A stretch of DNA of 64,000 bases. Source: Opitutaceae bacterium. GTDB lineage: Bacteria; Verrucomicrobiota; Verrucomicrobiia; Opitutales; Opitutaceae. The DNA lies in the NCBI GenBank assembly GCA_030693515.1, contig JAUYAK010000005.1:3739-67738 (forward strand), in the 5' to 3' direction. A program made the position numbers and the translations under genes. How positions within the stretch are numbered: position 1 is the first letter of the stretch; each line of letters begins with the position of its first letter. Shown one piece after another: positions 1 through 64,000 of this stretch. Below the pieces are notes generated by a model, which was not told where the DNA came from, searched no databases, and saw only the letters and a list, made by a program, of their open reading frames with translations.

Positions 1-1
1 A

Positions 2-1546
2 ACGATTGAGTGGCAGACCTTCCGTGTCTGGCTCGACCGCGGCTTCACGCCGCGCTTCACGTTTCCCAACGGCCCGCTGGCTTCCCGCCAGAACTGGAAC
101 CGCATCCTTCGCCAATACAACAAAGACTTCCCTGCCGAGGTGCGCGGCACCACGGGCATCGTCGAAGCGCGTGTCGTCGTGCAGCGCCACGGCTTTGTGC
201 CGCAGATCCGCATCCACGAGGTGGAAGTCCGCGGCCCGCTCGAGACCCCGCAGCCCACCGCCACCCAGCGCGCAATCTTTGGCGAGCGGCCCTTCGCGCC
301 CGAGCGCACGCGGGAAATCCTCACGCACTTCACCACCCGCGCCTATCGCCGCCCTGCGACGACCGAGGAGGTCGATCGGCTGATGGCCGTCGTCGCGAAG
401 CGCCGCACTGAAGGCCGCAGCCCGGAGGAGGCGCTGCGCGACGGCCTCAAGGCCGCGCTCTGCTCGCCTGCATTCCTCTACCTCGCGGATCCGGCGGCCT
501 CGCGCTTCACGCCTGACGCCTCGCGCCTTCTTTCGGCCCACGCCCTCGCCGCCCGCCTCTCGTATTTCCTCTGGAGCACGACCCCGGACGCGGAGCTGAC
601 GCGCGCCGCCGACACCGGCGAACTGCTCTCGCCCGCCACGCTCGTCGCGCAGACGCGCCGCCTGCTCGCGAGCCCGCGCGCGGATGCGTTTGTCGCGGGC
701 CTCCTCGATAGCTGGCTCAACCTCCGCACGCTCGGCGACATGGCGCCCGACCGCGGCACATTCACCCGCTACTACGCGCAAGGCTTGCAGACCGCGATGA
801 GGCGCGAGACGCAGCTCTTCACGCGCGACCTCCTCGACCGCAACGCCTCCATCGTGCGCTTCCTCGACGCCGACTACACCTTCGCCAACCGCCCGCTCGC
901 GCGCCTCTACGGCGTGGAGGACGCCGTGCCCGCCGAGACCGCGCACGAGTTTCGTCGGATCGCCTTCGCGTCAACGCGGCGCGGCGGCCTGCTCGGCCAG
1001 GGCAGCGTGCTCACCGTGAGCGCCAACGGCGTCGAGACCTCGCCGGTCACCCGCGGCGTGTGGCTGCTCGAAAACATCCTCGGCACCCCGCCCGCCCCGC
1101 CCCCCGACAACGTTCCGTCCATCGACCCCGACGTGCGCGGCGCGAAGTCCATGCGCGAGCTCCTCGCCAAGCACCGCGACAACCCCGCCTGCTACGAATG
1201 CCACCGCAAGATCGACCCGCTCGGCTTCGCGCTCGAGACCTTCGATCCCATCGGCGCCGCGCGCACCACGTATGCGAAGAGCGTGCCCATCGACACCAGC
1301 GGCGAGCTGCCCAACGGCCAGCACTTCGCCGACATCGCCGGGCTCAAGGCCCTGCTCGTCGAGCGCAAAGGCCAGTTCGCCCACATGCTCACCGAGCGTC
1401 TCCTCACCTACGCCTGCGGCCGCCGCATGGAGCCCCTCGACCGCCCGGCCATCGACACCATCCTCGCCGCCACCAAGCCCAGCGACTACCCCTTCCGCGA
1501 CCTCATTGAGCAGATTGTGGTGAGCGAGGCGTTTCGGGGGCGCTGA
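2..1546 (+). CDS. DUF1592/DUF1588/DUF1585-type protein (PVC 'PSD1-like'), 5'-truncated by window edge
   Basis: The frame is open from nt 2. The ORF-track start at 140 is a GTG inside an already open frame. The C-terminal motif CYECHRKIDPLGFALETFDPIG and surrounding blocks are typical of the DUF1588/DUF1585 end of this family. Confidence 0.8.
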   Translation, partial: TIEWQTFRVWLDRGFTPRFTFPNGPLASRQNWNRILRQYNKDFPAEVRGTTGIVEARVVVQRHGFVPQIRIHEVEVRGPLETPQPTATQRAIFGERPFAPERTREILTHFTTRAYRRPATTEEVDRLMAVVAKRRTEGRSPEEALRDGLKAALCSPAFLYLADPAASRFTPDASRLLSAHALAARLSYFLWSTTPDAELTRAADTGELLSPATLVAQTRRLLASPRADAFVAGLLDSWLNLRTLGDMAPDRGTFTRYYAQGLQTAMRRETQLFTRDLLDRNASIVRFLDADYTFANRPLARLYGVEDAVPAETAHEFRRIAFASTRRGGLLGQGSVLTVSANGVETSPVTRGVWLLENILGTPPAPPPDNVPSIDPDVRGAKSMRELLAKHRDNPACYECHRKIDPLGFALETFDPIGAARTTYAKSVPIDTSGELPNGQHFADIAGLKALLVERKGQFAHMLTERLLTYACGRRMEPLDRPAIDTILAATKPSDYPFRDLIEQIVVSEAFRGR

Positions 1547-1593
1547 GTTCGAACCGGAAGCGCCAGAAAAGCAACGTGCTCAACCAAGCCTGA

Positions 1594-2034
1594 CTAAGCA
1601 GAACTTGAATCAACATACGGATGCTCGCTCAGCACCTGCCTGAGTTCTTCTGCACGGCGACGGCCCCAATCTGGATTCATGCTGCTGAGAAGTTCGATCT
1701 GCTTTGTGAAAAGCTGCCGACGAGAATCCTCATTAGGCTTTCGGTGCTTCACTTCAAAATCAGAAGCCATTTGAAACGTGAGACCATTCAAGAGCCAATA
1801 GAGGATCGTTTCAGGTTCTCTCGTGCGGCGACGCTCAAACTCCGTGCCCCGCTCAGTAACCACGAAGCAAAAATCAGCTCCTTCAGACTCGATGTGAGGA
1901 GAGCCATCGTGAGCTGGAGTTTCGCGGAACATGATATACTGCTGCGGCGCTCCGAGCTGTTCGGCGTAGTCGTTATAACGTCTCCTCAAGGCTGCGATCG
2001 CGTTTTTCACTTTTGATTCAGCAGCCTGCTCCAA
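1594..2034 (-). CDS. hypothetical protein, low-GC orphan (possibly polymorphic-toxin immunity-like)
   Basis: 146-codon ORF in a roughly 440-bp patch that is visibly AT-richer than its flanks. The start is non-ATG (TTG at 2034 or GTG at 2010). The family assignment rests on weak recollection only. Confidence 0.55.
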   Translation of the reverse strand: MEQAAESKVKNAIAALRRRYNDYAEQLGAPQQYIMFRETPAHDGSPHIESEGADFCFVVTERGTEFERRRTREPETILYWLLNGLTFQMASDFEVKHRKPNEDSRRQLFTKQIELLSSMNPDWGRRRAEELRQVLSEHPYVDSSSA

Positions 2035-2102
2035 GCTCAGTTCCTCTCACAAGTCTGCATTGCGTCCGACAAACACCATTCGCTCGCTTCACCTATTTCC
2101 CC

Positions 2103-3065
2103 ATGCGTCTCCCCCTCGCCCCCTCCCTCGTTCTCTCCGTCTCCCTCGCCGCCTGCGCGGCGCTCGCCCAAACCCCCGGCGTCCCCACCGCCGCCGACGC
2201 CGCGAAGAACCGCGCGATCAAGTGGGTCAATCCGCCCAAGCCCGGCCAGCTCCCCGAGGGCGTCACGCACCACACGTTTCACAGCGCGGCGCTCGGGCGC
2301 GAGGTCGGCTACTGCATCTACCTGCCGCCCGGCTACGCCAACGACACGTCGCGCCGCTATCCCGTCATCTACAATCTCCACGGCGCCGGCGGCAACGAGC
2401 TGCACAGCTTCTCGTCGGCCAAGGCCCTGCACGACGGCATCGTCGCCGGCCGCTGGCCCGCGATGATTCTCGTGCTGCCCAACGGCGGCTCGCACACGTT
2501 CTACAAAAACTCCGCCGACGGGAAACTCCCCGCCGAAACCCTCATCATCCGCGAATTCATCCCGCATATCGACGCCACCTATCGCACCGTCGCCGCGCGA
2601 GCCGGCCGCGCCATCGAGGGCTTTTCGATGGGCGGCCGCGGCGCCACGCGCCTCGCGATGAAATACCCCGAGCTCTTCTGTTCGCTGCACAACCAGGCCG
2701 GTAACGTCATCCACCTGCTCGACCTCTACGACCCCAAGAAGCCCGACACCTACCCCAACAGTTATCTGGGCCCCGACCGCGCGCGTTACGAGGAGAACGA
2801 TGTTTACGCCCTCATCAAAAAGAACACCGCCGCCATCAAGTCCGGCCTCCGCATCGCCATCACCTGCGGCACGCGCGACGACGGCCACTTGCCCACCATC
2901 CGCGACTATCACGCCGCCCTCCTCGCCGCCGGCATCGACCACACTTATCTCGAAGTTGAGGGCCTCGCGCACGAGCACGACAAACTCGTGACGATGTATC
3001 GCACGACGTGGTTCGACTACCACGCCGAATCCTTCCGCCGCGCCGCTCAAGGTCACGCGCGTTGA
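2103..3065 (+). CDS. secreted alpha/beta-hydrolase, 'putative esterase' (CE1/enterochelin-esterase-like) family
   Basis: ATG at 2103 is followed by a signal peptide (MRLPLAPSLVLSVSLAACAALAQ). Motifs YPVIYNLHGAGGNE and nucleophile elbow GFSMGGRGA are present. Confidence 0.8.
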   Translation: MRLPLAPSLVLSVSLAACAALAQTPGVPTAADAAKNRAIKWVNPPKPGQLPEGVTHHTFHSAALGREVGYCIYLPPGYANDTSRRYPVIYNLHGAGGNELHSFSSAKALHDGIVAGRWPAMILVLPNGGSHTFYKNSADGKLPAETLIIREFIPHIDATYRTVAARAGRAIEGFSMGGRGATRLAMKYPELFCSLHNQAGNVIHLLDLYDPKKPDTYPNSYLGPDRARYEENDVYALIKKNTAAIKSGLRIAITCGTRDDGHLPTIRDYHAALLAAGIDHTYLEVEGLAHEHDKLVTMYRTTWFDYHAESFRRAAQGHAR

Positions 3066-3147
3066 GATCAACGCGCTCCACCATCGCCGCCGCGCTCCGG
3101 CCCGACGCGCCGAGACGCACGAAATTCCGCTCGCGCGCCGCGCAGCG

Positions 3148-3966
3148 ATGCGTTGCGGTTCTGCCATGCGCCCCCTGCCCCTGCTGATCCTCGCTGCGCT
3201 TTGCGCGGTCATGGTCGCCGCGGCGGACAAGAAGAAACCCGGCCCCGAGGTGCTCGTCGTTTCCGACGTGATGCTCGATCCGCCGGCGTTGGCGCGACCG
3301 ACCAAGGAAAAGCCCATCCCCTACATCATCCTCGGCGGCGGCGAACGCACCCTCGGCGATGCGATCGCCGGCGAGAAGATGCCCAGCCGCGAGGACGTGA
3401 CGCGCGAACTTGTCGCCGCCCTCGAATCGCAGGGCTTCCGCCTCACCAAGTTCGGTGGCCCCGTGCCTGCGCTCGCCATCGTCTTCACCTATGGCTCCGC
3501 CAATCTCTCGACCTTCGACCTCGACGACACTGATCCCGCGACCGGAGAGACCACCACCTCCACCATCGCCTTCAACCACCGCGAAATCATGGCGCTCGTC
3601 GGGGCCGACAAGGCCAGCCGCCGCCTGCTCATGTCGTCCGATGCCGACCGCATCAACGAAGCGGCGCGCGAGGACCGGCTCTATGTCCTCGTGGCCGCGC
3701 TCGACGTGGAGGCGCTCGCCAAGCGCAAGGAGAAGAAACTCGTCTGGCGCACGCGCATTTCAATCGAATCGCGGCGCCAGTCGCTGCCCGACGCGCTGCG
3801 CGTGATGTTCAAGACCGCCGCTCCGTGGTTCGGCGCCGCGACGGAGCTGCCCGTCTTCATCGACGACGCCGACCGCCGGAAGGCTGAGGTGCAAATCGGC
3901 ACGCCCGTCGTCGTGCCCGATCAGCCCGCGCCGAAATCTTTGCCACCCACGGCGCCCAAGAAATAA
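3148..3966 (+). CDS. hypothetical secreted protein
   Basis: Long ORF with coding-like composition and signal peptide MRPLPLLILAALCAVMVAAA (alternative ATG at 3166). No recognisable domain. Confidence 0.6.
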   Translation: MRCGSAMRPLPLLILAALCAVMVAAADKKKPGPEVLVVSDVMLDPPALARPTKEKPIPYIILGGGERTLGDAIAGEKMPSREDVTRELVAALESQGFRLTKFGGPVPALAIVFTYGSANLSTFDLDDTDPATGETTTSTIAFNHREIMALVGADKASRRLLMSSDADRINEAAREDRLYVLVAALDVEALAKRKEKKLVWRTRISIESRRQSLPDALRVMFKTAAPWFGAATELPVFIDDADRRKAEVQIGTPVVVPDQPAPKSLPPTAPKK

Positions 3967-3985
3967 ATTCCCCGCTCCTCTTCTC

Positions 3986-5425
3986 ATGAAACGCCCCTTT
4001 CTGCTCGTTGTTCTCTTCTGCCTCCTCCCTGCCTCCTCCAGCCTCTTGGCCGCACCGGCGGCGGCGAAGCCCAACATCCTCCTCATCGTCGCCGACGATC
4101 TCGGCTACAACGACGTGGGGTTCCAAGGCGGGCGCGATATCCCGACGCCGCACCTCGACAAACTCGCCGCGAGCGGCGTGCGCTGCACGAGCGGCTACGT
4201 GAGCTACCCCGTGTGCAGCCCATCGCGCGCGGGCTTCATCACGGGTCGCTACCAGCAGCGCTTTGGCCACGAGTTCAACCCGCGCTGGAACCTCGAAAGC
4301 AAAATCGACGGCCTGCCGCTCTCGCAATCTACCATGGGCGACGCACTGCGCGGGGCCGGCTACACGACGGGCGTCATCGGCAAATGGCACCTCGGGGCCC
4401 ACCCGCAATTTCACCCGAACCGGCGCGGGTTCGATGAGTTCTACGGCTTCCTCGGCGGCGGCCACCGCTACCTACCAGGCTCGCACGTCGATGTGGAAGT
4501 CGGCGCGGGCAAGAAGATGGAGACGCACGCCGATGCCGAGCACGCCTCCCCCATGCTGCGCAACACCGTCGAGGAGCCGGAGCCGCCCGAACTCACGACC
4601 AAGCTCGGCGAGGAGGCCGCGGCGAGCGTCACACGTCATGCGCGCGACGCCAAGCCGTGGTTCCTCTACCTCGCCTTCAACGCCCCGCACACGCCGCTCC
4701 AGGCGCGCACCGACATGCTGGCGAAGTTCGCCCACATCGCCGACGAGCGCCGTCGGACTTATGCCGCGATGGTCGCGACGGTGGACGAGGCCGTGGGCCG
4801 CGTCCTCGGCGCGCTCGATGCCACGGGCCAGCGCGAGCGCACGCTCGTCTTTTTCTTCTCCGACAACGGCGGCCCGATGACCAAGCGCAACGCCAACGCT
4901 TCCCACAACGGCATCCTCCGCGGCCAGAAGGGCGACATCTTCGAGGGCGGCATCCGCGTGCCCTTCGTCGTCTCGTGGCCCGGCCGTCTGCCCGCCGGCC
5001 GCAGCTACGCCGAGCCCGTGATCGCGCTCGACGTGCTGCCCACCGCCCTTGCCGCCGTCGGCGTGAAACGCGATCCCAAGCTGCCGCCGCTCGATGGCGT
5101 GAACCTGCTGCCCTTCCTGACCGGCGAGACCAAGACCCCGCCCCATGCGCGGCTCTTCTGGCGCATGGACGACGGCGCGGCGTTCGCTGTGCGCGAAGGC
5201 AAATGGAAATGGTTCCGCACCTATGAAAACGCCCCGCAGCTCTACGATCTCGTCGCCGACCCGAGTGAGAAAAATGATCTCGTGGCCAAGCATCCCGAGG
5301 TCGCGGCCCGGCTCGCCGCCAGCGTCGCCGAGTGGAACCGCGGCCTCGTCGCGCCCGTCTGGTTCAACAATCCCTTTGGCGGTTTCATCAATTTGCCCGG
5401 TCCCGGCAAGACCGCCGTGCCGTGA
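3986..5425 (+). CDS. arylsulfatase-family (formylglycine-dependent) sulfatase 1
   Basis: Signal peptide, then NILLIVADDLGYND and the C-x-P-x-R signature VCSPSRAGFITGRY. Full sulfatase length. Confidence 0.9.
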   Translation: MKRPFLLVVLFCLLPASSSLLAAPAAAKPNILLIVADDLGYNDVGFQGGRDIPTPHLDKLAASGVRCTSGYVSYPVCSPSRAGFITGRYQQRFGHEFNPRWNLESKIDGLPLSQSTMGDALRGAGYTTGVIGKWHLGAHPQFHPNRRGFDEFYGFLGGGHRYLPGSHVDVEVGAGKKMETHADAEHASPMLRNTVEEPEPPELTTKLGEEAAASVTRHARDAKPWFLYLAFNAPHTPLQARTDMLAKFAHIADERRRTYAAMVATVDEAVGRVLGALDATGQRERTLVFFFSDNGGPMTKRNANASHNGILRGQKGDIFEGGIRVPFVVSWPGRLPAGRSYAEPVIALDVLPTALAAVGVKRDPKLPPLDGVNLLPFLTGETKTPPHARLFWRMDDGAAFAVREGKWKWFRTYENAPQLYDLVADPSEKNDLVAKHPEVAARLAASVAEWNRGLVAPVWFNNPFGGFINLPGPGKTAVP

Positions 5426-5496
5426 ACCCCTGAACTGATTAAGTTTTTGTGCGCTCAGCATCACGAAACCTTTCTGCCTTCTCCTCTTCATTCCCC

Positions 5497-6978
5497 ATGC
5501 ACCGCTACCTCCGCACTCTCGTCCTCCTTTCTGCTTCCCTCGGCGCCCTGCACGCCGCGCCCGCGCGCCCGAACATCCTCTACATCCTTTGCGACGACAT
5601 CCGGACCGCCGCGGTCGGCGCTTACGGCTCGGCGCACGTGAAGACGCCGCACATTGACCGCCTCGCCGCGGAAGGCGTGCGCTTTGCCAACGCGTTTTGC
5701 ACGACCTCGCTCTGCTCGCCGAGCCGCGCGAGCCTTTTCACCGGCCTCTACGCCCACAAGCACGGCGTGCGCGACAACTTTACCGAGTTGCCTGCCTCCC
5801 TGCCGCAATGGCCTGCGCGCCTCCGCGACTCCGGCTACGCCACCGCCTACGTCGGCAAATGGCACATGGGCGAGGACAACGACGCGCCCCGCCCCGGCTT
5901 CGACTGGTTCGTCACGCACAAGGGCCAGGGCAAATACTTCGACACCGAGTGGAATCTCAACGGCCAGAAACGCGAAGTCATCCCCGGCTACTACACCACC
6001 GTCGTCACCGACCTGGCGCTTGATTGGCTGAAGAAACAGACGCCCGCCAAGCCGTGGGTCATGGCGCTCGGCCACAAGGCTCCGCACAGCTTCTATACGC
6101 CCGAGCCGAAATACGCCAAGACCTTCGATTCTGTCCGCATTCCCTATCCGGCGACGGCCTTCCAGCTCGACGACAAGCCGGCCTGGATGAAGCAACGCAT
6201 CAACACTTGGCACGGCATCTACGGTCCGCTCTTTGAGTGGCGGAAGAAATTCCCGGATGCGCGCCCCGAGGCCGTGGTCGACTTCGAGAACATGGTCCGC
6301 GGCTACTGGGGCACGATCCTGAGCGTCGATGACAGCGTGGGCCGGCTTCGCGCCTACCTCGAGCAAACCGGCCAGCTCGACAACACCGTGATCGTTTTCC
6401 TCGGCGACAACGGCCTGCTCGAAGGCGAGCACGGCATGGTGGACAAACGCACGGCGCACGAGCCCAGCATCCGCATCCCGCTCATCGTGCGCAGCCCAGC
6501 GCTCGCCCGCGGCCGGGTCGTGACCAAGCAGGTCCTTACCTGCGACCTCGCCCCCAGCCTGCTCGAACTCGCGGGCGCCCCACCGCTCGGCAAGATCGAC
6601 GGCGCCTCGTGGGTGAAGCTTGCGCGCACCGGCTCCGATCCCGCGTGGCGGAGCGCGTGGTTCTACGAGTATAACTACGAGAAGCAGTTTCCCTACACGC
6701 CCAACGTCCGCGCCCTCCGCACCGACCGCTGGAAATACATCCGCTACCCGCACGGCGACGGCTCGCCCGATCGCCACCTCGCCGAACTCTACGATCTCTC
6801 CGCCGATCCCGACGAGACGCGCAACCTCGCCGCCCTGCCCCAGCACGCCGCGACCGTCGCCGAGCTCCGTGCGATGCTGGCCAAAACGATAGCCGCCGCG
6901 GGCCTCACGCCCGAGACGGACAAGATGCCCCTCGACGCCGGCATCGGCACCGAATTGCCCGACGCGAAGATCCGCTGA
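5497..6978 (+). CDS. sulfatase 2 (GlcNAc-6-sulfatase-like architecture)
   Basis: ATG at 5497 with a signal peptide. Motifs NILYILCDD and [14 protein letters not shown]. The ORF-track N-terminal extension is not needed. Confidence 0.9.
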
Positions 6979-7106
6979 AACAATCCGGCGCGCGCCCGGC
7001 AAAGGCGCGCAAAGTGGAATTTCGTCAGACGAATGTGTGGAGCCGGGGCTTTCGTGTTCGGTCTGGGCGGGTAGTTTGAGTGCGGTAGTGGCTGCCCCCT
7101 TCAACC

Positions 7107-8537
7107 ATGAAACTCCCCCTGCTTCCGCGCTGCCTCGCGTCCGCATTCGCCAGCCTCACCTGCACTTTCTGGGTGTGTGCTGCGGTTCTCATCCCCATGT
7201 CAGGTGCCGCGCAAGCCGCGGCGGCGACGCCGGCCCGCCCCAACTTCATCATCATCTACACCGACGATCAGGGCATCGGCGATCTCGGCTGTTACGGCGC
7301 TTCCGACATGAAGACGCCGCACTTGGATCGACTGGCCGCGACCGGCGTGCGCTTCACTGACTGGCATTCCAACGCGACTGTGTGCTCACCGTCGCGCGCT
7401 TCGCTCCTCACCGGGAAATATCCGCAAAATGCCGGCATCCCCTCGATCCTCTACTCGAAGCCCGGCTTCGATGTGGCCGGCTTGCGGGCGGGCGAGACCA
7501 CGCTGCCCGGCGAGTTGCGCAAGCTGGGCTATCGCACCGCCGCCGTGGGCAAATGGCATCTCGGATCAGCGGCCCACAGCCGGCCGCGCGCGCAGGGATT
7601 CGACGAGTGGTTCGGTTTTTACTCCGGCTGGATCGACTACTATTCCCACCGGTTCTACACGCTCGGAGGTCAGCCGGTTTTCCACGACCTGTGGCGCAAT
7701 GACGAGGAGGTCTCGGCCGAGCCAGAATATCAAACCGAGCTGCTGGGCCGGGAAGCGCGCGAGTTCGTGGCGAGGCAACCGAAGGACCGGCCCTTCTTCC
7801 TCTACCTGGCCTTCGGCGCCCCGCACTACCCGATGATGGCCCCGCAAAAATACCTCGATCGTTTTCCAGCCACGATGGACCGCGACCGCCGGCTGCACTG
7901 CGCCATGGTCGCGGCGCTCGACGACGAAGTCGGCCTGCTCGTCGCCCAGTTGCAGCAGCTCGGCCTTGACGAGCAAACCGTGATTTTTTTTCAAAGCGAC
8001 AACGGCGCGACCGCCGAAGACCGGTCCGATCATCGCGGCCGGCCGTATCGGGGCGGAAGCAATCACCCCTATCGCGGCTACAAGGGCAGCCTCTGGGAAG
8101 GCGGCCTGCGGATGCCGGCGTTGATGCGCTGGCCGGGAAAGATTCCCGCCGGGCAAGTCGTCGCCGAACTCGGCATGGCAATGGACATTTTTCCGACCTT
8201 CCTGCGCTGGGCGGGAGGCACAGTGCCCGCCGGCATCGACGGCGCTGATGTTTCGGGCATGGTGCAGCGTCGCGAAAAATCGCCTCATCACGCGGTCTAT
8301 TGGGACTATGAGGGACGCGCCGCTGTGCGCGAGGGCCCGTGGAAATTCCAGGTCGGACTTTGCGAAGCGCTGGGCGATGTCGTGAGGCCGGAGACGTGGC
8401 TCTCCAATCTCCACGAGGATCCCGCCGAGACCAAAAACTACGCCGCGACCCATCCCGAGATGGCCGCGGGCCTCCAGGCAAAGCTCGCGGCCTGGCAGCG
8501 CACGTGGCGCCCGGAGCCGAAGCCGACGAAGCCCTAA
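7107..8537 (+). CDS. sulfatase 3
   Basis: Signal peptide, [25 protein letters not shown]. Confidence 0.9.
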   Translation: MKLPLLPRCLASAFASLTCTFWVCAAVLIPMSGAAQAAAATPARPNFIIIYTDDQGIGDLGCYGASDMKTPHLDRLAATGVRFTDWHSNATVCSPSRASLLTGKYPQNAGIPSILYSKPGFDVAGLRAGETTLPGELRKLGYRTAAVGKWHLGSAAHSRPRAQGFDEWFGFYSGWIDYYSHRFYTLGGQPVFHDLWRNDEEVSAEPEYQTELLGREAREFVARQPKDRPFFLYLAFGAPHYPMMAPQKYLDRFPATMDRDRRLHCAMVAALDDEVGLLVAQLQQLGLDEQTVIFFQSDNGATAEDRSDHRGRPYRGGSNHPYRGYKGSLWEGGLRMPALMRWPGKIPAGQVVAELGMAMDIFPTFLRWAGGTVPAGIDGADVSGMVQRREKSPHHAVYWDYEGRAAVREGPWKFQVGLCEALGDVVRPETWLSNLHEDPAETKNYAATHPEMAAGLQAKLAAWQRTWRPEPKPTKP

Positions 8538-8563
8538 TTTCACATCCACTCCAAAACCCGACC

Positions 8564-11500
8564 ATGAAACTACCCCGTCCCTTGATCGCATCGCTCCCTC
8601 GCACTTCTGGCGCTTGGCTCCGCCCCACCCCCGGGTTTGCCCTCCTCGCTGCCGTGTTCGTCGCGCCACTAGCGGCGCAGGTGGCACCCAAGCCACCTCC
8701 CTCGCCTGCCGTTTCCGCCGAAATCGTCGAGCTCTCCCCGTTTATTGCCAACGCGGCTTCCGACCAAGGCTACGTGGCGACGAGTTCCCTCGCCGGCAGC
8801 CGCGTCAACACCCCGCTCAAGGACATCGCCGCGCAAATCGACGTGATGACGCTCGATTTCCTCAACGACATCGGCGCGACGACCATCGAGGAAGCCGTCG
8901 CCTTCAGCACCAACAACGGCGGCGCGAACGATCAGAACACCGGCCCGAACGCCGGCATCACCACCACGCGCGCGAGCGGCCGCGCCCGGGGCTTCGATGC
9001 GATCACCAACTCGGCAGATTTCTACGCCACGAATCTCCCCAGCGATCTCTACAACGTTGAGCGCCTCACTTTCGCCAACGGCCCGCAGTCGATTCTCTTC
9101 GGTCTCGGGAATGCCGGCGGCGCCATCGACACCGCGACCAAGCGCGCGCTCTTCCGCAGCAGTAACGAGGTCGGTCTCCGCGCCGACTCCAACGGCTCCG
9201 TCCGTGGCACGCTCGACGTCAATCGTGTGCTCGTCCCGAAAAAACTGGCCCTCCGTTTCGTCGCGGTCCGCAACGATGGCAAGAACCACGTCGAGGACGC
9301 CTTCAACCGCCAGACGCGTGCTTTTGGCGCCCTCACATGGAAACTCACCCCGACGACGACCCTCCGGCTGGCCGCGGAAAAAAGCGGCCAGCGCGCCTCG
9401 AACGCCAGCAACTTCATCGCGCAGGATTTTGTGAGCCCCTGGGTCGCCGCTGGCCGGCCACTCTACGACAACTCCAGCGGCAACGCCGCCATCACCGCCG
9501 CGGCGTTTCCGCTGCTGAATCGAAACACCAACGCGCTCCGCGTTTACTCCTACGGCGGCGCCAGCCCCTCTGTCCTAATCTGGAATGGCTCCGGTCTCAC
9601 GCGCGGTCCCCATCAGCTGGCCGGCGCCATCGACACCCGCGACGCGTCGTTGATCGACAACTCGATCTTCCCGACCGATCGCGACGTGCGCGTCGGTGGC
9701 CGCATGAACATTCTTCACGGCACTTTGCTGCGTGGTGCGCTCGAGCAGAAAATCACCAACGACCTCTTCGTGGAACTCGGCTTCAACTATGAATCCGTTT
9801 CGGAGCTGCTCGGCGGCTCGTTCGACAACGCCGAATCGCTCAATATCTTCGCCGACCCGAACCGCTATCTCCCCGGTGGCACGGCCACCGTGCGCCAGAC
9901 CGCGCTCAATCCCGATGCCGGCCGCCTCTACATCGAGTCATTCCCCACCGGCAGCGAGGTGCGCAACCTCACCAAGGAGCTTCGCCTCACGACCTCCTAC
10001 GAGTTTGATGCCCAAAAGCACTTCACGGGTATCGCCCGGCACTTCGGCCGGCACCGGCTGGCCGGTCTCGTCTCGCAACGCATCGACGAGGATCGGTCGC
10101 AGGTTTCGCGCGGCATGGTTCTCGGCAATCCCTCGTTCGTCACCGGCGATCTGCTCAACAACAGCCGCTTCATCCGCTCCCGATTTTACCTCGATCCGAA
10201 TGGTGGTTCGTTCACGGCCCGCGCCCTGCCGGGCTCGGCAGGTGGCGACAGCCGGCTGTATGGCCCGTGGGCCTTCACGGATTCAGTGCGCAACGAGTCG
10301 TTTCAAGCCACGATGTTTGACCATCCGGCCGGGCGCTCCTCCGCGACCGGCGGCTCGCGCAAGGAAATCACCACCGGGATGCTCGCGCTCCAAAGTTTCT
10401 TCCTCAAGGATCGGCTGAACATCTTCGCGGGCCGACGCATCGATCAGTTTAAGAGTTTTCTGATTGATCCTGCCGCCCTCGTGCGCGGCGACCGTGTGAC
10501 GCCCGGTGATCGACAGGGGCTCTACACTCCGCTGTCTGGCACCGGATTCTCCAGCACGGCCGCTCTCGACGACAGCACGACGACGTATTCCTACGGCACC
10601 GTGGTGCATGCGCTGAGCTGGCTTTCCGTCTTCGGCAGCCGCTCCAACAACACCGCCCTCCCGCCCGGCTTCCTCGACCCCGACAATCGCCTCCTCCCCG
10701 GTATCTCCAGCGAGGGTCACGATGTCGGTTTCAACATCGGTCTGCGGCAAAACGCGATTTCGCTGCGGGTGAATTTCTACGAGGAAAACCAGCACAACCT
10801 GATCGGCGACGGGCAGGGCGTGCGCAACGCCGCCGCCGTCATTGAGCAACGCCTGCGCGGCACGGATCGCCCCGCTGGTATCGCCGCGGTGCCGGCCGAC
10901 GGCTACGACCCCGTCACCCGCGGCGATGTCTATCGTTCCGTCGAGGACAAGATCGGCAAAGGGATCGACGTCACGCTCGTGGCCCGGGTCACCGGCAATT
11001 GGGACTTGCGCATCGCCGGCGGCAAGCAGCAGACCCGCGTCTTCAACAAGGATCTCGACTTCGCCACGTGGACGGCGCGCCGGCTGCCGGTGTGGCAACA
11101 GTTCGGCGGCCTCGGCTGGGACCGAGTGTCGATTTCGACCAGCGATCCCCGCACCGTGCAGCAGTATTACGATCAGGCGATCGCCGCAGAGATCGTGCGC
11201 CAGCAACTGCGCAACAACCTCCCGCGTTTCCGCCAGCGCGAGTGGCGCGGCAGCCTGTTCACCAACTATCGTTTCAGCGAAGGCGCGCTCAAGGGCCTGA
11301 ATCTCGGCGGCGGCATCCGCTGGCTCGACCACACCATGATCGGGCTGCGGCAGCGGACTTTTCCGGACGGTTCGAGGGGTGATGATGTGACGCAGCCGAT
11401 CTTCGGGCCTTCCCTGTTCTACGTCGATGTGCTGCTCGGCTACGGTGGGAAAACGAAATTGTTCGGCGGTCGCAATCTCGGCTGGCGCGTGCAACTCAAC

Positions 11501-11623
11501 GTCCGCAACCTCCTCGATGCGGACGATCTTGAACCGATCCGGGCGAACCTCGGCGGCGGCGTGCTCGACTGGGCCCGCGGGGTCCCGCGGCAAATCGTCC
11601 TCAACACCACCCTTACGTTTTGA
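8564..11623 (+). CDS. TonB-dependent receptor-like outer-membrane protein
   Basis: ATG at 8564, 26 nt after sulfatase 3, with a signal peptide. A plug-like N-terminus (VELSPFIANAASDQGYVATSSLAGSRVNTPLKDIAAQIDV) is followed by a long beta-rich body. The C-terminal residue is Phe (…LNTTLTF). Confidence 0.85.
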   Translation: MKLPRPLIASLPRTSGAWLRPTPGFALLAAVFVAPLAAQVAPKPPPSPAVSAEIVELSPFIANAASDQGYVATSSLAGSRVNTPLKDIAAQIDVMTLDFLNDIGATTIEEAVAFSTNNGGANDQNTGPNAGITTTRASGRARGFDAITNSADFYATNLPSDLYNVERLTFANGPQSILFGLGNAGGAIDTATKRALFRSSNEVGLRADSNGSVRGTLDVNRVLVPKKLALRFVAVRNDGKNHVEDAFNRQTRAFGALTWKLTPTTTLRLAAEKSGQRASNASNFIAQDFVSPWVAAGRPLYDNSSGNAAITAAAFPLLNRNTNALRVYSYGGASPSVLIWNGSGLTRGPHQLAGAIDTRDASLIDNSIFPTDRDVRVGGRMNILHGTLLRGALEQKITNDLFVELGFNYESVSELLGGSFDNAESLNIFADPNRYLPGGTATVRQTALNPDAGRLYIESFPTGSEVRNLTKELRLTTSYEFDAQKHFTGIARHFGRHRLAGLVSQRIDEDRSQVSRGMVLGNPSFVTGDLLNNSRFIRSRFYLDPNGGSFTARALPGSAGGDSRLYGPWAFTDSVRNESFQATMFDHPAGRSSATGGSRKEITTGMLALQSFFLKDRLNIFAGRRIDQFKSFLIDPAALVRGDRVTPGDRQGLYTPLSGTGFSSTAALDDSTTTYSYGTVVHALSWLSVFGSRSNNTALPPGFLDPDNRLLPGISSEGHDVGFNIGLRQNAISLRVNFYEENQHNLIGDGQGVRNAAAVIEQRLRGTDRPAGIAAVPADGYDPVTRGDVYRSVEDKIGKGIDVTLVARVTGNWDLRIAGGKQQTRVFNKDLDFATWTARRLPVWQQFGGLGWDRVSISTSDPRTVQQYYDQAIAAEIVRQQLRNNLPRFRQREWRGSLFTNYRFSEGALKGLNLGGGIRWLDHTMIGLRQRTFPDGSRGDDVTQPIFGPSLFYVDVLLGYGGKTKLFGGRNLGWRVQLNVRNLLDADDLEPIRANLGGGVLDWARGVPRQIVLNTTLTF

Positions 11624-11663
11624 GTCGCCGGAGCGTCTCGCGCTTTCGTTCGTCTTAACGCTG

Positions 11664-13154
11664 ATGCGCTCATTGCCCCGCCGATTGCCGCTGCTGCTGT
11701 CGCTACTCCTGGCGCCTTTCGCCCTTCACCCCTGTTCCGCAGCGGAGCCGCCTCCCAACATTGTCTTCATCCTCGCCGACGACCTCGGTTGGAACGGCAT
11801 TGCCCCTTACGGCAACAAGGATGTGTCCACCCCGCACCTCGACCGGCTCGCGCGCGAGGGCATGACCTTCCACCGCGCCTACGCCGAGCCGCAGTGCTCG
11901 CCTACGCGCGGCGCTTTCTTCAGCGGCCAGTGGCCCGCGCGGACCGGCATGTTTGCCGTCACGCACGAGATGGATCCAGCGGCGGCGCCGCTCACACCGC
12001 CGCCGCACGCGATGGCGATGCCGCCCTCGACCGCCTCGCTCGCCCTCATGCTTCGCTCCGCCGGCTACACGACCGGGCTCAGCGGCAAGTGGCACATCGG
12101 CGAGGGCACCAACGCCGCCCCGCTCCGGACCCGCGAGGGCGGGAATTATTTCGACCGCTACGGTTTCGATTTCGTCGGCCAGGGCGCCAACGCCTCGCCC
12201 GAGAAGGACAAGTCCGTCGCCGGGATCACCGACGACCTCCTCGGCTTCATCGAGCGCAATCGCGGGCGCCCTTTCTTCGCCTATTTCTCCCATCAAGCAC
12301 CGCATACTGCGCTGGAACCGCCCAGTGCTTTGGTGGAGAAATATGTCTCCCGTGGCCTCAGGAAAAGCTCCACGCCAGAAACCATCTATGCCGAGCGCAC
12401 CACCGCCGACTACTATGCCACGATCGAGCACCTTGATACGCACATCGGGCGTGTCCTTGCCCTGCTCGACCGCCTCGATCTGGCGCAGAACACGGTCGTC
12501 GTTTTCACCTCCGACAACGGCGGCCTCAACCGCGCGGCCGACATGGCCCCGCTCCGCGGCAACAAAGGCATGCCCTACGAAGGCGGCGTGCGCGTGCCGC
12601 TCCTTGTGCGCTGGCCCGGCCCTGTCGCCGCCGGATCGTCCAACGCCGTGCCCGTCCACTTCATCGATTGGTATCCCACGTTCGCCGCGCTCGCCGCCGC
12701 GAAACTTCCCGCGGCCCAAAAACTCGACGGTGAGAATCTCGTCCCGCTTCTGACCGGCACGGGGCGCCCCGCGCGGGACACGCTGTATTGGCATGCCCCC
12801 ACCTACACCACGCCCTTCGGCCGCACGCCGAGCGCAGCGATCCTCCGGGGCGACTGGAAACTCATCCATTATTTCGGCGATTTCCTCGATGTCGCCGGTG
12901 CTGTGCCTGAGAACCAAGGGGCCTTCGGCAAGCTGATCCTCGGCGCCCGCACCGAACTCTACCACCTCGCCGTCGATCCTTCCGAGGCGCATGACCTCGC
13001 CGCGAAAAATCCGGCCAAGGCCGCCGAGCTGATGGCCGCGCTGAAAAAATTCTGGTCGGATACCAACGCCGCCCTGCCCGTGCCCAACCCGACCTACCGC
13101 GCCGATAATCCTGCTTGGTGGCAACGCGCCGCGGCCCCATCATCTCAAAAATAA
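11664..13154 (+). CDS. sulfatase 4
   Basis: ATG at 11664 with a signal peptide. Motifs [12 protein letters not shown] and [14 protein letters not shown]. Confidence 0.9.
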
Positions 13155-13162
13155 TTCCACCC

Positions 13163-14551
13163 ATGCGTTCCCTCGTCCTTCTCTTCACCCTGCTGCTTTC
13201 GTCCTTCACCATGGCACACTCCGCCACGCGCGCGGGGCAACCCAACATCATCTTCATCCTCAGCGACGATGTCGCGCAGGGCGACTTGGGCGTTTACGGC
13301 CAGAAGCTCATCCAGACCCCGCGCATGGATCGCATGGCGCGCGAGGGCACTCGCTACCTGCAGGCTTACTGTGGCACGAGCGTCTGCGCGCCCTCGCGCA
13401 CCTCGCTAATAACCGGCCTGCACAGCGGCCACGCGCCCGTGCGCGGCAACTGGGAAGTCCCCGTCGAGGGTCAGCTCCCCCTGCCCGCCAACACCGTCAC
13501 CGTCGCGAAAATCCTGAAATCCGCCGGCTACGCCACTGCCGTCATGGGCAAGTGGGGCATGGGCATGTTCGACACCACCGGGAGCCCGTTGAAGCAGGGC
13601 TTCGATCATCACTTCGGCTACAACTGCCAGCGCCACGCCCACTCGTATTTCCCCGAGTTTCTCTACCACGACGGCCAGCGCTTCCCGCTTCCGGGCAACG
13701 ACGGAAAAACTGTCGGCGCCACCTATGCACAAAACCTCATCCAAGAGGACGTGCTCAAGTGGGTCCGGGCCAAGCAAAGCCAGCCCTTCTTCCTCTTCTA
13801 CGCCATGACGCTCCCGCACGGCCGCCACGAGATCGACGACGTGGGCATCTACGCCACGAAACCATGGTCCGCGCAGCAGAAAGCCTATGCCGCGCAAGTC
13901 ACGCGGCTCGACCGCGACATCGGCCAGCTCCTCGACCTGCTGGCCGAGCTGAAGATCGACGATAATACACTCGTGATCACCTCAGGGGACAATGGTTCCT
14001 CCTTCGAGCCAACCTCGGAGATGGGCAAACTGTTCGACCAAGCGGGCAATGGGCTGCGCGGCTACAAGCGCGGTCTCTACGAGGGCGCCCTCCGCCAGGC
14101 CGCCATCGCGCGCTGGCCCGGCCAGATTCCCGCCGGCCGCGTGAGCGACGAGCCGTGGGCCTTTTGGGATTTCCTGCCGACCGCCGTGGAACTCGCCGGC
14201 GCGAAGCTGCCCGCCGGCTTCAAAACCGACGGACTCTCGCTTGTCTCCTACCTCCGCGGCGGGCCCGCGCCGAAGCGCGAATATTTTTATTGGGAGCTGC
14301 ACGAACAGCGCCCGCTGCAAGCCGTCCGCTTCGGCGACTGGAAAGCCGTGAAACCCCGCCACGATGCCGCCATCGAACTTTACGACCTCGCCACGGACGC
14401 CGCGGAGTCGAAGAACCTCGCCGCCGCCAAGCCCGAGCTCGTCGCCCGGGCCGCCGCGTTCATGCAGGCCGCGCACCGGCCCGATCCCAATTGGCCACTC
14501 ACCGGCCGCGCCGCCGCGCGCGACGCCGACCGCGCCAAGAACAAGAAATAG
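13163..14551 (+). CDS. sulfatase 5
   Basis: ATG at 13163 with a signal peptide. Motifs NIIFILSDD and [14 protein letters not shown]. Confidence 0.9.
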
Positions 14552-14622
14552 CCCGCGCGACATTCTTGTCGCCCACGAGCCCGGGGGGCCGCACGTTCTG
14601 CTGCGCCTCCTGCGCGCACCCG

Positions 14623-15678
14623 ATGAATCGCCGCGAACTCCTCCGCGCCCTCGCCGTCCTCGCCTCCGCCCGGGCCGTGCTCGCGGCGGCCGGTGCGCCG
14701 GCGGCGCGCCTCGGCCTGTGCTCATTTTCCAGCCACCAGCATTGGCGCGCGGCCGGCACGAAACATCCGGGCGTGAAGTTCTCGGATGCCCTGGGCTTCT
14801 ACCGCCACGCGCGCGAGCTCGGCGGTGCCGGCGTGCAGACCGGCCTGCGCGGCGCGACCACCGAAACCGCCCGCGAACTGCGCGCGCTCGTCGAGCGCGA
14901 TGGCGGCTATTACGAGGCCGAGCTGCGGCTCCCCCGGCAGGAGGGCGAAACCGCCGCGTTTGAAAAAGACGTGGCGCTGGCCCGTGCCGCGGGCGCCACG
15001 GTCGCGCGCGCCGTCTTCACCAGCGGCCGTCGCTACGAGGAGTTCAAGACCGCCGCGGCCTTCCGCGAGTATCACGACCGCGCCCGCCAGATCCTCGCGC
15101 GCATCGAGCCCATCGCCCGGCGCCACCGCCTGAAGATCGCGATCGAAAATCACAAGGACCTCACGACCGACGAGCAGGTCACGCTCATCCGCGGCCTGGC
15201 CAGCGAATGGATCGGGGTGCTCGTGGACACGGGAAACAACCTCGCGCTGCTTGAGGAGCCCTATGCGACGATGGAGGCGCTCGCGCCGTTTGCCCTCAGC
15301 GTGCACCTGAAGGACATGGCGTTGCAGCCCGCGCCCGATGGCTTTCTCCTCAGCGAGGTCCCGCTCGGCACCGGCTTCCTTGATCTGCCGCGCATCGTCG
15401 CCACGCTACGCCGCGCCAACCCCGCGCTCGTGCTCAACCTTGAGATGGCCACGCGCGATCCGTTGCGCATTCCGTGCCTGACCGATGGCTACTATGCCAC
15501 TTTTCCCGCCGACTACCGCGCGCGTCTCCTCGCCCCGGCGCTCGCCCGCGTGCAGGCCCATCCCCCGCGCGGACCGGTCCCTGCCGTCGCCGGCAAACCG
15601 ACCGATCAGGTCCTTGCCGAGGAGGAAGCCCACAACCGCCACGGCTTGGCCTGGATGAAAACCAATCTTCGCACATGA
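14623..15678 (+). CDS. sugar phosphate isomerase/epimerase (xylose-isomerase-like TIM barrel), Tat-type signal
   Basis: ATG at 14623. N-terminus MNRRELLRALAVLASARAVLA. Body has IAIENH..., VLVDTGN and VHLKD blocks typical of AP-endonuclease-2/xylose-isomerase-like TIM barrels. Confidence 0.75.
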   Translation: MNRRELLRALAVLASARAVLAAAGAPAARLGLCSFSSHQHWRAAGTKHPGVKFSDALGFYRHARELGGAGVQTGLRGATTETARELRALVERDGGYYEAELRLPRQEGETAAFEKDVALARAAGATVARAVFTSGRRYEEFKTAAAFREYHDRARQILARIEPIARRHRLKIAIENHKDLTTDEQVTLIRGLASEWIGVLVDTGNNLALLEEPYATMEALAPFALSVHLKDMALQPAPDGFLLSEVPLGTGFLDLPRIVATLRRANPALVLNLEMATRDPLRIPCLTDGYYATFPADYRARLLAPALARVQAHPPRGPVPAVAGKPTDQVLAEEEAHNRHGLAWMKTNLRT

Positions 15679-16463
15679 CTCCACACGCTCCCCTCCCGGG
15701 CCTCAAACTCTTCAACCTCACCGGTCGCACCGCCCTCGTCACGGGCGGCTCCAAGGGCCTCGGCCTCGCCATGGCCGCTGGCCTCGTCTCCGCGGGCGCC
15801 GAAGTGATGCTCGTCAGCCGCCACCGCGAGGAAGCCGAGTCCGCCGCCGCAACGCTCACGCGCGATCATGGCCACCGGGCCTTTGGCCACGCGGCGGATG
15901 TCACCGTGCCGGCGCAGGTCGATGCGATGCTCGCCGCCGCCGAACGCGCCCTCGGCCGCGTGGACATTTTGATCAACAGCGCCGGCATCAATATCCGCGC
16001 CCCGATCGCCGAACTCACGCCTGAGCAATTCACGCAGGTGATGACCGTCAACGTCACCGGCACCTGGCTGTGTTGTCGCGCGGTGTTTCCCGGCATGCGC
16101 GCGCGCAAGTGGGGCCGCATCGTCAACCTCGCGAGCGCCCTCGGCCTCGTGGGCCTCGCCGGCCGCACGCCCTACACCGCGAGCAAGGGCGCCGTCGTGC
16201 AGCTGACGCGCACGCTCGCCCTCGAAGGCGCGGCGGACGGCGTCACCGCCAATTCCATCTGCCCCGGACCGTTCCTCACCGATATGAATCTCTCCATCGC
16301 CAACACGGAGGACGGCCAGAAATTCGTCGTCGGCGCCACCGCGCTCAAGCGCTGGGCCCGCCTCGAGGAGATCCAGGGCGCCGCCATCTTCCTCGCCAGT
16401 GACGCCTCCAGCTATGTCACGGGGGCCGCACTCGCCGTCGATGGCGGCTGGACGGCGCAATAA
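15675..16463 (+). CDS. short-chain dehydrogenase/reductase (SDR)
   Basis: ATGA start/stop overlap with the preceding gene. Rossmann motif TGGSKGLG, NSAG, and catalytic YTASKGAV (YxxxK). Confidence 0.9.
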   Translation: MTPHAPLPGLKLFNLTGRTALVTGGSKGLGLAMAAGLVSAGAEVMLVSRHREEAESAAATLTRDHGHRAFGHAADVTVPAQVDAMLAAAERALGRVDILINSAGINIRAPIAELTPEQFTQVMTVNVTGTWLCCRAVFPGMRARKWGRIVNLASALGLVGLAGRTPYTASKGAVVQLTRTLALEGAADGVTANSICPGPFLTDMNLSIANTEDGQKFVVGATALKRWARLEEIQGAAIFLASDASSYVTGAALAVDGGWTAQ

Positions 16464-16473
16464 CCATTTCCTC

Positions 16474-17925
16474 ATGCGCCGCCCCCTCTTCGTTTTCTCA
16501 CTCCTCCTGCTGGGCACGCTTCAGCTCGGCGCCGCCGACTCGCGGTCGCGTCCCAACTTCGTCGTCGTGTTCATCGACGACATGGGCTGGGGCGATTTCT
16601 CCTGCTTCGGCAACGCCGACGCCAAGACGCCCCACATCGACCGCCTCGCCGCCGAGGGCATCCGCTTCTCGCAGTTCTACGTCAACTCGCCCATCTGCTC
16701 CCCGTCGCGCTGCGCCCTCACCACGGGCCAGTATCCGCAACGGTGGCGCATCACCTCCTTCCTCAACAACCGCGCCGACAACGCGCGCCGCGGCGTCGCC
16801 GACTGGCTCGACCCGCAGGCCCCGACGCTCCCGCGTCTCCTCCAGCGCGCCGGCTATGCCACCGGCCATTTCGGAAAATGGCACCTCGGCGGCCAGCGTG
16901 ACGTCGAGAACGCCCCGCCGATCACCGCCTACGGCTTCGATGCCTCGCTCACCAATTTCGAAGGCATGGGCCCCAAGCTGCTTCCGCTCACGCTCAAGCC
17001 TGGCGATACCGTCGCGGGCCGCATCTGGCAGGATGCCGAACGCCTCGGATCGCCCGTCACGTGGATGCAGCGCTCGCAAATCACCACGGGCTTCGTCGAT
17101 GCCGCCCTCGCGTTTATCGAACACGCCGCCGCCGAGAAAAAACCTTTCTACATCAACCTCTGGCCGGACGATGTGCACAGCCCCTTCTGGCCGCCCGTCA
17201 GCGAGTGGCGCGACGGCACCAAACGCGGTCTCTACCTTTCGGTGCTCGAGGCCATGGACCGGCAATTCGGCAAACTCTTCGACCGCCTCCGCGCCGATCC
17301 CGCCCTGCGCGACAACACGCTCGTCCTCGTCTGCTCGGACAACGGGCCCGAGCCCGGCGCCGGCAGTGCCGGTCCCTTCCGCGGCGCCAAGACCACGCTC
17401 TACGAAGGTGGCGTGCGCTCTCCATTGATCGTTTGGGGCCCCGGCCTCATCGCGTCCGGCGTCGCCGGTTCGCACGATGAGACCTCGGTGCTCGCGGCCT
17501 TCGACTTCGCCCCCTCTCTCCTCACAATTGCGGGTGTGCCCGTGCCGCGCGAGGCCGCCTTCGACGGCGAGAATCATGCCCCCGCCTTCCTCGGCCGAGG
17601 CCCGGCCAAGCGCGCTGCCCCCATCATGTGGCGCCGTCCGCCTGATCGAAAAATCTGGCCGCCCGCTTTCACCGAGCCACTGCCCGACCTGTCCATCCGC
17701 GACGGCGACTGGAAACTTCTCTGCGACTACGACGGCACCAAGCCTCAGCTCTACTATCTCGCCAGCGACCGAGGCGAGACCCGCAACGTCGCCGCCGCCC
17801 ACGCGGCAATCGTCGCCCGACTCACCGCCGCAGTCGTGGCCTGGCATCGTTCGCTCCCGCCCGACCGCGGCCCCGAACTCGGGGCGGAGCCCGCCGCGAC
17901 CAAGGCGAAGAAAAAGGCGAAGTAA
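16474..17925 (+). CDS. sulfatase 6
   Basis: ATG at 16474 with a signal peptide. Motifs NFVVVFIDDMGW and ICSPSRCALTTGQY. Confidence 0.9.
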   Translation: MRRPLFVFSLLLLGTLQLGAADSRSRPNFVVVFIDDMGWGDFSCFGNADAKTPHIDRLAAEGIRFSQFYVNSPICSPSRCALTTGQYPQRWRITSFLNNRADNARRGVADWLDPQAPTLPRLLQRAGYATGHFGKWHLGGQRDVENAPPITAYGFDASLTNFEGMGPKLLPLTLKPGDTVAGRIWQDAERLGSPVTWMQRSQITTGFVDAALAFIEHAAAEKKPFYINLWPDDVHSPFWPPVSEWRDGTKRGLYLSVLEAMDRQFGKLFDRLRADPALRDNTLVLVCSDNGPEPGAGSAGPFRGAKTTLYEGGVRSPLIVWGPGLIASGVAGSHDETSVLAAFDFAPSLLTIAGVPVPREAAFDGENHAPAFLGRGPAKRAAPIMWRRPPDRKIWPPAFTEPLPDLSIRDGDWKLLCDYDGTKPQLYYLASDRGETRNVAAAHAAIVARLTAAVVAWHRSLPPDRGPELGAEPAATKAKKKAK

Positions 17926-18092
17926 TACCAACGTCCTCGGAAATTTTGCTTTCAGGACGGTGGGGCCGCTTCTCCGCAAGCAGCCTGGATTCCAGTAGGC
18001 GAATCGCCCTGCAACCCAGGCCGGCTCGGAGAGCCAGCCCCACCTCAGCATCGTCCAAAAAATGCGGACGTTGGCAAAACCTCCGTCGGTGC

Positions 18093-19895
18093 TCAGCGCC
18101 GCGCAAACAACGGCACCACGCGCATCCCCAGCACGTCGATCAGTCCCTTGTCGGTGAGCCGCAATTCGGGGATGACGGAGAGCGGCAGCAGATTGAATCC
18201 CATGTAGGGCACCTTGCAGCCGAGCTTCGTCCACGCGCGTTTGAGCGCAGTCGTCTCCTTGGCGACGACGGGCGCGCGCTTGTCGGACAGCAGACCGGCG
18301 ATGGGCAATGCGACCGTCGCGATCACCTTGCCCCGGCGCACCACGCAGACGCCGCCGCGCAGCCGCTTCACCGTCGCCAACGCGAGCTGCATGTCCGCTT
18401 CGTTGGTTCCGGCCATGACGATGTTGTGCGCATCGTGACCGACGCTGCTCGCGACCGCGCCGTCCTTCAGCCCGAAATCGCACAACAATCCGTAGCCGAC
18501 GCCGCCGTTTTTTCCGTGGCGCTCAATGACCGTGAGGAAACAAAGATCCTGCCGCGCAAAGTGCTCGGCCCACGACGCCGCGACGGGCAGCGCGAGCGTG
18601 TCGTGCGCCGTCAGGATGCCGGGCGGCACGAGCCGGATGACGTTGGCCGTGACCGCCTGTTTCGGCAGCGCCGGCGTGAGCGTGGCGCGTGCCGGTAATT
18701 TCACCGTCGCATACGCCGCGCGCGGGTAGCGGTAGCGCCGGCTCATCGCCTGCTCGAGGAGGGCAGTCGGCTTGCGCCGATCGACCACCAGTTCGCCGCC
18801 ATACCAGGTGCTCTGCACCTCGAGTGCGTCGTTCAGCAGCACCAGATCCGCCCGTCGCGCCGGCGCGAGGCCGCCGAACTCGCCGTCCATCGCGTAGCGC
18901 GTCGCCGGATGCAGCGAGCCCAGGCTCCATGCTGTCGTCGTCTTGAGCCCGGCGGCGACCGCCTGCCGCACGACCCAATCCATGCCGAAGAGAAACAGAT
19001 CGTCCGCGTCGCGGTCGTCGGTGCAGACGCACACGCGCTTGGGATTCGCGCCAAGTTCCGTCACGGCCTTGATCGCCTGCGGCAGTGAGTGCCACGGGGT
19101 CTGCGGATTGCCGCCGCGCAGGAAGATCCAGACGCCGTTCTCCAGGAAATCGCCCGCGATTTCGCGATCGATGGCCTCGTGCGTGTCGGTAATGCCGCTC
19201 GCGGCCCCGGCCGCCACGAACTGCCGGCCATAGATGTGCCCGCACACCGGCCGGCCGCGCTTGAGCGCCGCCGCCAGGATCGCGTGGCTGCGCACGTCGC
19301 CCAGCGCGACGGAGATGTAGTCCATCTTTTCCCCCAGCGCCGCGGCTTCGGGCCAGCGATCAAAAATCCGGCCGATCTTCGCCGCCGTGAGATCGCCACC
19401 GGCGGTTTCTAGCTTCGCGTTCGTCGCCGGCACCGTGCTCGGCACGGTGAGGTAGATCGAGAGCGGTGCGCGCCGCGCGTCCTGCAACATCCACTCGATG
19501 CCGGCGACATCGCACACGTTGCCGATCTCATGGCTGTCGCAGAAGACCGTCGTCGTGCCGTTCAGCAGCGCCGCCTCGGCGAACGCACAGGCCGTCATCA
19601 TGCTGCTCTCGATGTGGACGTGCGGATCGACGAGCCCCGGCGCGACGATGCCGCCACGCACATCCCGCACCTGCGCGCCCGTGAGTTTCGATTTCCGGTA
19701 GTCGCCCGCGCGGCGCACCACCGCAATGCGCCCGCCCTTGATCCACAGCTCGCGCTCCTGGTGCATGCGCTCCGTGTAGGTCGAGAGCACACGCGCCCCA
19801 GTGACCACCAGGTCCGGGGCCTCGCGCCCCATCGACACGGCGGCGAGCGTGCGGGTCATCGTATGCAGCGGGGCGACGGAGAAGCGGGTCAGCAT
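18093..19895 (-). CDS. ade: adenine deaminase
   Basis: About 600 aa amidohydrolase with metal-binding [12 protein letters not shown] and the length and architecture typical of Ade. Alternative ATG at 19859. Confidence 0.8.
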
Positions 19896-19952
19896 CGGGA
19901 TAAAAGAGCAGGCTTCGCGCCGCGGGCGAAGCGCTTTTTCAGGAAACTCCCG

Positions 19953-20849
19953 TCAGAGTTCGTCCACGATGGCGCGCAGCACCCGGACGGCGATGGCGGA
20001 GACGGACGCCTCGTTGTCGTCGATCGGATTGGCCCCGTGCTGTGCCCCTGCGAGGTCGCTGAGCCCGCGCACGATCAGGATGGGCTTGCGGTTCACGTAG
20101 GCGACGTGGGCGAGCGCCGTCGACTCCATGTCGAGGCACCGTGCCTGCCAGACCCGGAAAACCCATTCGCGATACTTCGCGTTGTCCATGAAGACCGGCC
20201 CGGCCACTCCGACTCCGCCCACCGTGACCGCGATCTCCCGCCCGCCCTTTCGCAGCGCGGGGAGCTTCGGAAGCGCCCGTCGCGCCGCGGCGAGCAGCAT
20301 GGCATCGGCCGGGAAATCCGCCCGGCGCTGGAAGGCCTCCTCACCCTCACGGGCAACCCCGGTCTCCGTGGGAAAGATCATGCCGAAGTTCGGCAGCTTG
20401 GGCTTCAGGTAGTGGGGCACAAAGTAACCGCCCCGCCCGTCCTCGTTGAGGTAGGCCGCCTCCGCGTGGTAGGCCCAGCGCTCGGGGATCACGACATCAC
20501 CCACCTGCAGCGCCGGATCGATGCCGCCGGCGACGCCGGCAAACAGCACGTGCGTGATCGGGAAACGCTCCAAGGCGAGCTGCAGCTGGTAGGCGGCGTT
20601 GACGAGGCTCACGCCCGTGCGAAAAACCACGACGTCCTTGCCCCCATAGGTGCCGCGATGAAACGCGAGACCGTTGATCATCGTGCGCGTGAAACCTTTC
20701 TGCTCATCGACCCCAAACGCGGCATGCAGCGCCGCGATCTCGGGCGGGTAGGCGGCGCACAGCGCGTAGAGCGGCTGCGCGGCGCGGGCGCCGTGGAGGA
20801 CGCAGAAAAGGACCAGAATGGCGGCGACCCGATGCACGTGGCTAATCAT
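19953..20849 (-). CDS. secreted nucleoside phosphorylase/nucleosidase-family protein (PNP_UDP_1, MTA/SAH-nucleosidase-like)
   Basis: ATG at 20849 with signal peptide MISHVHRVAAILVLFCVLHGARA. The C-terminal block IVRGLSDLAG resembles the nucleosidase active-site region. Confidence 0.7.
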   Translation of the reverse strand: MISHVHRVAAILVLFCVLHGARAAQPLYALCAAYPPEIAALHAAFGVDEQKGFTRTMINGLAFHRGTYGGKDVVVFRTGVSLVNAAYQLQLALERFPITHVLFAGVAGGIDPALQVGDVVIPERWAYHAEAAYLNEDGRGGYFVPHYLKPKLPNFGMIFPTETGVAREGEEAFQRRADFPADAMLLAAARRALPKLPALRKGGREIAVTVGGVGVAGPVFMDNAKYREWVFRVWQARCLDMESTALAHVAYVNRKPILIVRGLSDLAGAQHGANPIDDNEASVSAIAVRVLRAIVDEL

Positions 20850-20890
20850 AGCCTGCCTCAAGCAAACCGGGTGCCACTCTGCTCCGCGAC

Positions 20891-21841
20891 TCAGGTGCCT
20901 TCGTAGAGCACGGCCAGGGTGAGCAGCAGCTTCTCCAGCTCCTTGAAATATTTCTCCTCGTTCATCTTCGCCTTGCGCTCGCGCAGCGCGGAAATCTCCA
21001 GCTCGAGCTTGTCGCGCTGCGCGCGCAGCGCCAGCGGGAGCTGGAGTTCGGCCGGGCTGCGCACGAGGTGAAACTGGTGCGCCCGCGCGCCGTCGAGCGC
21101 GCCGCCGTCGCGCGCCCGCTTCGTTGCAATCACACCGCGAAACCAGTCGGCAGGCGTGCCGAGGCCGTCGCCGTTGTCATCGAGCAGCGCGTGTTCGGTG
21201 GCGAGGCGGTTCTCGGTCTTGTAGAACTCGGCCGTGCGGTGCGACGCGCTGAGGAAGGATTCGAGGAGCGAGACCTGCCCGTCCTTGTCGAGGTCGCTCT
21301 TCGGATCGCCGATGGCCTCGGCGAGGAACTTGCCGAAGCGGGCGTAGTTTTGCTCGTTGCCGCTGCGGGTCGCGCTCACGACGACGCGTTGCGGCGCGGA
21401 GAGCCGCGCGAGAAACGGCGCGCTCGCCGACGTGGTGTTGATGATCGCCAGCGGCCGCTTGAAGGGCTTCAGCCACTCGGCGAGTTCACCGGAGGCGACA
21501 TCGGGCCCGCGCAGATTGATCTTGGCTTCCTTGCCGTCGAAGGTGCCGTGGCCGGCGATGACGAGCCACAGCTCGCCCTCCCCTTCCTTGGGCTCGGCCG
21601 CCAGCGCTTGCTGCAACCGCTCGCGATCGGCGGTGCCGCCGGGATCGAGCCCGATCGCGATGTGACGCGCGCCGGCTTGCGCGCTGGTCTTGGCCCACGC
21701 GTCGCCCTGCGCCGAGATCTCGGGCGAAAACTCAACCTCGCCGGGTGCGCCCGCCACGAAAATCACGGTGGCCTGCTGCGCGCACGCCAGTGGGCCCAGG
21801 GCCGCGAACATAATGATTCCTGAAATTCGTGAAATGCTCAT
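20891..21841 (-). CDS. secreted hypothetical protein, last gene of the MoxR operon (caspase/C13-like fold suspected; DxDxDG-type Ca-binding loops)
   Basis: ATGA overlap with the upstream gene at 21838-21841, plus a signal peptide. LWLVIAGHGTF and LAIINTTSASAPF resemble the His and nucleophile strands of clan-CD peptidases, but no Cys is present. DKDGQVSLLE and DDNGDGLGTP loops are present. Confidence 0.65.
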   Translation of the reverse strand: MSISRISGIIMFAALGPLACAQQATVIFVAGAPGEVEFSPEISAQGDAWAKTSAQAGARHIAIGLDPGGTADRERLQQALAAEPKEGEGELWLVIAGHGTFDGKEAKINLRGPDVASGELAEWLKPFKRPLAIINTTSASAPFLARLSAPQRVVVSATRSGNEQNYARFGKFLAEAIGDPKSDLDKDGQVSLLESFLSASHRTAEFYKTENRLATEHALLDDNGDGLGTPADWFRGVIATKRARDGGALDGARAHQFHLVRSPAELQLPLALRAQRDKLELEISALRERKAKMNEEKYFKELEKLLLTLAVLYEGT

Positions 21842-24222
21842 GGCAAACCTTTCCACCGGCGCAGGCCCCACTCGGCGAGGAGGCACGCCAGCGCAAAGCC
21901 AAACATCAGCGGCGTGTGCCACGCGGGATACGACCAGGTTTCCATCACCGGCGCGCGCAACTCCGGCAGTCGCTGCACGAAGCTTTCGAGATCGGCCGCG
22001 GGCACGACCTGCCCGCCGGTTTTGCGCGCGATATCCTCGAGCAGGGCGACATTCGGCGACAGCGAGCGAAACTCCTCCGCCGCGAGATCGGTGCTCCAGC
22101 CGGCCTCGGCGCGGCCGAGGTCCGCGCCGGCCTGGTTTTTCACGGTTGCGACCGCCTTGTAGCCGCCGGTCTGGCGGGGCACGTAGGTGACTTGGTAGAG
22201 GCCGGGCTCGCTGAGGGCCGGCTCCGCCTCGAGTTTGATAGCGGCCCCTGCGGCGCCAGCCGTGCCCTCGAAGACAACGGGCTCAATCTCCACCACCACC
22301 GTGGCGTCGTCCACGGCTTGGAATTTCTCGTCGCGCACGCGCACTTGCACGCGCACCGCGCCATTGGCGTCAGCCACGACGGGCTCGACGGTGCATTGCA
22401 CGCGGGCCGGGACATCGGAGACGAGCCAGCGCACCATCTGCCGCCAGGCACGGTCCATATCGACGTGTTTGACGGCATCGCGCATGCCCCACTTCCAGAT
22501 ATCGCCGACCATCAGCGCGGCGGTGCGGCCACGGCCAAAACGCTGGGTAGCCAAGGCCGGCAATTCGTTCCCGCGTTCGTCGCGCACGCTCGCGATGAGG
22601 CTCGCCCCGGGCTTCAGCCCACGCACGCGATTGAAGACGTCAAAGGCCGGCATGCCTTCCATGCGGGTCCGCTCGTCGGCCTCGGTGTCGTTGAGGCGGG
22701 CCCAGGCCTGGAGCCAGCCCTCGCGCGCGAGCTGGTAGTGCACGGGGCCGGGCGGCTCGCTCGCCGTGCCCTCGGCGTTGTCGAGATAAACGGGCAGCGT
22801 CTCCCCGATGGGCGTGCGCTGGTAGTTGCCTTCGCGGAAGCTCTCCATGCCGCCGAGCATCAGCAGGCCGCCGCCGCGCTCCGACACAAACTTGTTGAGC
22901 AGCTGCGCCTGGTCGGCCGAAAAATATTCCGCCTCTACGTCGTCGAGGATCACGGCGTGGTAGCCGTAGAGATCCTCCGGGGTGCGGGGGAATCCGGCGC
23001 GCAGTTCGTGCTCGTCCCGGGTATTGAGGCGGATGAGCACGGGCTGGTCGTAGCGCTGCACGTCCTCGGGGGCCTGCTGGCCGAAACCGCGGAAGAGCGG
23101 ATTGCTCGTCTCACCGGCCCGGCCGCGAAACTCGAACTTGGGCTCGCGTTTCGCGATGCGGATGAGCGCCACGAGCTGCACCTGTTCGTCCTCCTGCACG
23201 GCGCGATTGAGAAACTTGAACTCCCAGTTGGGCCGGCCGGAGACATACAGCACGCGATAAGGTCCCTGCCCGCGATCGACGGCCACCACGCGGGCATTGT
23301 TGGCCAGCGTCGCTTCCTCGCTCGGTGCGGGCGGCGCACCCGGGACCAGCGTCTCGGCCGGTGTGCTCGTGCGCACCTGATAGAAGGAGAGACCCTGCTT
23401 CTCCGGCTTGAGCTGGAAGCGAAACGCCAGGGTTTCGCCGTCGCCCCGCGCGTCGGCGCTCTGCTCCTGCACCACCCGCCCGGTGCGATCCACGAGCTGG
23501 GCCTTGATCGGGCGGCCGCGGAAACCGGTGGCCATCACATCGGCCTGCAACGTCACGGGTGCATCCTCAAAGGCGGTCTGCGTGATGGCGACCTGCTGCA
23601 CCGCGATGTCCTTCACCGCCCCGGCGCGCCCGATCACCACGGGATAGATCGGCGGGAGTCCGCGCAGATCAGGCAGCGCGCCGCCCGCAAGATCGGTGGC
23701 ATTGCCATCGGTGAAAAGCAGGGCACCCGCGAGCGGCCGGCTTTGGAAGCGCTCGCCCAGGGTCTTGAGCGCGGAAACCAACGCGGTCGAGCGCCCCTCG
23801 AAGGTGAGTTCGGAAAAATCCCGCGTCGCCTGCAGCCGCGCGTCGAAAATATAGCGGCGCACATCGAAGGTCGCCGCGAGCCCGCCTTGCCAAGAGGTGG
23901 AGTTGGCATCGAGCAGGACGCGCAGCCCATCGCCCCGGGTCGCCGTTTCGCCCCGGTCGCGGACTTGGAGGCCCTGGCTGTTGTCGGCGACGACCGCGAA
24001 GAGGTTTGCGCCGGGCCGTGCGCGCTGGCCCAGCCAGAGCGGCTCCAGGAGACAGAGGGCGAGCGCCGCGAGGCCCAGCGCCTTGAGCCCGAGGCAGACC
24101 CAGCGCAGCGGATGGCCGGCCGCGGCGCGATAGCTCCACGTGAGCACCAACGCCGCCACGGCCGCAAAGAGGAGCACGGGCACGAGCCAGTGGGTGGCGG
24201 AGAGCGTGAGAGAGGAGGTCAT
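21838..24222 (-). CDS. membrane protein with class-I glutamine-amidotransferase-like (ThuA/BatA-associated) domains
   Basis: N-terminal TM helices. The block LLMLGGMESFREGNYQRTPIGETLPV is typical of the GATase1-like module found in PVC MoxR/Bat clusters. 794 aa. Confidence 0.75.
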   Translation of the reverse strand: MTSSLTLSATHWLVPVLLFAAVAALVLTWSYRAAAGHPLRWVCLGLKALGLAALALCLLEPLWLGQRARPGANLFAVVADNSQGLQVRDRGETATRGDGLRVLLDANSTSWQGGLAATFDVRRYIFDARLQATRDFSELTFEGRSTALVSALKTLGERFQSRPLAGALLFTDGNATDLAGGALPDLRGLPPIYPVVIGRAGAVKDIAVQQVAITQTAFEDAPVTLQADVMATGFRGRPIKAQLVDRTGRVVQEQSADARGDGETLAFRFQLKPEKQGLSFYQVRTSTPAETLVPGAPPAPSEEATLANNARVVAVDRGQGPYRVLYVSGRPNWEFKFLNRAVQEDEQVQLVALIRIAKREPKFEFRGRAGETSNPLFRGFGQQAPEDVQRYDQPVLIRLNTRDEHELRAGFPRTPEDLYGYHAVILDDVEAEYFSADQAQLLNKFVSERGGGLLMLGGMESFREGNYQRTPIGETLPVYLDNAEGTASEPPGPVHYQLAREGWLQAWARLNDTEADERTRMEGMPAFDVFNRVRGLKPGASLIASVRDERGNELPALATQRFGRGRTAALMVGDIWKWGMRDAVKHVDMDRAWRQMVRWLVSDVPARVQCTVEPVVADANGAVRVQVRVRDEKFQAVDDATVVVEIEPVVFEGTAGAAGAAIKLEAEPALSEPGLYQVTYVPRQTGGYKAVATVKNQAGADLGRAEAGWSTDLAAEEFRSLSPNVALLEDIARKTGGQVVPAADLESFVQRLPELRAPVMETWSYPAWHTPLMFGFALACLLAEWGLRRWKGLP

Positions 24223-24240
24223 GCGCGGACGTGCAAATTA

Positions 24241-24300
24241 TGTGGGAGCGAGCTTGCTCGCGACATTAGCCGCTCGGTCGCGAGCAAGCTCGCTCCCACA
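24241..24300. repeat. REP-like perfect inverted repeat (24-bp arms, 12-nt spacer)
   Basis: TGTGGGAGCGAGCTTGCTCGCGAC (24241-24264), spacer attagccgctcg, then the exact reverse complement (24277-24300). It lies in the 115-nt gap between two otherwise tightly packed operon genes. Confidence 0.95.
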
Positions 24301-24337
24301 GTCTGGCCAACTCCTGAAAGGAAAATGGCTCCGCGCA

Positions 24338-27300
24338 TCATTTGTCCTTCCCCAGTTCTTCGTAGTAGCGGCGGACCGGCTCGGCGAACCGGTTCGGCAC
24401 AGGATCGCGGTCGATGGGGGTGAGCGTCTGCTTCGCATCGCGACGTGCCAGTTCCTCGGCCACGCGATTCCGCACTTCGACGAGCGGCTTGATGATCTCA
24501 AGCTGCACGACCGTCCAATCCGGCTTCTTTTGGTCCTGCCGGAAATCGCGGCGCAGCGTGCGCGCCCGCTCGCGCGCGGCTGCGAGGGCGTTGCGCATCT
24601 CGGGGGTCTCGACCAAATCCTCGACGTCACGCAGGCGCTCGTTCCAGCGGTTGAAGTCTTCACTCGTGAGCGGGCCGACGTTCACGCGTCCGCCCTCCCA
24701 GCCGCCGAGGCCGCCGCCGCGATCGTTGCCGCCGTTGAAAGCGTTGCCAATGTTCAGCCCGCCCCGCTCGTTGCCCTCGCGGCCTTCGCGGGGATTCTGG
24801 TCGCCGCGGTTGCGCGCATCGGCGAGTTGGCGTTGTCCGCCCCGTCCACCGCCACCGGGCTGAGTGCCCTCGGGCGAACCCTCGCCCGGCTGCTGACCTT
24901 GACCCTGCTGGCCGCCGGCTTGCTGGCCTTCGGCCTGTGCGGTCTGTTCGCCGGGTTGCTGGCCTTGGCCGGGTTGCTGTCCGGGTTGTTGCCCGCCCGG
25001 TTGGTTCCCGCGTCCTGCCGTCTTCTGCGTGGAGCGCTCGCCCCGCTGACCGGGCTGTTGACCCTGCCCTTCGCCCTGGCCTTGGCCTTCGCCCGGTTGT
25101 TCGCCCTGCCCCGGTTGCGAGGGATCGTTCTGGCCTGGCTGCGTGCCGGCCTGGCGCTGGTCGCCTTCGCCGCGGCGCTGGCCAGGGCGGTTGCCCTGCT
25201 TCTCCGCATTGGCCTGCTCGCCACCCGGCGACTGACCGCCGGCCTGTGCGAGTTCGCGACGCAGCTGATCGGTGAGGGCGTCGAGTTCGTTTTGCGCGAG
25301 CTTGAGCTGCTCCGCATCGTCGCCGAGCACGCTTTCGGCCGCGCGCTCGACGCCGCGGCGCAGTTCGTCGATTTCATTGCGCGCGCCTTGGGCGGCTTGC
25401 CGCGCCTGCGGCAGATGGCCGTCCTTGAGCAAGTCGCGGGTCAGCTCCAGGGCCTTGCCGCCCTGCTCGCTCTCCGCGGTCTTGTTGAGGCGGTCGTAGA
25501 GGTCGCGGGTCATGCGCCCGCTGTTGAGGAGTTCGTTGCGGGCCTGCTTCACGGTCGCGGCGTCGTCGCCCGAGACCTTGCGCACGCTGTCGTAGAGCTG
25601 GCGCGAAAGGAGCGGCTCGGTATTCTCGGCCTGCTCGGAGAGTTGCGTCGCGCGATCCACGAGGCGGTTCATGCGGTCGCGCTGCTCGCCGAGTTTTTCA
25701 TCAAGTTCCTTGCGGTCGCCGGAATCGCCGAGGGTCTTGCGCCGGCTGCGATCGGTGCCGTTCGCGAGTTCGTCGATTTTCTGGCCGACCTCCTCCTGCT
25801 GGCGGGAGAGTTCGCGGGCCTCGTTGCGCATCTCGCGCAGATCCTCGGCAAACTGATTCGAGTTCTGCTTCCGCAAGTCGTCGCGCATTTGCTGCATCTG
25901 GCGCTGCGCCCGGGTGCCGGAGGCGAGCGCCTGCGCGACGGAGCCCTGCTCCGCCGCATCCGCGGCCTTCTGCAAATCCTCGCGCGTCTGGTCGAGTTCC
26001 TGCCGCTGCTGCGACATGCTCGACTGGTTTTCGGCGCGGTCCATGCGCTGCTTCACCTCGTCGGCATCAGCGAGCATCTGGCGCTGCTCCTCCTCCAGGC
26101 GCTTGAGGCGGCGCTTGAGGTCCTCGCGCTGCTGCTCGGTCTGCGCCTCTTGCAACGCGGTCTGCAGCTCTTTCAGGCGCTCGTTGATGTCCTGCTGACG
26201 GCGCGCGAGTTCCTGCAGGCGGTTCATCACGGCCTGTTGTTCCCGGCGTTCTTGGCTCTGCGGGGCCTTGGCCTGACGCTGGGTCTCGTAGCGCTTGTCC
26301 GCCTGCTTGAGATCGAGCTGATCGATCTGACGCTGGTTGCCCTGCTTGCCGCCGCCTCCGCCGCCCTTCTGGTTGTTGCGGCGGGTGACGTTGGTCTCGC
26401 GGGCCTGCAGCCGCAGCAGCGACTGGTAGGCGGCCTGTTCGGGTGGCAGGGCCTGCGCGAGCGGAGCAGGATCCTTGGCGGCGTCCTTCAGTTTCTCGAC
26501 GGCTTTCTCCATCTCGGCGATGACGGTCTTCCAATTACCTTGCGCGCGCGGCGAGCGCGCCTCTTCGGCCGCCTCCTGCGCCTGCTCGAGCGCCTGCTCC
26601 TGGCTCTCGCGGACAATCTTGGCGTCGGCCTCGTAGCTCGGCGTGCGGCCTTCGCGCTGCAGCCGCCACGTGGCGCTGATGATTTGTTTTTGAAGCTCAG
26701 TGAGCTTGCGCGCCTCGGCACCCTGGCCGCCCTGCTGCTCGCCTTCGCCGGACTCCATGTTCTGGCTCTCGCGGAAAATTTCGTCGAAGGGCCGCACTTC
26801 GCCGAAGAACAGATCACCTTGCGTGCGGCGCGGCTTGCCGTCGGGCCCGATGTCATCGGCCCAGACGAACCACGACACCAGGTCGTCGGGCTTGGCGCCG
26901 AGTTCCTCAAGTTTGAGCAGGTGCGCGAAATTCTTCTTTTCTTTCGCGCCACCCTCTTTGCCGAGCTCGATGAACTTCGGCTCCGCCCCGCCGATCGAAT
27001 AGGCCAGGCCGTAGGACGCGGTCCCGAAATCATCCCAAACGGTGCCTTCAAACGCCAGCTCCTCGATCGCCGACGGCCGCACATCGCCCCGCGGCGAGGC
27101 GAGCCGCAGCTCCGGCGGGCGGTTGGGCTGCACATCGATCACAAAGGTCGAGGCGACCTTGTTGGCGCGGCCCTCGGTGTCGATGAGCTGGAGATCGTAG
27201 GTGAGGGTCTTGGCCGGCGAGAGTTCGCGCAGCGTGGCGACGGCTTTGTCGGGTGAGACCGTGAGGGGGATTTCGGTCTTCTTCCCGTCGCGAGCGACGA

Positions 27301-28252
27301 GCTTGGCCGACTTGACCGGCTTGTTGAGCTGCAGGGAAAAGTCCATCTTCGTGCCCTCGACGGCGCTCACGCGACGCGTGTCCTCGATGCGCTTGGGGGC
27401 GAGCTTCGTGTAGCCGGGAAACGTCAGCTCCACATCGGAGCGCACGAGCTTGGGATGCTCGAAGACCGTCACCTTGAAGTCCCGCGTGCGCTCGCCGCGA
27501 TACTCGAGGTGGTAGGCAAACTCTTTGGTGACTTCGGGCAGGCTGGCACCGAAGACCGGATCGCCGAGGCTTTTCACGAGCGGCACGGCGCGCGGCGCGG
27601 CGCCGCTTTCGCGGATCACCATGCTGACATTTGGCGGCAGCGCGCCGCCGAAACGCGCGAGCACCACAAACGAATCCCCGCGCTCCACGCTCGCATCGCC
27701 GGGCGTCACCGCCACGCCGTCGGCGCTGATCCACTGCGGCTTCTCGCCGTGAATCGTCACGACGCGCAGATGCGAGAGCGCATAGACGAAACCGCCGAGC
27801 GCGAGCACCTGCATCACGACACCGGCCGCCAGCCGCGAACGCGGCACGACGCCGCGCCAGTCGCTCTGCTGGCTCTTGCTCACGGCCTCCTGGATGACGC
27901 GGTATTGGAGATACCCGGGCTCCTGGCCCGTCTCGATTTGCTGCTGCACCGCGGTCAGCAGCACGCCGTTGAGCTCCGGATGCTGCCGCTCGATCCGCCG
28001 GGCGATCCACCGCAGATCGGGGGCGCGGGAAAGCTGCACGAAGACCACAATCGTCGCGGCGAGCGCCGTGAGGGCCATGATCAGCGGCAGCGCGTAGCGC
28101 GAGGCTCCGCCCGTCGCACCCAGCGTCCAGACCAAGGCCACGGTGACGAGCGCCGCCGCCGCCCAGCACACGGTGAGCGCGCGCCACAGGGCGACCCAGC
28201 GGAACCGCTTGGCGACTCGCAGCAGACGGGATTTCAGGAAGTCTTCTTTCAT
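24338..28252 (-). CDS. DUF4175-like large membrane-anchored protein with coiled-coil and Q/G/E/P-rich low-complexity C-terminal half
   Basis: ATGA overlap with the upstream gene (28249-28252). N-terminal TM helices, a long E/R/Q-rich coiled-coil region, and GQQPGQ-type low-complexity tracts. Confidence 0.8.
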   Translation of the reverse strand: MKEDFLKSRLLRVAKRFRWVALWRALTVCWAAAALVTVALVWTLGATGGASRYALPLIMALTALAATIVVFVQLSRAPDLRWIARRIERQHPELNGVLLTAVQQQIETGQEPGYLQYRVIQEAVSKSQQSDWRGVVPRSRLAAGVVMQVLALGGFVYALSHLRVVTIHGEKPQWISADGVAVTPGDASVERGDSFVVLARFGGALPPNVSMVIRESGAAPRAVPLVKSLGDPVFGASLPEVTKEFAYHLEYRGERTRDFKVTVFEHPKLVRSDVELTFPGYTKLAPKRIEDTRRVSAVEGTKMDFSLQLNKPVKSAKLVARDGKKTEIPLTVSPDKAVATLRELSPAKTLTYDLQLIDTEGRANKVASTFVIDVQPNRPPELRLASPRGDVRPSAIEELAFEGTVWDDFGTASYGLAYSIGGAEPKFIELGKEGGAKEKKNFAHLLKLEELGAKPDDLVSWFVWADDIGPDGKPRRTQGDLFFGEVRPFDEIFRESQNMESGEGEQQGGQGAEARKLTELQKQIISATWRLQREGRTPSYEADAKIVRESQEQALEQAQEAAEEARSPRAQGNWKTVIAEMEKAVEKLKDAAKDPAPLAQALPPEQAAYQSLLRLQARETNVTRRNNQKGGGGGGKQGNQRQIDQLDLKQADKRYETQRQAKAPQSQERREQQAVMNRLQELARRQQDINERLKELQTALQEAQTEQQREDLKRRLKRLEEEQRQMLADADEVKQRMDRAENQSSMSQQRQELDQTREDLQKAADAAEQGSVAQALASGTRAQRQMQQMRDDLRKQNSNQFAEDLREMRNEARELSRQQEEVGQKIDELANGTDRSRRKTLGDSGDRKELDEKLGEQRDRMNRLVDRATQLSEQAENTEPLLSRQLYDSVRKVSGDDAATVKQARNELLNSGRMTRDLYDRLNKTAESEQGGKALELTRDLLKDGHLPQARQAAQGARNEIDELRRGVERAAESVLGDDAEQLKLAQNELDALTDQLRRELAQAGGQSPGGEQANAEKQGNRPGQRRGEGDQRQAGTQPGQNDPSQPGQGEQPGEGQGQGEGQGQQPGQRGERSTQKTAGRGNQPGGQQPGQQPGQGQQPGEQTAQAEGQQAGGQQGQGQQPGEGSPEGTQPGGGGRGGQRQLADARNRGDQNPREGREGNERGGLNIGNAFNGGNDRGGGLGGWEGGRVNVGPLTSEDFNRWNERLRDVEDLVETPEMRNALAAARERARTLRRDFRQDQKKPDWTVVQLEIIKPLVEVRNRVAEELARRDAKQTLTPIDRDPVPNRFAEPVRRYYEELGKDK

Positions 28253-30366
28253 GGATTTGCTCCTTCGGTTGCGAGGGCGGCGCGCCGGGCGGTGCGGCCC
28301 GCAAGGACCGACTCGATCAGCAGGACGGCAAGCGTCGCCACGATAAACCAACGCCAAAGTTTCTGACGGCTCTCCGCCTCGATGCCTTGCAGCAGCGCCT
28401 TCTTCTCAGCCGGCACCGTCGCCTCCACCCTGCCCTTGGCCACGGGCACCCCGAGTTGCTCCAGCTCATCCGGCCCGAGGGGCGCGGTGCGACTCTCGTT
28501 GGCATCAAGGTTCACGGCGAAACGTTGCGGGCGAAGGCCGCCTGTCAGCTCGTAGATGCCCGGCTGCCCGGTCGCGGCAAACTCCGCCGCGCCCGCCGCC
28601 AGTGTCACCGCTGCGCCTGCCGGGCCGCGCACGGCCGTCGTCCCGCTGTCGGCCGACAGGGCCACACGGTCGCCCACGACGTGCTGCGTCGCAAAATTCG
28701 CCACCCCACCCGCCTGCTCCAGGAGCGACCACATGAGCGGCACAAATTTCGACGACACAGCGAGCTGGCTGTCGTCCGGCTGCCAGCCGCTCGCGAACGC
28801 GTAGATACGCCCGCGGCCGACCGGGACCTCGGCCACCGCCGGATCGCCGTGGTCGAACTTGGCGACCGTGCGCGCGCCCGCGACGCCGCTCAGGTCGAGC
28901 TTCCGGAATTTCCAGAACCGGATCTTGGTGAAGTCGCTGAACCGCGGGTCGGCAAACGCCGCGAAGAGCGGGTGCTGAAAATCGATCTCCGAGAACATCG
29001 CGTAGCTGCCCGCGCGGCCCTCCTCGACCGGCACGGGCTCGCGCCCGAGCAACGCGCCAAGCGTCGGCCCGATGCCGGGATTCCGCGCCACGACGATGAT
29101 GGTCTTTCCCGCCTGCGCCTGTTCGCGCAGGGCCGCGGCGGCCGCGGGTGAAAGGGCTTCGCTCACAAAGATGAGGCTCGCGGCCGCCACATCAGCCGGT
29201 GAAAGCGGGCCACCCGGCGCGACCGCCGTCACCTGCACGGCCACGCGCGGCGTCTCGGCAAACGCGCGGCGCAGGAAAAAGAGCGGCTGCGCCGGATCCT
29301 CCGCCACGTCGCCGCCGATCCAGAGGACGTTGGTGCGCTGCTGCGTGGGCGGGATGACGTAGGTGGTGTTGTCGAAGGCCTCGTCGTCGCCCGTGAGGGA
29401 GATTTGCTCCAGACCGGCGACGCCTTTCGGCACCGGCACGGCAAACACCCGGCTCTGCCCCGGCGGCACATACGCATCCAGCGCGGGCACGATAAATTCA
29501 GGGGCACCTCCGGTGGCGGCCGAGCGCGCCCAGCCGAGCTTGAACTGCTCGCGCGTGGAATCGGCGGCGTTGGTCACGCGCACGCGCACCGGCGCATCCG
29601 CCGCGCGCGTCGAGTCCGGCCCGCCGGCGACGATCTGCACGCCGGCATTGGTGGCCTGGCGGGCCTTCACCGGTTCGAGCGTGAGTTCCACGCCCTTCGG
29701 CCATTCGTAGGCCTGCAACGCGTCCAGCCGGCTACCCGCCTGAAGGTCGCTGATGAGCACGATGCCCCGGGGACCGACGGCGTTTTTGCCATCCTCGCCC
29801 TCGGCGAGGGCTTCGGCGGCGGTGACGAGCGCGTTGCCCAGGTGGGTGCCGGCCCACGAGGGCGAAAGCGCCGCCAGCCGGCCGACGGCCAAGGCGATCC
29901 GCTCGGCGGGCGCGGCGCGGTTCCAATCCTCAAACGACACCAGTGTCGTCGCCTTCTGATCGAAAGAAATGATCGCCACGTGATCGACGGGCGCGGCGCG
30001 GCGCAGGACCGCCTCGGCCCGGGCGCGCGCGGTGGCCCACACGCCCTCGCGGCGCATGCTGGCGCTGGTGTCCACGAGCACGACGGTGCGCCGCGGTTGC
30101 GCCGCCGTCGGATCATTGACCGGCGACTGCGTGAAGAAGGGGCGCGCAAAGCCGAGCGCGAGGAGCGCAAGCGCGAGACAGCGCAGGAGGAGCAGCAACC
30201 AGTGCTCAAGCCGCTGGCGCTTCGCGATACGCGGCGGGCTCGGCTGCAGGAACATCAGCGAGCTGAAGGCCGTGCGCTCACGCGTCGTGCGCCGCACGAG
30301 GTGGTAGATGATCGGCGCGGCGAGCGCGAGACCGCCGAGGAGGAAGAGCGGCGTGAGGAAGTTCAT
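28249..30366 (-). CDS. BatA-N (double-TM anchor) / von Willebrand factor A domain protein
   Basis: N-terminus MNFLTPLFLLGGLALAAPIIYHL...LEHWLLLLLRCLALALLALGFARP is the classic aerotolerance BatA N-terminal domain. VWA MIDAS start VVLVDTSASM. Confidence 0.85.
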   Translation of the reverse strand: MNFLTPLFLLGGLALAAPIIYHLVRRTTRERTAFSSLMFLQPSPPRIAKRQRLEHWLLLLLRCLALALLALGFARPFFTQSPVNDPTAAQPRRTVVLVDTSASMRREGVWATARARAEAVLRRAAPVDHVAIISFDQKATTLVSFEDWNRAAPAERIALAVGRLAALSPSWAGTHLGNALVTAAEALAEGEDGKNAVGPRGIVLISDLQAGSRLDALQAYEWPKGVELTLEPVKARQATNAGVQIVAGGPDSTRAADAPVRVRVTNAADSTREQFKLGWARSAATGGAPEFIVPALDAYVPPGQSRVFAVPVPKGVAGLEQISLTGDDEAFDNTTYVIPPTQQRTNVLWIGGDVAEDPAQPLFFLRRAFAETPRVAVQVTAVAPGGPLSPADVAAASLIFVSEALSPAAAAALREQAQAGKTIIVVARNPGIGPTLGALLGREPVPVEEGRAGSYAMFSEIDFQHPLFAAFADPRFSDFTKIRFWKFRKLDLSGVAGARTVAKFDHGDPAVAEVPVGRGRIYAFASGWQPDDSQLAVSSKFVPLMWSLLEQAGGVANFATQHVVGDRVALSADSGTTAVRGPAGAAVTLAAGAAEFAATGQPGIYELTGGLRPQRFAVNLDANESRTAPLGPDELEQLGVPVAKGRVEATVPAEKKALLQGIEAESRQKLWRWFIVATLAVLLIESVLAGRTARRAALATEGANP

Positions 30367-31322
30367 ACGGCGGCTCCTTTCGCGGCGCTGTTCGCGCGGC
30401 GCACGACCCGCCCGCGCCGCATCCGTGCCTGCAGGAATTCAAACAGCGCAATTTCGAGCGGCTGCGCCGTGGAGATCTGGTGGTAGCTCACGCCGAGCTT
30501 GCGGCAGATGGCTTGCAGGGCTTCGCCGTGGGCGCGGAAGCGCTTCATGTAGCCGTCGCGCGCCGCCGCCGGATCGATGTAAACGGTGCGCGCGGTCTCG
30601 ACATCCTCGAACAGCGCGGGAGCGTCGAGGCCGAGGTTGAGTTCCGCCGGATCGACGAGGTGAAACACGCTGAGCTCGTGACCGCCGGCCGCGAGCGCGA
30701 CGAGGCTGCGCTCCAGTTTGTCCAGCGGCGCGAGAAAATCCGAGATGAGCCCGACGAGCGCTCGTTTGCGGATGAGCCCGGCGATGCGCTCCAGCGGCGT
30801 CACCAGATCGGTGGCGTGGCCGCCCGCGGGTTTCTCCAGCGCGAGCATGAGCTGGCGCAGGTGGCCGAGGCGGTGGCGCGCCGGCAGATACTCGCGCACC
30901 TGCTCGTCGAAGGTCATCAGGCCCACCGCGTCGCCTTGCAGGTGGAGGAAGTAGGCCAGCGTGGCCGCGAGCGTGGCCGCATAGGCGGCCTTGGTGATGC
31001 CGCGCGAGCCGTAGTCCATCGAGCGGCTGAGGTCGGCGACGAGGTGGACGCGGAGGTTGGTCTCGTCCTCGTATTTTTTGATGAAGTAGCGGTCGCTCCG
31101 CGCATAGACCCGCCAGTCGAGGTAGCGCGGATCATCGCCGGGGCTGTATTGCCGGTATTCGGAAAACTCGACCGAGAAGCCGTGGTAGGGGCTCCGGTGC
31201 AGGCCGCTCCAAAAACCCTCCACGACCGCCCGCGCCCGCAGCTCAAGGCTGCGAATCATCATCAACGCCTGCGGGTCGATGAGCTTCGCCGCAGCGAGGG
31301 CGGGATTGGAGGTGGCGGCCAT
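30363..31322 (-). CDS. DUF58 domain protein
   Basis: SPYHGFSVEFSEYRQYSPGDDPRYLDWRVYARSDRYFIKKYEDETN is the DUF58 signature. ATGA overlap with the downstream gene (30363-30366). Confidence 0.9.
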   Translation of the reverse strand: MAATSNPALAAAKLIDPQALMMIRSLELRARAVVEGFWSGLHRSPYHGFSVEFSEYRQYSPGDDPRYLDWRVYARSDRYFIKKYEDETNLRVHLVADLSRSMDYGSRGITKAAYAATLAATLAYFLHLQGDAVGLMTFDEQVREYLPARHRLGHLRQLMLALEKPAGGHATDLVTPLERIAGLIRKRALVGLISDFLAPLDKLERSLVALAAGGHELSVFHLVDPAELNLGLDAPALFEDVETARTVYIDPAAARDGYMKRFRAHGEALQAICRKLGVSYHQISTAQPLEIALFEFLQARMRRGRVVRRANSAAKGAAV

Positions 31323-31334
31323 GGGGGCGAAAAA

Positions 31335-32387
31335 CTAGGCGGTCTTCACCGGCACCGTGGCGCCGGCCACGAGCCGCTTGATCACGTCGTCGACCTTGGT
31401 GCCTTCGGCCTCGGCGCGGTAGTTGAGGAGGATGCGATGCCGTAGCACCGGGACGGCGAGCGCCTGGATGTCCTCGATCGTCACGTGGGCGCGGCCGCGC
31501 AGGAGCGCGCGGGCCTTGGCCCCGAGGATGATGAACTGCCCGGCGCGCGTGCCCGCGCCCCAGCTCACCCACTCGTTGACGAAGTCCGGCACCCCGGGCT
31601 GATGCGGGCGGGATGACGCCACGAGCTGCACCGCATAGCGCACCATCTCCTCGGCGACGGGCACCTTGCGCACGAGATCATGGAAGGACTGCACATCCTC
31701 GCCGGTGAACAGCGCCTCGATGGCTGCGGGCCGGCCCGCGGTCGTCTGCGCGACGACCTTCACCTCGTCGTCGATCGGCAGGTAGTCGATCACGACGTTG
31801 AACATAAAGCGATCGAGCTGCGCCTCCGGGAGCGGATAGGTGCCCTCCATCTCGATTGGATTCTGCGTGGCGAGGACGAAGAAGGGCTCCTCGAGCGGAT
31901 GGCGCACGCCCGACGCCGTCACCTGGTGCTCCTGCATCGCCTCAAGCAAGGCCGCCTGCGTCTTCGGCGGCGTGCGGTTGATTTCGTCGGCGAGGAGCAT
32001 GTTGGCGAACACGGGGCCGCGAACAAAGGTGAGCTGGCGTCCGCCCTCCGGCGTGTCCTGGAGAATCTCCGTGCCGGTGATATCGGCCGGCATGAGGTCG
32101 GGCGTGAACTGGATGCGCTGGAACTTCAGGTGGAAGATCTGCGCGATGGATTTCACGAGCAGGGTCTTCGCGAGACCGGGCGCGCCCGTGATCAGGCAGT
32201 GGCCGCCCGCGAGCAGCGCGATCAGGATCTGTTCGATCACGTCCTTCTGGCCGATGATCACCTTGCCGAGCTCGGCCTCGATGCGGGCGCGGCCGGCGAT
32301 GAGACGCTCGGCGGCGGCGCGCTCGGCCTCGAAAGGACTCGCGGGTGGAATCGGGGGCGGGGTGGCGGTGGTGGGGGCGATGCTCAT
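31335..32387 (-). CDS. MoxR-family AAA+ ATPase
   Basis: Walker A GAPGLAKT, Walker B LLADEINR, and typical MoxR length (350 aa). Directly upstream of DUF58. Confidence 0.92.
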   Translation of the reverse strand: MSIAPTTATPPPIPPASPFEAERAAAERLIAGRARIEAELGKVIIGQKDVIEQILIALLAGGHCLITGAPGLAKTLLVKSIAQIFHLKFQRIQFTPDLMPADITGTEILQDTPEGGRQLTFVRGPVFANMLLADEINRTPPKTQAALLEAMQEHQVTASGVRHPLEEPFFVLATQNPIEMEGTYPLPEAQLDRFMFNVVIDYLPIDDEVKVVAQTTAGRPAAIEALFTGEDVQSFHDLVRKVPVAEEMVRYAVQLVASSRPHQPGVPDFVNEWVSWGAGTRAGQFIILGAKARALLRGRAHVTIEDIQALAVPVLRHRILLNYRAEAEGTKVDDVIKRLVAGATVPVKTA

Positions 32388-32397
32388 GAGAGAGGGA

Positions 32398-32429
32398 CTA
32401 AGGGATCAAAAGACGAAGGGACCAAAAGA
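32398..32429. repeat. tandem 16-mer x2 in the moxR 5' leader region
   Basis: ctaagggatcaaaaga (32398-32413) is followed by cgaagggaccaaaaga (32414-32429), 13/16 identical, immediately upstream of the moxR ATG (32387, - strand). Confidence 0.8.
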
Positions 32430-32460
32430 TGGGAGGACGCGGGACGGAGCCGAAGGTTTG

Positions 32461-32496
32461 TGGTCCTTTGGTCACTTGGTCCATGGTCCGTTGGTC
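32461..32496. repeat. five phased TGGTC (GACCA on the mRNA strand) repeats, 7-8 nt period
   Basis: TGGTC occurs at 32461, 32469, 32477, 32484 and 32492, just downstream of the DUF4159-B stop codon (32506-32508). Confidence 0.8.
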
Positions 32497-32505
32497 GCTT
32501 AGTCA

Positions 32506-33483
32506 TCAGTGCGTCATCAGATAAAAGATCAGGTTCACGCCGATCGGATAGGAGACGCGCTCGGAGAAGACGGCGAAGTAGTCGGGCTGTTCGCCCTCGC
32601 GCTCCCAGCCGTCGGTGATGTCGGTGTTGTGAAAGGCGATGGCCATGATGCGGCCCTTGTCGTCGTTGAGCGTGCGCACGCTGACCTTTTGCGAGCCCTC
32701 GCCCCGGTCGATCTGGATGGGGGAATCCGGGTCGTTGGGATCGTGGTCGCGTTTCCAAAACTGCATGGTCGGAACCTGGATTCGCTGCATGGGCCCCTTC
32801 AAATCGAAGACGCAGTGGAAGAGCGGATGATCGAAGGTGAGCTCGGTCCATTCGCGCTCGGGGAGCACTTTCTTCATCTGCGCGGCGAAGCCAGCCCACT
32901 CGGTGCTATTCCAGAAATCGATCACGGCGAGGACCCCGCCGGCGAGGAGGTATTTGCGCAGCCCCGCGACTTCCGGCTCCTTGAGGAGCATGTAGCCGGG
33001 ATGCTCCATGAGGAGAAACGGGTAGTTGTGCAGGTCGGGATTGTTGAGCTTGAGCACCCGGCCCTCGGGGTCCGTGCGCATCGAGGTCATTTGCTGGAGG
33101 CGATAGGAGAGATTGAGATCGGCGTCGGGGAAATCGACCCACCAGCCGAGCCGCCGGCCGCGACCGTAGCCGGGCGCGAGGTTGGGGCCGACCTTGAAAA
33201 TCGCCCGGGCAAAGGTGAACACGTCCTTCTCGAAGCCGCGCGGATTTTCCCACATCGGCGTGCCGGTGCTGTGCGAGGCGACTTCGCGGGCCGTCTTGAC
33301 CTGATCCTCGTCGATCACGCCGCTGCCCTCGGTGCGCACGAGCGAGCCGCCGAGATCGTTTTCGTTGCCCCAGCCGCCCCAGCCGGGCGGAGGTCCGCCG
33401 CTGCCGCCCCGCGGCGGACGCACCGGCTGCGCCACGAGCGCGGCACAGAGCCCGGCGAAGAGGAGGTGAACGCGGCAGATCAT
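32506..33483 (-). CDS. DUF4159 domain protein (copy B)
   Basis: Signal peptide. Blocks WENPRGFEKDVFTFARA, DADLNLSYRLQQMTSMR and GGVLAVIDFW. Clear paralogue of the upstream gene. Confidence 0.8.
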   Translation of the reverse strand: MICRVHLLFAGLCAALVAQPVRPPRGGSGGPPPGWGGWGNENDLGGSLVRTEGSGVIDEDQVKTAREVASHSTGTPMWENPRGFEKDVFTFARAIFKVGPNLAPGYGRGRRLGWWVDFPDADLNLSYRLQQMTSMRTDPEGRVLKLNNPDLHNYPFLLMEHPGYMLLKEPEVAGLRKYLLAGGVLAVIDFWNSTEWAGFAAQMKKVLPEREWTELTFDHPLFHCVFDLKGPMQRIQVPTMQFWKRDHDPNDPDSPIQIDRGEGSQKVSVRTLNDDKGRIMAIAFHNTDITDGWEREGEQPDYFAVFSERVSYPIGVNLIFYLMTH

Positions 33484-33485
33484 GG

Positions 33486-34358
33486 TCAGTGGGTCATCGC
33501 GTAGAAGATGACGTTGATGCCGAGGGGATACGCGATCTTCTCGGAGAAGTTCTTGAAGTAGTATTCATACTCGCCCTCGCGCTCCCACCCGTCGCCGTTG
33601 TCGGTGTTGTGCGCGGCAAAGACCATCATGCGGCCCTTGTCGTCGTGAATGGCGCGATGATGGACGGTGCGCGTGTCGCCGTCGTGGTTTTCCCAGGTGA
33701 CCCCCGTATGCTGGCTCTCCTCGCCGGTGCGGACGTTGGGCACCTGGCCCTTGCTCTTGATTTCGAAGACGCAGTGGTAAACCGGATGATCGAGCGACAG
33801 TTCCCCGAACGAACGATCAGGAAAGACGCGCTTCATCTCGCGCTCCACATTTCTCCAAGCCGAGTCACCCCAGAAGTCGTCGAACATGAGGAAGCCGCCG
33901 TTGAGGAGGTATTTTCGCAGCGCCACGACCTCCGCGTCGCTGAACGAGAGGCTGCCGGGCTCGACAATGTAAATCCAAGGAAACGAACCGAGGTCGTCAT
34001 CGGTGAGGTTGATGAAACGCCCGTCCGGGTTGGTGCGGATCGAGGTCATCTGCTGCAAGCGATATGAGAGGTTGAGATCGCTGTCCGGCGTGTCCGTCGT
34101 CCAGCCCGGGCCGCGCATGCGGTAGTAGCCGCCGCCGCTGTTGTAGCGGGCCCGGGTGAAGGTGAAGACATCCTTCTCGAAGCCGCGGGTATTTTCCCAC
34201 GTGGGTGTGCCGGTGCTGTTAGTCGGTATTTCCCGCGGAGTGCGCACGGTGTCCGCGTTCACGCCGCCCTCGGTAAAGGAACGGCCGAAACGTCGCTGAG
34301 CCAGGAGGAGGCCGGAGCAAAGCACCGCAAACGCGACGAAAAGGGCGAGTCGCTTCAT
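33486..34358 (-). CDS. DUF4159 domain protein (copy A)
   Basis: Signal peptide. Blocks WENTRGFEKDVFTFTRA, DSDLNLSYRLQQMTSIR and GGFLMFDDFW. ATGA overlap with the TPR gene (34355-34358). Confidence 0.8.
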   Translation of the reverse strand: MKRLALFVAFAVLCSGLLLAQRRFGRSFTEGGVNADTVRTPREIPTNSTGTPTWENTRGFEKDVFTFTRARYNSGGGYYRMRGPGWTTDTPDSDLNLSYRLQQMTSIRTNPDGRFINLTDDDLGSFPWIYIVEPGSLSFSDAEVVALRKYLLNGGFLMFDDFWGDSAWRNVEREMKRVFPDRSFGELSLDHPVYHCVFEIKSKGQVPNVRTGEESQHTGVTWENHDGDTRTVHHRAIHDDKGRMMVFAAHNTDNGDGWEREGEYEYYFKNFSEKIAYPLGINVIFYAMTH

Positions 34359-36937
34359 GGCTGCTTGAGCGGGACCGGCACCGCCTCCAGCGGGGCCTGG
34401 GTGCGCGCGCGTTCGAGGTCGAGGAGGAGCCGGAGAGCGGCGCGGTAGCGCGGCGTGTCCTCGAGCGCGAGCAGGACATGGTGGCGGGCCTCGCCGTCAT
34501 CGCCGCGCTTGTGCAGCAGGCTCGCGAGTTGGAAATGGCCATCGGCGCGCTCCGGCACATCAAGCTGGAGGAGCGTGCGCCAGGCGACCACGGCCGCCGA
34601 GTCGTCGCCACTGCCAGCGGCGGCTTGGGCGAGATAGCGGTAGGGCGCGGGCACGAGCGGGTTGACGGCCAGGTAGCGCTCAGAGTTTCGCCGCACGGTC
34701 GCCCAGTCCTGCTCGGCCGCCGCCAGTTCCATAAGGCGGGCGTAGGCCTCGGGCGCCTCGTCGTCGGCGGCGGCCCACGCCTCGAGCACGCGGCGCTCGC
34801 CCACCGTGTCGCCCAGCGCCTTGAGCGCCGAGACGAGCGCGCGGAAAGCGGAATCGCCGCCCTTCTGCCGCGGATAAAGCTCGATCAGGCGCTCAAGCGG
34901 GCCTCGGGCGTCGGCCCAGTTCTGCTTCTCCATCGCACGCTGCGCCTCGTGGCGCAGGAACCAATAGTTGTCGGGGTGTTTCCGGCCCCACTCGGCCAGC
35001 TTGGCGTCGGCCCCGGGCGCGAGCAGTTCGGGGTCGATGCGCGTCCAATCGAGGCCCGGGGCGAGCTTCTCGGCGCGCTCCCGCGCGTAGGCCGCAAAGT
35101 CCTTCTCCAGCTCCGGCATCGGGATGGTGTGCTTGGCGAGGGCGACGTTGATTTCCATCCCGGTGCGCAGATCGGCGAGGATGCCGCGGATTTTTTCGAG
35201 GCCGAAGCGCCCCACGATGAACTCCACGACCAGCGCCGATTGCAGGTAGGCAAACTGCAGGTGGCGCGCCGTCTTGGGCGCGAGGAAGGCCGCGCTCAGG
35301 CGGCTCACCGGCACCAGATCGTCGCCGGCGAGCATCTCCCGGTATTTCGCGTCCAGCCGCATGCCCCATGATGGATCGGCCTGCCATTCCTCGTAAACGG
35401 AGATGCCTTCGCTCAGCCAGCGCGGCATTTTATTCTTCGTCATTTGCAGCGTCACGACATGGCAGAACTCGTGCCACAGGACGGACTCCCAATTCGTGGG
35501 CGAGCTGGCGGTCGCCGGGCTGTTGGCGGTGACGACTCGCCCGAAACACACGCCGAGGAACCCCGACACGTCGGGCAGCCCGAAGGTGCGCACGGCAAAG
35601 TCGCGCTGGTCCGCGAAAATCTCGATGTAGGTGGGCTTGGCGAGTTCGGCGCCGTATTTCGTGACGAGCACATCCTTGGCGCGGCGCAGCAGGGCGAGCA
35701 CGCGCGGACCATAGATTGCGACCTCGGGCGCGGCCATGCGGATGACGAAATCCTCGGTCTGCATCGCGGCATACTTCTTCATCGTGTCCTGGAGCGTCAC
35801 GAGGTTGAAGGCTTCGACATCATACTCGTCCCGATCGTGCACGGCCTGGGCGAGCGCCCAGCCCTCCTTATCCTCGCCGAGCCGGAGCAGATCGCTGGCG
35901 AGCTGGGCCATGGCCGGCAGGTAGGAAGGATCAGCCTCGCGGGCGCGGCGCTGGTAGGCGGCACCCTCGGCAAACCGGTATTTGGCGGAGAGCTTCTCGC
36001 CGATGAGATGATCGACCCGCGGATTGCGCGGCCAGGAGCTGAGCGCCCGATCGCGCGCGAAGGCCTCCCCTTCGGGATCGTTCTTCAGGTGCGCGATCAC
36101 CGCGCGATAGGCCCAGGCGTCGGGTTGCACGGGATTCACCGCGATGATCTCGTCGAGGACCTTGCCGGCCTCGGCGTAGGATTCGGAATCGATGTGATGG
36201 CTGACAAACTGGAGCAGCGTCGGCACGTGGCGCGCATTGACCTTGAGCGCCGCCTGGAGCGACGCGATCGCCACCGACCGATCACCACCGGCGTAGGCGC
36301 GACCGCGGCCACTGAGCAAATCCGGATCCTCGGGCAACTGCTTCAGGCCCTCCTCAAAAGCCTTGGCCGCGAGCGCATAGTCGTGCTTTTCCAGCGCGAG
36401 TTCGCCCCGCGCGCGATAGACCTCGCGGAGCTTGGGGTCGGCCTTCTGCACGGTCGCGAAGACTTTTTCGAGCACGTCCTTGGGGTCGTAGCCGGGCACG
36501 AGCAGCGCGGCGCGGCCGAACACCAGGAAATCCGCCGGCGCACGGTATTGCCACCCGCTGTCGCGCACCGCGGCGATGATGTCTTTGACGAACCGCGCCG
36601 CCTCCTCGGGCCGCCCATTGGCCAGGGCCACCTCACGCGCCTGCCAGCGCAGGCGGATGCTGCGGGTGTCGCGCAGGAGCGCGGCCTTCATCACCGTGTC
36701 CGCCTCGGGATAGCGGCCGACCTCAAGCAGGGCGCGCGCGAGCAGCATCGACCACTCGGTCTGGCCGGGGCCGTCGCCGATCTCACCTTGGGCAAGCTTG
36801 ATGACGGCGGCATGGTTGCCGGCGAGGAGGGCGCGCTGGGCCTCGGCGACCTCCGCGCCTTGCGCAGTGGCGACCGAAACCGAAAGCATCGCCAGCAGCG
36901 CGACCAGACGCGAAGGGAAGCGGCGGAGAAAATTCAT
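34355..36937 (-). CDS. TPR-repeat protein with internal peptidase-MA-like (HExxH) domain
   Basis: ATG at 36937 (MNFLRR..., signal peptide). The ORF-track start at 36949 is TTG. Zinc motif LWHEFCHVV followed by WLSEGISVYEE. TPR-like helical repeats lie on both sides. Confidence 0.8.
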   Translation of the reverse strand: MNFLRRFPSRLVALLAMLSVSVATAQGAEVAEAQRALLAGNHAAVIKLAQGEIGDGPGQTEWSMLLARALLEVGRYPEADTVMKAALLRDTRSIRLRWQAREVALANGRPEEAARFVKDIIAAVRDSGWQYRAPADFLVFGRAALLVPGYDPKDVLEKVFATVQKADPKLREVYRARGELALEKHDYALAAKAFEEGLKQLPEDPDLLSGRGRAYAGGDRSVAIASLQAALKVNARHVPTLLQFVSHHIDSESYAEAGKVLDEIIAVNPVQPDAWAYRAVIAHLKNDPEGEAFARDRALSSWPRNPRVDHLIGEKLSAKYRFAEGAAYQRRAREADPSYLPAMAQLASDLLRLGEDKEGWALAQAVHDRDEYDVEAFNLVTLQDTMKKYAAMQTEDFVIRMAAPEVAIYGPRVLALLRRAKDVLVTKYGAELAKPTYIEIFADQRDFAVRTFGLPDVSGFLGVCFGRVVTANSPATASSPTNWESVLWHEFCHVVTLQMTKNKMPRWLSEGISVYEEWQADPSWGMRLDAKYREMLAGDDLVPVSRLSAAFLAPKTARHLQFAYLQSALVVEFIVGRFGLEKIRGILADLRTGMEINVALAKHTIPMPELEKDFAAYARERAEKLAPGLDWTRIDPELLAPGADAKLAEWGRKHPDNYWFLRHEAQRAMEKQNWADARGPLERLIELYPRQKGGDSAFRALVSALKALGDTVGERRVLEAWAAADDEAPEAYARLMELAAAEQDWATVRRNSERYLAVNPLVPAPYRYLAQAAAGSGDDSAAVVAWRTLLQLDVPERADGHFQLASLLHKRGDDGEARHHVLLALEDTPRYRAALRLLLDLERARTQAPLEAVPVPLKQP

Positions 36938-37088
36938 TCGGGGAGGCAAAGCCGGCGGGGAAGACGCAGACGGCGTGAAAGAGTGATGCGAGGCACTTTG
37001 CTTTTCTCAAGCCTGACAGTGAAAGAGTTATTGCCAGACGATCTCACGCCGCCAAGTGGTCGCGGCGTTCGCGTCGCATCGCATTCGC

Positions 37089-37099
37089 GCTGGCTGCCC
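37089..37099. repeat. 11-bp direct repeat of the tRNA-Gln 3' end (candidate distal att remnant)
   Basis: CTGGCTGCCCG at 37089-37099 is identical to 41508-41518, which covers the last 10 nt of tRNA-Gln (including CCA) plus 1 nt. Same orientation. The two copies bracket the lower-GC islet. Confidence 0.4.
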
Positions 37100-37270
37100 G
37101 GCGGGGATAAAATCGAGAACTTTTGAGGCGAATCAAACGCTTGGGGACGTCACAGGACTTAGCAGAGGGTTGATGAAGCCGCCACGGCCGTTACGGACCT
37201 CGAACGGTCTCCGGAGCTAGCGAAAATCTCAGTCCACCCTGTGGCGGAATCGATGGAAACGAGATGCTCG

Positions 37271-37304
37271 CTTATTTCCCTATTTAGATGTTGATGGAAA
37301 TAAG
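37271..37304. promoter_or_regulatory. inverted repeat just upstream of fic (possible operator)
   Basis: CTTATTTCC (37271-37279) and GGAAATAAG (37296-37304) are separated by 16 nt of AT-rich spacer, about 20 nt upstream of the fic ATG. Confidence 0.3.
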
Positions 37305-37324
37305 TCGCCTGCTTGTTTCCACCC

Positions 37325-38515
37325 ATGAAAACAAGCCCCGCGCCCGCGCCGGCGGGACGCTGGATCAAAACCTTGGCGGGCTACCGAGCCTTCCGGCCCT
37401 CTCCGCTACCACCGGCCATTGCATGGACGCCGCAATTGGTCCGCGTCCTTTCGCAGGCGGATCGCTTGCTGGGACGTCTCGCGGGTGAAGGACGACGACT
37501 CCCTAATCCTCATTTGCTCATACGACCGTTCGTCTGTCGCGAAGCCGTTTACTCCAGCCGGATCGAGGGCACGCAAGCTACATTGGGCGAATTGCTGGCC
37601 GCGGAGGCCGGAGCGATTCCCGAACGCAGCCCGGAAGAATTGCGCGAAGTGGGCAATTACGTCGCGGCTTTGGAGCACGGCATGAAACGACTGAAGACGC
37701 TGCCGCTTTCGCTCCGCCTGGTTCGCGAGCTGCACCAGAAACTAATGACTGGAGTCCGGGGTGACCATGCGACGCCCGGAGAATTTCGCCGGACCCAGAA
37801 TTGGATCGGCCGTCCAGGTTGCACGCTTGCGGATGCGTCCTACGTGCCGCCCCCGCCTGACGATCTCCTGGAGCACCTCGGCCACTGGGAGGATTTCTTG
37901 CACGATGAAACGATTCCTCCGCTCGTGCATGCCGCCTTGATGCACTACCAGTTCGAAGCCATTCACCCGTTCATTGATGGCAACGGTCGCGTCGGACGAT
38001 TGCTCATCACCCTTTCCCTGTGTGCGCGCGACGTGCTGCCCGATCCGCTCCTGTATCTGTCGGCCTTTTTTGAAGCGACGAGAAAGGACTATTATGAAGG
38101 TCTGCGCGGGATCACGGAGCGGGGCGATTGGACAGGTTGGATCGAATACTTCCTCAACGGCGTGGCTCGTCAGTCGGAAGATGCCCTGAGTCGCGCGGAA
38201 CGGATCAACCAGCAGCTGGCCACTTGGCGAGAAGACTTCGCGGGGGGCGGCTCGAAGGTTCCGCTGCAACTCATCGACCTCATCGGGGCCAATCCCTTCC
38301 TCACCCCGCGTGAGACCGAGCGCCGGTTGGGCGTGGCCTACAACACCGTGATGCGTGCCATCATCGCATTGGAAGCCGGTGGTGTTTTAGCCAAGGTGGG
38401 CGAAGGCCAGCGCGACCGCGTTTTTTGCGCCCGTGCGATTCTCGACATTCTGGATGAGCCGGCCCGCTTGGTCCCGGAACCTCCCTCGACGCCTCATCGG
38501 AAAAGCCGCGGATAA
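37325..38515 (+). CDS. Fic-family protein (Fic_N + Fic core + C-terminal wHTH), predicted autoinhibited AMPylase
   Basis: Canonical Fic motif HPFIDGNGRVGR. N-terminal inhibitory-helix motif SSRIEG, i.e. (S/T)xxxE(G/N). ATG at 37325 (the ORF-track start at 37313 is TTG). Its stop TAA shares one nt with the next ATG (TAATG at 38513-38517). Confidence 0.9.
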   Translation: MKTSPAPAPAGRWIKTLAGYRAFRPSPLPPAIAWTPQLVRVLSQADRLLGRLAGEGRRLPNPHLLIRPFVCREAVYSSRIEGTQATLGELLAAEAGAIPERSPEELREVGNYVAALEHGMKRLKTLPLSLRLVRELHQKLMTGVRGDHATPGEFRRTQNWIGRPGCTLADASYVPPPPDDLLEHLGHWEDFLHDETIPPLVHAALMHYQFEAIHPFIDGNGRVGRLLITLSLCARDVLPDPLLYLSAFFEATRKDYYEGLRGITERGDWTGWIEYFLNGVARQSEDALSRAERINQQLATWREDFAGGGSKVPLQLIDLIGANPFLTPRETERRLGVAYNTVMRAIIALEAGGVLAKVGEGQRDRVFCARAILDILDEPARLVPEPPSTPHRKSRG

Positions 38516-40989
38516 TGGACCCATCGCAGCGGCAACAACGACTGAACGATCTCCGCCAAAAACTGGCGGCGCTCACGACCGAGGTCGTGAAAATTGAGGA
38601 CGAACTCGCGAACTTGGAAGCCGACAGACAACTCCACCTCGGCGCGACGCCTGCTTCTGCGATTCAAATCCCTCGCACGCCGGCAGAAAAGGTCGCCCTT
38701 TTTCTGGATCTGTTTGGCACCCGGCGTTCGGTCTATCCTAAACGATGGGAGAATAACAAAGCGGGAAAGAGCGGCTATTCGCCGGCGTGTGACAACGACA
38801 GTTTCGCGAATCGGCAAAGTGGTATCTGCCGGAAGCCGAAGGTGAAATGCTCGGACTGTCCACATCAACGGTTTCCTCCGCTCGACGAGCGAGCCGTAGA
38901 ATCCCACCTGCGAGGTGAGCAGACACTCGGCGTGTATGCCATCGGCACTGACGATACCTGCCGGTTTCTCGCGGCCGACTTTGATGGGGAAGGTTGGCGC
39001 GATGACGTGCTGGCCTACCGCGAGGCGGCCGAGCGGGTCGGAATCGCGGTCGCAATCGAGCGATCCCGGTCGGGCAACGGCGCGCATGCTTGGATCTTTT
39101 TCGCCGAGCCCGTGCCTGCCGCCATGGCGCGGAAGCTGGGAACGATTCTGGTGGCGAAAGCCTCAGCTTTGCGGCCGACCTTGGGGCTGGGCGCGTATGA
39201 TCGACTGTTTCCCAATCAAGATGCCTTGCCGGTCGGCGGCTTCGGAAATCTGATCGCGCTACCTCTGGCAAAGGCTCCGCGGCAGAATGGCAACACGCTT
39301 TTCGTGGACCCTCGAATGGTGGCTTTCGAGGACCAATGGTCGTATCTAGCAGGACTCCCCCGACTGAGTCGTGAAAGCTTGGACCGAACGCTCGCCAGAG
39401 TTGCGCCCGTCAGACCGTTGGCGTCACCGGTTCAAGCCGCAGAAGCATCCGAGCACCAGCAGGACTTCGCTCTGCAAAACGACGCGATGGTGCTGGAGCT
39501 GTCGCATCCGCAAATTCGCAGTGGAATGATCTCGGGCGAAGTGACGGTGCGGCTCGATGCGCATATTCATGTGCCCCGATCACTGCCAATACCGGTGCTG
39601 GCAGCGTTACGGAGGCTCGCGACGTTTCCCAATCCGGTCTTTCACGAGAAACTGCGACTGCGGTTCGCTACGTTTGATACGCCGCGATTTCTCTTCGCTG
39701 GCGAGTGGCACGCCGACCGGCTCGTGCTACCGCGCGGGGTGTTGGACCAGAGCCTTTCACTGTTGGAGACGGCTGGTGCCACGGTCGTCGTGCAGGATGC
39801 GCGAGAGGCCGGAACTCGCGTGCCGTGGAAATTCCAGGGTGAGTTGCGGGAAGGTCAGCAGAAGGCGGTGCGCAAAATGCTCGCGGAAGACAACGGTGTG
39901 TTGTGCGCTCCGCCGGGTGCGGGAAAGACGGTCATGGGCTGCGCGTTGATCGCACGAGCCCGCACCTCGGCGCTCGTGCTGGTGCATCGCGCGGTGCTGG
40001 TGGAGCAGTGGCGGGAGACGGCCATGCAATTTCTCGGATTGAAACGAAAGGAGATCGGTCTCTGGCGCGGGCCTACCCCGCGGCTCACCGAACGATTCGA
40101 CATTGCCATGCTGCCGTCGCTGATTCGTGTGGAAAATATCGCGGCAGCACTGGCCGGCTACGGAGTGGTCATCGTCGACGAATGCCATCATGTGCCCGCC
40201 GCGTCTTTCGAGATGGTGGTGAAGGCCTGCCCCGGCCGGCGGGTTTACGGACTCACGGCGACGCCGAAACGTAAGGATCGGCTGTAGAAATTGCTCTTCG
40301 CCCAATGCGGACCGATCCGGCACACGATGGTCGATGCTCCGACTGATGAAGTGCGGACGGTCAAAGTTCGCCACACCACCGTGACTCTGCCACCCGATGC
40401 TGGGCCGCGACCACCGATCCACGTGGTGTGGGAGGCGTTGGTGCAGGATGAAAGCCGGATGAACGTGATCGTCGCCGATCTGTTGACGTGCGCGGCGTCG
40501 GGGCGTTCGCCGCTCGTTCTGGCGGACCGCAAGGTCTACTTGGAACGGCTGCAAGCGGCGTTCATCGCGCAGGCCACCGGCGTCACGTGTCATCGACTGG
40601 ACGGGCAGCTGGGAAAGAAGTCCCGGAACGAAGTGCTGCGGCAGATCGGCGAGCACTACAATGAGCAGAAACCGTTCGTGCTGTTCGCAACGGCGTCGCT
40701 GATCGGCGAGGGGTTCGACCTTCCGCGTTTGGATACTTTGGTGTTAGCGATGCCACTTTCGTTTAAGGGGCGGCTCGTGCAATACGCCGGCCGGCTTCAT
40801 CGGCGGCATGAAGCCAAAGGCGCTGCGATGATCTTTGACTATCTCGACCACAACCACGCCATCACGAGTGCGATGTTTCGACGACGACTCGCCGGCTACA
40901 GTGAACTTGGGTATGTGGTCGAGATGCCGCAGAGCGAAGCTGCACCATGGTTCGGAGACAACCCAGCTGAGTCCGGGCGCACGAAATAG
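38515..40989 (+). pseudogene. archaeo-eukaryotic primase (AEP)-like domain fused to SF2 (DExH) helicase, interrupted by a single in-frame TAG at 40285-40287
   Basis: N-terminal coiled coil and a Cys cluster (C..C..CxxC). AEP motifs are DFD (FLAADFDGEGW), GNGAHAW and a downstream acidic motif. Helicase motifs are I APPGAGKT, II IVDECHH and III TATP. After the stop, reading continues in the same frame (RL*KLLFAQCGPIRH) into RecA2 motifs (ATASLIGEGFDLPRLD, QYAGRLHR). The second ORF (40291-40989) has only a TTG 'start'. Confidence 0.8.
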
Positions 40990-41005
40990 CCTCATCAAAA
41001 CTGCC

Positions 41006-41383
41006 ATGCCCATACCGAAGCGAAACGACGAACGGGAAGAACGCATCACCATGGAGATTGTCGTCGATTGCTACAATGAGAGCGAAGCGTGGTCGGGTTG
41101 GTGGTGCTATCTCGACAGCAAGCTCTCGTGTCCATTTGTGGCGGAATGTATCCGCGAGCGACGGGGGTCGCCGTTGAAAATCGGCGAGCGTGTGACCGTC
41201 ACCGCCATGCTCGATGACCATGAGGCGGCGGATTCGCTGGGCGAGATGCAGGTGGAGATCGAATGGCAGGGGCGGACCCTCGGCGTGCCCTTGACACAGC
41301 TCAGAGGCGTCGAAGTAAACGAGGGGACGGCGGAAGCCATCGCGGACTGGCACTATTGGGTGGCGCAAGGACGGCAGTTCTGA
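41006..41383 (+). CDS. small conserved protein (family often auto-annotated 'calcium-binding protein'), third gene of the islet
   Basis: ATG at 41006, 16 nt after the helicase stop. From recollection, MEIVVDCYNESEAWSGWWCYLDSKLSCPFVAEC...WQGRTLGVPLTQL...AIADWHYWV matches a widespread roughly 120-aa family. Confidence 0.65.
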   Translation: MPIPKRNDEREERITMEIVVDCYNESEAWSGWWCYLDSKLSCPFVAECIRERRGSPLKIGERVTVTAMLDDHEAADSLGEMQVEIEWQGRTLGVPLTQLRGVEVNEGTAEAIADWHYWVAQGRQF

Positions 41384-41508
41384 TTCGGCCGAGTCAAATG
41401 CGCGCCCGGGGAACTCGAAAATTTGACCATCCTTGGGGGCATTCGCAACCCACGGTCATCCGCTCGTTCCCGATTTGCTGCACCGCAGTTCGCACCCACG
41501 CCAGTCAC

Positions 41509-41582
41509 TGGCTGCCCGACATGGATTCGAACCATGACTAGGCGAGTCAAAGTCGCCTGTGCTACCATTACACCATCAGGCA
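41509..41582 (-). tRNA. tRNA-Gln (anticodon UUG)
   Basis: Hand-folded 74-nt cloverleaf. Acceptor TGCCTGA/TCGGGCA (U1-A72), D stem GTGT/GCAC, anticodon stem GGCGA/TCGCC with loop CTTTGAC, T arm CATGG-TTCGAAT-CCATG, discriminator G and encoded CCA. Confidence 0.9.
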
Positions 41583-41649
41583 AAAAGCGCAGTCGGACAA
41601 CGTGCTTCCGCCCTGCGCTCGGTCAAGGACGGAAAACACCGCCCCCCAC

Positions 41650-43029
41650 TCAACCTTCAGCGATGCAGTAGAGGTGCTCGTGCCCGCGCAGGAAGAGTTC
41701 CCGGTCCACGGCCACCGGTGAGGCGTCGAAATTGTCGTTGAGCTTGTTGGTCGCGACGATCTCGAACTTCGCCGCGTCCTTCAGCACCGCGGTCTGCCCG
41801 AAGCGGCCGACGACGTAGAGGTGCCCGTTGGCCGCCACCGGCGAAGCGTAGATGCCGCGCATGCCTTCGATCGGCTGGTCCTGGAAATGGAATTCGCCGG
41901 TCAGCGCGTTCACGCAGGAAAGGTAGGCGTCGTTGCTCTTGCTGAAATAAATCCGATCGCCCGAGAGCACGGGGGACGGCACGTAGGGGGTGCTCTTGCG
42001 CACGTGCCACGCGATTTGATCGGTGCCCGTGATGTCACCGCGCGCGGTCAGCTTGATCGCCTGAAGGGACGAGCCCTGGAAGCCGCTCGTCACGTAGACG
42101 AAGCCATGCCCGGTCACGGGCGTGGGAATTACGTTCACGGTCTGGCCAGCTGCTTCCCAGACGAGCTCGCCGGTCGCGGTGTCGTAGCTGCGCGTAAGAT
42201 TGGTCGCGGCGATGACGGCCTGGGTCCGGCCGCCGGTCTCGACGATGAGCGGCGTGGTCCAGGTGGTGCGCTCATCGCGACTCTTGCGCCAGACCTCGGC
42301 TCCGGTGCGCTTGTCGAGGGCGACGACGAAGGAGCCGCCTTCCTGATCCCACGGCACGATGAGGTGGTTGCCGGCGAGTGCGGGCGAGGCCCCTTCGCCA
42401 AAGCCGTTGCGCGTGCGCATGTCGCCGAGGTCTTTTTCCCAAATCAGTTTTCCGTCGAGATCGTAGCAGAAGAGGCCGCGCGAACCGAACGAGGCATAGA
42501 GCCGCTCGCCGTCGGTGACCGGCGAACCGGAGGCAAACGAGTTGGTCGCATGGCGCCCCTCGTGCGGCACCTCGCGGCGCGCGGTCTTCTGCCACACCAC
42601 GCTGCCGGTCTTCCGGTCGAGCGCGAGGACGACAAACTCGTGAACCTTGGTCGGGCGCGTGCCGCCGCCGAAACCGCCTTTGCCCTTCCCGGCTTTGCCG
42701 CGCCCATCGCCACCACCGGGCGGGCCGCCCTGGGGAGCCGCCTCGGCCTCAGCCGGAGCCCGCTCCTCCGTGGTCTCGATCGCGGCGAGGAGAAAGATGC
42801 GATCGCGCCACACGATGGGGGTGGAAAAACCGTAGCCAGGCACCTTGGCCTTCCAGCGCACGTTCTTCTCTTCGCTCCAAACGAGCGGCGGCTGGGCCCC
42901 GGGTGCGATGCCGGCTCCACTCACCCCGCGCCACTCGGGCCAGGATGACGCGCCGGTCGCTGCGGAACCGCGGCCGGCGAAAAAGAGCAGACTGCAAGCA
43001 AGGGTGATGAAGGCAAAGCGGTGGGTCAT
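41650..43029 (-). CDS. PQQ-like beta-propeller repeat protein (BamB-like fold), secreted
   Basis: ATG at 43029 with a signal peptide. Repeated WRG/W..K beta-propeller blades (e.g. VVWQK, LIWEKDLG, EVWRK, LVWEA). Confidence 0.75.
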   Translation of the reverse strand: MTHRFAFITLACSLLFFAGRGSAATGASSWPEWRGVSGAGIAPGAQPPLVWSEEKNVRWKAKVPGYGFSTPIVWRDRIFLLAAIETTEERAPAEAEAAPQGGPPGGGDGRGKAGKGKGGFGGGTRPTKVHEFVVLALDRKTGSVVWQKTARREVPHEGRHATNSFASGSPVTDGERLYASFGSRGLFCYDLDGKLIWEKDLGDMRTRNGFGEGASPALAGNHLIVPWDQEGGSFVVALDKRTGAEVWRKSRDERTTWTTPLIVETGGRTQAVIAATNLTRSYDTATGELVWEAAGQTVNVIPTPVTGHGFVYVTSGFQGSSLQAIKLTARGDITGTDQIAWHVRKSTPYVPSPVLSGDRIYFSKSNDAYLSCVNALTGEFHFQDQPIEGMRGIYASPVAANGHLYVVGRFGQTAVLKDAAKFEIVATNKLNDNFDASPVAVDRELFLRGHEHLYCIAEG

Positions 43030-43165
43030 GGGAGGAACGGCGTGGGTTGCCGGGCAGGACGCCCCTGCGTCCAAGAAGTTGCCCAAACCACGGCAACGTT
43101 GTTTCCAGAGAAAATGCGAATCGCCGCTTGAGTCCGTGCGTCTGTCCCCGGCACGCTCCCCCCGC

Positions 43166-44692
43166 ATGAGTTCCGCCCCCTCCCCTGCCTCGCCGACCAT
43201 GTCGCGCACTTCCTGGCTCATCTGCATCATCGCCGCGATCGGCTTTGCCTTCGACATCTATGAGCTGCTGATGCTGCCGCTCATCATCAAGCCCGCGCTC
43301 GCGGCCTTGAGTGCCCCGCTGGTGGAGGCGCTCGTGACCGGCGGCATGGAGCGGGCGAAAGCCGCGGCGCTGTGGTCGCCCGGCGGCGAGGAGTATGTGC
43401 GCTGGGCCCGGATGCTCTTCTTCGTGCCGGCCATTGCCGGTGGTATCTTCGGCCTGCTCGGCGGCTACATGACAGACCTGTTCGGCCGGCGCCGGGTGCT
43501 GACCTACTCCATTTTGCTTTACGCCTTTGCGGCCTGCGCGGCGGGCTTTGCCACCACGCTGCCCCAGCTGCTGTTTTTCCGCTGTCTCGTGTTCATCGGT
43601 GTCTGCGTTGAGTTCGTCGCGGCTGTCGCGTGGCTCGCCGAGATTTTCACCGAGCCGAAGCAGCGCGAAAAAGTCCTGGGCTACACCCAGGCGTTCTCGT
43701 CCTTCGGCGGCCTGATGGTCGCGGGCGCCAACATCCTCGCCGCCAAATGGGCGTTCGATCTGCCGGCCATTCACAACGGCCACGAAGCGTGGCGCTACAC
43801 CCTCATCTCGGGCGTGCTCCCCGCGCTGCCGCTGATTCTCATCCGGCCCTTCCTCCCCGAGTCTCCCGCGTGGCAAAAGAAGCGCGAGGCCGGCACGCTG
43901 CGGCGTCCGAGCATCGCGGCGCTCTTCTCGCCCGAGCTGCGCAAGACCACAATCATCACCACGATTCTCTTCGCTGGCAGCTACGGCATCGCCTTCGGCG
44001 CGATCCAGCAGCTCCCCCAGATCATCGGCGCCCAGCGCGTCGGCACCCCGTCCGAGTCCGGCCACGTCGCAGTGCGGGCCATTGCCAAGGAAAAGGGCGC
44101 CGAAGCCATGGCCGCCGCCAAGGCGGCCCAGAAGCCCGAGGCCGTCGCCCAGCGCGAGATGCGCCAGGCCGCCGCCAACGCCAGCGATCAGACCGTCGCA
44201 GGCGTCACGATGTGGCAGGAAGTCGGCGGGCTCGTCGGCCGCTTTCTGCTCGCCGTCCTCGCGGTGGTGATCCTGAGCCGGCGCACGTTGTTCCGCGTCT
44301 TCCAGATTCCGTCGCTGATATTCGTGCCCTTGCTCTTCTGGTGGATCAGCGGGCAGCTCGACGACGCCAGCAGCCTCGGGCTAATCAAGGCGGGCATCTT
44401 CGTCGCCGGTGTGCTGACCGTCGCGCAATTCAGTTTCTGGGGAAATTACATCCCGCTCGTCTTCCCCGTCCACCTCCGCGGCACGGGCGAGAGCTTCGCC
44501 GCCAACATCGGCGGCCGCGTGCTCGGCACCGCCGCCGCGTGGATTACCCTCACGTTCTCCGCCTCCGACAAACCCGATCCGGCGCGCGTCGCGCTCGTCG
44601 GTGCCTGCGTCGCCGGGGCCTACGCACTCGTGGGGGCGATTCTCACGCAGTTCCTCCCCGAGCCCAAGCCCGAAGACATGAAGGAGGAATAG
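43166..44692 (+). CDS. MFS transporter
   Basis: Multiple hydrophobic helices, the MFS loop motif DLFGRRRV, and about 500 aa. Start at 43166 (alternative ATG at 43199). Confidence 0.75.
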   Translation: MSSAPSPASPTMSRTSWLICIIAAIGFAFDIYELLMLPLIIKPALAALSAPLVEALVTGGMERAKAAALWSPGGEEYVRWARMLFFVPAIAGGIFGLLGGYMTDLFGRRRVLTYSILLYAFAACAAGFATTLPQLLFFRCLVFIGVCVEFVAAVAWLAEIFTEPKQREKVLGYTQAFSSFGGLMVAGANILAAKWAFDLPAIHNGHEAWRYTLISGVLPALPLILIRPFLPESPAWQKKREAGTLRRPSIAALFSPELRKTTIITTILFAGSYGIAFGAIQQLPQIIGAQRVGTPSESGHVAVRAIAKEKGAEAMAAAKAAQKPEAVAQREMRQAAANASDQTVAGVTMWQEVGGLVGRFLLAVLAVVILSRRTLFRVFQIPSLIFVPLLFWWISGQLDDASSLGLIKAGIFVAGVLTVAQFSFWGNYIPLVFPVHLRGTGESFAANIGGRVLGTAAAWITLTFSASDKPDPARVALVGACVAGAYALVGAILTQFLPEPKPEDMKEE

Positions 44693-44705
44693 GCCCCGCG
44701 CGCGC

Positions 44706-47700
44706 CTACCCCGCCGCCAGCGCGACACTCGGCCGCAGTTCCCCTGTCGCGCGCTGGAACACCACCCAGCCGCACGCGAGGTTGAGCAACGCGATGCCCA
44801 GCAGCATCGCGCCCACCGCCGCCAGCGTGCCCGCCGCCGGGAGGGCCGCGAGACTCGGCGCAATCGCGACGACCGACGACACCGCGCCAATCGCGAGGCC
44901 CCAGACGACGAGCGTGGCGAACTCGTGAAATACCATCCGCCCCAGCACGGCGCGCGGCAGGCCGATGGCGGACATCACGGCAAACTCCCCGCGCCGCTCG
45001 CGCAGATTGCGTGCGACGACCACCGCCAGCCCGAGGCTGCCCAGCACCACGCCCAGCGTGCCGAGGGCCGTGAAGATGGCGATGTAGGTGTTCTCGATCT
45101 GGTGGAAGGCGGCGAGCACGTCGCGCGTGAGCTCGACCTTGCCCCCCGCATCCGCGGCTGAGGCTGTCAGCCGGTCCCGCAGCGCCGTGAGATCGCCGCC
45201 GGGATTCTTCGCATCGGCCAGGAAGAGCGCGTAGCCGCCACTCGACGGAAATTTTTTCAGGAACAGCGCCTCATCCACGATCAGATGGCCCTGAAAAATC
45301 GAGTCGGGCAGCGTGCCAACGATGCGCACGGCGAAGGCCCCGCCCGTTTCGTCCGTGTAGGCGAGCGTGTCGCCGACCTTGCGCTTCAACGCCCAGAGCA
45401 GGGTGTTTTCATCGACGAGCGCGGGGATCGCACCGTCGGCGTCCGGGGCCCGCAGGTTGGCCCAGCCCGCTTCCTTGGTCCGGAACGCGCCGCGCTCGGC
45501 CAGCGCCGCGGTCTCCAGCGCCAGCAGCCGCGGCTGCATCGTCGTGTTGAGATTGAAGCAATTCACGTTGTCGCCCGGCCCAACGCGAACCGGGATCACC
45601 GTCCCGAGATCGACGGCATGCTTGCCAAACAATTCGAAACCCGACGCCCGGCCGTCGCGCGCATGATTCTGCGGCACCGTCGTCTCGATCCAGAATGCGA
45701 AACCGCCCGTGCCGCTCGCGCGCACGAGCCAGTCGGCGCCGACATGTTTCCGAAACGACGCCACCGAAAGCACCATGAACACTGCCGTCGCAATCAGGCC
45801 AACGACGGTGAGGCTGCGCGCGCGGCGCGCGGCGAGGTTGCGTCGCGCGAGCCTCCGCGCATCGAGCACCCCATCGGCCTGGGGTTCACGGGCCAGCCAC
45901 GCACGGCAGCCTGCGAGACCCGCCACCAACCACGAAAAACCCGCCAGATAGAACGCGATCTGCGCCGGCAGCCCGCCTCGCGACGCGATGAGCGCCGCGA
46001 CGCCCGTGACGGCGGCGAGCGCAGCGAGGATGATGGCGTTGCGCCGCGCCTGGGCCGGCGGCGCGGTTTCCTCGGCACTCGCGGCAAGGCGAATTGAGAG
46101 CGCGCGCCGGGTCTGGCGGCGAATCGCGAGCCACACCGCTCCGAGCGAAATGACCAAGAAGGCCCCGAGACCGGCCCCCACGCTCGCCGGCTGCATCGCA
46201 AATGTGAACACCGCCCCACCCCCCTGCCCCGCCCAGATCCGTTCGAGAAAGCGCAGGATGCCCTGGGTGTAGAGCGCCGCGAGCGGCACGCCCACTGCGC
46301 CCGCCACGATTAGGATCACCAGCGCCTCGCCGAGGCGCCAGCGGCCGATCTGCCGCGCCGGCACGCCGACGGCGCCGAGCAGCGCATCCTCCCGGTTGCG
46401 CAGCAGCAGCGAGAGCTGGAAGAGCATCGCGACCAGCCCCAGCGCCGCGAGAATCAGGAAGAAACTCATGCCGAGGAACAGCCCGCCGAAATCGACCGCC
46501 GACTGCGCCAAGTCCGCCGCGCCCGCGCGCACGTTGCGCACGAGCATTTGATTCAGTTCCGGGCGCAGCGCGGCCAAAGCCTGGCGCTCCAGCTCACCCG
46601 CTTGCCCCCGTGGGGCTGCGACGCGCAAGGCCGTCAGCTCGCCCCAGCGCGTCGCCCACATCTCGCGCCCGGCGGCGATGGGAAACCAAGCCTTGGGTGT
46701 GCCGCGATGATCGTCCCAGTAGCGTTCATCCTGATCGCGGATACGTTCGAGCTTCAGCGGCAATCCCGGATCCCAGTCGCTCTGGTTCTTCACATCGCTG
46801 ATGCCGGGAAACTCCGGCATCCACGCCCGATCCGCCGCCACGCCATCCAGCGGCACCACCGCGCGCACCCGGAACGCGGTGCTGTGTTCCGCGAGCACGT
46901 CGCCTGCGCCAACTTGGAAATAGGTCGCGGTCAGCTCGGCGCCGGGCCCCACCTGCAGATCGTCCGCCAGCCAGCGGTTAATCACGACTTCGCGCGGACC
47001 GAGGTCGGCCGGCAAAAACGGCGCAACTGCCGCCGTGGTCGCCGTGGCGATGGAATACGGCGTGGCCCGCCCGCCGGACCGCAGTTCGTTGACGAGGTAG
47101 GAAGCGACCGGCTGCGCCTGCGGCATCTCGCCGGTGATCGCCCGCACGAGGGCCGGATCGAGGAAGATGCGATCGGAGGTGAAATCAAAAACCTGCGCGG
47201 CCTCGCGCCACGGCAGCGCGAGTCCGTAGTCGGCGAGCCGGACCGTCGCCGCGAGCGCGGCGGACAATTCGGCATCGGTCCGCGTGCCGGAGATGAGCAG
47301 CAGATTGGCGCGCTGCGGTCGGTTTAGCGCGGTCTGCAAGAGCGCCATCGGCAAAAAAACCGATGGCGGCGGCACCTGGGTCGCCTCCAGATTGAAGCGC
47401 CCAAAGGCCGCATCGCCCACGATCACGGCCACCGTGCCGCGCACGGCCTCGAGCTTGGCCTCCGCTCCGGCGATGGGGGCGTTGCCCGCGAGCACGCCGG
47501 GTTTCTGCAAGCGCACGACGAGAGTGTCGCCGACCTTCAGCGCGAGACGACGGGCCAGCGTCTCGTTGACCGCCACTTCGTTTTTCTCGGCGTCGAGCGG
47601 GATCGCCGCAGGCTCGGGGGCCAGCTGCCAGAAGGCGGGCGTCACGCCCACGAGCTGCACTTGCGTGGCAAACGCCCGCGTCGCGGGCTGCGTCGCCGTG

Positions 47701-47975
47701 CCCCGGGCCAGCAGCACGGGCGCGGCGCGCACCTTAGCCGCCGTCGCCAACTCGGCCGCCAGCGCTTCGCGGAAAAATCGATCACCCGCGGCCACGACGT
47801 GGGTCGCCTGACCGATGCGCTGCGCCGCGATCCGTCGCAGTGAGGCCGCGACCGAGTCGCCGGCGAAGAGCGCGCCGAGCAGGACCGTCGCGCCCAGCAC
47901 CGCGCCGGCGAAGACGCCGAGGTAGGCGAAACGATGATGCGCGACGCTGCGCAGGATGTAGCGAAGAGTGGTCAT
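44706..47975 (-). CDS. ABC transporter permease, FtsX/MacB-type (multi-domain, 1089 aa)
   Basis: N-terminus LRYILRSVAHHRFAY and repeated FtsX-like TM bundles. Immediately downstream of the LolD/MacB-type ATPase. Confidence 0.8.
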   Translation of the reverse strand: MTTLRYILRSVAHHRFAYLGVFAGAVLGATVLLGALFAGDSVAASLRRIAAQRIGQATHVVAAGDRFFREALAAELATAAKVRAAPVLLARGTATQPATRAFATQVQLVGVTPAFWQLAPEPAAIPLDAEKNEVAVNETLARRLALKVGDTLVVRLQKPGVLAGNAPIAGAEAKLEAVRGTVAVIVGDAAFGRFNLEATQVPPPSVFLPMALLQTALNRPQRANLLLISGTRTDAELSAALAATVRLADYGLALPWREAAQVFDFTSDRIFLDPALVRAITGEMPQAQPVASYLVNELRSGGRATPYSIATATTAAVAPFLPADLGPREVVINRWLADDLQVGPGAELTATYFQVGAGDVLAEHSTAFRVRAVVPLDGVAADRAWMPEFPGISDVKNQSDWDPGLPLKLERIRDQDERYWDDHRGTPKAWFPIAAGREMWATRWGELTALRVAAPRGQAGELERQALAALRPELNQMLVRNVRAGAADLAQSAVDFGGLFLGMSFFLILAALGLVAMLFQLSLLLRNREDALLGAVGVPARQIGRWRLGEALVILIVAGAVGVPLAALYTQGILRFLERIWAGQGGGAVFTFAMQPASVGAGLGAFLVISLGAVWLAIRRQTRRALSIRLAASAEETAPPAQARRNAIILAALAAVTGVAALIASRGGLPAQIAFYLAGFSWLVAGLAGCRAWLAREPQADGVLDARRLARRNLAARRARSLTVVGLIATAVFMVLSVASFRKHVGADWLVRASGTGGFAFWIETTVPQNHARDGRASGFELFGKHAVDLGTVIPVRVGPGDNVNCFNLNTTMQPRLLALETAALAERGAFRTKEAGWANLRAPDADGAIPALVDENTLLWALKRKVGDTLAYTDETGGAFAVRIVGTLPDSIFQGHLIVDEALFLKKFPSSGGYALFLADAKNPGGDLTALRDRLTASAADAGGKVELTRDVLAAFHQIENTYIAIFTALGTLGVVLGSLGLAVVVARNLRERRGEFAVMSAIGLPRAVLGRMVFHEFATLVVWGLAIGAVSSVVAIAPSLAALPAAGTLAAVGAMLLGIALLNLACGWVVFQRATGELRPSVALAAG

Positions 47976-47994
47976 CGGCGTGGGGCGGGGCCGC

Positions 47995-48666
47995 TCACGG
48001 CACCAGCCGGCCGGATTCGAGCCGCAGGGTGCGGCCTAGGCGGCCGGCGAGGCCGGGATTGTGGGTCACGACGACGAGCGCCGCTCCGGAAGTCGCGTTG
48101 GTCTGCAACAGCAGCTCCGCGATCCGTTCGCCGGTGGCGGTGTCGAGCGAGCCCGTCGGCTCATCGGCGAGGATGACCTTGGGCTGGTTGATCAACGCGC
48201 GCGCGATCGCGACGCGGAGTTGTTCGCCACCGGAGAGCTGCCACGGCCGGTGCGCGATGCGATCACGCAGGCCGACCTGCTCCAGCAGGGCCTCCGCCCG
48301 CGCGCGCACGTCGCCCTCCGGCTCATCCCAGCCACCGGCGAGACGGGGCACGAGCACATTTTCCAAAATCGAGCACTGCGGCAGCAGGTAGTGCAGTTGA
48401 AAAATGAACCCGATCGTGCGATTGCGGAAACGCGCCGCGGCCGTGGCATCGAGCCCACCGAGCGCGGTCCCATCGATGGTGATCGAGCCGGACGTGGGCT
48501 GATCGAGGGCACCGAGGAGATTGAGCAGCGTGGTCTTGCCGCTCCCCGAGGGACCGACGATGGCGACGGACTCGCCCGCCGCCACCCGCAGATCGAGATC
48601 ACGCAGCACCGACACCGGGCCGGCGGGGTTCTCGTAGGATTTGGCCACACGGACGACGTCGATCAT
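47995..48666 (-). CDS. ABC transporter ATP-binding protein (LolD/MacB-like)
   Basis: ATG at 48666. Walker A GPSGSGKTT, signature LSGGEQLRVAIARAL, Walker B ILADEPTG. The ORF-track N-terminal extension runs into the MITE-like element and is rejected. Confidence 0.92.
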   Translation of the reverse strand: MIDVVRVAKSYENPAGPVSVLRDLDLRVAAGESVAIVGPSGSGKTTLLNLLGALDQPTSGSITIDGTALGGLDATAAARFRNRTIGFIFQLHYLLPQCSILENVLVPRLAGGWDEPEGDVRARAEALLEQVGLRDRIAHRPWQLSGGEQLRVAIARALINQPKVILADEPTGSLDTATGERIAELLLQTNATSGAALVVVTHNPGLAGRLGRTLRLESGRLVP

Positions 48667-48753
48667 GGTGAAAGGAGAGTCGAGGCAGTTAGCCACAGAG
48701 GGACACGCATCGTCCCTCATCTTTCTGGGCAAAGGCGGCACGGAGCAAGCTCC

Positions 48754-48893
48754 CCGGAGCGTTGGTAGTGGTATAGTTTGGAAACGAATAACTGCCGGGT
48801 AGGCAGCGAGCTTGCTCGCGCCCGTCCATTCAACACTGAGCGCCCGCAAGCGGGCTGCCTACGAAATTCAAACTATACCACGACCGGAGCGTT
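48754..48893. mobile_element. MITE-like element (~120 bp) with 15-bp terminal inverted repeats and 10-bp flanking direct repeats
   Basis: Direct repeat CCGGAGCGTT at 48754-48763 and 48884-48893. TIRs are TAGTGGTATAGTTTG (48766-48780) and CAAACTATACCACGA (48869-48883), 14/15 complementary. Two inverted REP-like units lie inside (GTAGGCAGCGAGCTTGCTCGCGCC and GCGCCCGCAAGCGGGCTGCCTAC). Confidence 0.7.
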
Positions 48894-48921
48894 TGACGGC
48901 AAATGCCACGCCTGTCCCCGC

Positions 48922-51861
48922 TCAGTGGTCGCTTTTGAGAAACCCGATCAGGTTCGCGAGCTCGTCGCCAGTCATCGTCTGTTCGAGTCCGTCGGGCATG
49001 ACGGATAATCCCGAAGCCGTGAGAGCCGCCACGTTCGCGCGCAGGACGGTTTCCTCCGTGCCGGCGGCGGTGCGGAGCGTGAGGCTGCTCTCCGTCTCCG
49101 CCGCGAGCCAGCCCGCGAGCGTGCGACCGTCCTGCGTCGTCACGGTGGTCATCTGGTAGCTGGGCGCGACCTCGTAGTTGGGCACGATGATGTGCAGCAG
49201 AATCGCATCGGCCGGCTGATGGCGCAGCCCGGAGAGATCGGGGCCGACCAGGCTGCCCTGGCCGCGAAACGTGTGGCAAGCCGCGCAGGCCCGCGCAAAG
49301 GCCGCGCGCCCGCTCGCGACGTCCGTGCCGGGCACGAAGCCCGTCCGCAGGCGCTGATAAACCTTCATGCGATCGCCGGCCTCGACTTGCTGGAAGATCG
49401 CCTCGGCGGCTTTCCGCATCGCGGCGTCGCTGTGCTTGAGCAATTGCGCGCGCCGCGTGGACGAGATTTCCAACGGCGACACCGTGCCACCCTTGATCGC
49501 GGCAAACAGCACGGCGGTCAGCGCGGGTTTCGCCGCAAGCGCGGCGACAGCGGCCTCGCGCACCGGCGGCGTGTAGCGCGGCCAGTTTTCCTGCGCCATC
49601 AGCAGCTCCGCCCCGCGCGGATCACCGATGCGTTCAATCGCGCGGATCGCCTGCTGCTGGATTTCTGGCGACTGCCGCGCGTCGAGAGCGCGGCCGAGGG
49701 CTTGGCCGGCCGTCGCGATCGTGCCATAGCCAAGGAGTGCGAGCGCCGCGACTCGATCCGCCTTTGATGCGCGCTCGTCCATCGCGCGATGAGCCGCCGC
49801 CTCGTGCAGCGCCGCGAGGGCCGCGGAGTCGCCGTCACGCAAAAGGGAATTGAGCGAGAACTTCGGTGCACTCCGCACGCGCAGCCCCTCCGCCAACCCG
49901 AGCACGGCGGCGATCCGGCCCCCGATCGCGGTGCCCTCGTGCAGCGCCGGGGCCACAAATTCCCGACAATCCTCGGCGCTCGCGCCGACGCCGAAAACGC
50001 GCCCGAGCTGCTCCATCATTATGGCGAAATTCGCCGGACTCGACTCGTCGTGTTGCCGAAGTGCCGCCAAAAACTCCCGGAGGCGGCCGCCGATTCCGCT
50101 CAGCACCGCCGCCCGGGCCCAGCGATCCGCGCCGTCGCGCAACGCCACGTCCGCCAGCGCAGAGGTCGCTGCCGGGCCAGCGTGGCTGTCGACCGCCAGG
50201 GCCGCCACGAACCGCACGCGCGCATCGGAATCGGCCGTCGCGGCCAGCACGGCGTCCTTCAACCCGCTGGCGGAGTCGCGGTGCTCGGCGGCGAGCAGCA
50301 CACCTTGCTCACGCACTCGCGCATCGCCGTCGCGCAGCGCCGTGACGAGGTTCGCGGGGGATAACTTCCCAAGGCCGCGCAAAGTCCACAGCGCGCGGGT
50401 GCGCACCGCGGCGGTTTTCCCCCGCTCCGCGAGCACCGTGAGCGCGGGCGCGAGTTCCTGCGTCTGCCGATCGACGATCAGGCGCTGCGCCCGCGCCCGC
50501 CACCATTCACCCTCCGCCTCCAGCCCCGCCACGAGATCGTCGGACGCGGGCAGGTTCAGTTGAAGACGTGGTTCGTCGCGCACGATGCGCCAGATGCGGC
50601 CGCGATCCTTGCCTGACTCGAAATCGAGCAGGCCGCGCGATCCCTCCGGCACATAGCGCGGGTGATCGATTTCGCGGCGATACATGTCGGCGACGTAGAG
50701 GGCGCCGTCGGGGCCCTCCCCGGCAAAGACCGGGCGAAACCACACATCGGTCGAGGCGAGAAATTCGCGGCCACCTTCAATCCGTGCGTCCGAACGAAAC
50801 GACGCTCCCTCGACGCGCAGAGTCTGCCGCTGCACGAGATTCTGCGCGGGCTCGCAGACAAACACGTCGCCGACATGCGCGGCCATGAGTCCCGTGCCGC
50901 CGAAAATCACGAGCCCACACGCCGAGGTGAAGGTGCCCGTGTGCGGCGCGCCCATCAGCTTCGGGATGAAGTCCGCCGTGATCGACGCGCGGCTGATCGG
51001 GAGCACCTTGGCCTCGGCCTGCACCTTGGAGACTTCCTGCATCGTCTCGCTGAACGCGAAATTCGGGTTCCGCAGGTGCCACGGCTCGAGCACCACGTGC
51101 AGGATCGGCCGGCGGTTGTCGGTCACGAAGCGCCGCCCAAAGGCATCGAAGGCCAATCCGAACTGCCCGCGGCCACCGGTCTTCTCGTAGATCAGCGTCT
51201 CAGGGTCGAAGCGGCCATCCTGCGCGGTGAAAACGACCGGCGCGCGCTCGGGATGCAGCGGCGAGGTGACCTTGCCGCCGTTGAGGCCGCCGGTGACGTA
51301 GATTTTTCCGTCGAGGCCGAGCGTGGGATGGCTCACCCGGATTTGCGCGGTTTTGGAAATGTCGAACCCCGTCAGCACCACGCGCCGTTCGTCGGCGACG
51401 CCATCGCCATCCGTGTCTTTTAAATAGAGAATGTCGGGGGCCGCGGTGACAAACATCCCGCCGCGCCACAACGCGAGGCCGTTCACCAAGCCGAGGCCGG
51501 TCGCGAATTCGGTCCGCCGATCCATGCGCCCGTCACCGTCGGTGTCTTCGAGCAGGGCGATGCGCCCCGCCGTCGATTCGACGCTCCCCTCCTGCGCATC
51601 GGGATAGCCGCGATTCTCGACGACAAACATCCGGCCCGGCCCGTCGAACGCGAAGGCCACCGGGTCCACCGTGAGCGGCTCGGCGGCGACGAGTTCCACG
51701 CGCAGGCCCGCCTCGACACGAAACGCCGCGAGCGCCTGCTCCGGCGCGAGCGCAGGGTGCCGGTCCGCCGCCAAAAGCGCCGCCCCGCTCCCGCCAGCGC
51801 CCAGCGCGCACGCCATGCGCATCGTCCGGGACGCGATCGCAAAGCGTGTGGCCAGCTTCAT
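48922..51861 (-). CDS. PVC-type heme-binding CxxCH protein (membrane-bound-dehydrogenase-like beta-propeller + HEAT repeats + C-terminal cytochrome c)
   Basis: ATG at 51861 with a signal peptide. VDPVAFAFDGPGRMFVVENRGYPD, GDGVADE-type motifs, HEAT-like helical repeats, and a C-terminal heme site CAACH followed by GPDLSG. Confidence 0.85.
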   Translation of the reverse strand: MKLATRFAIASRTMRMACALGAGGSGAALLAADRHPALAPEQALAAFRVEAGLRVELVAAEPLTVDPVAFAFDGPGRMFVVENRGYPDAQEGSVESTAGRIALLEDTDGDGRMDRRTEFATGLGLVNGLALWRGGMFVTAAPDILYLKDTDGDGVADERRVVLTGFDISKTAQIRVSHPTLGLDGKIYVTGGLNGGKVTSPLHPERAPVVFTAQDGRFDPETLIYEKTGGRGQFGLAFDAFGRRFVTDNRRPILHVVLEPWHLRNPNFAFSETMQEVSKVQAEAKVLPISRASITADFIPKLMGAPHTGTFTSACGLVIFGGTGLMAAHVGDVFVCEPAQNLVQRQTLRVEGASFRSDARIEGGREFLASTDVWFRPVFAGEGPDGALYVADMYRREIDHPRYVPEGSRGLLDFESGKDRGRIWRIVRDEPRLQLNLPASDDLVAGLEAEGEWWRARAQRLIVDRQTQELAPALTVLAERGKTAAVRTRALWTLRGLGKLSPANLVTALRDGDARVREQGVLLAAEHRDSASGLKDAVLAATADSDARVRFVAALAVDSHAGPAATSALADVALRDGADRWARAAVLSGIGGRLREFLAALRQHDESSPANFAIMMEQLGRVFGVGASAEDCREFVAPALHEGTAIGGRIAAVLGLAEGLRVRSAPKFSLNSLLRDGDSAALAALHEAAAHRAMDERASKADRVAALALLGYGTIATAGQALGRALDARQSPEIQQQAIRAIERIGDPRGAELLMAQENWPRYTPPVREAAVAALAAKPALTAVLFAAIKGGTVSPLEISSTRRAQLLKHSDAAMRKAAEAIFQQVEAGDRMKVYQRLRTGFVPGTDVASGRAAFARACAACHTFRGQGSLVGPDLSGLRHQPADAILLHIIVPNYEVAPSYQMTTVTTQDGRTLAGWLAAETESSLTLRTAAGTEETVLRANVAALTASGLSVMPDGLEQTMTGDELANLIGFLKSDH

Positions 51862-51923
51862 CCTCCCGGGATGGAGGCGGGGTTCATCCGTGGCAACCAC
51901 AGCCGACTGCGTTTGCCCGGAGC

Positions 51924-52961
51924 TTATCTCAGCTCCGCCTTGAGCCGCTGCGCGACCGCCCGGGAAAATTGATCCGCCCCCGCAGCGTTCAGGTGCTGCG
52001 AATTGTAGAAATTGGCCGTGCTCTGGCAGAGTGGCGATTCGCTGAAATCCCAGAAGTCCGCGCCAAACCGGGCCGCCAGCGTGCGGAACTTGGCAAAGAT
52101 CTCGGCGCGATTTTTCAGGAGCGCCTGCGACTCGGCATACTCCGGCGAATAGCAGAGGATCGCGCGGATGCCCTGCTCCTGGCAGAGGCGCAGCACGTCC
52201 TCGATGGCCGTGACGCCGGCGGGATCGATCCGGCGCGCGACGCCGCTGTCCTTCAGGTTTTTCCGGTAGGCCTCGAAATCCTCCGTCCAGCTGAGCTGCC
52301 GCGGATTGAAGCCGAGGAAATGATCTTCGCGCGGCATCACGCCCACCCAGGCGGCGGCGGCGCGCGCCCAGTTGAAATTCATGTCCTCGACCGCGTAGCC
52401 ATAGAGCGGGATGCGCCGCCATTTCCAGACCTCCGGGTTGATGGCCGTGAGCGCCCGGTAGAGCTCCGGTTCGTGCAGATAGGGCACGAACATCGCCGGA
52501 TCGTAGATGGCCTCCTGGCCGGTGACCTCGAACGAAAAGCCCTCGAGGTTCTGGATGAGCACCGCGGGCTTCTTGTTATGGCGGAGGTAGGTCTTGAGCA
52601 CCGCGACCTGGAGATCGATGAGCCCGCCGTTGAGCCCGAGGTTGTAGGCGCTGCGGCCCGTCGCCTCCTGAATCACGCGGGGATCGTAGTGCACGAGCGC
52701 GCGCGAGGAGCCGTTGATGATAATCTCGGCGTTGACCTGACCGTTCACCACGCGGTTGAACGAGCCGTATTTCGAGGTCTTGATGCGCCGCAGCCCCGCG
52801 TTGAAGAACGCATCGAGCACAAAGGCAATCACCGCCATGAGCGCAAAAAAGCCGAGGATTTTGCCGAGGCCGCGGAAATTGTTCGGCTGATCGCGCATGA
52901 CCGGCGGGGCTTCGGGCAGGGTGACGCCATCGGCGGGCGGGGTGGGCGGTGATTCGGCCAT
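51924..52961 (-). CDS. hypothetical membrane-anchored protein (SGNH/DltD-like fold suspected)
   Basis: One N-terminal TM (LGKILGFFALMAVIAFVLDAFF). The NGSSRALVHYDP block resembles the GSS(R/E) motif of DltD/DUF1574-like proteins. ATG at 52961. Confidence 0.6.
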   Translation of the reverse strand: MAESPPTPPADGVTLPEAPPVMRDQPNNFRGLGKILGFFALMAVIAFVLDAFFNAGLRRIKTSKYGSFNRVVNGQVNAEIIINGSSRALVHYDPRVIQEATGRSAYNLGLNGGLIDLQVAVLKTYLRHNKKPAVLIQNLEGFSFEVTGQEAIYDPAMFVPYLHEPELYRALTAINPEVWKWRRIPLYGYAVEDMNFNWARAAAAWVGVMPREDHFLGFNPRQLSWTEDFEAYRKNLKDSGVARRIDPAGVTAIEDVLRLCQEQGIRAILCYSPEYAESQALLKNRAEIFAKFRTLAARFGADFWDFSESPLCQSTANFYNSQHLNAAGADQFSRAVAQRLKAELR

Positions 52962-53037
52962 TTTGCGGTGGAAAGCAGCGTCAACGGCCAGGCTTGGCAA
53001 TTCTTGAGTTGCGGAAGCGGGCCCTGATAGTCGCGCG

Positions 53038-55266
53038 GTGCTGCGTCCCATCTTCGCTTCCGCCCGGTTTACCCTTCTCACTGCGCTCGCCATTATGGTC
53101 GGCGGCCTCGCGATCGAGTGGTTGGCGAGTTCGCTCCTTTCGCTGGGTCATGCGCTTCTGCTCCAGGCGGGCATGATGAGTGTCGATCCCGAGGAATTCA
53201 TCGCGGCCACAGCCCTCCAGGGCATCGTCGCCAAGCTCGTCGCGGCGGCCGCCATTGTCGCGCTGGCGCTGTATCGTCTTCGCGAGCGTCCGCGCGATCT
53301 GGGGCGGCTCGGGTTTGGTTCGTGGGTCCTGCCGCTGGCGCTGCCGCCGATCATAGCCGGCACGATCATCGCGTTGTCGGAGGTTGATAATATGATGCGC
53401 GCGCTGCTCAGCGAGGACACGCTCACCTGGCTGAATTTCTCGCCGTCGCTGGATCAAGTCGTGGAAGCCTCATGGCAGGGTCCTTTGCTCGCCATCGTGA
53501 TTGCCCCCGTGACGGAGGAAATCGTGTTTCGCGGCCTGATTTTGCGCGGGTTGCTGGCGCGCTGGCGTCCGTGGCCGGCGATTGTTCTGTCGTCTGTGCT
53601 GTTCGGCGTGATGCATCTTAACCCGGCCCAGTTGCCCGTCGCGCTGCTCATCGGCGGCCTCCTCGGCTGGATTTATGTGCGCACGCGTTCGCTCGGCCTC
53701 TGTATTGCCGGGCACGCGCTCAACAACGCGTCGAGCTACCTGCCAGGCGAGGCTTTTGCCTTTCAAGTGCGGGGTTTCAACTTTGTGCCGGATGAGGCGG
53801 CGACCGGAGCGATTTTCCACCCTTGGTGGTTTGATGGCTTGGGCCTCGCGCTCGTCGGGCTCGGCTGCTGGGTCATCCATCGGTTTGCACCGATCGATGG
53901 GCCGTGGCGCGTGCCTCCGGTGGTGGAGCCGCCTCCCTTGCCGACAAAAACGTTTTGCGAACCGCCGGTTTTGGCCGACGCTGGCACTTCCATGGCCTCG
54001 GAACTCACCGCGCTCGTCACCGCCCTCGCCCAACGCGCCCGCGCCGCGTCGCTCGTGCTGGCGACCGCACCGCGCGCCAAGAAAGACATCGCCCTCACCG
54101 CGCTCGCCGATCTGATCGACGCGTCGCACGCCGTCCTGATGGACGCCAACGCCCAGGACCTCGCGTCGCCCGAGGCCGCTGCGCTCACCGCCGCCGCGCG
54201 CGATCGGCTCACGCTGGACGAAAAGCGCCTGCGCCATCTCGCCGCCTCGGTGCGCGAGGTCGTGGCGTTGCCCGATCCCGTCGGCACGCTGCTCGAGGAA
54301 ATCACCCGGCCCAACGGCCTCCGCATCCGCAAGGTCCGGGTGCCAATCGGCGTCATCGGCATTGTCTATGAGTCGCGGCCCAACGTGACGGTGGACTGCG
54401 CCATCCTCTGCCTGAAGAGCGGCAACGCCTCGATCCTGCGCGGCGGCAAGGAGTGTTTCCACACCAACACTGCCCTCGCCGCGCTCATCCGGCGCGCCCT
54501 CGAGGCCGCGGGACTGCCCGCCGATGCCGTGCAGCTCGTGCCCACGACTGATCGCGCGGCGCTCACCGCCCTGCTCAAGCTCGACGCGCTCATCCACTGC
54601 ATCATCCCGCGCGGCGGCGAGAGCCTGATCCGCCACGTGGCGGAGAACTCCACGATTCCCGTCATCAAGCATTTCAAGGGCGTGTGCTTCATCTATGCCG
54701 ACCAAGCCGCCGACCTCGCGATGGCCGAGGCGATCACGCTCAACGCCAAGGTGCAGCGCCCCAGCGCCTGCAACGCCGCCGAGCAGCTCCTCGTGCATCG
54801 CGCCGTCGCGGAAAAATTCCTTCCCTCGGTCGCGCGCGCCCTCGTCGCGAAAAACGTCCAGCTCCGCTGCGACGCCGCGAGCGCCGCCATCCTTGCCCGC
54901 GCCGGTGTCGCCACCACGCCGGCCGCGCCCGCGGACTTCACGGCCGAGTTCCTCGATTACGTGATTGCCGTGCGGGTCGTCGATTCGCTCGACGCCGCCA
55001 TCGCGACGATCAACCGCGACAGCTCCAACCACAGCGACGCCATCGTGACGGCCGATGCGGCGGCCGCGCGACGGTTCCTCGCCGAGGTGGACAGCGCCAC
55101 CGTCTATTGGAACGCCAGCACGCGCTTCACCGATGGCTACGAGTTTGGCTACGGCGCCGAGATCGGCATCAGCACGGACCGGCTGCATGCGCGCGGCCCG
55201 ATGGGCCTGCCGGAGCTGTGCAGCTACAAATTCCTGATCGAGGGCACGGGCCAGGTGCGGGGTTGA
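53038..55266 (+). CDS. proA: single ORF fusing a CPBP (CAAX-type) intramembrane protease domain to gamma-glutamyl phosphate reductase
   Basis: aa 1-~300 hold the CPBP motifs (TEEIVFRG, FGVMHL, HALNN) within TM helices. aa ~319-742 are full-length ProA (internal ATG at 53992; ...GVIGIVYESRPNVT..., ...NASTRFTDG...). There is no stop between the two parts. The ORF start is GTG at 53038 (alternative ATG at 53095). Confidence 0.75.
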   Translation: MLRPIFASARFTLLTALAIMVGGLAIEWLASSLLSLGHALLLQAGMMSVDPEEFIAATALQGIVAKLVAAAAIVALALYRLRERPRDLGRLGFGSWVLPLALPPIIAGTIIALSEVDNMMRALLSEDTLTWLNFSPSLDQVVEASWQGPLLAIVIAPVTEEIVFRGLILRGLLARWRPWPAIVLSSVLFGVMHLNPAQLPVALLIGGLLGWIYVRTRSLGLCIAGHALNNASSYLPGEAFAFQVRGFNFVPDEAATGAIFHPWWFDGLGLALVGLGCWVIHRFAPIDGPWRVPPVVEPPPLPTKTFCEPPVLADAGTSMASELTALVTALAQRARAASLVLATAPRAKKDIALTALADLIDASHAVLMDANAQDLASPEAAALTAAARDRLTLDEKRLRHLAASVREVVALPDPVGTLLEEITRPNGLRIRKVRVPIGVIGIVYESRPNVTVDCAILCLKSGNASILRGGKECFHTNTALAALIRRALEAAGLPADAVQLVPTTDRAALTALLKLDALIHCIIPRGGESLIRHVAENSTIPVIKHFKGVCFIYADQAADLAMAEAITLNAKVQRPSACNAAEQLLVHRAVAEKFLPSVARALVAKNVQLRCDAASAAILARAGVATTPAAPADFTAEFLDYVIAVRVVDSLDAAIATINRDSSNHSDAIVTADAAAARRFLAEVDSATVYWNASTRFTDGYEFGYGAEIGISTDRLHARGPMGLPELCSYKFLIEGTGQVRG

Positions 55267-55352
55267 ATTTTTGTTCGCCACGTCCGGCCCCGTCGTTCGT
55301 CTTTTGCGTTGTCGTCAGTCTGCCCCGTCCGATTTTCACCCTTCCCCGAACC

Positions 55353-55838
55353 ATGAAATACACGCTGAACGTTAACGGCCAGTCCCGCACCGTGGACGTG
55401 GCGCCGGAGACCCCGATGTTGTGGGTGCTCCGTGATGCCCTCGAACTTGTCGGCACCAAATACGGCTGCGGCGTCGGACAGTGCGGCGCGTGCACCATCC
55501 ATCTCAACGGCGTGCCGACGCGCGCGTGCATGACGCCCGTCTCCACCGTTGGCCGCATGAAGGTCACGACCATCGAGGGCCTCGCGCCCTCGCCCACCAA
55601 GCTGCACCCGGTGCAGCAGGCGTGGTGCGATCTCGATGTCGCGCAATGCGGCTACTGCCAAGCCGGCCAGATCATGACGGCGGCGGCGCTGTTGAAGGAC
55701 AACCCCAAGCCGACCGATGATGACATCGACGGCGCCATGGCGGGCAACATCTGCCGTTGCGCGACCTACACCCGCATCCGCCAAGGCATCAAGCACGCCG
55801 CCGGCCTCACCGCCGGCGGGAAGGAGGTGGCACAATGA
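55353..55838 (+). CDS. (2Fe-2S)-binding small subunit of an aldehyde-oxidase/IorA-type molybdoenzyme
   Basis: Cysteine clusters GCGVGQCGACT and CGYCQ...CRC. 161 aa. ATG at 55353. Confidence 0.9.
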   Translation: MKYTLNVNGQSRTVDVAPETPMLWVLRDALELVGTKYGCGVGQCGACTIHLNGVPTRACMTPVSTVGRMKVTTIEGLAPSPTKLHPVQQAWCDLDVAQCGYCQAGQIMTAAALLKDNPKPTDDDIDGAMAGNICRCATYTRIRQGIKHAAGLTAGGKEVAQ

Positions 55839-58066
55839 ACACGCCCGTCCTTTCGGCTCCGACCTCGCGCCGCAATTTCCTCAAGCTCACCGGCCTCGCC
55901 GGCGGCGGCTTCGCGCTCGCCTTCTACATCCGCTCCGGCGGACAGGCCTCCGCCGCCACCGCGGCCGGCGGTGATTTTTCGCCCAACGCCTTCATCCGCA
56001 TCGCGCCTTCGGGCGTCGTGACGATCGTGTCCAAGCAGCCCGAGATGGGCCAGGGCGTGATGACCTCGCTGCCCATGATCATCGCCGAGCAGCTCGAGGT
56101 GCCGTGGAAGAGCGTGAGCATCGAGCAGGGCGATTTCGACACCGCCAAATACGGCGCGCAGAGCGCCGGCGGCAGCAACTCGACGCCGAACAATTACGAC
56201 AACTTCCACCTGCTCGGCGCCACCGCGCGCACGATGCTCGTCGAGGCCGCCGCGCAGACGTGGGGCGTGCCCGCCGCGGAATGCCGCGCGGAAAACGCGA
56301 CCGTCATCCACTCCTCCGGCAAGAAACTCACCTACGGCCAGCTCGCGGCGAAGGCCGCCACCCTCCCCGTCCCCGCCAAGGACGCCGTGAAGCTGAAGGA
56401 GCCGAAGGATTTCAAGCTCGTCGGGACCCGCGTCCCGCAGGTGGACAGCGTGAAGATCGCCACCGGCCAAGCGCTCTTCGGCTCCGACATCAAGCTGCCT
56501 GGGATGAGCTATGCCGTTTACGAGAAATGCCCCGTCTTCGGCGGCAAAGTCGTCAGCGCCAACGTCGACCAAATCAAGACGCTGCCCGGCGTGAAAGACG
56601 CCTTCGTGCTCGAAGGCACCACCGACGTGAAGGGCCTCATGCCCGGCGTCGCGATCATCGCCGATTCGACGTGGTCCGCGTTCAGCGCGCGCCGTCAGCT
56701 CAAGATCACCTGGGACGAGGGCAAGGTCGCCGAACAAAGCTGGGACGGCTACGTTGCCAAGGCCCGCGCCGACGCCGCCAAACCCGGTGCCCGCACGCTG
56801 CGCAAAGACGGCGATGTCGAAAGCGCGCTCAAGGGCGCCGCCAAGGTCGTAGAGGCCGAATACCTCTACCCCTTCATCTCGCACGCCAACCTCGAGCCGC
56901 AAACCACCACCGCGCACTGGAAAGACGGCAAGCTCGAGCTGTGGTCGCCGACCCAGATTCCCACCATCGCGGCCACGATGCTCAAGAACGTGCTCAAACT
57001 TGAAACCAAGGATTTCACGCTCCACATCATCCGCGCCGGCGGCGGCTTCGGCCGCCGCATCAGCGTGGACTACCTCATCGAGGCCGCGGCCATCGCGCAG
57101 AAAGTCAGCGGTCCGGTGAAACTCACCTGGAGCCGCGAGGATGACCTCCGCCACGACCATTACCGGCCGGGCGGGCTGCATTTCCTCAAGGGCGGCGTCG
57201 ATGCGCAGGGCAAAGTCGTCGCGTGGAAGAACCATTTCTTCACCTTCGGCCAGGGCGGCAACCCCGGCAGCGGTGGCAACCTCAGCGGCGACGAATTCCC
57301 CGGCCGCTGGATCGCCAACTACCACGCGGAGCAGACGATGTTCGACACCGGCTGGCCGATGGGCCCGTGGCGCTCCCCGGGCAGCTGTGTCTTCGCGTGG
57401 GTCTTCCATTCGTTCATCGACGAGCTCGCCCACGCCGGCGGCCGCGATCCGCTCGAGCTGCGGCTCGAAATCCTCGGCGACAAGAACGAGATGCCCGCGG
57501 GTGGCGGCGGCGCGCAGGGCAAAAGCGGCGGTGCGCCCTACAACACGGCGCGCATGCGCAACGTGCTCAAGTTCGCCGCCGAAAAAGCCGGCTGGGGAAA
57601 GAAGAAATTCGCCAAAGGCTCCGGCGCCGGCCTCTCGTTTCACTTCAGCCACCGCGGCTACTTTGCGCAGGTGGCCGAGGTCACGGTGTCGAAGGACGGC
57701 CGGCTCAAGGTGGACCGCGTCGTCTGCGGCGTCGATGTCGGCGCCCAGATCGTGAATCCCAGCGGCGCGGAGCAGCAGGTCGAGGGCTCCATCGTGGACG
57801 GCCTCGGCGTGCTGATGACGCAGGAGCTGAACATCGATCGGGGCCGCGTCGTGCAGAGCAATTTCCACGACTACCCGCTGATCCGCATCACGGATTCGCC
57901 GACCAAGATCGAGACGCATTTCCTCAAGACCAACTATCCCACCACCGGCATGGGCGAGCCCGCCCTGCCCCCGGCCGCACCGGCCATCTGCAACGCGATC
58001 TTCGCCGCCACCGGCAAACGCGTCCGCCAGATGCCGCTCACGCGGACTGATCTCCGCTGGAGCTGA
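55835..58066 (+). CDS. molybdopterin-dependent oxidoreductase large subunit (IorB/aldehyde-oxidase family), Tat signal
   Basis: ATGA overlap with the small subunit. AAGGAGG lies 6 nt upstream. Twin-arginine signal SRRNFLKLTG. 743 aa. Confidence 0.88.
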   Translation: MNTPVLSAPTSRRNFLKLTGLAGGGFALAFYIRSGGQASAATAAGGDFSPNAFIRIAPSGVVTIVSKQPEMGQGVMTSLPMIIAEQLEVPWKSVSIEQGDFDTAKYGAQSAGGSNSTPNNYDNFHLLGATARTMLVEAAAQTWGVPAAECRAENATVIHSSGKKLTYGQLAAKAATLPVPAKDAVKLKEPKDFKLVGTRVPQVDSVKIATGQALFGSDIKLPGMSYAVYEKCPVFGGKVVSANVDQIKTLPGVKDAFVLEGTTDVKGLMPGVAIIADSTWSAFSARRQLKITWDEGKVAEQSWDGYVAKARADAAKPGARTLRKDGDVESALKGAAKVVEAEYLYPFISHANLEPQTTTAHWKDGKLELWSPTQIPTIAATMLKNVLKLETKDFTLHIIRAGGGFGRRISVDYLIEAAAIAQKVSGPVKLTWSREDDLRHDHYRPGGLHFLKGGVDAQGKVVAWKNHFFTFGQGGNPGSGGNLSGDEFPGRWIANYHAEQTMFDTGWPMGPWRSPGSCVFAWVFHSFIDELAHAGGRDPLELRLEILGDKNEMPAGGGGAQGKSGGAPYNTARMRNVLKFAAEKAGWGKKKFAKGSGAGLSFHFSHRGYFAQVAEVTVSKDGRLKVDRVVCGVDVGAQIVNPSGAEQQVEGSIVDGLGVLMTQELNIDRGRVVQSNFHDYPLIRITDSPTKIETHFLKTNYPTTGMGEPALPPAAPAICNAIFAATGKRVRQMPLTRTDLRWS

Positions 58067-58095
58067 GCGCGAGACGGGGACCCTGTTCCCAAAGC

Positions 58096-58129
58096 AAAAA
58101 GGCGGCTCAACGAGCCGCCTTTTTTGTTT
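58096..58129 (+). terminator. Rho-independent terminator after the molybdoenzyme operon
   Basis: AAAAA-GGCGGCTC-aac-GAGCCGCC-TTTTTTGTTT: a perfect 8-bp GC-rich stem and 3-nt loop with a T-tract. The upstream A-tract makes it potentially bidirectional. Confidence 0.85.
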
Positions 58130-58201
58130 CGCCGCTGTGGCCTGCGACCGCGGAATGCGGCTCGCGCGGCCGGCGTTTATTTGCGTCGCTGCGCACCGCC
58201 G

Positions 58202-64000: not shown

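Follow-up and report, generated by a model that had tools for sequence, protein, structure and literature searches.

The 64,000-nt stretch analyzed here (the window) carries a 4.4-kb accessory cassette beside tRNA-Gln, and the evidence supports its horizontal acquisition as one discrete unit with operon-like spacing. The cassette encodes a Fic AMPylase, a fusion of an AEP primase to an SF2 helicase, and a small CcbP-like protein. We read the islet as defense-type and modular, and as decayed in this genome. With roughly even confidence, we propose that a SoFic toxin and a primase-helicase core form the cassette together with an optional CcbP-like protein, with no fixed three-part machine.

A cassette bounded by tRNA-Gln and its partial copy

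The three genes are co-directional and tightly packed (Table 1). The fic TAA (38513–38515) overlaps the helicase ATG (38515–38517) in the junction ggaTAATGgac, and 16 nt separate the helicase stop from the start of the third gene; the related contigs L005 and L089 also keep the TAATG junction, and the spacing ahead of the third gene ranges from 16 to 22 nt. The GC content of positions 37091–41508 is 0.608, the lowest of any 4.4-kb stretch in the window (mean 0.665, sd 0.020), and GC3 is 0.69–0.75 in the cassette genes vs. 0.82–0.86 in the genes on either side. Low GC alone is no proof of foreign origin, because a second lower-GC stretch, at 59–64 kb of the window, consists of ordinary housekeeping genes. 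Because the tRNA-Gln is encoded on the minus strand, its 3′ end points toward the islet. No integrase, transposase, or restriction-modification (R-M) genes were found inside the cassette or in ~15 kb on each side; the left flank is a MoxR/DUF58/DUF4159/TPR-peptidase cluster, and the right flank contains PQQ propeller, MFS, and MacB-type ABC genes. An earlier sequence-only reading had reported the co-directional genes with their junctions, the lower-GC patch, the position against the tRNA 3′ end, and the lack of such companion genes, and each of these observations held.

Table 1 Features of the cassette, in window coordinates
Feature	Position	Strand	Remarks
Left boundary repeat, att-like (TGGCTGCCCGGCGGGGATAAAATCGAGAACTTTTGAGGCGAATCAAACG)	37089–37142	+	Degenerate copy of the tRNA-Gln 3′ part
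Palindromic site 1, GGAAACGAG-N7-CTTATTTCC	37255–37279		Upstream of fic
Palindromic site 2, GGAAATAAG-N7-CTTGTTTCC	37296–37320		Ends 4 nt ahead of the fic ATG
fic ORF	37325 (ATG)–38515	+	Alternative TTG start at 37313
AEP-helicase reading frame	38515–40989	+	824 codons, one in-frame TAG
AEP domain	~38686–39387		
Helicase lobe 1	~39841–40272		
In-frame TAG	40285–40287	+	Relatives encode an invariant Glu here (GAG or GAA)
Helicase lobe 2	~40474–40806		
CcbP-family small acidic protein	41006–41383	+	125 aa; Pfam PF11535
Spacer between ccbP-like gene and tRNA	41384–41508	+	Conserved with the matching spacer of orthologous cassettes (alignment)
tRNA-Gln(UUG), right cassette boundary	41509–41582	−	ARAGORN; Rfam tRNA 61.6 bits

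The left boundary is a ~50-nt pseudo-tRNA-Gln that extends from the acceptor 3′ strand through the anticodon loop and forms a direct repeat with positions 41508–41526. Taken alone within the window, this repeat is not statistically significant. The same element flanks orthologous cassettes in L001, L089, L090, L091, and L009; homology between the window and L089 begins exactly at the repeat, which is 93.9% identical to L089 vs. 86.9% for the genes. On the right, blastn homology of L001 continues through the spacer to window position 41531, and tRNA-Gln also adjoins the Fic and helicase unit of L005 and L009. Like tRNA-flanking genomic islands, the cassette is inserted at a tRNA 3′ end, carries an incomplete tRNA copy at its opposite end, and is atypical in composition. 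Unlike such islands, it is only 4.4 kb long and lacks an integrase, its repeats have diverged less than the cargo, and related cassettes have tandem repeats on either side.

Properties of the three gene products

The fic product is a 396-aa class II (SoFic-type) Fic AMPylase composed of Fic_N, a Fic core, and a C-terminal domain, with matches to Pfam Fic_N (7e-25) and Fic (1e-21), to the PADLOC SoFic model (1e-116), and to SoFic and EcSofic-like chains in the PDB (~1e-34). Both the Fic motif, HPFIDGNGRVGR at residue 214 (H214PFIDGNGRVGR), and the intramolecular inhibitory helix, marked by SSRIEG at residue 77 (S77xxxE81G82, within Fic_N), are intact, as had been read from the sequence. The SxxxEG Fic_N, HxFxDGNGRxxR core, and C-terminal domain are shared with SoFic defense proteins (PADLOC PDLC03963; 3eqx, 3zcn, 9tc4, 9vjc). 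Members of this family are toxic and protect bacteria as single-gene abortive-infection toxins (PMC12249575); because Fic belongs to this validated defense family, part of the module is already known. Relative to Shewanella SoFic, the protein scores 157 bits, under the NCBIfam equivalog cut-off of 550 bits, and, unlike single-gene SoFic, it is putatively coupled in translation to the primase-helicase. No 47-aa AS1-like antitoxin ORF of SoFic systems follows fic, because the next gene overlaps the fic stop. The two palindromic sites ahead of fic are conserved in five loci, where the rest of the intergenic DNA does not align. They may act as an operator or as an RNA hairpin, and two-sided covariation is almost absent from them.

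In the product of the second gene, a CAPP-like PrimPol is joined to an XPB-like SF2 helicase. A coiled coil and a 4-Cys element precede the AEP domain and the two helicase lobes, and Pfam matches comprise AEP-TOTE (PF22548), ResIII, and Helicase_C. The AEP signatures DxD (D155, D157) and SGNGAH and the helicase signatures APPGAGKT (Walker A), DECH, TATP, and QYAGRLHR are all present, each at invariant columns of a 26-sequence alignment, in agreement with the sequence-only reading, which had also recorded the in-frame TAG. This codon follows helicase motif III, ahead of lobe 2, and is reproduced in the independently assembled contig L088 (Logan SRR13727538), which is 100% identical across window positions 33006–41535; uninterrupted 824-aa homologs are up to 90% identical to the AEP-helicase. 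Judged by its reading frame, the primase-helicase is a pseudogene in this genome, inactivated by a GAG-to-TAG change. At most Fic, and perhaps the small protein, would still be functional here.

In both fold and sequence, the nearest solved relative of the AEP domain is CAPP (7nqd, 7nqf, 7p9j; target-normalized TM-score ~0.8, rmsd 3.4 Å, phmmer 4e-12), whose catalytic DxD and His are conserved here, and PADLOC returned nothing for the AEP-helicase beyond a generic CRISPR-associated PrimPol match. In contrast to CAPP, no CRISPR-cas genes lie nearby; the protein also differs from CAPP in its XPB-like helicase part, a further 4-Cys element, and a coiled coil at the N terminus. For the helicase half, the best resemblance is to XPB/Rad25 of archaea and eukaryotes (6p4f, 2fwr, TFIIH; E 1e-17). 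XPB translocates on double-strand DNA and opens bubbles in it. Identity, however, is only ~18–21%, no Bax1 or TFIIH partner is present here, and the protein is bacterial, island-borne, and primase-fused.

[quoted passage not shown] The defining genes of TOTE systems are TPR-OB (cold-shock), TBP, and an effector (Aravind, Iyer et al. 2022, as quoted in bioRxiv 10.1101/2025.09.15.676423). The likeness consists of an SF2 helicase fusion whose AEP domain matches the Pfam family named after TOTE (1e-85), and the label is a Pfam domain name, since the effector-type protein alone is present. The cassette has neither a TPR-OB nor a TBP gene, the nearby TPR protein is the Peptidase_MA_2 of the MoxR/DUF58/DUF4159 cluster outside the cassette boundary, and TPR-CSD/TPR-OB or TBP was not among the families listed at the immediate neighbors of 77 sampled relatives, nor TPR-CSD/TBP in the annotated recurrent neighbor clusters. 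Because TPR-OB and TBP are missing, a canonical TOTE system with the AEP-helicase as its effector is essentially refuted at this locus.

The third product (pI 4.6) matches Pfam Calci_bind_CcbP at 5e-33 over the full length, equals Anabaena CcbP (Alr1010) in length, and is ~36% identical to its structures (2k2v, 2p0p, 3urg); on sequence grounds, it is a true homolog of this Ca2+-binding regulator of heterocyst differentiation. A key Ca2+ ligand differs: Asp38, whose mutation abolishes CcbP function (PMC10574481), aligns with Ser here, and family members have G, N, D, or E at this position. The genomic context also differs from that of Anabaena CcbP, in that the family keeps company with mobile elements and conflict genes. 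Its neighbors are mostly IS66 transposases, resolvases, and PRiA4_ORF3, and the helicase occurs at just 1 of 56 usable CcbP loci; divergent CcbP-like subfamilies (~22% identity) both lie directly beside helicases.

Recurrence and modularity among relatives

Contigs L089 and L090 carry all three genes with an intact 824-aa helicase, and the triad was seen in one narrow Opitutaceae subclade only. Elsewhere every pair is found without the third gene: Fic and helicase without CcbP (L005–L009), helicase and CcbP with an AlbA_2 gene replacing Fic (L001, L002), and Fic and CcbP without the helicase (L136). The module of the earlier reading therefore survives as a discrete, co-acquired, and recurring unit and fails as an obligate trio. 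Its defense machine, in which Fic, AEP-helicase, and small protein are mutually required, would fit the tight operon spacing, the conservation in L089 and L090, and the association of Fic and CcbP-like genes each with the helicase in several clades. Against it stand the separable pairs, the narrow distribution, the near absence of the helicase from CcbP loci, the ~90% of helicase loci that have neither partner, and the single-gene action of SoFic (PMC12249575), and we regard it as very unlikely.

In neighbor assignments that rest on crude ORF picking, Fic is the commonest immediate upstream neighbor of the helicase (8/77 diverse loci), and nine of the 12 Fic-motif ORFs within 4 kb of helicases occupy the adjacent co-directional upstream slot. 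Fic-adjacent helicases fall into at least five phylogenetically separate clades and involve at least two Fic architectures. Other neighbors, which are toxin-antitoxin, Abi, or R-M genes, give the loci a defense-island character. Those across the 77 loci include AbiEi/Eii, HipA, HepT, PIN, RES, and Gp49, and further ones are Eco29kI with a methylase, RhuM, AAA_14-DUF4143, and AlbA_2. Since Fic is missing from ~90% of helicase loci and none of the partners is found at all of them, the coupling of Fic and helicase may be mere island co-residence.

A related possibility is that three accessory genes without any functional link gathered at a tRNA-Gln hot spot. The sibling genome L213 has an IS in place of the cassette at the same PQQ/tRNA-Gln flank, the cargo differs in L005 and L009, and the neighbors of both the helicase and the CcbP family are highly variable. 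We consider this unlikely: the stop/start overlap and 16-nt spacing are kept at 75–87% DNA identity, the cassette moves as a single unit between repeats, Fic holds the same slot in its several clades, and both CcbP-like subfamilies adjoin helicases.

A literature search for a described Fic and AEP-helicase system found none, as the sequence-only reading had expected. Its proposal of an uncharacterized defense system may still apply to the AEP-helicase pairing, but not to Fic, a validated SoFic family member, and the helicase is a pseudogene here. The Fic/primase-helicase pairing, recurring in unrelated bacteria, is a testable candidate defense module.

Mobile-element links and a proposed working of the cassette

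PrimPol-helicase fusions are classically known as plasmid and satellite replication proteins, and the islet could be a decayed small integrative mobile element. The primase-helicase, as a replication or establishment enzyme, would open and prime element DNA after excision or transfer, with Fic as an addiction-type toxin and the CcbP-like protein as an anti-defense passenger. The tRNA-flanking site with att-like repeats is consistent with this, as are the company kept by the CcbP family and the serine recombinase and IS that lie between helicase and tRNA in L009. Plasmid records with full-length AEP-helicase relatives (~40% identity) number 97. Most are large conjugative plasmids, and the genes beside the relatives include tyrosine-recombinase trios, strawberry notch, DUF736, and ArdC-like genes. 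Full-length relatives are also found on 29 IMG/VR contigs, 13 of them sharing a conserved upstream DUF3307 neighbor, with integrase-like ORFs nearby in 16 and an excisionase-like HTH in 11. Such relatives on conjugative plasmids and integrase elements suit a mobile-element role just as well as defense, and the AEP-helicase may serve mobile-element replication or establishment. However, integrase, excisionase, Rep, and partition genes are absent from the cassette and its orthologues in L001, L089, and L090, no full-length match was found in 50,697 GenBank phage records, the 77 chromosomal loci neighbor toxins, Abi, and R-M genes rather than mobility genes, and the helicase is SF2/XPB-like, whereas SF3 or SF4 is usual in replicative primase-helicases. 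The window itself is no prophage or ICE remnant. Overall, we judge a mobile-element origin doubtful.

In the modular defense-type cassette that we favor, the AEP-helicase would be the constant core of the lineage. As a motor, it would open or follow foreign or replicating DNA and prime synthesis on it; priming on invader DNA would disturb invader replication. The Fic toxin would be kept in check by its own inhibitory helix and probably autoregulates the operon through its C-terminal DNA-binding domain on the twin palindromes before the start codon. The upstream toxin slot is variable, filled by Fic here and elsewhere by AAA_14-DUF4143, AlbA_2, RhuM, AbiEii, HepT, or PIN. Abi toxins are known embedded in restriction operons, such as PrrC within EcoprrI, and the Fic, RhuM, AAA_14-DUF4143, and AlbA_2 gene classes sit inside type I R-M operons; the same four classes occur as immediate upstream neighbors of the AEP-helicase. 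By this analogy, with toxin-helicase interaction putative here, functional coupling is plausible and the upstream toxin may act as a second layer. The CcbP-like protein would be an optional passenger or modulator, from a family that otherwise travels with transposases and resolvases.

Gene content of the islet and a nonsense codon in its central gene

The islet comprises three co-directional genes, which encode a Fic protein (gene 1, fic), a fusion of an archaeo-eukaryotic primase (AEP, PrimPol) domain with an XPB-like SF2 helicase (gene 2, AEP-helicase) and a CcbP-like protein (gene 3), followed by a tRNA-Gln gene. The fic TAA and the ATG of the AEP-helicase ORF share one A, forming a TAATG junction. 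This layout, including the short gap between genes 2 and 3 and the tRNA 3′ end beside gene 3, is present as the sequence-only reading had described it, and profile-HMM searches, the check proposed there, returned Fic_N and Fic for the first protein, AEP-TOTE, ResIII and Helicase_C for the second, and PF11535 for the third.

Features of the cassette, and copies of its boundary repeat in related loci
Feature	Sequence	Position	Orientation	Description
Pseudo-tRNA-Gln repeat	window	37089-37142		~50-nt degenerate copy of the tRNA-Gln 3′ part, acceptor strand to anticodon loop
Palindrome 1	window	37255-37279		GGAAACGAG-N7-CTTATTTCC, upstream of the fic ATG
Palindrome 2	window	37296-37320		GGAAATAAG-N7-CTTGTTTCC, directly upstream of the fic ATG
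fic ORF (gene 1)	window	37325..38515	co-directional with the other two ORFs	class II Fic protein
AEP-helicase reading frame (gene 2)	window	38515..40989	co-directional	824 codons, one in-frame TAG at 40285-40287
CcbP-like ORF (gene 3)	window	41006..41383	co-directional	125 aa, starts 16 nt past the AEP-helicase end
tRNA-Gln(UUG)	window	41509..41582	- strand	3′ end faces the CcbP-like gene
Repeat copies	L001	6233-6437, 10994-11187
Repeat copies	L089	4638-4692, 8968-9023
Repeat copy	L009	500-553

By its sequence, gene 1 encodes a SoFic-type (class II) Fic protein, a known defence family, and a defence role is predicted for it here. It matches Pfam Fic_N (7e-25) and Fic (1e-21) as well as the PADLOC SoFic model (1e-116, spanning residues 19-377 of 396), and it aligns at ~1e-34 with the solved chains of SoFic and E. 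coli Sofic-like proteins. Its score of 157 bits against the NCBIfam equivalog model of Shewanella SoFic lies below the 550-bit cut-off, so the protein belongs to the SoFic family without being orthologous to the Shewanella protein. Both the core motif HxFx(D/E)GNGRxxR (HPFIDGNGRVGR at residue 214) and the inhibitory helix (S/T)xxxE(G/N) within Fic_N (SSRIEG at residue 77) are intact, as had been noted from the sequence alone. E. coli homologues of this family are toxic once de-repressed and protect against phage (PMC12249575).

Two palindromes with the consensus GGAAAYRAG-N7-CTTRTTTCC precede fic. They are kept in the window and in four related loci (L005, L008, L009 and L089), and are the sole conserved stretch of the fic upstream region across these five, the rest of the intergenic DNA being unalignable. 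They are good candidates for a putative operator of the Fic C-terminal domain; since the few variants present are G-U compatible, they may instead form an RNA hairpin. Within the islet, searches for sigma-70 promoters and for terminators gave no signal beyond chance.

The AEP-helicase is organised as an N-terminal coiled coil, four invariant cysteines, the AEP domain and the SF2 helicase. Its AEP domain covers positions 1-229 of the 230 in Pfam AEP-TOTE (PF22548; 1e-85) and retains the catalytic DxD, sxH and downstream acidic motifs (D155, D157, H191, D229 and D236, all invariant), which places it in the archaeo-eukaryotic primase (PrimPol) superfamily with predicted catalytic activity. Its nearest match in both sequence and fold is the Prim-Pol domain of CRISPR-associated Prim-Pol (CAPP; target-normalised TM-score ~0.8). 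XPB from archaea and eukaryotes gives the best match to the helicase half (Foldseek E 1e-17), in which Pfam finds ResIII and Helicase_C. Inter-domain confidence in the full-length AlphaFold model is low (pTM 0.39), and only domain-level matches were used, with the linker (300-440) set aside. AEP/SF2-helicase fusions form a family that spans many phyla; clustering at 50% identity gives at least 2,172 clusters (E <= 1e-30). The family has been flagged computationally and is experimentally untouched; we found no experimental study of it in the literature.

The sequence-only reading had listed the AEP and SF2 motifs as intact. All of them are indeed present, including SF2 motifs I, II, III and VI, but the in-frame TAG parts RecA lobe 1 from lobe 2, so that the two lobes are joined in one polypeptide only in orthologues such as the intact P0002. 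Homologues are uninterrupted proteins of ~824 aa, with identities up to 90%, and the TAG sits on a glutamate that is invariant in a 26-sequence alignment and encoded by GAG or GAA in relatives. An independently assembled contig from another read set (L088, Logan SRR13727538) is 100% identical across 8.5 kb and carries the same TAG. On this sequence evidence, the AEP-helicase is a pseudogene in this genome. No second lesion is visible in its reading frame, and the inactivation therefore looks recent. In this genome the islet is an accessory cassette in decay that has already lost the function of its central gene, and the practical implications are modest. The window copy is inactivated; the ones to test are intact orthologues such as that of L089.

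Gene 3 is, by sequence, a genuine CcbP family member. Its product is acidic (pI 4.6), matches Pfam PF11535 over model positions 1-105 of 105 (5e-33), and matches the chains of Anabaena Alr1010, whose structure is solved, at 2e-16 and ~36% identity. Asp38 of Alr1010 is a Ca2+ ligand of the stronger site whose mutation abolishes function, as summarised in PMC10574481, citing Hu et al. 2011. The aligned residue here is Ser38, in a column that holds S, G, N, D and E across homologues, so Ca2+ binding should not be assumed. The analysis further suggests that the label 'calcium-binding protein' probably misleads when applied to PF11535 members from organisms other than cyanobacteria.

Cassette boundaries at tRNA-Gln

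Its boundary repeats, its housekeeping flanks and an insertion sequence found at the same site in a sibling genome mark the islet as a discrete accessory unit, inserted at a tRNA hot spot and lacking an integrase of its own. On the left it adjoins a MoxR (AAA_3)/DUF58/DUF4159 x2/TPR-Peptidase_MA_2 cluster (30363-36949), and on the right PQQ propeller, MFS and MacB-type ABC genes, both flanks being ordinary chromosomal DNA. In the closest sibling genome (L213, GCA_016794785.1), whose PQQ protein is 90% identical, the right flank and tRNA-Gln are retained, and the place of the cassette beyond the tRNA 3′ end is taken by an IS3-type element (rve, HTH_21; L213 11444-12808). The 3′ side of tRNA-Gln is thus an insertion hot spot. 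The far flank of L213 differs from that of the window, and a clean empty site was not recovered from it. An identically oriented tRNA-Gln(UUG) also lies downstream in two Fic-encoding loci, L005 and L009; no right-flank orthology was found between L009 and the window. An Rfam scan of the islet returned the tRNA only.

At the opposite end lies a pseudo-tRNA-Gln repeat. As stand-alone evidence this repeat was rejected, as several chance matches within the window outscore it; because the within-window match is non-significant, the argument rests on conservation across loci. Homology between the window and the orthologous cassettes of L089 and L090 begins exactly at the repeat, and in the comparison with L089 the repeat is 93.9% identical and the genes 86.9%. 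Two variants of the repeat, sometimes paired in tandem ~150 nt apart, bracket related cassettes in five other loci (L001, L089, L090, L091 and L009). The repeat has diverged less than the genes between its copies, which points to a functional site of recombination rather than to a scar in decay. The cassette thereby shares with tRNA-integrated islands a distal direct repeat of the tRNA 3′ part, weak alone and conserved in the five other loci, but differs from them in having no cognate integrase: none is present in the cassette, as previously noted, or within ~15 kb, and none was found in L001 or L089. A serine recombinase in L009, beside an IS630-type transposase, was unconvincing as a cassette integrase. 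We found no description of a pseudo-tRNA-bounded cassette in the literature.

The drop in GC reported earlier for the islet was also recovered. At 0.608, positions 37091-41508 are the lowest 4.4-kb stretch of the window (mean 0.665, sd 0.020), with GC3 of 0.69-0.75 in its genes against 0.82-0.86 in flanking genes. As proof of foreign origin this is weakened by the metK/ahcY region, which is likewise GC-poor. That second stretch (59200-64000, GC 0.57-0.63) is not an islet; its genes are ordinary ones, for S-adenosylhomocysteine hydrolase, SAM synthetase and a hybrid histidine kinase.

Recurrent and optional partners of the AEP-helicase

In order to determine which genes travel together, AEP-helicases were surveyed in species-representative genomes (>590 relatives); 80 loci from many phyla were analysed, with neighbour families defined by cross-locus ORF clustering and Pfam. 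The islet genes had been proposed to act as a three-gene system. The full triad with an intact AEP-helicase does occur in L089 (JGI 3300044611 Ga0453738_0005477) and L090 and the link to Fic is recurrent, but other loci hold pairs, and no fixed three-gene set emerged from the neighbourhoods. L005-L009 encode Fic and the AEP-helicase, with the overlapping junction seen in the window and without a CcbP-like gene. L001 and L002 encode the AEP-helicase and the CcbP-like protein, with fic replaced by an oppositely oriented AlbA_2/HATPase_c_4 gene; their homology to the window begins exactly at the AEP-helicase start codon. The three genes are therefore not an obligate system.

Fic is the commonest operon partner of the AEP-helicase family and was joined to it from several independent origins. 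Among the best upstream ORFs by Pfam at 77 loci, Fic leads with 8, followed by AAA_14/DUF4143 (4), AlbA_2 (2) and Gp49 (2), with one case each of RhuM, AbiEii, HepT and PIN. A Fic-motif ORF lies directly upstream and co-directional in the Opitutaceae group, in L048, L065, L067, L071 and L076, and in the IMG/VR contig L119, and 9 of the 12 Fic-motif ORFs within 4 kb of an AEP-helicase occupy this slot. A neighbour-joining tree of 98 helicases scatters the Fic-linked loci over at least five separate positions, and the distant Fic partners are built differently, with the Fic domain C-terminal in 480-500-aa proteins. Downstream neighbours include SNF2 helicases, PIN, AbiEi, Eco29kI, D12 methylase, HipA and RES. 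Together these results identify the AEP-helicase as the hub and Fic as its recurrent, optional operon partner. This pairing is not described in the literature on TOTE, AEP or primase defence, as far as searched.

CcbP-like genes, detected with a custom HMM, adjoin the AEP-helicase in the window, L001, L031, L034, L037, L041 and L078, and include a subfamily only ~22% identical to that of the window. They occupy at least five places in the same tree, other than the Fic-linked ones. A role as a dedicated AEP-helicase partner was rejected from the CcbP side: in a survey of 80 metagenomic CcbP loci (L133-L212), 56 of which had usable upstream sequence, the AEP-helicase was present at a single usable locus (L163). 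The commonest neighbours across the 80 loci are IS66 transposases (18), PRiA4_ORF3 (14) and resolvases (13), with DruA-like (5) and SNF2/DUF3670 genes in addition. One locus (L136 3399-5372) pairs a 523-aa Fic with a CcbP-like gene across a 12-nt gap, without an AEP-helicase. The CcbP-like gene is thus a promiscuous mobile-element passenger that was joined to the AEP-helicase several times, and transfer of the Ca2+-buffer annotation to the family may not be warranted.

Several other arrangements recur around AEP-helicases. A conserved ~181-aa protein with only a weak DUF6155 match adjoins the AEP-helicase in eight loci (L032, L049, L053, L054, L062, L063, L070 and L086), preceded in some of them by a RhuM-family gene, and may be a further partner module. 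In L034 (10427-11442), L037 (5516-8404) and L041 (10334-11453), a divergent CcbP-like gene (~120 aa) lies downstream and is followed by an uncharacterised 260-440-aa protein; a DUF6880 protein comes next in the string at L037, and DUF6880 is also found in L030 and L033. An 829-aa SNF2-family helicase adjoins the AEP-helicase in L052, L077 and L080, with an overlap or a gap of at most 55 nt in the latter two.

TOTE membership, and possible defence or mobile-element functions

The sequence-only reading had pointed to a TOTE label for this architecture. TOTE stands for TPR, OB, TBP, Effector, as outlined in a preprint (bioRxiv 10.1101/2025.09.15.676423, citing Aravind, Iyer et al. 2022). The label holds at the level of the domain, as the cassette encodes an AEP-TOTE-type effector (PF22548), but not at the level of the system. 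No TPR-OB (cold-shock domain) gene was found in the cassette, its flanks or the neighbour families listed for the 77 relatives, and no TBP-family gene in the cassette, flanks or neighbour families listed for the relatives. The TPR protein nearby is a Peptidase_MA_2 protein that lacks an OB/CSD domain and lies beyond the cassette boundary, and is therefore not to be mistaken for a TOTE component. Canonical TOTE membership was rejected, only the effector-type protein being there; the Pfam name is a domain label and should not be taken as a system call.

Defence is a plausible reading of the AEP-helicase cassette lineage, and a role in mobile-element replication or establishment is its serious rival. 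Toxin-antitoxin, Abi and restriction genes dominate AEP-helicase neighbourhoods, and the motor is an XPB-like SF2 helicase, not a replicative SF3/SF4 helicase. The possibility, raised earlier, of a standard phage or plasmid replication gene fared differently on its two sides: no full-length relative was found among 50,697 GenBank phage records, which favours defence, but 97 plasmid records, mostly large conjugative ones, hold full-length relatives at ~40% identity, beside tyrosine-recombinase trios, strawberry-notch, DUF736, ArdC-like and HipA genes. Full-length relatives on 29 IMG/VR contigs also favour a mobile-element role: 13 share an upstream DUF3307 protein, 16 have integrase-like ORFs nearby and 11 an excisionase-like HTH, the remaining neighbours being mostly small uncharacterised proteins. 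The two readings are compatible, because defence genes ride on such elements.

The upstream partners are of toxin kinds that are also nested in type I restriction operons, and, with the recurrence of Fic, these neighbours provide a concrete, testable hypothesis for the function of the AEP-helicase family. Under the defence reading, the XPB-like motor would load onto double-stranded DNA and open it or track along it, and the CAPP-like PrimPol would prime DNA synthesis where the motor acts; on invading DNA this would derail replication. The upstream toxin could add a second, abortive layer tied to the state of the motor, and the CcbP-like protein may modulate either partner. In its fullest form, which we consider unlikely to hold as a whole, the proposal is that Fic and the PrimPol/XPB-helicase would form an undescribed two-layer anti-invader system, in which the motor-primase attacks or senses foreign DNA and a blocked motor releases the toxin encoded upstream, either Fic or whatever substitutes for it functionally in another lineage; that these units would spread as integrase-less cassettes recombining at conserved 50-nt pseudo-tRNA-Gln sites; and that the CcbP family, hitherto known only for buffering Ca2+ in cyanobacteria, would be a modulator of such systems carried by mobile elements.

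A subset of the IMG/VR contigs (L099-L112, L121 and L122; GC 0.40-0.48) encodes AEP-helicases of ~960 aa in a conserved co-directional gene string, with a DUF3307 membrane protein directly upstream and an excisionase-like HTH_17 and integrases nearby. Such contigs have the look of integrative elements rather than of typical phages.

Follow-up and report, generated by a model that had tools for sequence, protein, structure and literature searches.

The window analysed here is a stretch of 64,000 nucleotides from an Opitutaceae bacterium (GCA_030693515.1, JAUYAK010000005.1:3739-67738), and positions are counted from its first letter. We examined a frame of 824 codons at 38515-40989 (+ strand), assigned below to the family of the IS-excision enhancer IEE, together with its flanking genes. 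The gene ahead of it, at 37325-38515 (+), encodes an intact SoFic-like Fic protein of 396 aa with the Pfam domains Fic_N and Fic. It starts at the ATG at 37325 (the ORF caller had taken a TTG at 37313), and its stop overlaps the start of the IEE homologue (TAATG). The Fic protein matched the PADLOC SoFic model over its full length (E 1.1e-116) and scored 156.8 bits with the NCBIfam SoFic equivalog, for which the cut-off is 550. A CcbP-like gene of 125 aa (PF11535, E 5.4e-33) follows at 41006-41383 (+), 16 nt after the stop of the IEE frame. The same 125-aa gene lies 3' of the intact orthologue in two relatives, L016 (8492-8869) and L017 (4088-4465), the orthologue being 86% identical. A CcbP-like match of 48 to 63% identity was also seen in an alphaproteobacterial MAG (L037, 123-468), where it is upstream of the IEE homologue.

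The three genes adjoin a tRNA-Gln(UUG) gene predicted by ARAGORN at 41509-41582 (- strand), whose 3' end points toward them. An 11-nt direct repeat, CTGGCTGCCCG (repeat family D7), occurs at 37090-37100 (+) and again at 41508-41518, where it overlaps the 3' end of the tRNA-Gln gene. On extension, 16 of 19 nt match (37090-37108 versus 41508-41526), and the window holds two matches to the repeat versus 0.10 expected. The repeat pair thus brackets a 4.4-kb Fic-IEE-CcbP islet in the manner of att sites; no integrase was found within the islet. On the other side of the upstream repeat is a TPR-peptidase MA gene (34355-36949, - strand) at the end of a MoxR/Bat operon, which is kept in 23 of the 25 congeners searched. 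No tRNA-Gln, Fic, IEE, or PQQ gene lies within 1.5 kb of the TPR-peptidase gene in 24 congeners. The junction is therefore not syntenic and no empty site is definable, and synteny upstream of the TPR-peptidase MA gene is broken specifically in this genome.

By sequence homology, the gene at 38515-40989 is a homologue of the IS-excision enhancer IEE of E. coli O157, made up of an AEP primase-polymerase and an XPB/RadD-like SF2 ATPase. IEE of E. coli O157:H7 consists of an N-terminal AEP domain fused to an SF2 helicase-like domain (PMC9943667), and the same paper credits its description to Kusumoto et al. 2011. When the O157 Sakai chromosome was searched in six frames, the read-through protein matched a single place (39% identity, E 2.8e-160, residues 42-804), which is annotated as ECs_1305, "IS-excision enhancer IEE", within SpLE1. 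Pairwise BLASTP against IEE (786 aa) gave 37% identity (E 4e-169), collinear from residues 29-802 versus 8-777, so that the two proteins share one architecture and are homologous over nearly the full length. The BLASTP alignment also shows that the AEP catalytic Asp pair (D155/D157, corresponding to IEE D142/D144), the Walker A Lys (K471, IEE K451), and the Arg finger (R760, IEE R735) are kept. Both genes have a mobile or integrative setting, SpLE1 for IEE and the tRNA-Gln islet for the gene in the window. The host in this case is a bacterium of Opitutaceae type in which no more than 4 rve-type transposase matches were counted. The assayed activities that mark the IEE family, namely, transposase-dependent enhancement of IS excision and Mn-dependent polymerase and MMEJ activity (PMC9943667), would be putative for its gene.

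The AEP domain (Z1568-like/AEP-TOTE) occupies residues 58-291 (38686-39387, +). It matched the whole PF22548 model with 287 bits against a cut-off of 27 (E 1.2e-85). The SF2 RecA1 lobe (ResIII/DEAD) occupies residues 443-590 (39841-40284, +), with the Pfam match to PF04851 covering residues 443-586 (E 2.8e-21). The closest solved structures are XPB/Rad25 and RadD for the helicase half and CRISPR-associated PrimPols for the AEP half. With the CRISPR-associated primase-polymerases (CAPP; PDB 7nqf and 7nqd), the protein shares a homologous AEP core (E 3e-12 to 7nqf; PADLOC "PrimPol, CAS-associated", E 2.9e-76), but no cas genes were found among the window neighbours scanned with Pfam. XPB/Rad25 structures match residues 441-603, and the RecA1 lobe matches archaeal XPB (E 5e-14). 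The protein differs from XPB/Rad25 and RadD in its AEP fusion, and by analogy with IEE it would serve as an ATPase and DNA clamp rather than as an unwinding helicase.

The AEP-TOTE domain PF22548 is also common to the TOTE conflict systems (TPR, OB, TBP, Effector), for which PMC12458937 cites Aravind et al. 2022. However, the locus in the window has no TPR-cold-shock (TPR-OB) or TBP partner. Among the large ORFs that flank the gene within 31335-47975, Pfam scanning detected MoxR, DUF4159, TPR-peptidase MA, Fic, CcbP, PQQ propeller, MFS, and FtsX, and neither TBP nor CSD. The sole TPR protein near the locus is the peptidase-MA fusion of the oppositely oriented MoxR/Bat operon. Assignment to a TOTE conflict system was therefore rejected, since the domain is shared and the system is not.

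Members of the IEE family carry both domains in one unbroken polypeptide. The gene in the window departs from this, as its frame is interrupted by a premature amber codon, TAG, at codon 591 (40285-40287, +; genome coordinate C87:44023-44025), and it is thus a broken member of the family. Translation confirmed the sequence-only reading, which had described two ORFs in the same frame divided by a single TAG: the codon is the sole internal stop of the 824-codon frame. The first ORF, at 38515-40287 (+), starts with ATG and comprises 590 codons and the premature TAG, covering the AEP domain, the linker, and the RecA1 lobe with motifs Q, I, II, and III. The rest of the frame, at 40288-40989 (+), comprises 233 codons and the natural TAG stop and covers the RecA2 lobe with motifs IV to VI and the Arg finger R760, which is thus 3' of the premature stop; the ORF called in it runs from a TTG over 40291-40989 (232 aa). 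The local sequence, codon by codon, is CGT AAG GAT CGG CTG TAG AAA TTG CTC. Motif III (TATP) is at 40255-40266 and ends 7 codons 5' of the TAG, and RKD at residues 586-588 presumably occupies the place of the XPB RED motif just after motif III. Motif VI (QYAGRLHR, 40780-40803) and a Pfam match to Helicase_C (PF00271, E 1.4e-9) are downstream, which places the stop between motif III and the RecA2 lobe, as had been proposed. Both halves match one protein family collinearly, with the downstream piece aligning to IEE residues 571-777, and the two ORFs are therefore not a chance pair. The gene is single copy, as tblastn against the whole genome matched only 38515-40989.

The downstream piece had been described as having neither an ATG nor a ribosome-binding site. 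The first of these statements did not hold, as the frame contains an ATG at 40327, and NCBI nr has a record of the 220-aa product that begins with it. As for the second, AAGGA is present at 40273-40277, 13 nt 5' of the TTG, yet it is also present in relatives and reads as ordinary Lys-Asp coding sequence, not as an evolved ribosome-binding site.

We then considered whether TAG might be decoded in this organism. Across the whole assembly (6.65 Mb, 130 contigs), ARAGORN predicted 53 tRNAs and one tmRNA, and a CUA anticodon is absent from the tRNA set. TAG terminates 403 of 1,975 (20%) confident long ORFs with a strong coding signature. Pyrrolysine insertion or a change of the genetic code was therefore rejected, as there is no CUA tRNA and TAG is not avoided as a terminator; TAG is a stop in this genome. 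ARAGORN also called two tRNA-like genes with four-base anticodons (ttac and gcaa), at c[21527,21602] and [50942,51036], which are probably odd-loop tRNAs or false positives.

Relatives of the gene were used to establish the ancestral state of the interrupted site. In species-representative genomes, relatives are encoded in 597 of 600 matching stretches, in Verrucomicrobiota, Spirochaetota, Myxococcota, Proteobacteria, Bacillota, Planctomycetota, and other phyla. All 80 loci kept from these have a single match spanning residues 580-602 with no stop at the site. Three stops occur elsewhere within the matches of the 80 loci: the two at position 804 are where genes naturally end, and the third, at position 448, is a nonsense codon. 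The latter is an independent in-frame stop in the Q-motif region of a Verrucomicrobiia MAG (L076, 4974-7250). Metagenomic homologues were examined as the best 120 of 7,955 matches; 104 of these 120 are at least 800 aa long, most of them exactly 824 aa. The ends of the 16 shorter ones are scattered, with none at 590, and about 6 have scrambled, frameshift-like C termini. Across all collections, identity to the closest relative is about 92%, and the members of the 90% cluster are fragments with 88 to 94% identity.

Among the close homologues (62 to 92% identity), all 114 that cover column 591 have Glu there, and the codon is GAG in L013, L014, L016, and L017. The lesion therefore corresponds to one G-to-T transversion. 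The orthologue alignment that the sequence-only reading had called for thus supports its suggestion of a nonsense mutation by one substitution and identifies GAG as the ancestral one among the five source codons that it had listed. In the wider family (80 loci), column 591 is occupied by His (36), Gln (31), Glu (12), and Asp (1); E. coli IEE has His at this position.

These data bear on two explanations in which the interrupted gene would still function. In the first, the helicase is deliberately split: the RecA2 fragment, re-initiated at TTG 40291 or ATG 40327, would reassemble with the 590-aa product into a two-piece enzyme. The TTG is 4 nt after the stop with AAGGA 13 nt upstream, the 220-aa product from ATG 40327 is annotated, and the downstream codons still look selected (see below). 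However, no homologue split at 590/591 was found among the 80 genome loci or the best 120 metagenomic homologues, and the conserved coding origin of the AAGGA motif speaks against an evolved ribosome-binding site. In an AF2 model, moreover, motif III forms a strand (576-581) that is followed by a helix at 588-598 and an inter-lobe loop at 599-614, and the break would be inside the helix rather than in the loop. This placement is of low confidence, as the model is mediocre (mean pLDDT 66.6, below 50 across 583-610) and was used for secondary-structure placement only. The selected appearance of the downstream codons is equally expected if the stop is recent. With the site crossed in 80 of 80 loci, 104 of the 120 homologues of full length, and none ending at 590, the idea of a deliberately split helicase is refuted for the family, and a functional two-piece enzyme in this genome is extremely unlikely.

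In the second, the stop is leaky and acts as a throttle: near-cognate readthrough of UAG would give a little full-length enzyme, and hence a low dose of a costly, error-prone polymerase. In E. coli, Gln is commonly inserted at UAG by near-cognate decoding, and it is natural at this column in the 31 distant members noted above, so that readthrough would probably yield an active enzyme. The TAG is followed by an A, as are just 11% of the TAG terminators of the genome. On the other hand, basal stop readthrough is normally well below 1%, the genome has no suppressor tRNA and uses TAG as a normal stop, and any accidental nonsense mutation would look alike. No relative has a stop at the site, so nothing shows selection for it. 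The proposal of a readthrough throttle thus found no support, and we regard it as very improbable; even when functional readthrough and a two-piece enzyme are taken together, their joint probability stays small.

The age of the lesion was assessed from the condition of the remaining codons. Conservation reaches at least 97% at 306 columns (230 upstream and 75 downstream of the stop). The copy in the window has no private change at any of them, and the median number for intact homologues is 2 upstream and 0 downstream. Downstream of the stop, dN/dS between the window and its relatives is 0.14 to 0.22, and the intact relatives among themselves give 0.16 to 0.26. The gene in the window shows no sign of relaxed selection, indicating that the TAG is either very recent or not real. 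The statement of the sequence-only reading that any decay must be recent is borne out by these two measures. In a separate observation, dS versus L013, L014, and L016 was 0.61 to 0.71 in the C-terminal third (40288-40986), about twice that of the first 590 codons (0.24 to 0.35). This contrast between the parts of the gene suggests a mosaic or recombinant history within it.

With no other damage in the gene, a sequencing or assembly error and a recent mutation fit equally well. If the stop were such an error, the organism would have GAG at codon 591 and an intact 824-aa gene, and an otherwise flawless frame is what this predicts. The change is also a G-to-T transversion, a type that arises from oxidative damage in library preparation. 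However, consensus substitution errors are rarer than real nonsense pseudogenes in a genome of 6.6 Mb. The exact 590-aa and 220-aa products are present in both NCBI and Logan, which suggests that the same stop was obtained from a second assembly of the reads. The gene is also visibly decaying in several congeners, as described below, so that a real lesion is unsurprising. We consider an error unlikely and the TAG, with good confidence, a genuine and recent loss-of-function mutation of an IEE-family gene.

For a genuine mutation, the following sequence of events is proposed. A G-to-T transversion would have turned codon 591 from GAG (Glu) into TAG very recently in evolutionary terms, and translation would now end within the helix that follows helicase motif III. 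The expected product of 590 aa comprises the whole AEP domain and the greater part of the RecA1 lobe, without RecA2, motifs IV to VI, and the Arg finger. Published work on IEE allows its properties to be predicted, although the analogy is with a protein of 37% identity. When IEE is reduced to its AEP domain by a stop at codon 289, polymerisation on short templates is normal, and two 3' ends cannot be synapsed (PMC9943667). The K451A variant of IEE has no ATPase activity and retains synapsis, and the authors proposed that the groove separating the two RecA-like folds holds duplex DNA (PMC9943667). On the behaviour of these mutants, the 590-aa product probably keeps polymerase activity and loses the two-lobed DNA clamp, and neither ATP hydrolysis nor end joining would be expected of it. 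The truncation would thus remove the grip of the two lobes on DNA, on which end synapsis and microhomology-mediated end joining by IEE depend. With both the grip and the ATPase lost, the allele would be a loss-of-function allele for IEE-type activity.

We additionally searched 24 congeners for the islet genes. One of these (G016) has a demonstrably intact IEE copy, with 83% identity and a Fic gene (91%) directly upstream, and at least four have deletion remnants. In G013, an intact Fic gene (89%) precedes an IEE gene whose match stops after residue 183, with unrelated sequence beyond. G019 has residues 1-133 joined to residues 758-813 about 100 nt from a tRNA-Gln(UUG) gene, G002 retains about 46 N-terminal IEE codons, and G003 retains a fragment over residues 137-195. 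In G018, the Fic gene is intact and the contig ends just inside IEE. The remaining congeners have no IEE copy. The congener Fic copies are 87 to 91% identical and intact and directly precede the IEE gene or what is left of it, and Fic is intact in all three congeners in which it is visible beside IEE (G016, G013, and G018). IEE is thus an accessory gene that has been lost recurrently in the genus, and a fresh nonsense mutation fits this pattern. The nonsense mutation in the window would be the first step of a path of decay along which the congeners have gone further by deletion, with the adjacent Fic gene staying intact independently of the IEE gene. That the inactivated system is toxic, a possibility raised in the sequence-only reading, is conjectural. 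The same reading did not recognise the gene as an IEE homologue. Fic is intact even beside a mostly lost IEE.

The lesion alone carries little weight, being an ordinary, textbook case of an early pseudogene. Within the genus, however, the copies form a decay series (intact, interrupted by a nonsense codon, truncated, and reduced to small remnants), and this series with Fic intact suggests that the IEE partner is dispensable or costly. A different account of the same series is that the 590-aa AEP-RecA1 product is a selected, de-clamped form, in which the error-prone polymerase is kept, perhaps with a trace of full-length enzyme through Gln readthrough, and the costly, deletion-prone end joining is shed. 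In that case, Fic and IEE would form a real conflict module of two genes, with the IEE component repeatedly attenuated or shed across the genus. We give this account only a slight chance, and simple loss of function remains the preferred reading.

Two results reach beyond the lesion and are worth keeping, namely, the link between AEP-TOTE/helicase proteins and IEE and the Fic-IEE pairing with recurrent IEE loss. The widespread environmental proteins described as "AEP-TOTE + SF2 helicase" are full-length homologues of the biochemically characterised IEE, and this link gives a large family a concrete, testable activity. In annotation, the 590-aa and 220-aa proteins now on record should be one disrupted IEE-family gene. 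A literature search found no paper on a Fic-IEE link. A Fic gene is located within 5 kb of an IEE-family gene in 9 of the 80 diverse loci, which is far commoner than chance; in most cases it directly precedes that gene in the same orientation. The loci listed for this adjacency are the window (37325-40989) and L002, L003, L011, L018, L019, L039, L052, L072, L073, L078, and L079. In five Opitutaceae genomes, the Fic gene directly upstream of the IEE gene is 85 to 91% identical.

The gene in the window has Fic and the CcbP-like gene as neighbours, whereas IEE in SpLE1 is accompanied by DUF3987 and YagK/YfjJ-like genes. At the Sakai locus (NC_002695.2, 1376029-1381313; L101), IEE is preceded by the DUF3987 protein and by a small protein whose YagK/YfjJ and Rep-like matches are weak and below threshold. 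Copies of IS30 and IS66 are located 3' of IEE, and none of the IEE neighbours is common to the Opitutaceae islet. Other neighbours of family members include Fic, Schlafen/AlbA_2-HATPase_c_4, AAA_14-DUF4143, RhuM, AbiEi/AbiEii, and an integrase, a variety that is typical of mobile or defence islands.

Follow-up and report, generated by a model that had tools for sequence, protein, structure and literature searches.

An intergenic hairpin element of an Opitutaceae genome as a very probable IS1-type MITE with a REP doublet inside

Introduction

Two genes on the minus strand of the genome of an uncultured Opitutaceae bacterium, one for a DUF7133/HEAT protein and the other at the start of an ABC-transporter operon, are separated by a short sequence with inverted ends, flanking direct repeats and a strong tendency to fold. 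The question raised by this locus is whether the sequence is a mobile insertion or a structured regulatory element that belongs to the site and, if it is mobile, which kind of transposase would have moved it. A preliminary description of the DNA had proposed a MITE. We followed up this proposal in the window, i.e. the whole 64,000-nucleotide stretch of DNA that was analysed (positions 3739-67738 of contig C87, in a 6.65-Mb assembly of 130 contigs, G000), in the rest of that assembly and in other Opitutaceae genomes.

Results

Structure and boundaries of the element

Direct reading of the window recovered the parts from which the MITE had been proposed: the identical 10-mers CCGGAGCGTT at 48754-48763 and 48884-48893, the inverted repeats TAGTGGTATAGTTTG (48766-48780) and CAAACTATACCACGA (48869-48883), and, inside these, two inverted GC-rich palindromic units at 48799-48821 and 48840-48862. 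Two of the lengths had to be revised. In an alignment of the copies with their flanks, the family similarity begins at GGTAGTGG and stops at CCACTACC. The inverted repeats, earlier given as 14/15 complementary, are in fact 17 bp long, GG and CC included, and pair at 16 of 17 positions. A 10-bp target-site duplication was rejected because the register in the other copies is 8 bp; the flanking 10-mers are nevertheless identical, since the element's terminal CC on the right is matched, on the left, by a CC that the target has by chance. The features of the locus are as follows, with the element lying between the stop of the DUF7133 gene and the start of the ABC-transporter operon.

44706-47975, minus strand: FtsX/MacB-type permease gene, after the ABC ATPase gene (Pfam FtsX, 1.1e-14)
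47995-48666, minus strand: ABC-transporter ATPase gene, the downstream neighbour (Pfam ABC_tran, 1.1e-34); start codon 97 nt from the element
48756-48763, no strand: left target-site duplication, GGAGCGTT, by direct reading, with the 8-bp register set by the other copies and by full-length IS1-type elements
48764-48885: the element read here as a MITE, 122 bp with 17-bp TIRs and an 8-bp duplication, delimited by multi-copy alignment
48764-48780, plus strand: left TIR, GGTAGTGGTATAGTTTG, an IS1-type GGnnnTG end identical to both ends of G208:C26:4297-7042
48781-48798, no strand: left subterminal spacer, GAAACGAATAACTGCCGG, conserved among copies
48799-48821, plus strand: REP unit A, GTAGGCAGCGAGCTTGCTCGCGC, a GTAG-tagged palindrome
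48822-48839, no strand: spacer between REP units A and B, the loop of the whole-element hairpin
48840-48862, minus strand: REP unit B, GCGCCCGCAAGCGGGCTGCCTAC (minus strand GTAGGCAGCCCGCTTGCGGGCGC), inverted and GTAG-tagged
48869-48885, minus strand: right TIR, CAAACTATACCACGACC, 16/17 complementary to the left TIR
48886-48893, no strand: right target-site duplication, GGAGCGTT, by direct reading
48922-52422, minus strand: gene for a 1166-aa DUF7133/HEAT protein, the upstream neighbour (Pfam DUF7133, 4.8e-115); stop codon 36 nt from the element

When the 64-kb window was searched with the 17-mer GGTAGTGGTATAGTTTG at up to two mismatches, exactly two matches were found (48764-48780 on the plus strand and 48869-48885 on the minus strand), inverted relative to each other, and none of 100 shuffled sequences contained any match. 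Both ends read GGTAGTG, which fits the pattern GGnnnTG, and the outer TIR thus itself includes the tetranucleotide GTAG. The element has no coding capacity: it encodes no transposase, and the listed open reading frames that run through it are chance frames in DNA of high GC content. An element of the TA-duplicating IS630/Tc1 type was considered and rejected, as the flanks are not TA.

Copies and target-site duplications

The family is not single-copy. BLAST searches of the window's own genome returned eight full-length copies (117-131 bp) and a truncated one, nine in all, distributed over eight contigs and in unrelated contexts; the other copies are 75-93% identical to that of the window and share its ends, and the 17-bp TIR ends are conserved across the eight. 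The window copy is nearest to the 122-bp consensus (118/122, 96.7%) and is the best-preserved member, the remaining copies matching the consensus at 91-95%, with one at 76%. Duplications were scored in exact register, by comparing the 8 bases on each side of each copy.

Window copy: GGAGCGTT and GGAGCGTT, 8/8
C102 copy: GAAAAGCA and GAAAAGCA, 8/8
C61 copy: CGGACTTC and CGGACCTC, 7/8
C114 copy: GGGTGTTC and GGATGTTC, 7/8
C30 copy: 6/8, with a 1-nt shift
C106, C58 and C71 copies (three of the eight full copies): no recognisable duplication found

Half of the full copies in this genome (4/8) have thus kept a duplication of at least 7/8. The probability of such a fixed-register match by chance is roughly 4e-4 to 1e-3, and four of them among eight copies cannot be chance. 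A related copy in the congener G001 is bordered by an 8/8 duplication, and eight MITEs of other genera that carry this TIR have duplications of 8/8, 9/9 and, in six cases, 7/8.

The surroundings of the C58 copy differ from those of the rest. The flank just above this copy (G000:C58:20659-21060) is 97% identical to G047:C10:40472-40874, compared to the usual 75-85%, and its other flank contains short repeated segments. This pattern may reflect a recent transfer or rearrangement.

Orthologous sites in congeners

In the congener G047, the end of the DUF7133 gene is next to the ABC-ATPase gene as in the window, at 83-85% identity, but the two lie about 98 bp apart rather than about 250 bp; the element is absent from this orthologous intergenic region. 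At the C30 locus, both G047 and G022 continue across the insertion point with no element, and the extra 120 bp at the C61 locus are absent from G047. The window, C30 and C61 loci are therefore element-free in congeners. These absences are defined at the level of the region, as a flank divergence of about 15-20% precludes a base-exact empty site: with the nearest available genomes about 81-85% identical in the flanks, a single copy of GGAGCGTT was not recovered when the intergenic regions of the window and of G047 were aligned globally, because the intergenic DNA is too diverged. A small hairpin, GGAGCAAGCTCC, adjoins the insertion site at 48742-48755 and is kept in the MITE-free orthologous region of G047 (as CCGGAGCAAGCTCCGG); it may be an ancestral intergenic stem-loop.

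IS1-type elements with matching ends

The preliminary description had suggested a search for a transposase whose element carries the same ends, and such elements exist. One of them is found in another Opitutaceae genus (G208:C26:4297-7042), where both ends of a 2746-bp element are GGTAGTGGTATAGTTTG (17/17 with no mismatch, and 20/20 at one end) and the 8-bp duplication CAAGGGAA (8/8) borders it on both sides. Its transposase of 281 aa matches Pfam DDE_Tnp_IS1 (PF03400) at 32.1 bits, above the cut-off of 24.1, and NCBIfam transpos_IS1 at 1.8e-15. Its homologues number more than 8000, and many carry the JGI or NCBI name 'IS1 family transposase'. At up to one mismatch, the TIR occurs in 19 of 401 Opitutaceae genomes and in 15 of 63 genera, compared to a single match for the reversed control pattern. 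A contig scan with the exact pattern of the MITE's right end gave no match in genomes other than the window's own.

Within the window's own genome, a TIR scan at up to four mismatches yielded a pair 3.6 kb apart on C9. These are the ends of an IS1-family element (G000:C9:29264-32895; L031:2001-5632) with a perfect 18-bp TIR, GGTAGTGTCCTAGTTTGA, that matches the MITE at 14 of 17 positions, and with the 8-bp duplication TGAGGGAC on both sides. Its 276-aa transposase is 45% identical to the G208 enzyme and scores 30.5 bits on Pfam DDE_Tnp_IS1 (cut-off 24.1) and 7e-20 on NCBIfam transpos_IS1. This element has three passengers: a NikA-like protein of the ribbon-helix-helix type, an ORF of 118 aa and a 385-aa RelA/SpoT-domain protein that may be a toxin or a small alarmone synthetase. 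Two further single-copy IS1-type elements with passenger ORFs were found on C24 (L032:1498-4911, 3.4 kb) and C44 (L033:2881-6081, 3.2 kb), with the TIRs GGTGGTGTCCTAATGAC and GGCACTGTCTCATTTTGAATTT, respectively. Searches with the C9 and G208 elements (tblastn and blastn) detected no cognate transposase in this genome; they found only the three diverged, single-copy IS1-type genes on C9, C24 and C44. The closest proteins to the G208 enzyme in this genome have identities of 56%, 47% and 45% to it, and the TIRs of their elements are different.

Predicted fold

As had been proposed, the whole element can be folded into one long hairpin, with a predicted energy of -60.9 kcal/mol on the minus strand (z -6.55) and -57.6 kcal/mol on the plus strand (z -6.63); none of 200 shuffled sequences was as stable. 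Transcripts of the region, if they are made, would contain a large stem-loop of about -61 kcal/mol, which might terminate or stabilise them or have no effect. There is a weak terminator-like motif inside the element on the minus strand, and direct reading found no U-tract after the hairpin stem. An Rfam scan of 48300-49300 gave no match at E<1 and, at E<=10, two chance-level matches that both lie outside the element. Among seven copies, compensatory changes are found at none of the 39 base pairs, and the covariation score is the same as after shuffling. The copies are decaying independently from a hairpin-shaped master sequence, and since they diverge without compensatory changes, nothing points to selection on an RNA structure.

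The REP core

The interior of the MITE (48799-48862) is a doublet of inverted GTAG-tagged REPs. In the window's own genome, unit A is found almost only in the MITE copies (10 matches at up to three mismatches, compared to nine copies), and in the congeners G006 (27 matches) and G022 (10 matches) the A+B doublet is free-standing, without the TIRs. An exact-pattern contig scan outside the window's own genome located unit B at more than 119 loci, almost all of them in MAGs labelled Opitutaceae or Verrucomicrobiota, and two contigs of one MAG bore the label Akkermansia; it revealed no parent IS.

Most other REPs of the genome lie outside MITEs. The free-standing families are GTGGGAGCGAGCTTGCTCGCGAC, present as doublets that include the inverted pair at 24241-24300 of the window, GTAGGAGCCCGCTTGCGGGCGAT and GTGGGAGGGGCTTTAYGCCCCGAC. 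Doublets of the GTGGGAGCGAGCTTGCTCGCGAC family also lie to either side of a RAYT-like Y1 transposase gene (G000:C25:4911-5594) with the HUH motif HVHLF and a PF01797 score of 37 bits. The earlier proposal, in which the element ties the REP family of the window to a mobile vehicle, therefore holds only in part: the GTAGGCAGC-type doublet is essentially confined to MITE copies in this genome, but the window's other REPs, of the GTGGGAGCGAGCTTGCTCGCGAC family, are entirely free-standing and are those that flank the RAYT-like gene, so that the MITE is not a general vehicle of these REPs. An abundance of GTAG repeats has been reported for Opitutus terrae (Di Nocera et al. 2013, PMC3733652).

The window's own genome contains a second subfamily of MITEs, about 90-100 bp long, with the TIR GGTAGTGGGTCAGTTTG and decayed 8-bp duplications. 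Four of its copies are clean (C2:34861-34962, C45:536-637, C79:15089-15180 and C102:6033-6123); a fifth lies at about C118:56470-56590, and there are degenerate remnants at other places. In its core, two REPs of the GTGGGAGGGGCTTTACGCCCCGAC type form a tight doublet; this is the third REP type of the genome, which is also found free-standing as wider-spaced doublets (C2:57454, C38:80177 and C108:76482). The MITEs of other genera that share the TIR of the window copy mostly enclose GTAG-tagged hairpins as well. Ends of the conserved type GGTAGTGGTAYAGTTTG enclose host-specific REP doublets tagged with GTAG or GTGG, both in the two subfamilies of this genome and in MITEs of several other genera.

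Two other repeats were seen alongside. Five loci of G022 (L049, L052, L054, L057 and L059) are copies of a different MITE-like repeat, in which the TIR CCACTGCCGTTGAATTA... encloses a GTAGGCAGC-type REP doublet. In G133 (loci L283-L292), there are eight copies of a 123-bp MITE with the TIR GGTGGTGGTATAGTTTGG and a core made of a doublet of GTAG-tagged hairpins; within the G133 genome, this hairpin is found inside the MITE only.

Discussion

We consider it very probable that the 122-bp element is an IS1-family MITE with a REP-doublet interior. It is short and non-coding, its copies are dispersed and share their TIRs, and the duplications that border them have a fixed length. Members of the IS1 family, which in the ISfinder definition have a DDE transposase, end in GGnnnTG and are bordered by 8-9-bp direct repeats (PMC10425158, table; PMC6807381), and an IS1-family IS with a TIR beginning GGTGGTG and an 8-bp duplication has been described (PMC6382973).

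To our knowledge, enzymes of the IS200/IS605 and RAYT types produce no target-site duplication. This bears on the possibility that a RAYT (an HUH/Y1 transposase) moved the element as a REPIN or as a larger unit built on REPs, the outer inverted repeats being a mere extension of the palindrome. Such an origin would agree with the inverted GTAG-tagged core and its free-standing occurrence in G006 and G022, with the Y1_Tnp proteins encoded in the genome, one of them flanked by REP doublets, and with the GTAG in the outer TIR. We find it very improbable, however, because 8-bp duplications border many of the copies, the outer 17-20 bp are identical to those of an element with a gene for a DDE transposase of the IS1 type, and the same TIRs surround unrelated cores in other genera. 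A derivation from an IS6/IS26-family element instead of IS1 would fit the same ends, as GGnnnTG termini and an 8-bp duplication are also common to the IS6 family (PMC6807381). The transposases do match the IS6/IS240 models weakly (DDE_Tnp_IS240 at 27.8 bits, NCBIfam transpos_IS6 at about 1e-7), and their NCBIfam IS1 scores of 57-72 bits are under the curated cut-off of 100. All four of them nevertheless score far better on IS1 (NCBIfam 1e-15 to 1e-20, versus 1e-6 to 1e-8) and exceed the Pfam cut-off for IS1, close homologues are publicly annotated as 'IS1 family transposase', and the 9-bp duplication of one relative fits the 8-9 bp of IS1. We thus give an IS6 parentage very little weight.

The remaining explanation, a conserved terminator or mRNA stabiliser of RNA or DNA that is held at the locus and does not move, drew its appeal from the very stable predicted hairpin, from the location between two genes of the same strand and from the weak terminator-like motif on the minus strand. 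In congeners, though, the orthologous intergenic region is devoid of it, and nine copies lie in unrelated contexts; moreover, none of the 39 pairs shows a compensatory change, covariation is at the shuffled level, there is no Rfam match at E<1 and no U-tract comes after the stem. Copy number and absence at orthologous sites have largely refuted this reading, which we regard as scarcely credible.

Taking the element as an IS1-type MITE, we suggest that an IS1-family DDE transposase supplied in trans would bind the two 17-bp GGnnnTG-type TIRs and insert the element at a staggered cut of 8 bp (occasionally 9 bp), and that repair of the cut would leave the flanking GGAGCGTT duplication. Transposition itself, like the responsible enzyme, is inferred. 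The inverted GTAG-tagged REP pair, which is REPIN-like, was probably acquired before the family was amplified, and it gives the whole element its hairpin of about -61 kcal/mol. Because the genome has only diverged relatives of the transposase, with other TIRs, present-day mobility is unsupported. With no cognate enzyme in their own genome and with copies that are 3-9% (one 24%) off the consensus, the MITEs most likely represent an old and now orphaned burst.

In its ends (GGTAGTG) and in its duplication of 8 bp (9 bp in one relative), the element resembles IS1-family members, and the full-length partner whose ends are identical to its own has a gene for a DDE_Tnp_IS1 protein. It differs from them in being 122 bp long and without coding capacity, and its full-length relatives in Opitutaceae are also distinct, as they are 2.7-3.6 kb long with passenger genes and have a single-ORF transposase of about 275-280 aa that falls under the curated NCBIfam cut-off for IS1. 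Bacterial MITEs such as MITEAba12, which is related to ISAba12 (PMC6382973), Correia/NEMIS, RUP and ERIC are likewise intergenic, multi-copy and hairpin-forming sequences of about 100-150 bp, with TIRs that match a full-length IS and with a target-site duplication. Here, in contrast, the parent is of the IS1 type, the host clade is Opitutaceae (Verrucomicrobiota) and the interior is a REP doublet instead of a remnant of IS sequence. That interior, two inverted GTAG-tagged palindromes with a spacer, is what REPINs and GTAG-tagged REPs with their RAYTs look like (Bertels & Rainey 2011, PMC3116915; PMC3733652), and free-standing versions in congeners and a RAYT-like gene with flanking REP doublets in this genome add to the likeness. 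Unlike in those systems, the doublet sits inside IS1-type TIRs with an 8-bp duplication, and RAYT-type transposition is not known to make such a duplication.

The element is thus an ordinary kind of mobile DNA, the twist being the pair of REP-type palindromes inside it; the recurrence of REP doublets within IS1-type ends is its only unusual aspect. One could imagine that IS1-type MITEs in Opitutaceae are systematic MITE-REPIN hybrids, which would be substrates of both a DDE IS1 enzyme (via the TIRs) and an HUH RAYT (via the REPs), or which would have captured REP doublets repeatedly because these aid the propagation of the MITE. We think this rather unlikely.

The finding adds a documented MITE family with an IS1-type parent to the Verrucomicrobiota, a phylum whose mobile elements have been little catalogued. 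For annotation, it means that the hairpin upstream of the ABC-transporter operon should be treated as an insertion and not as an ancestral regulatory site. The REP doublets that recur inside IS1-type ends provide a small, testable handle on the exchange of parts between REPs or REPINs and DDE-type MITEs.
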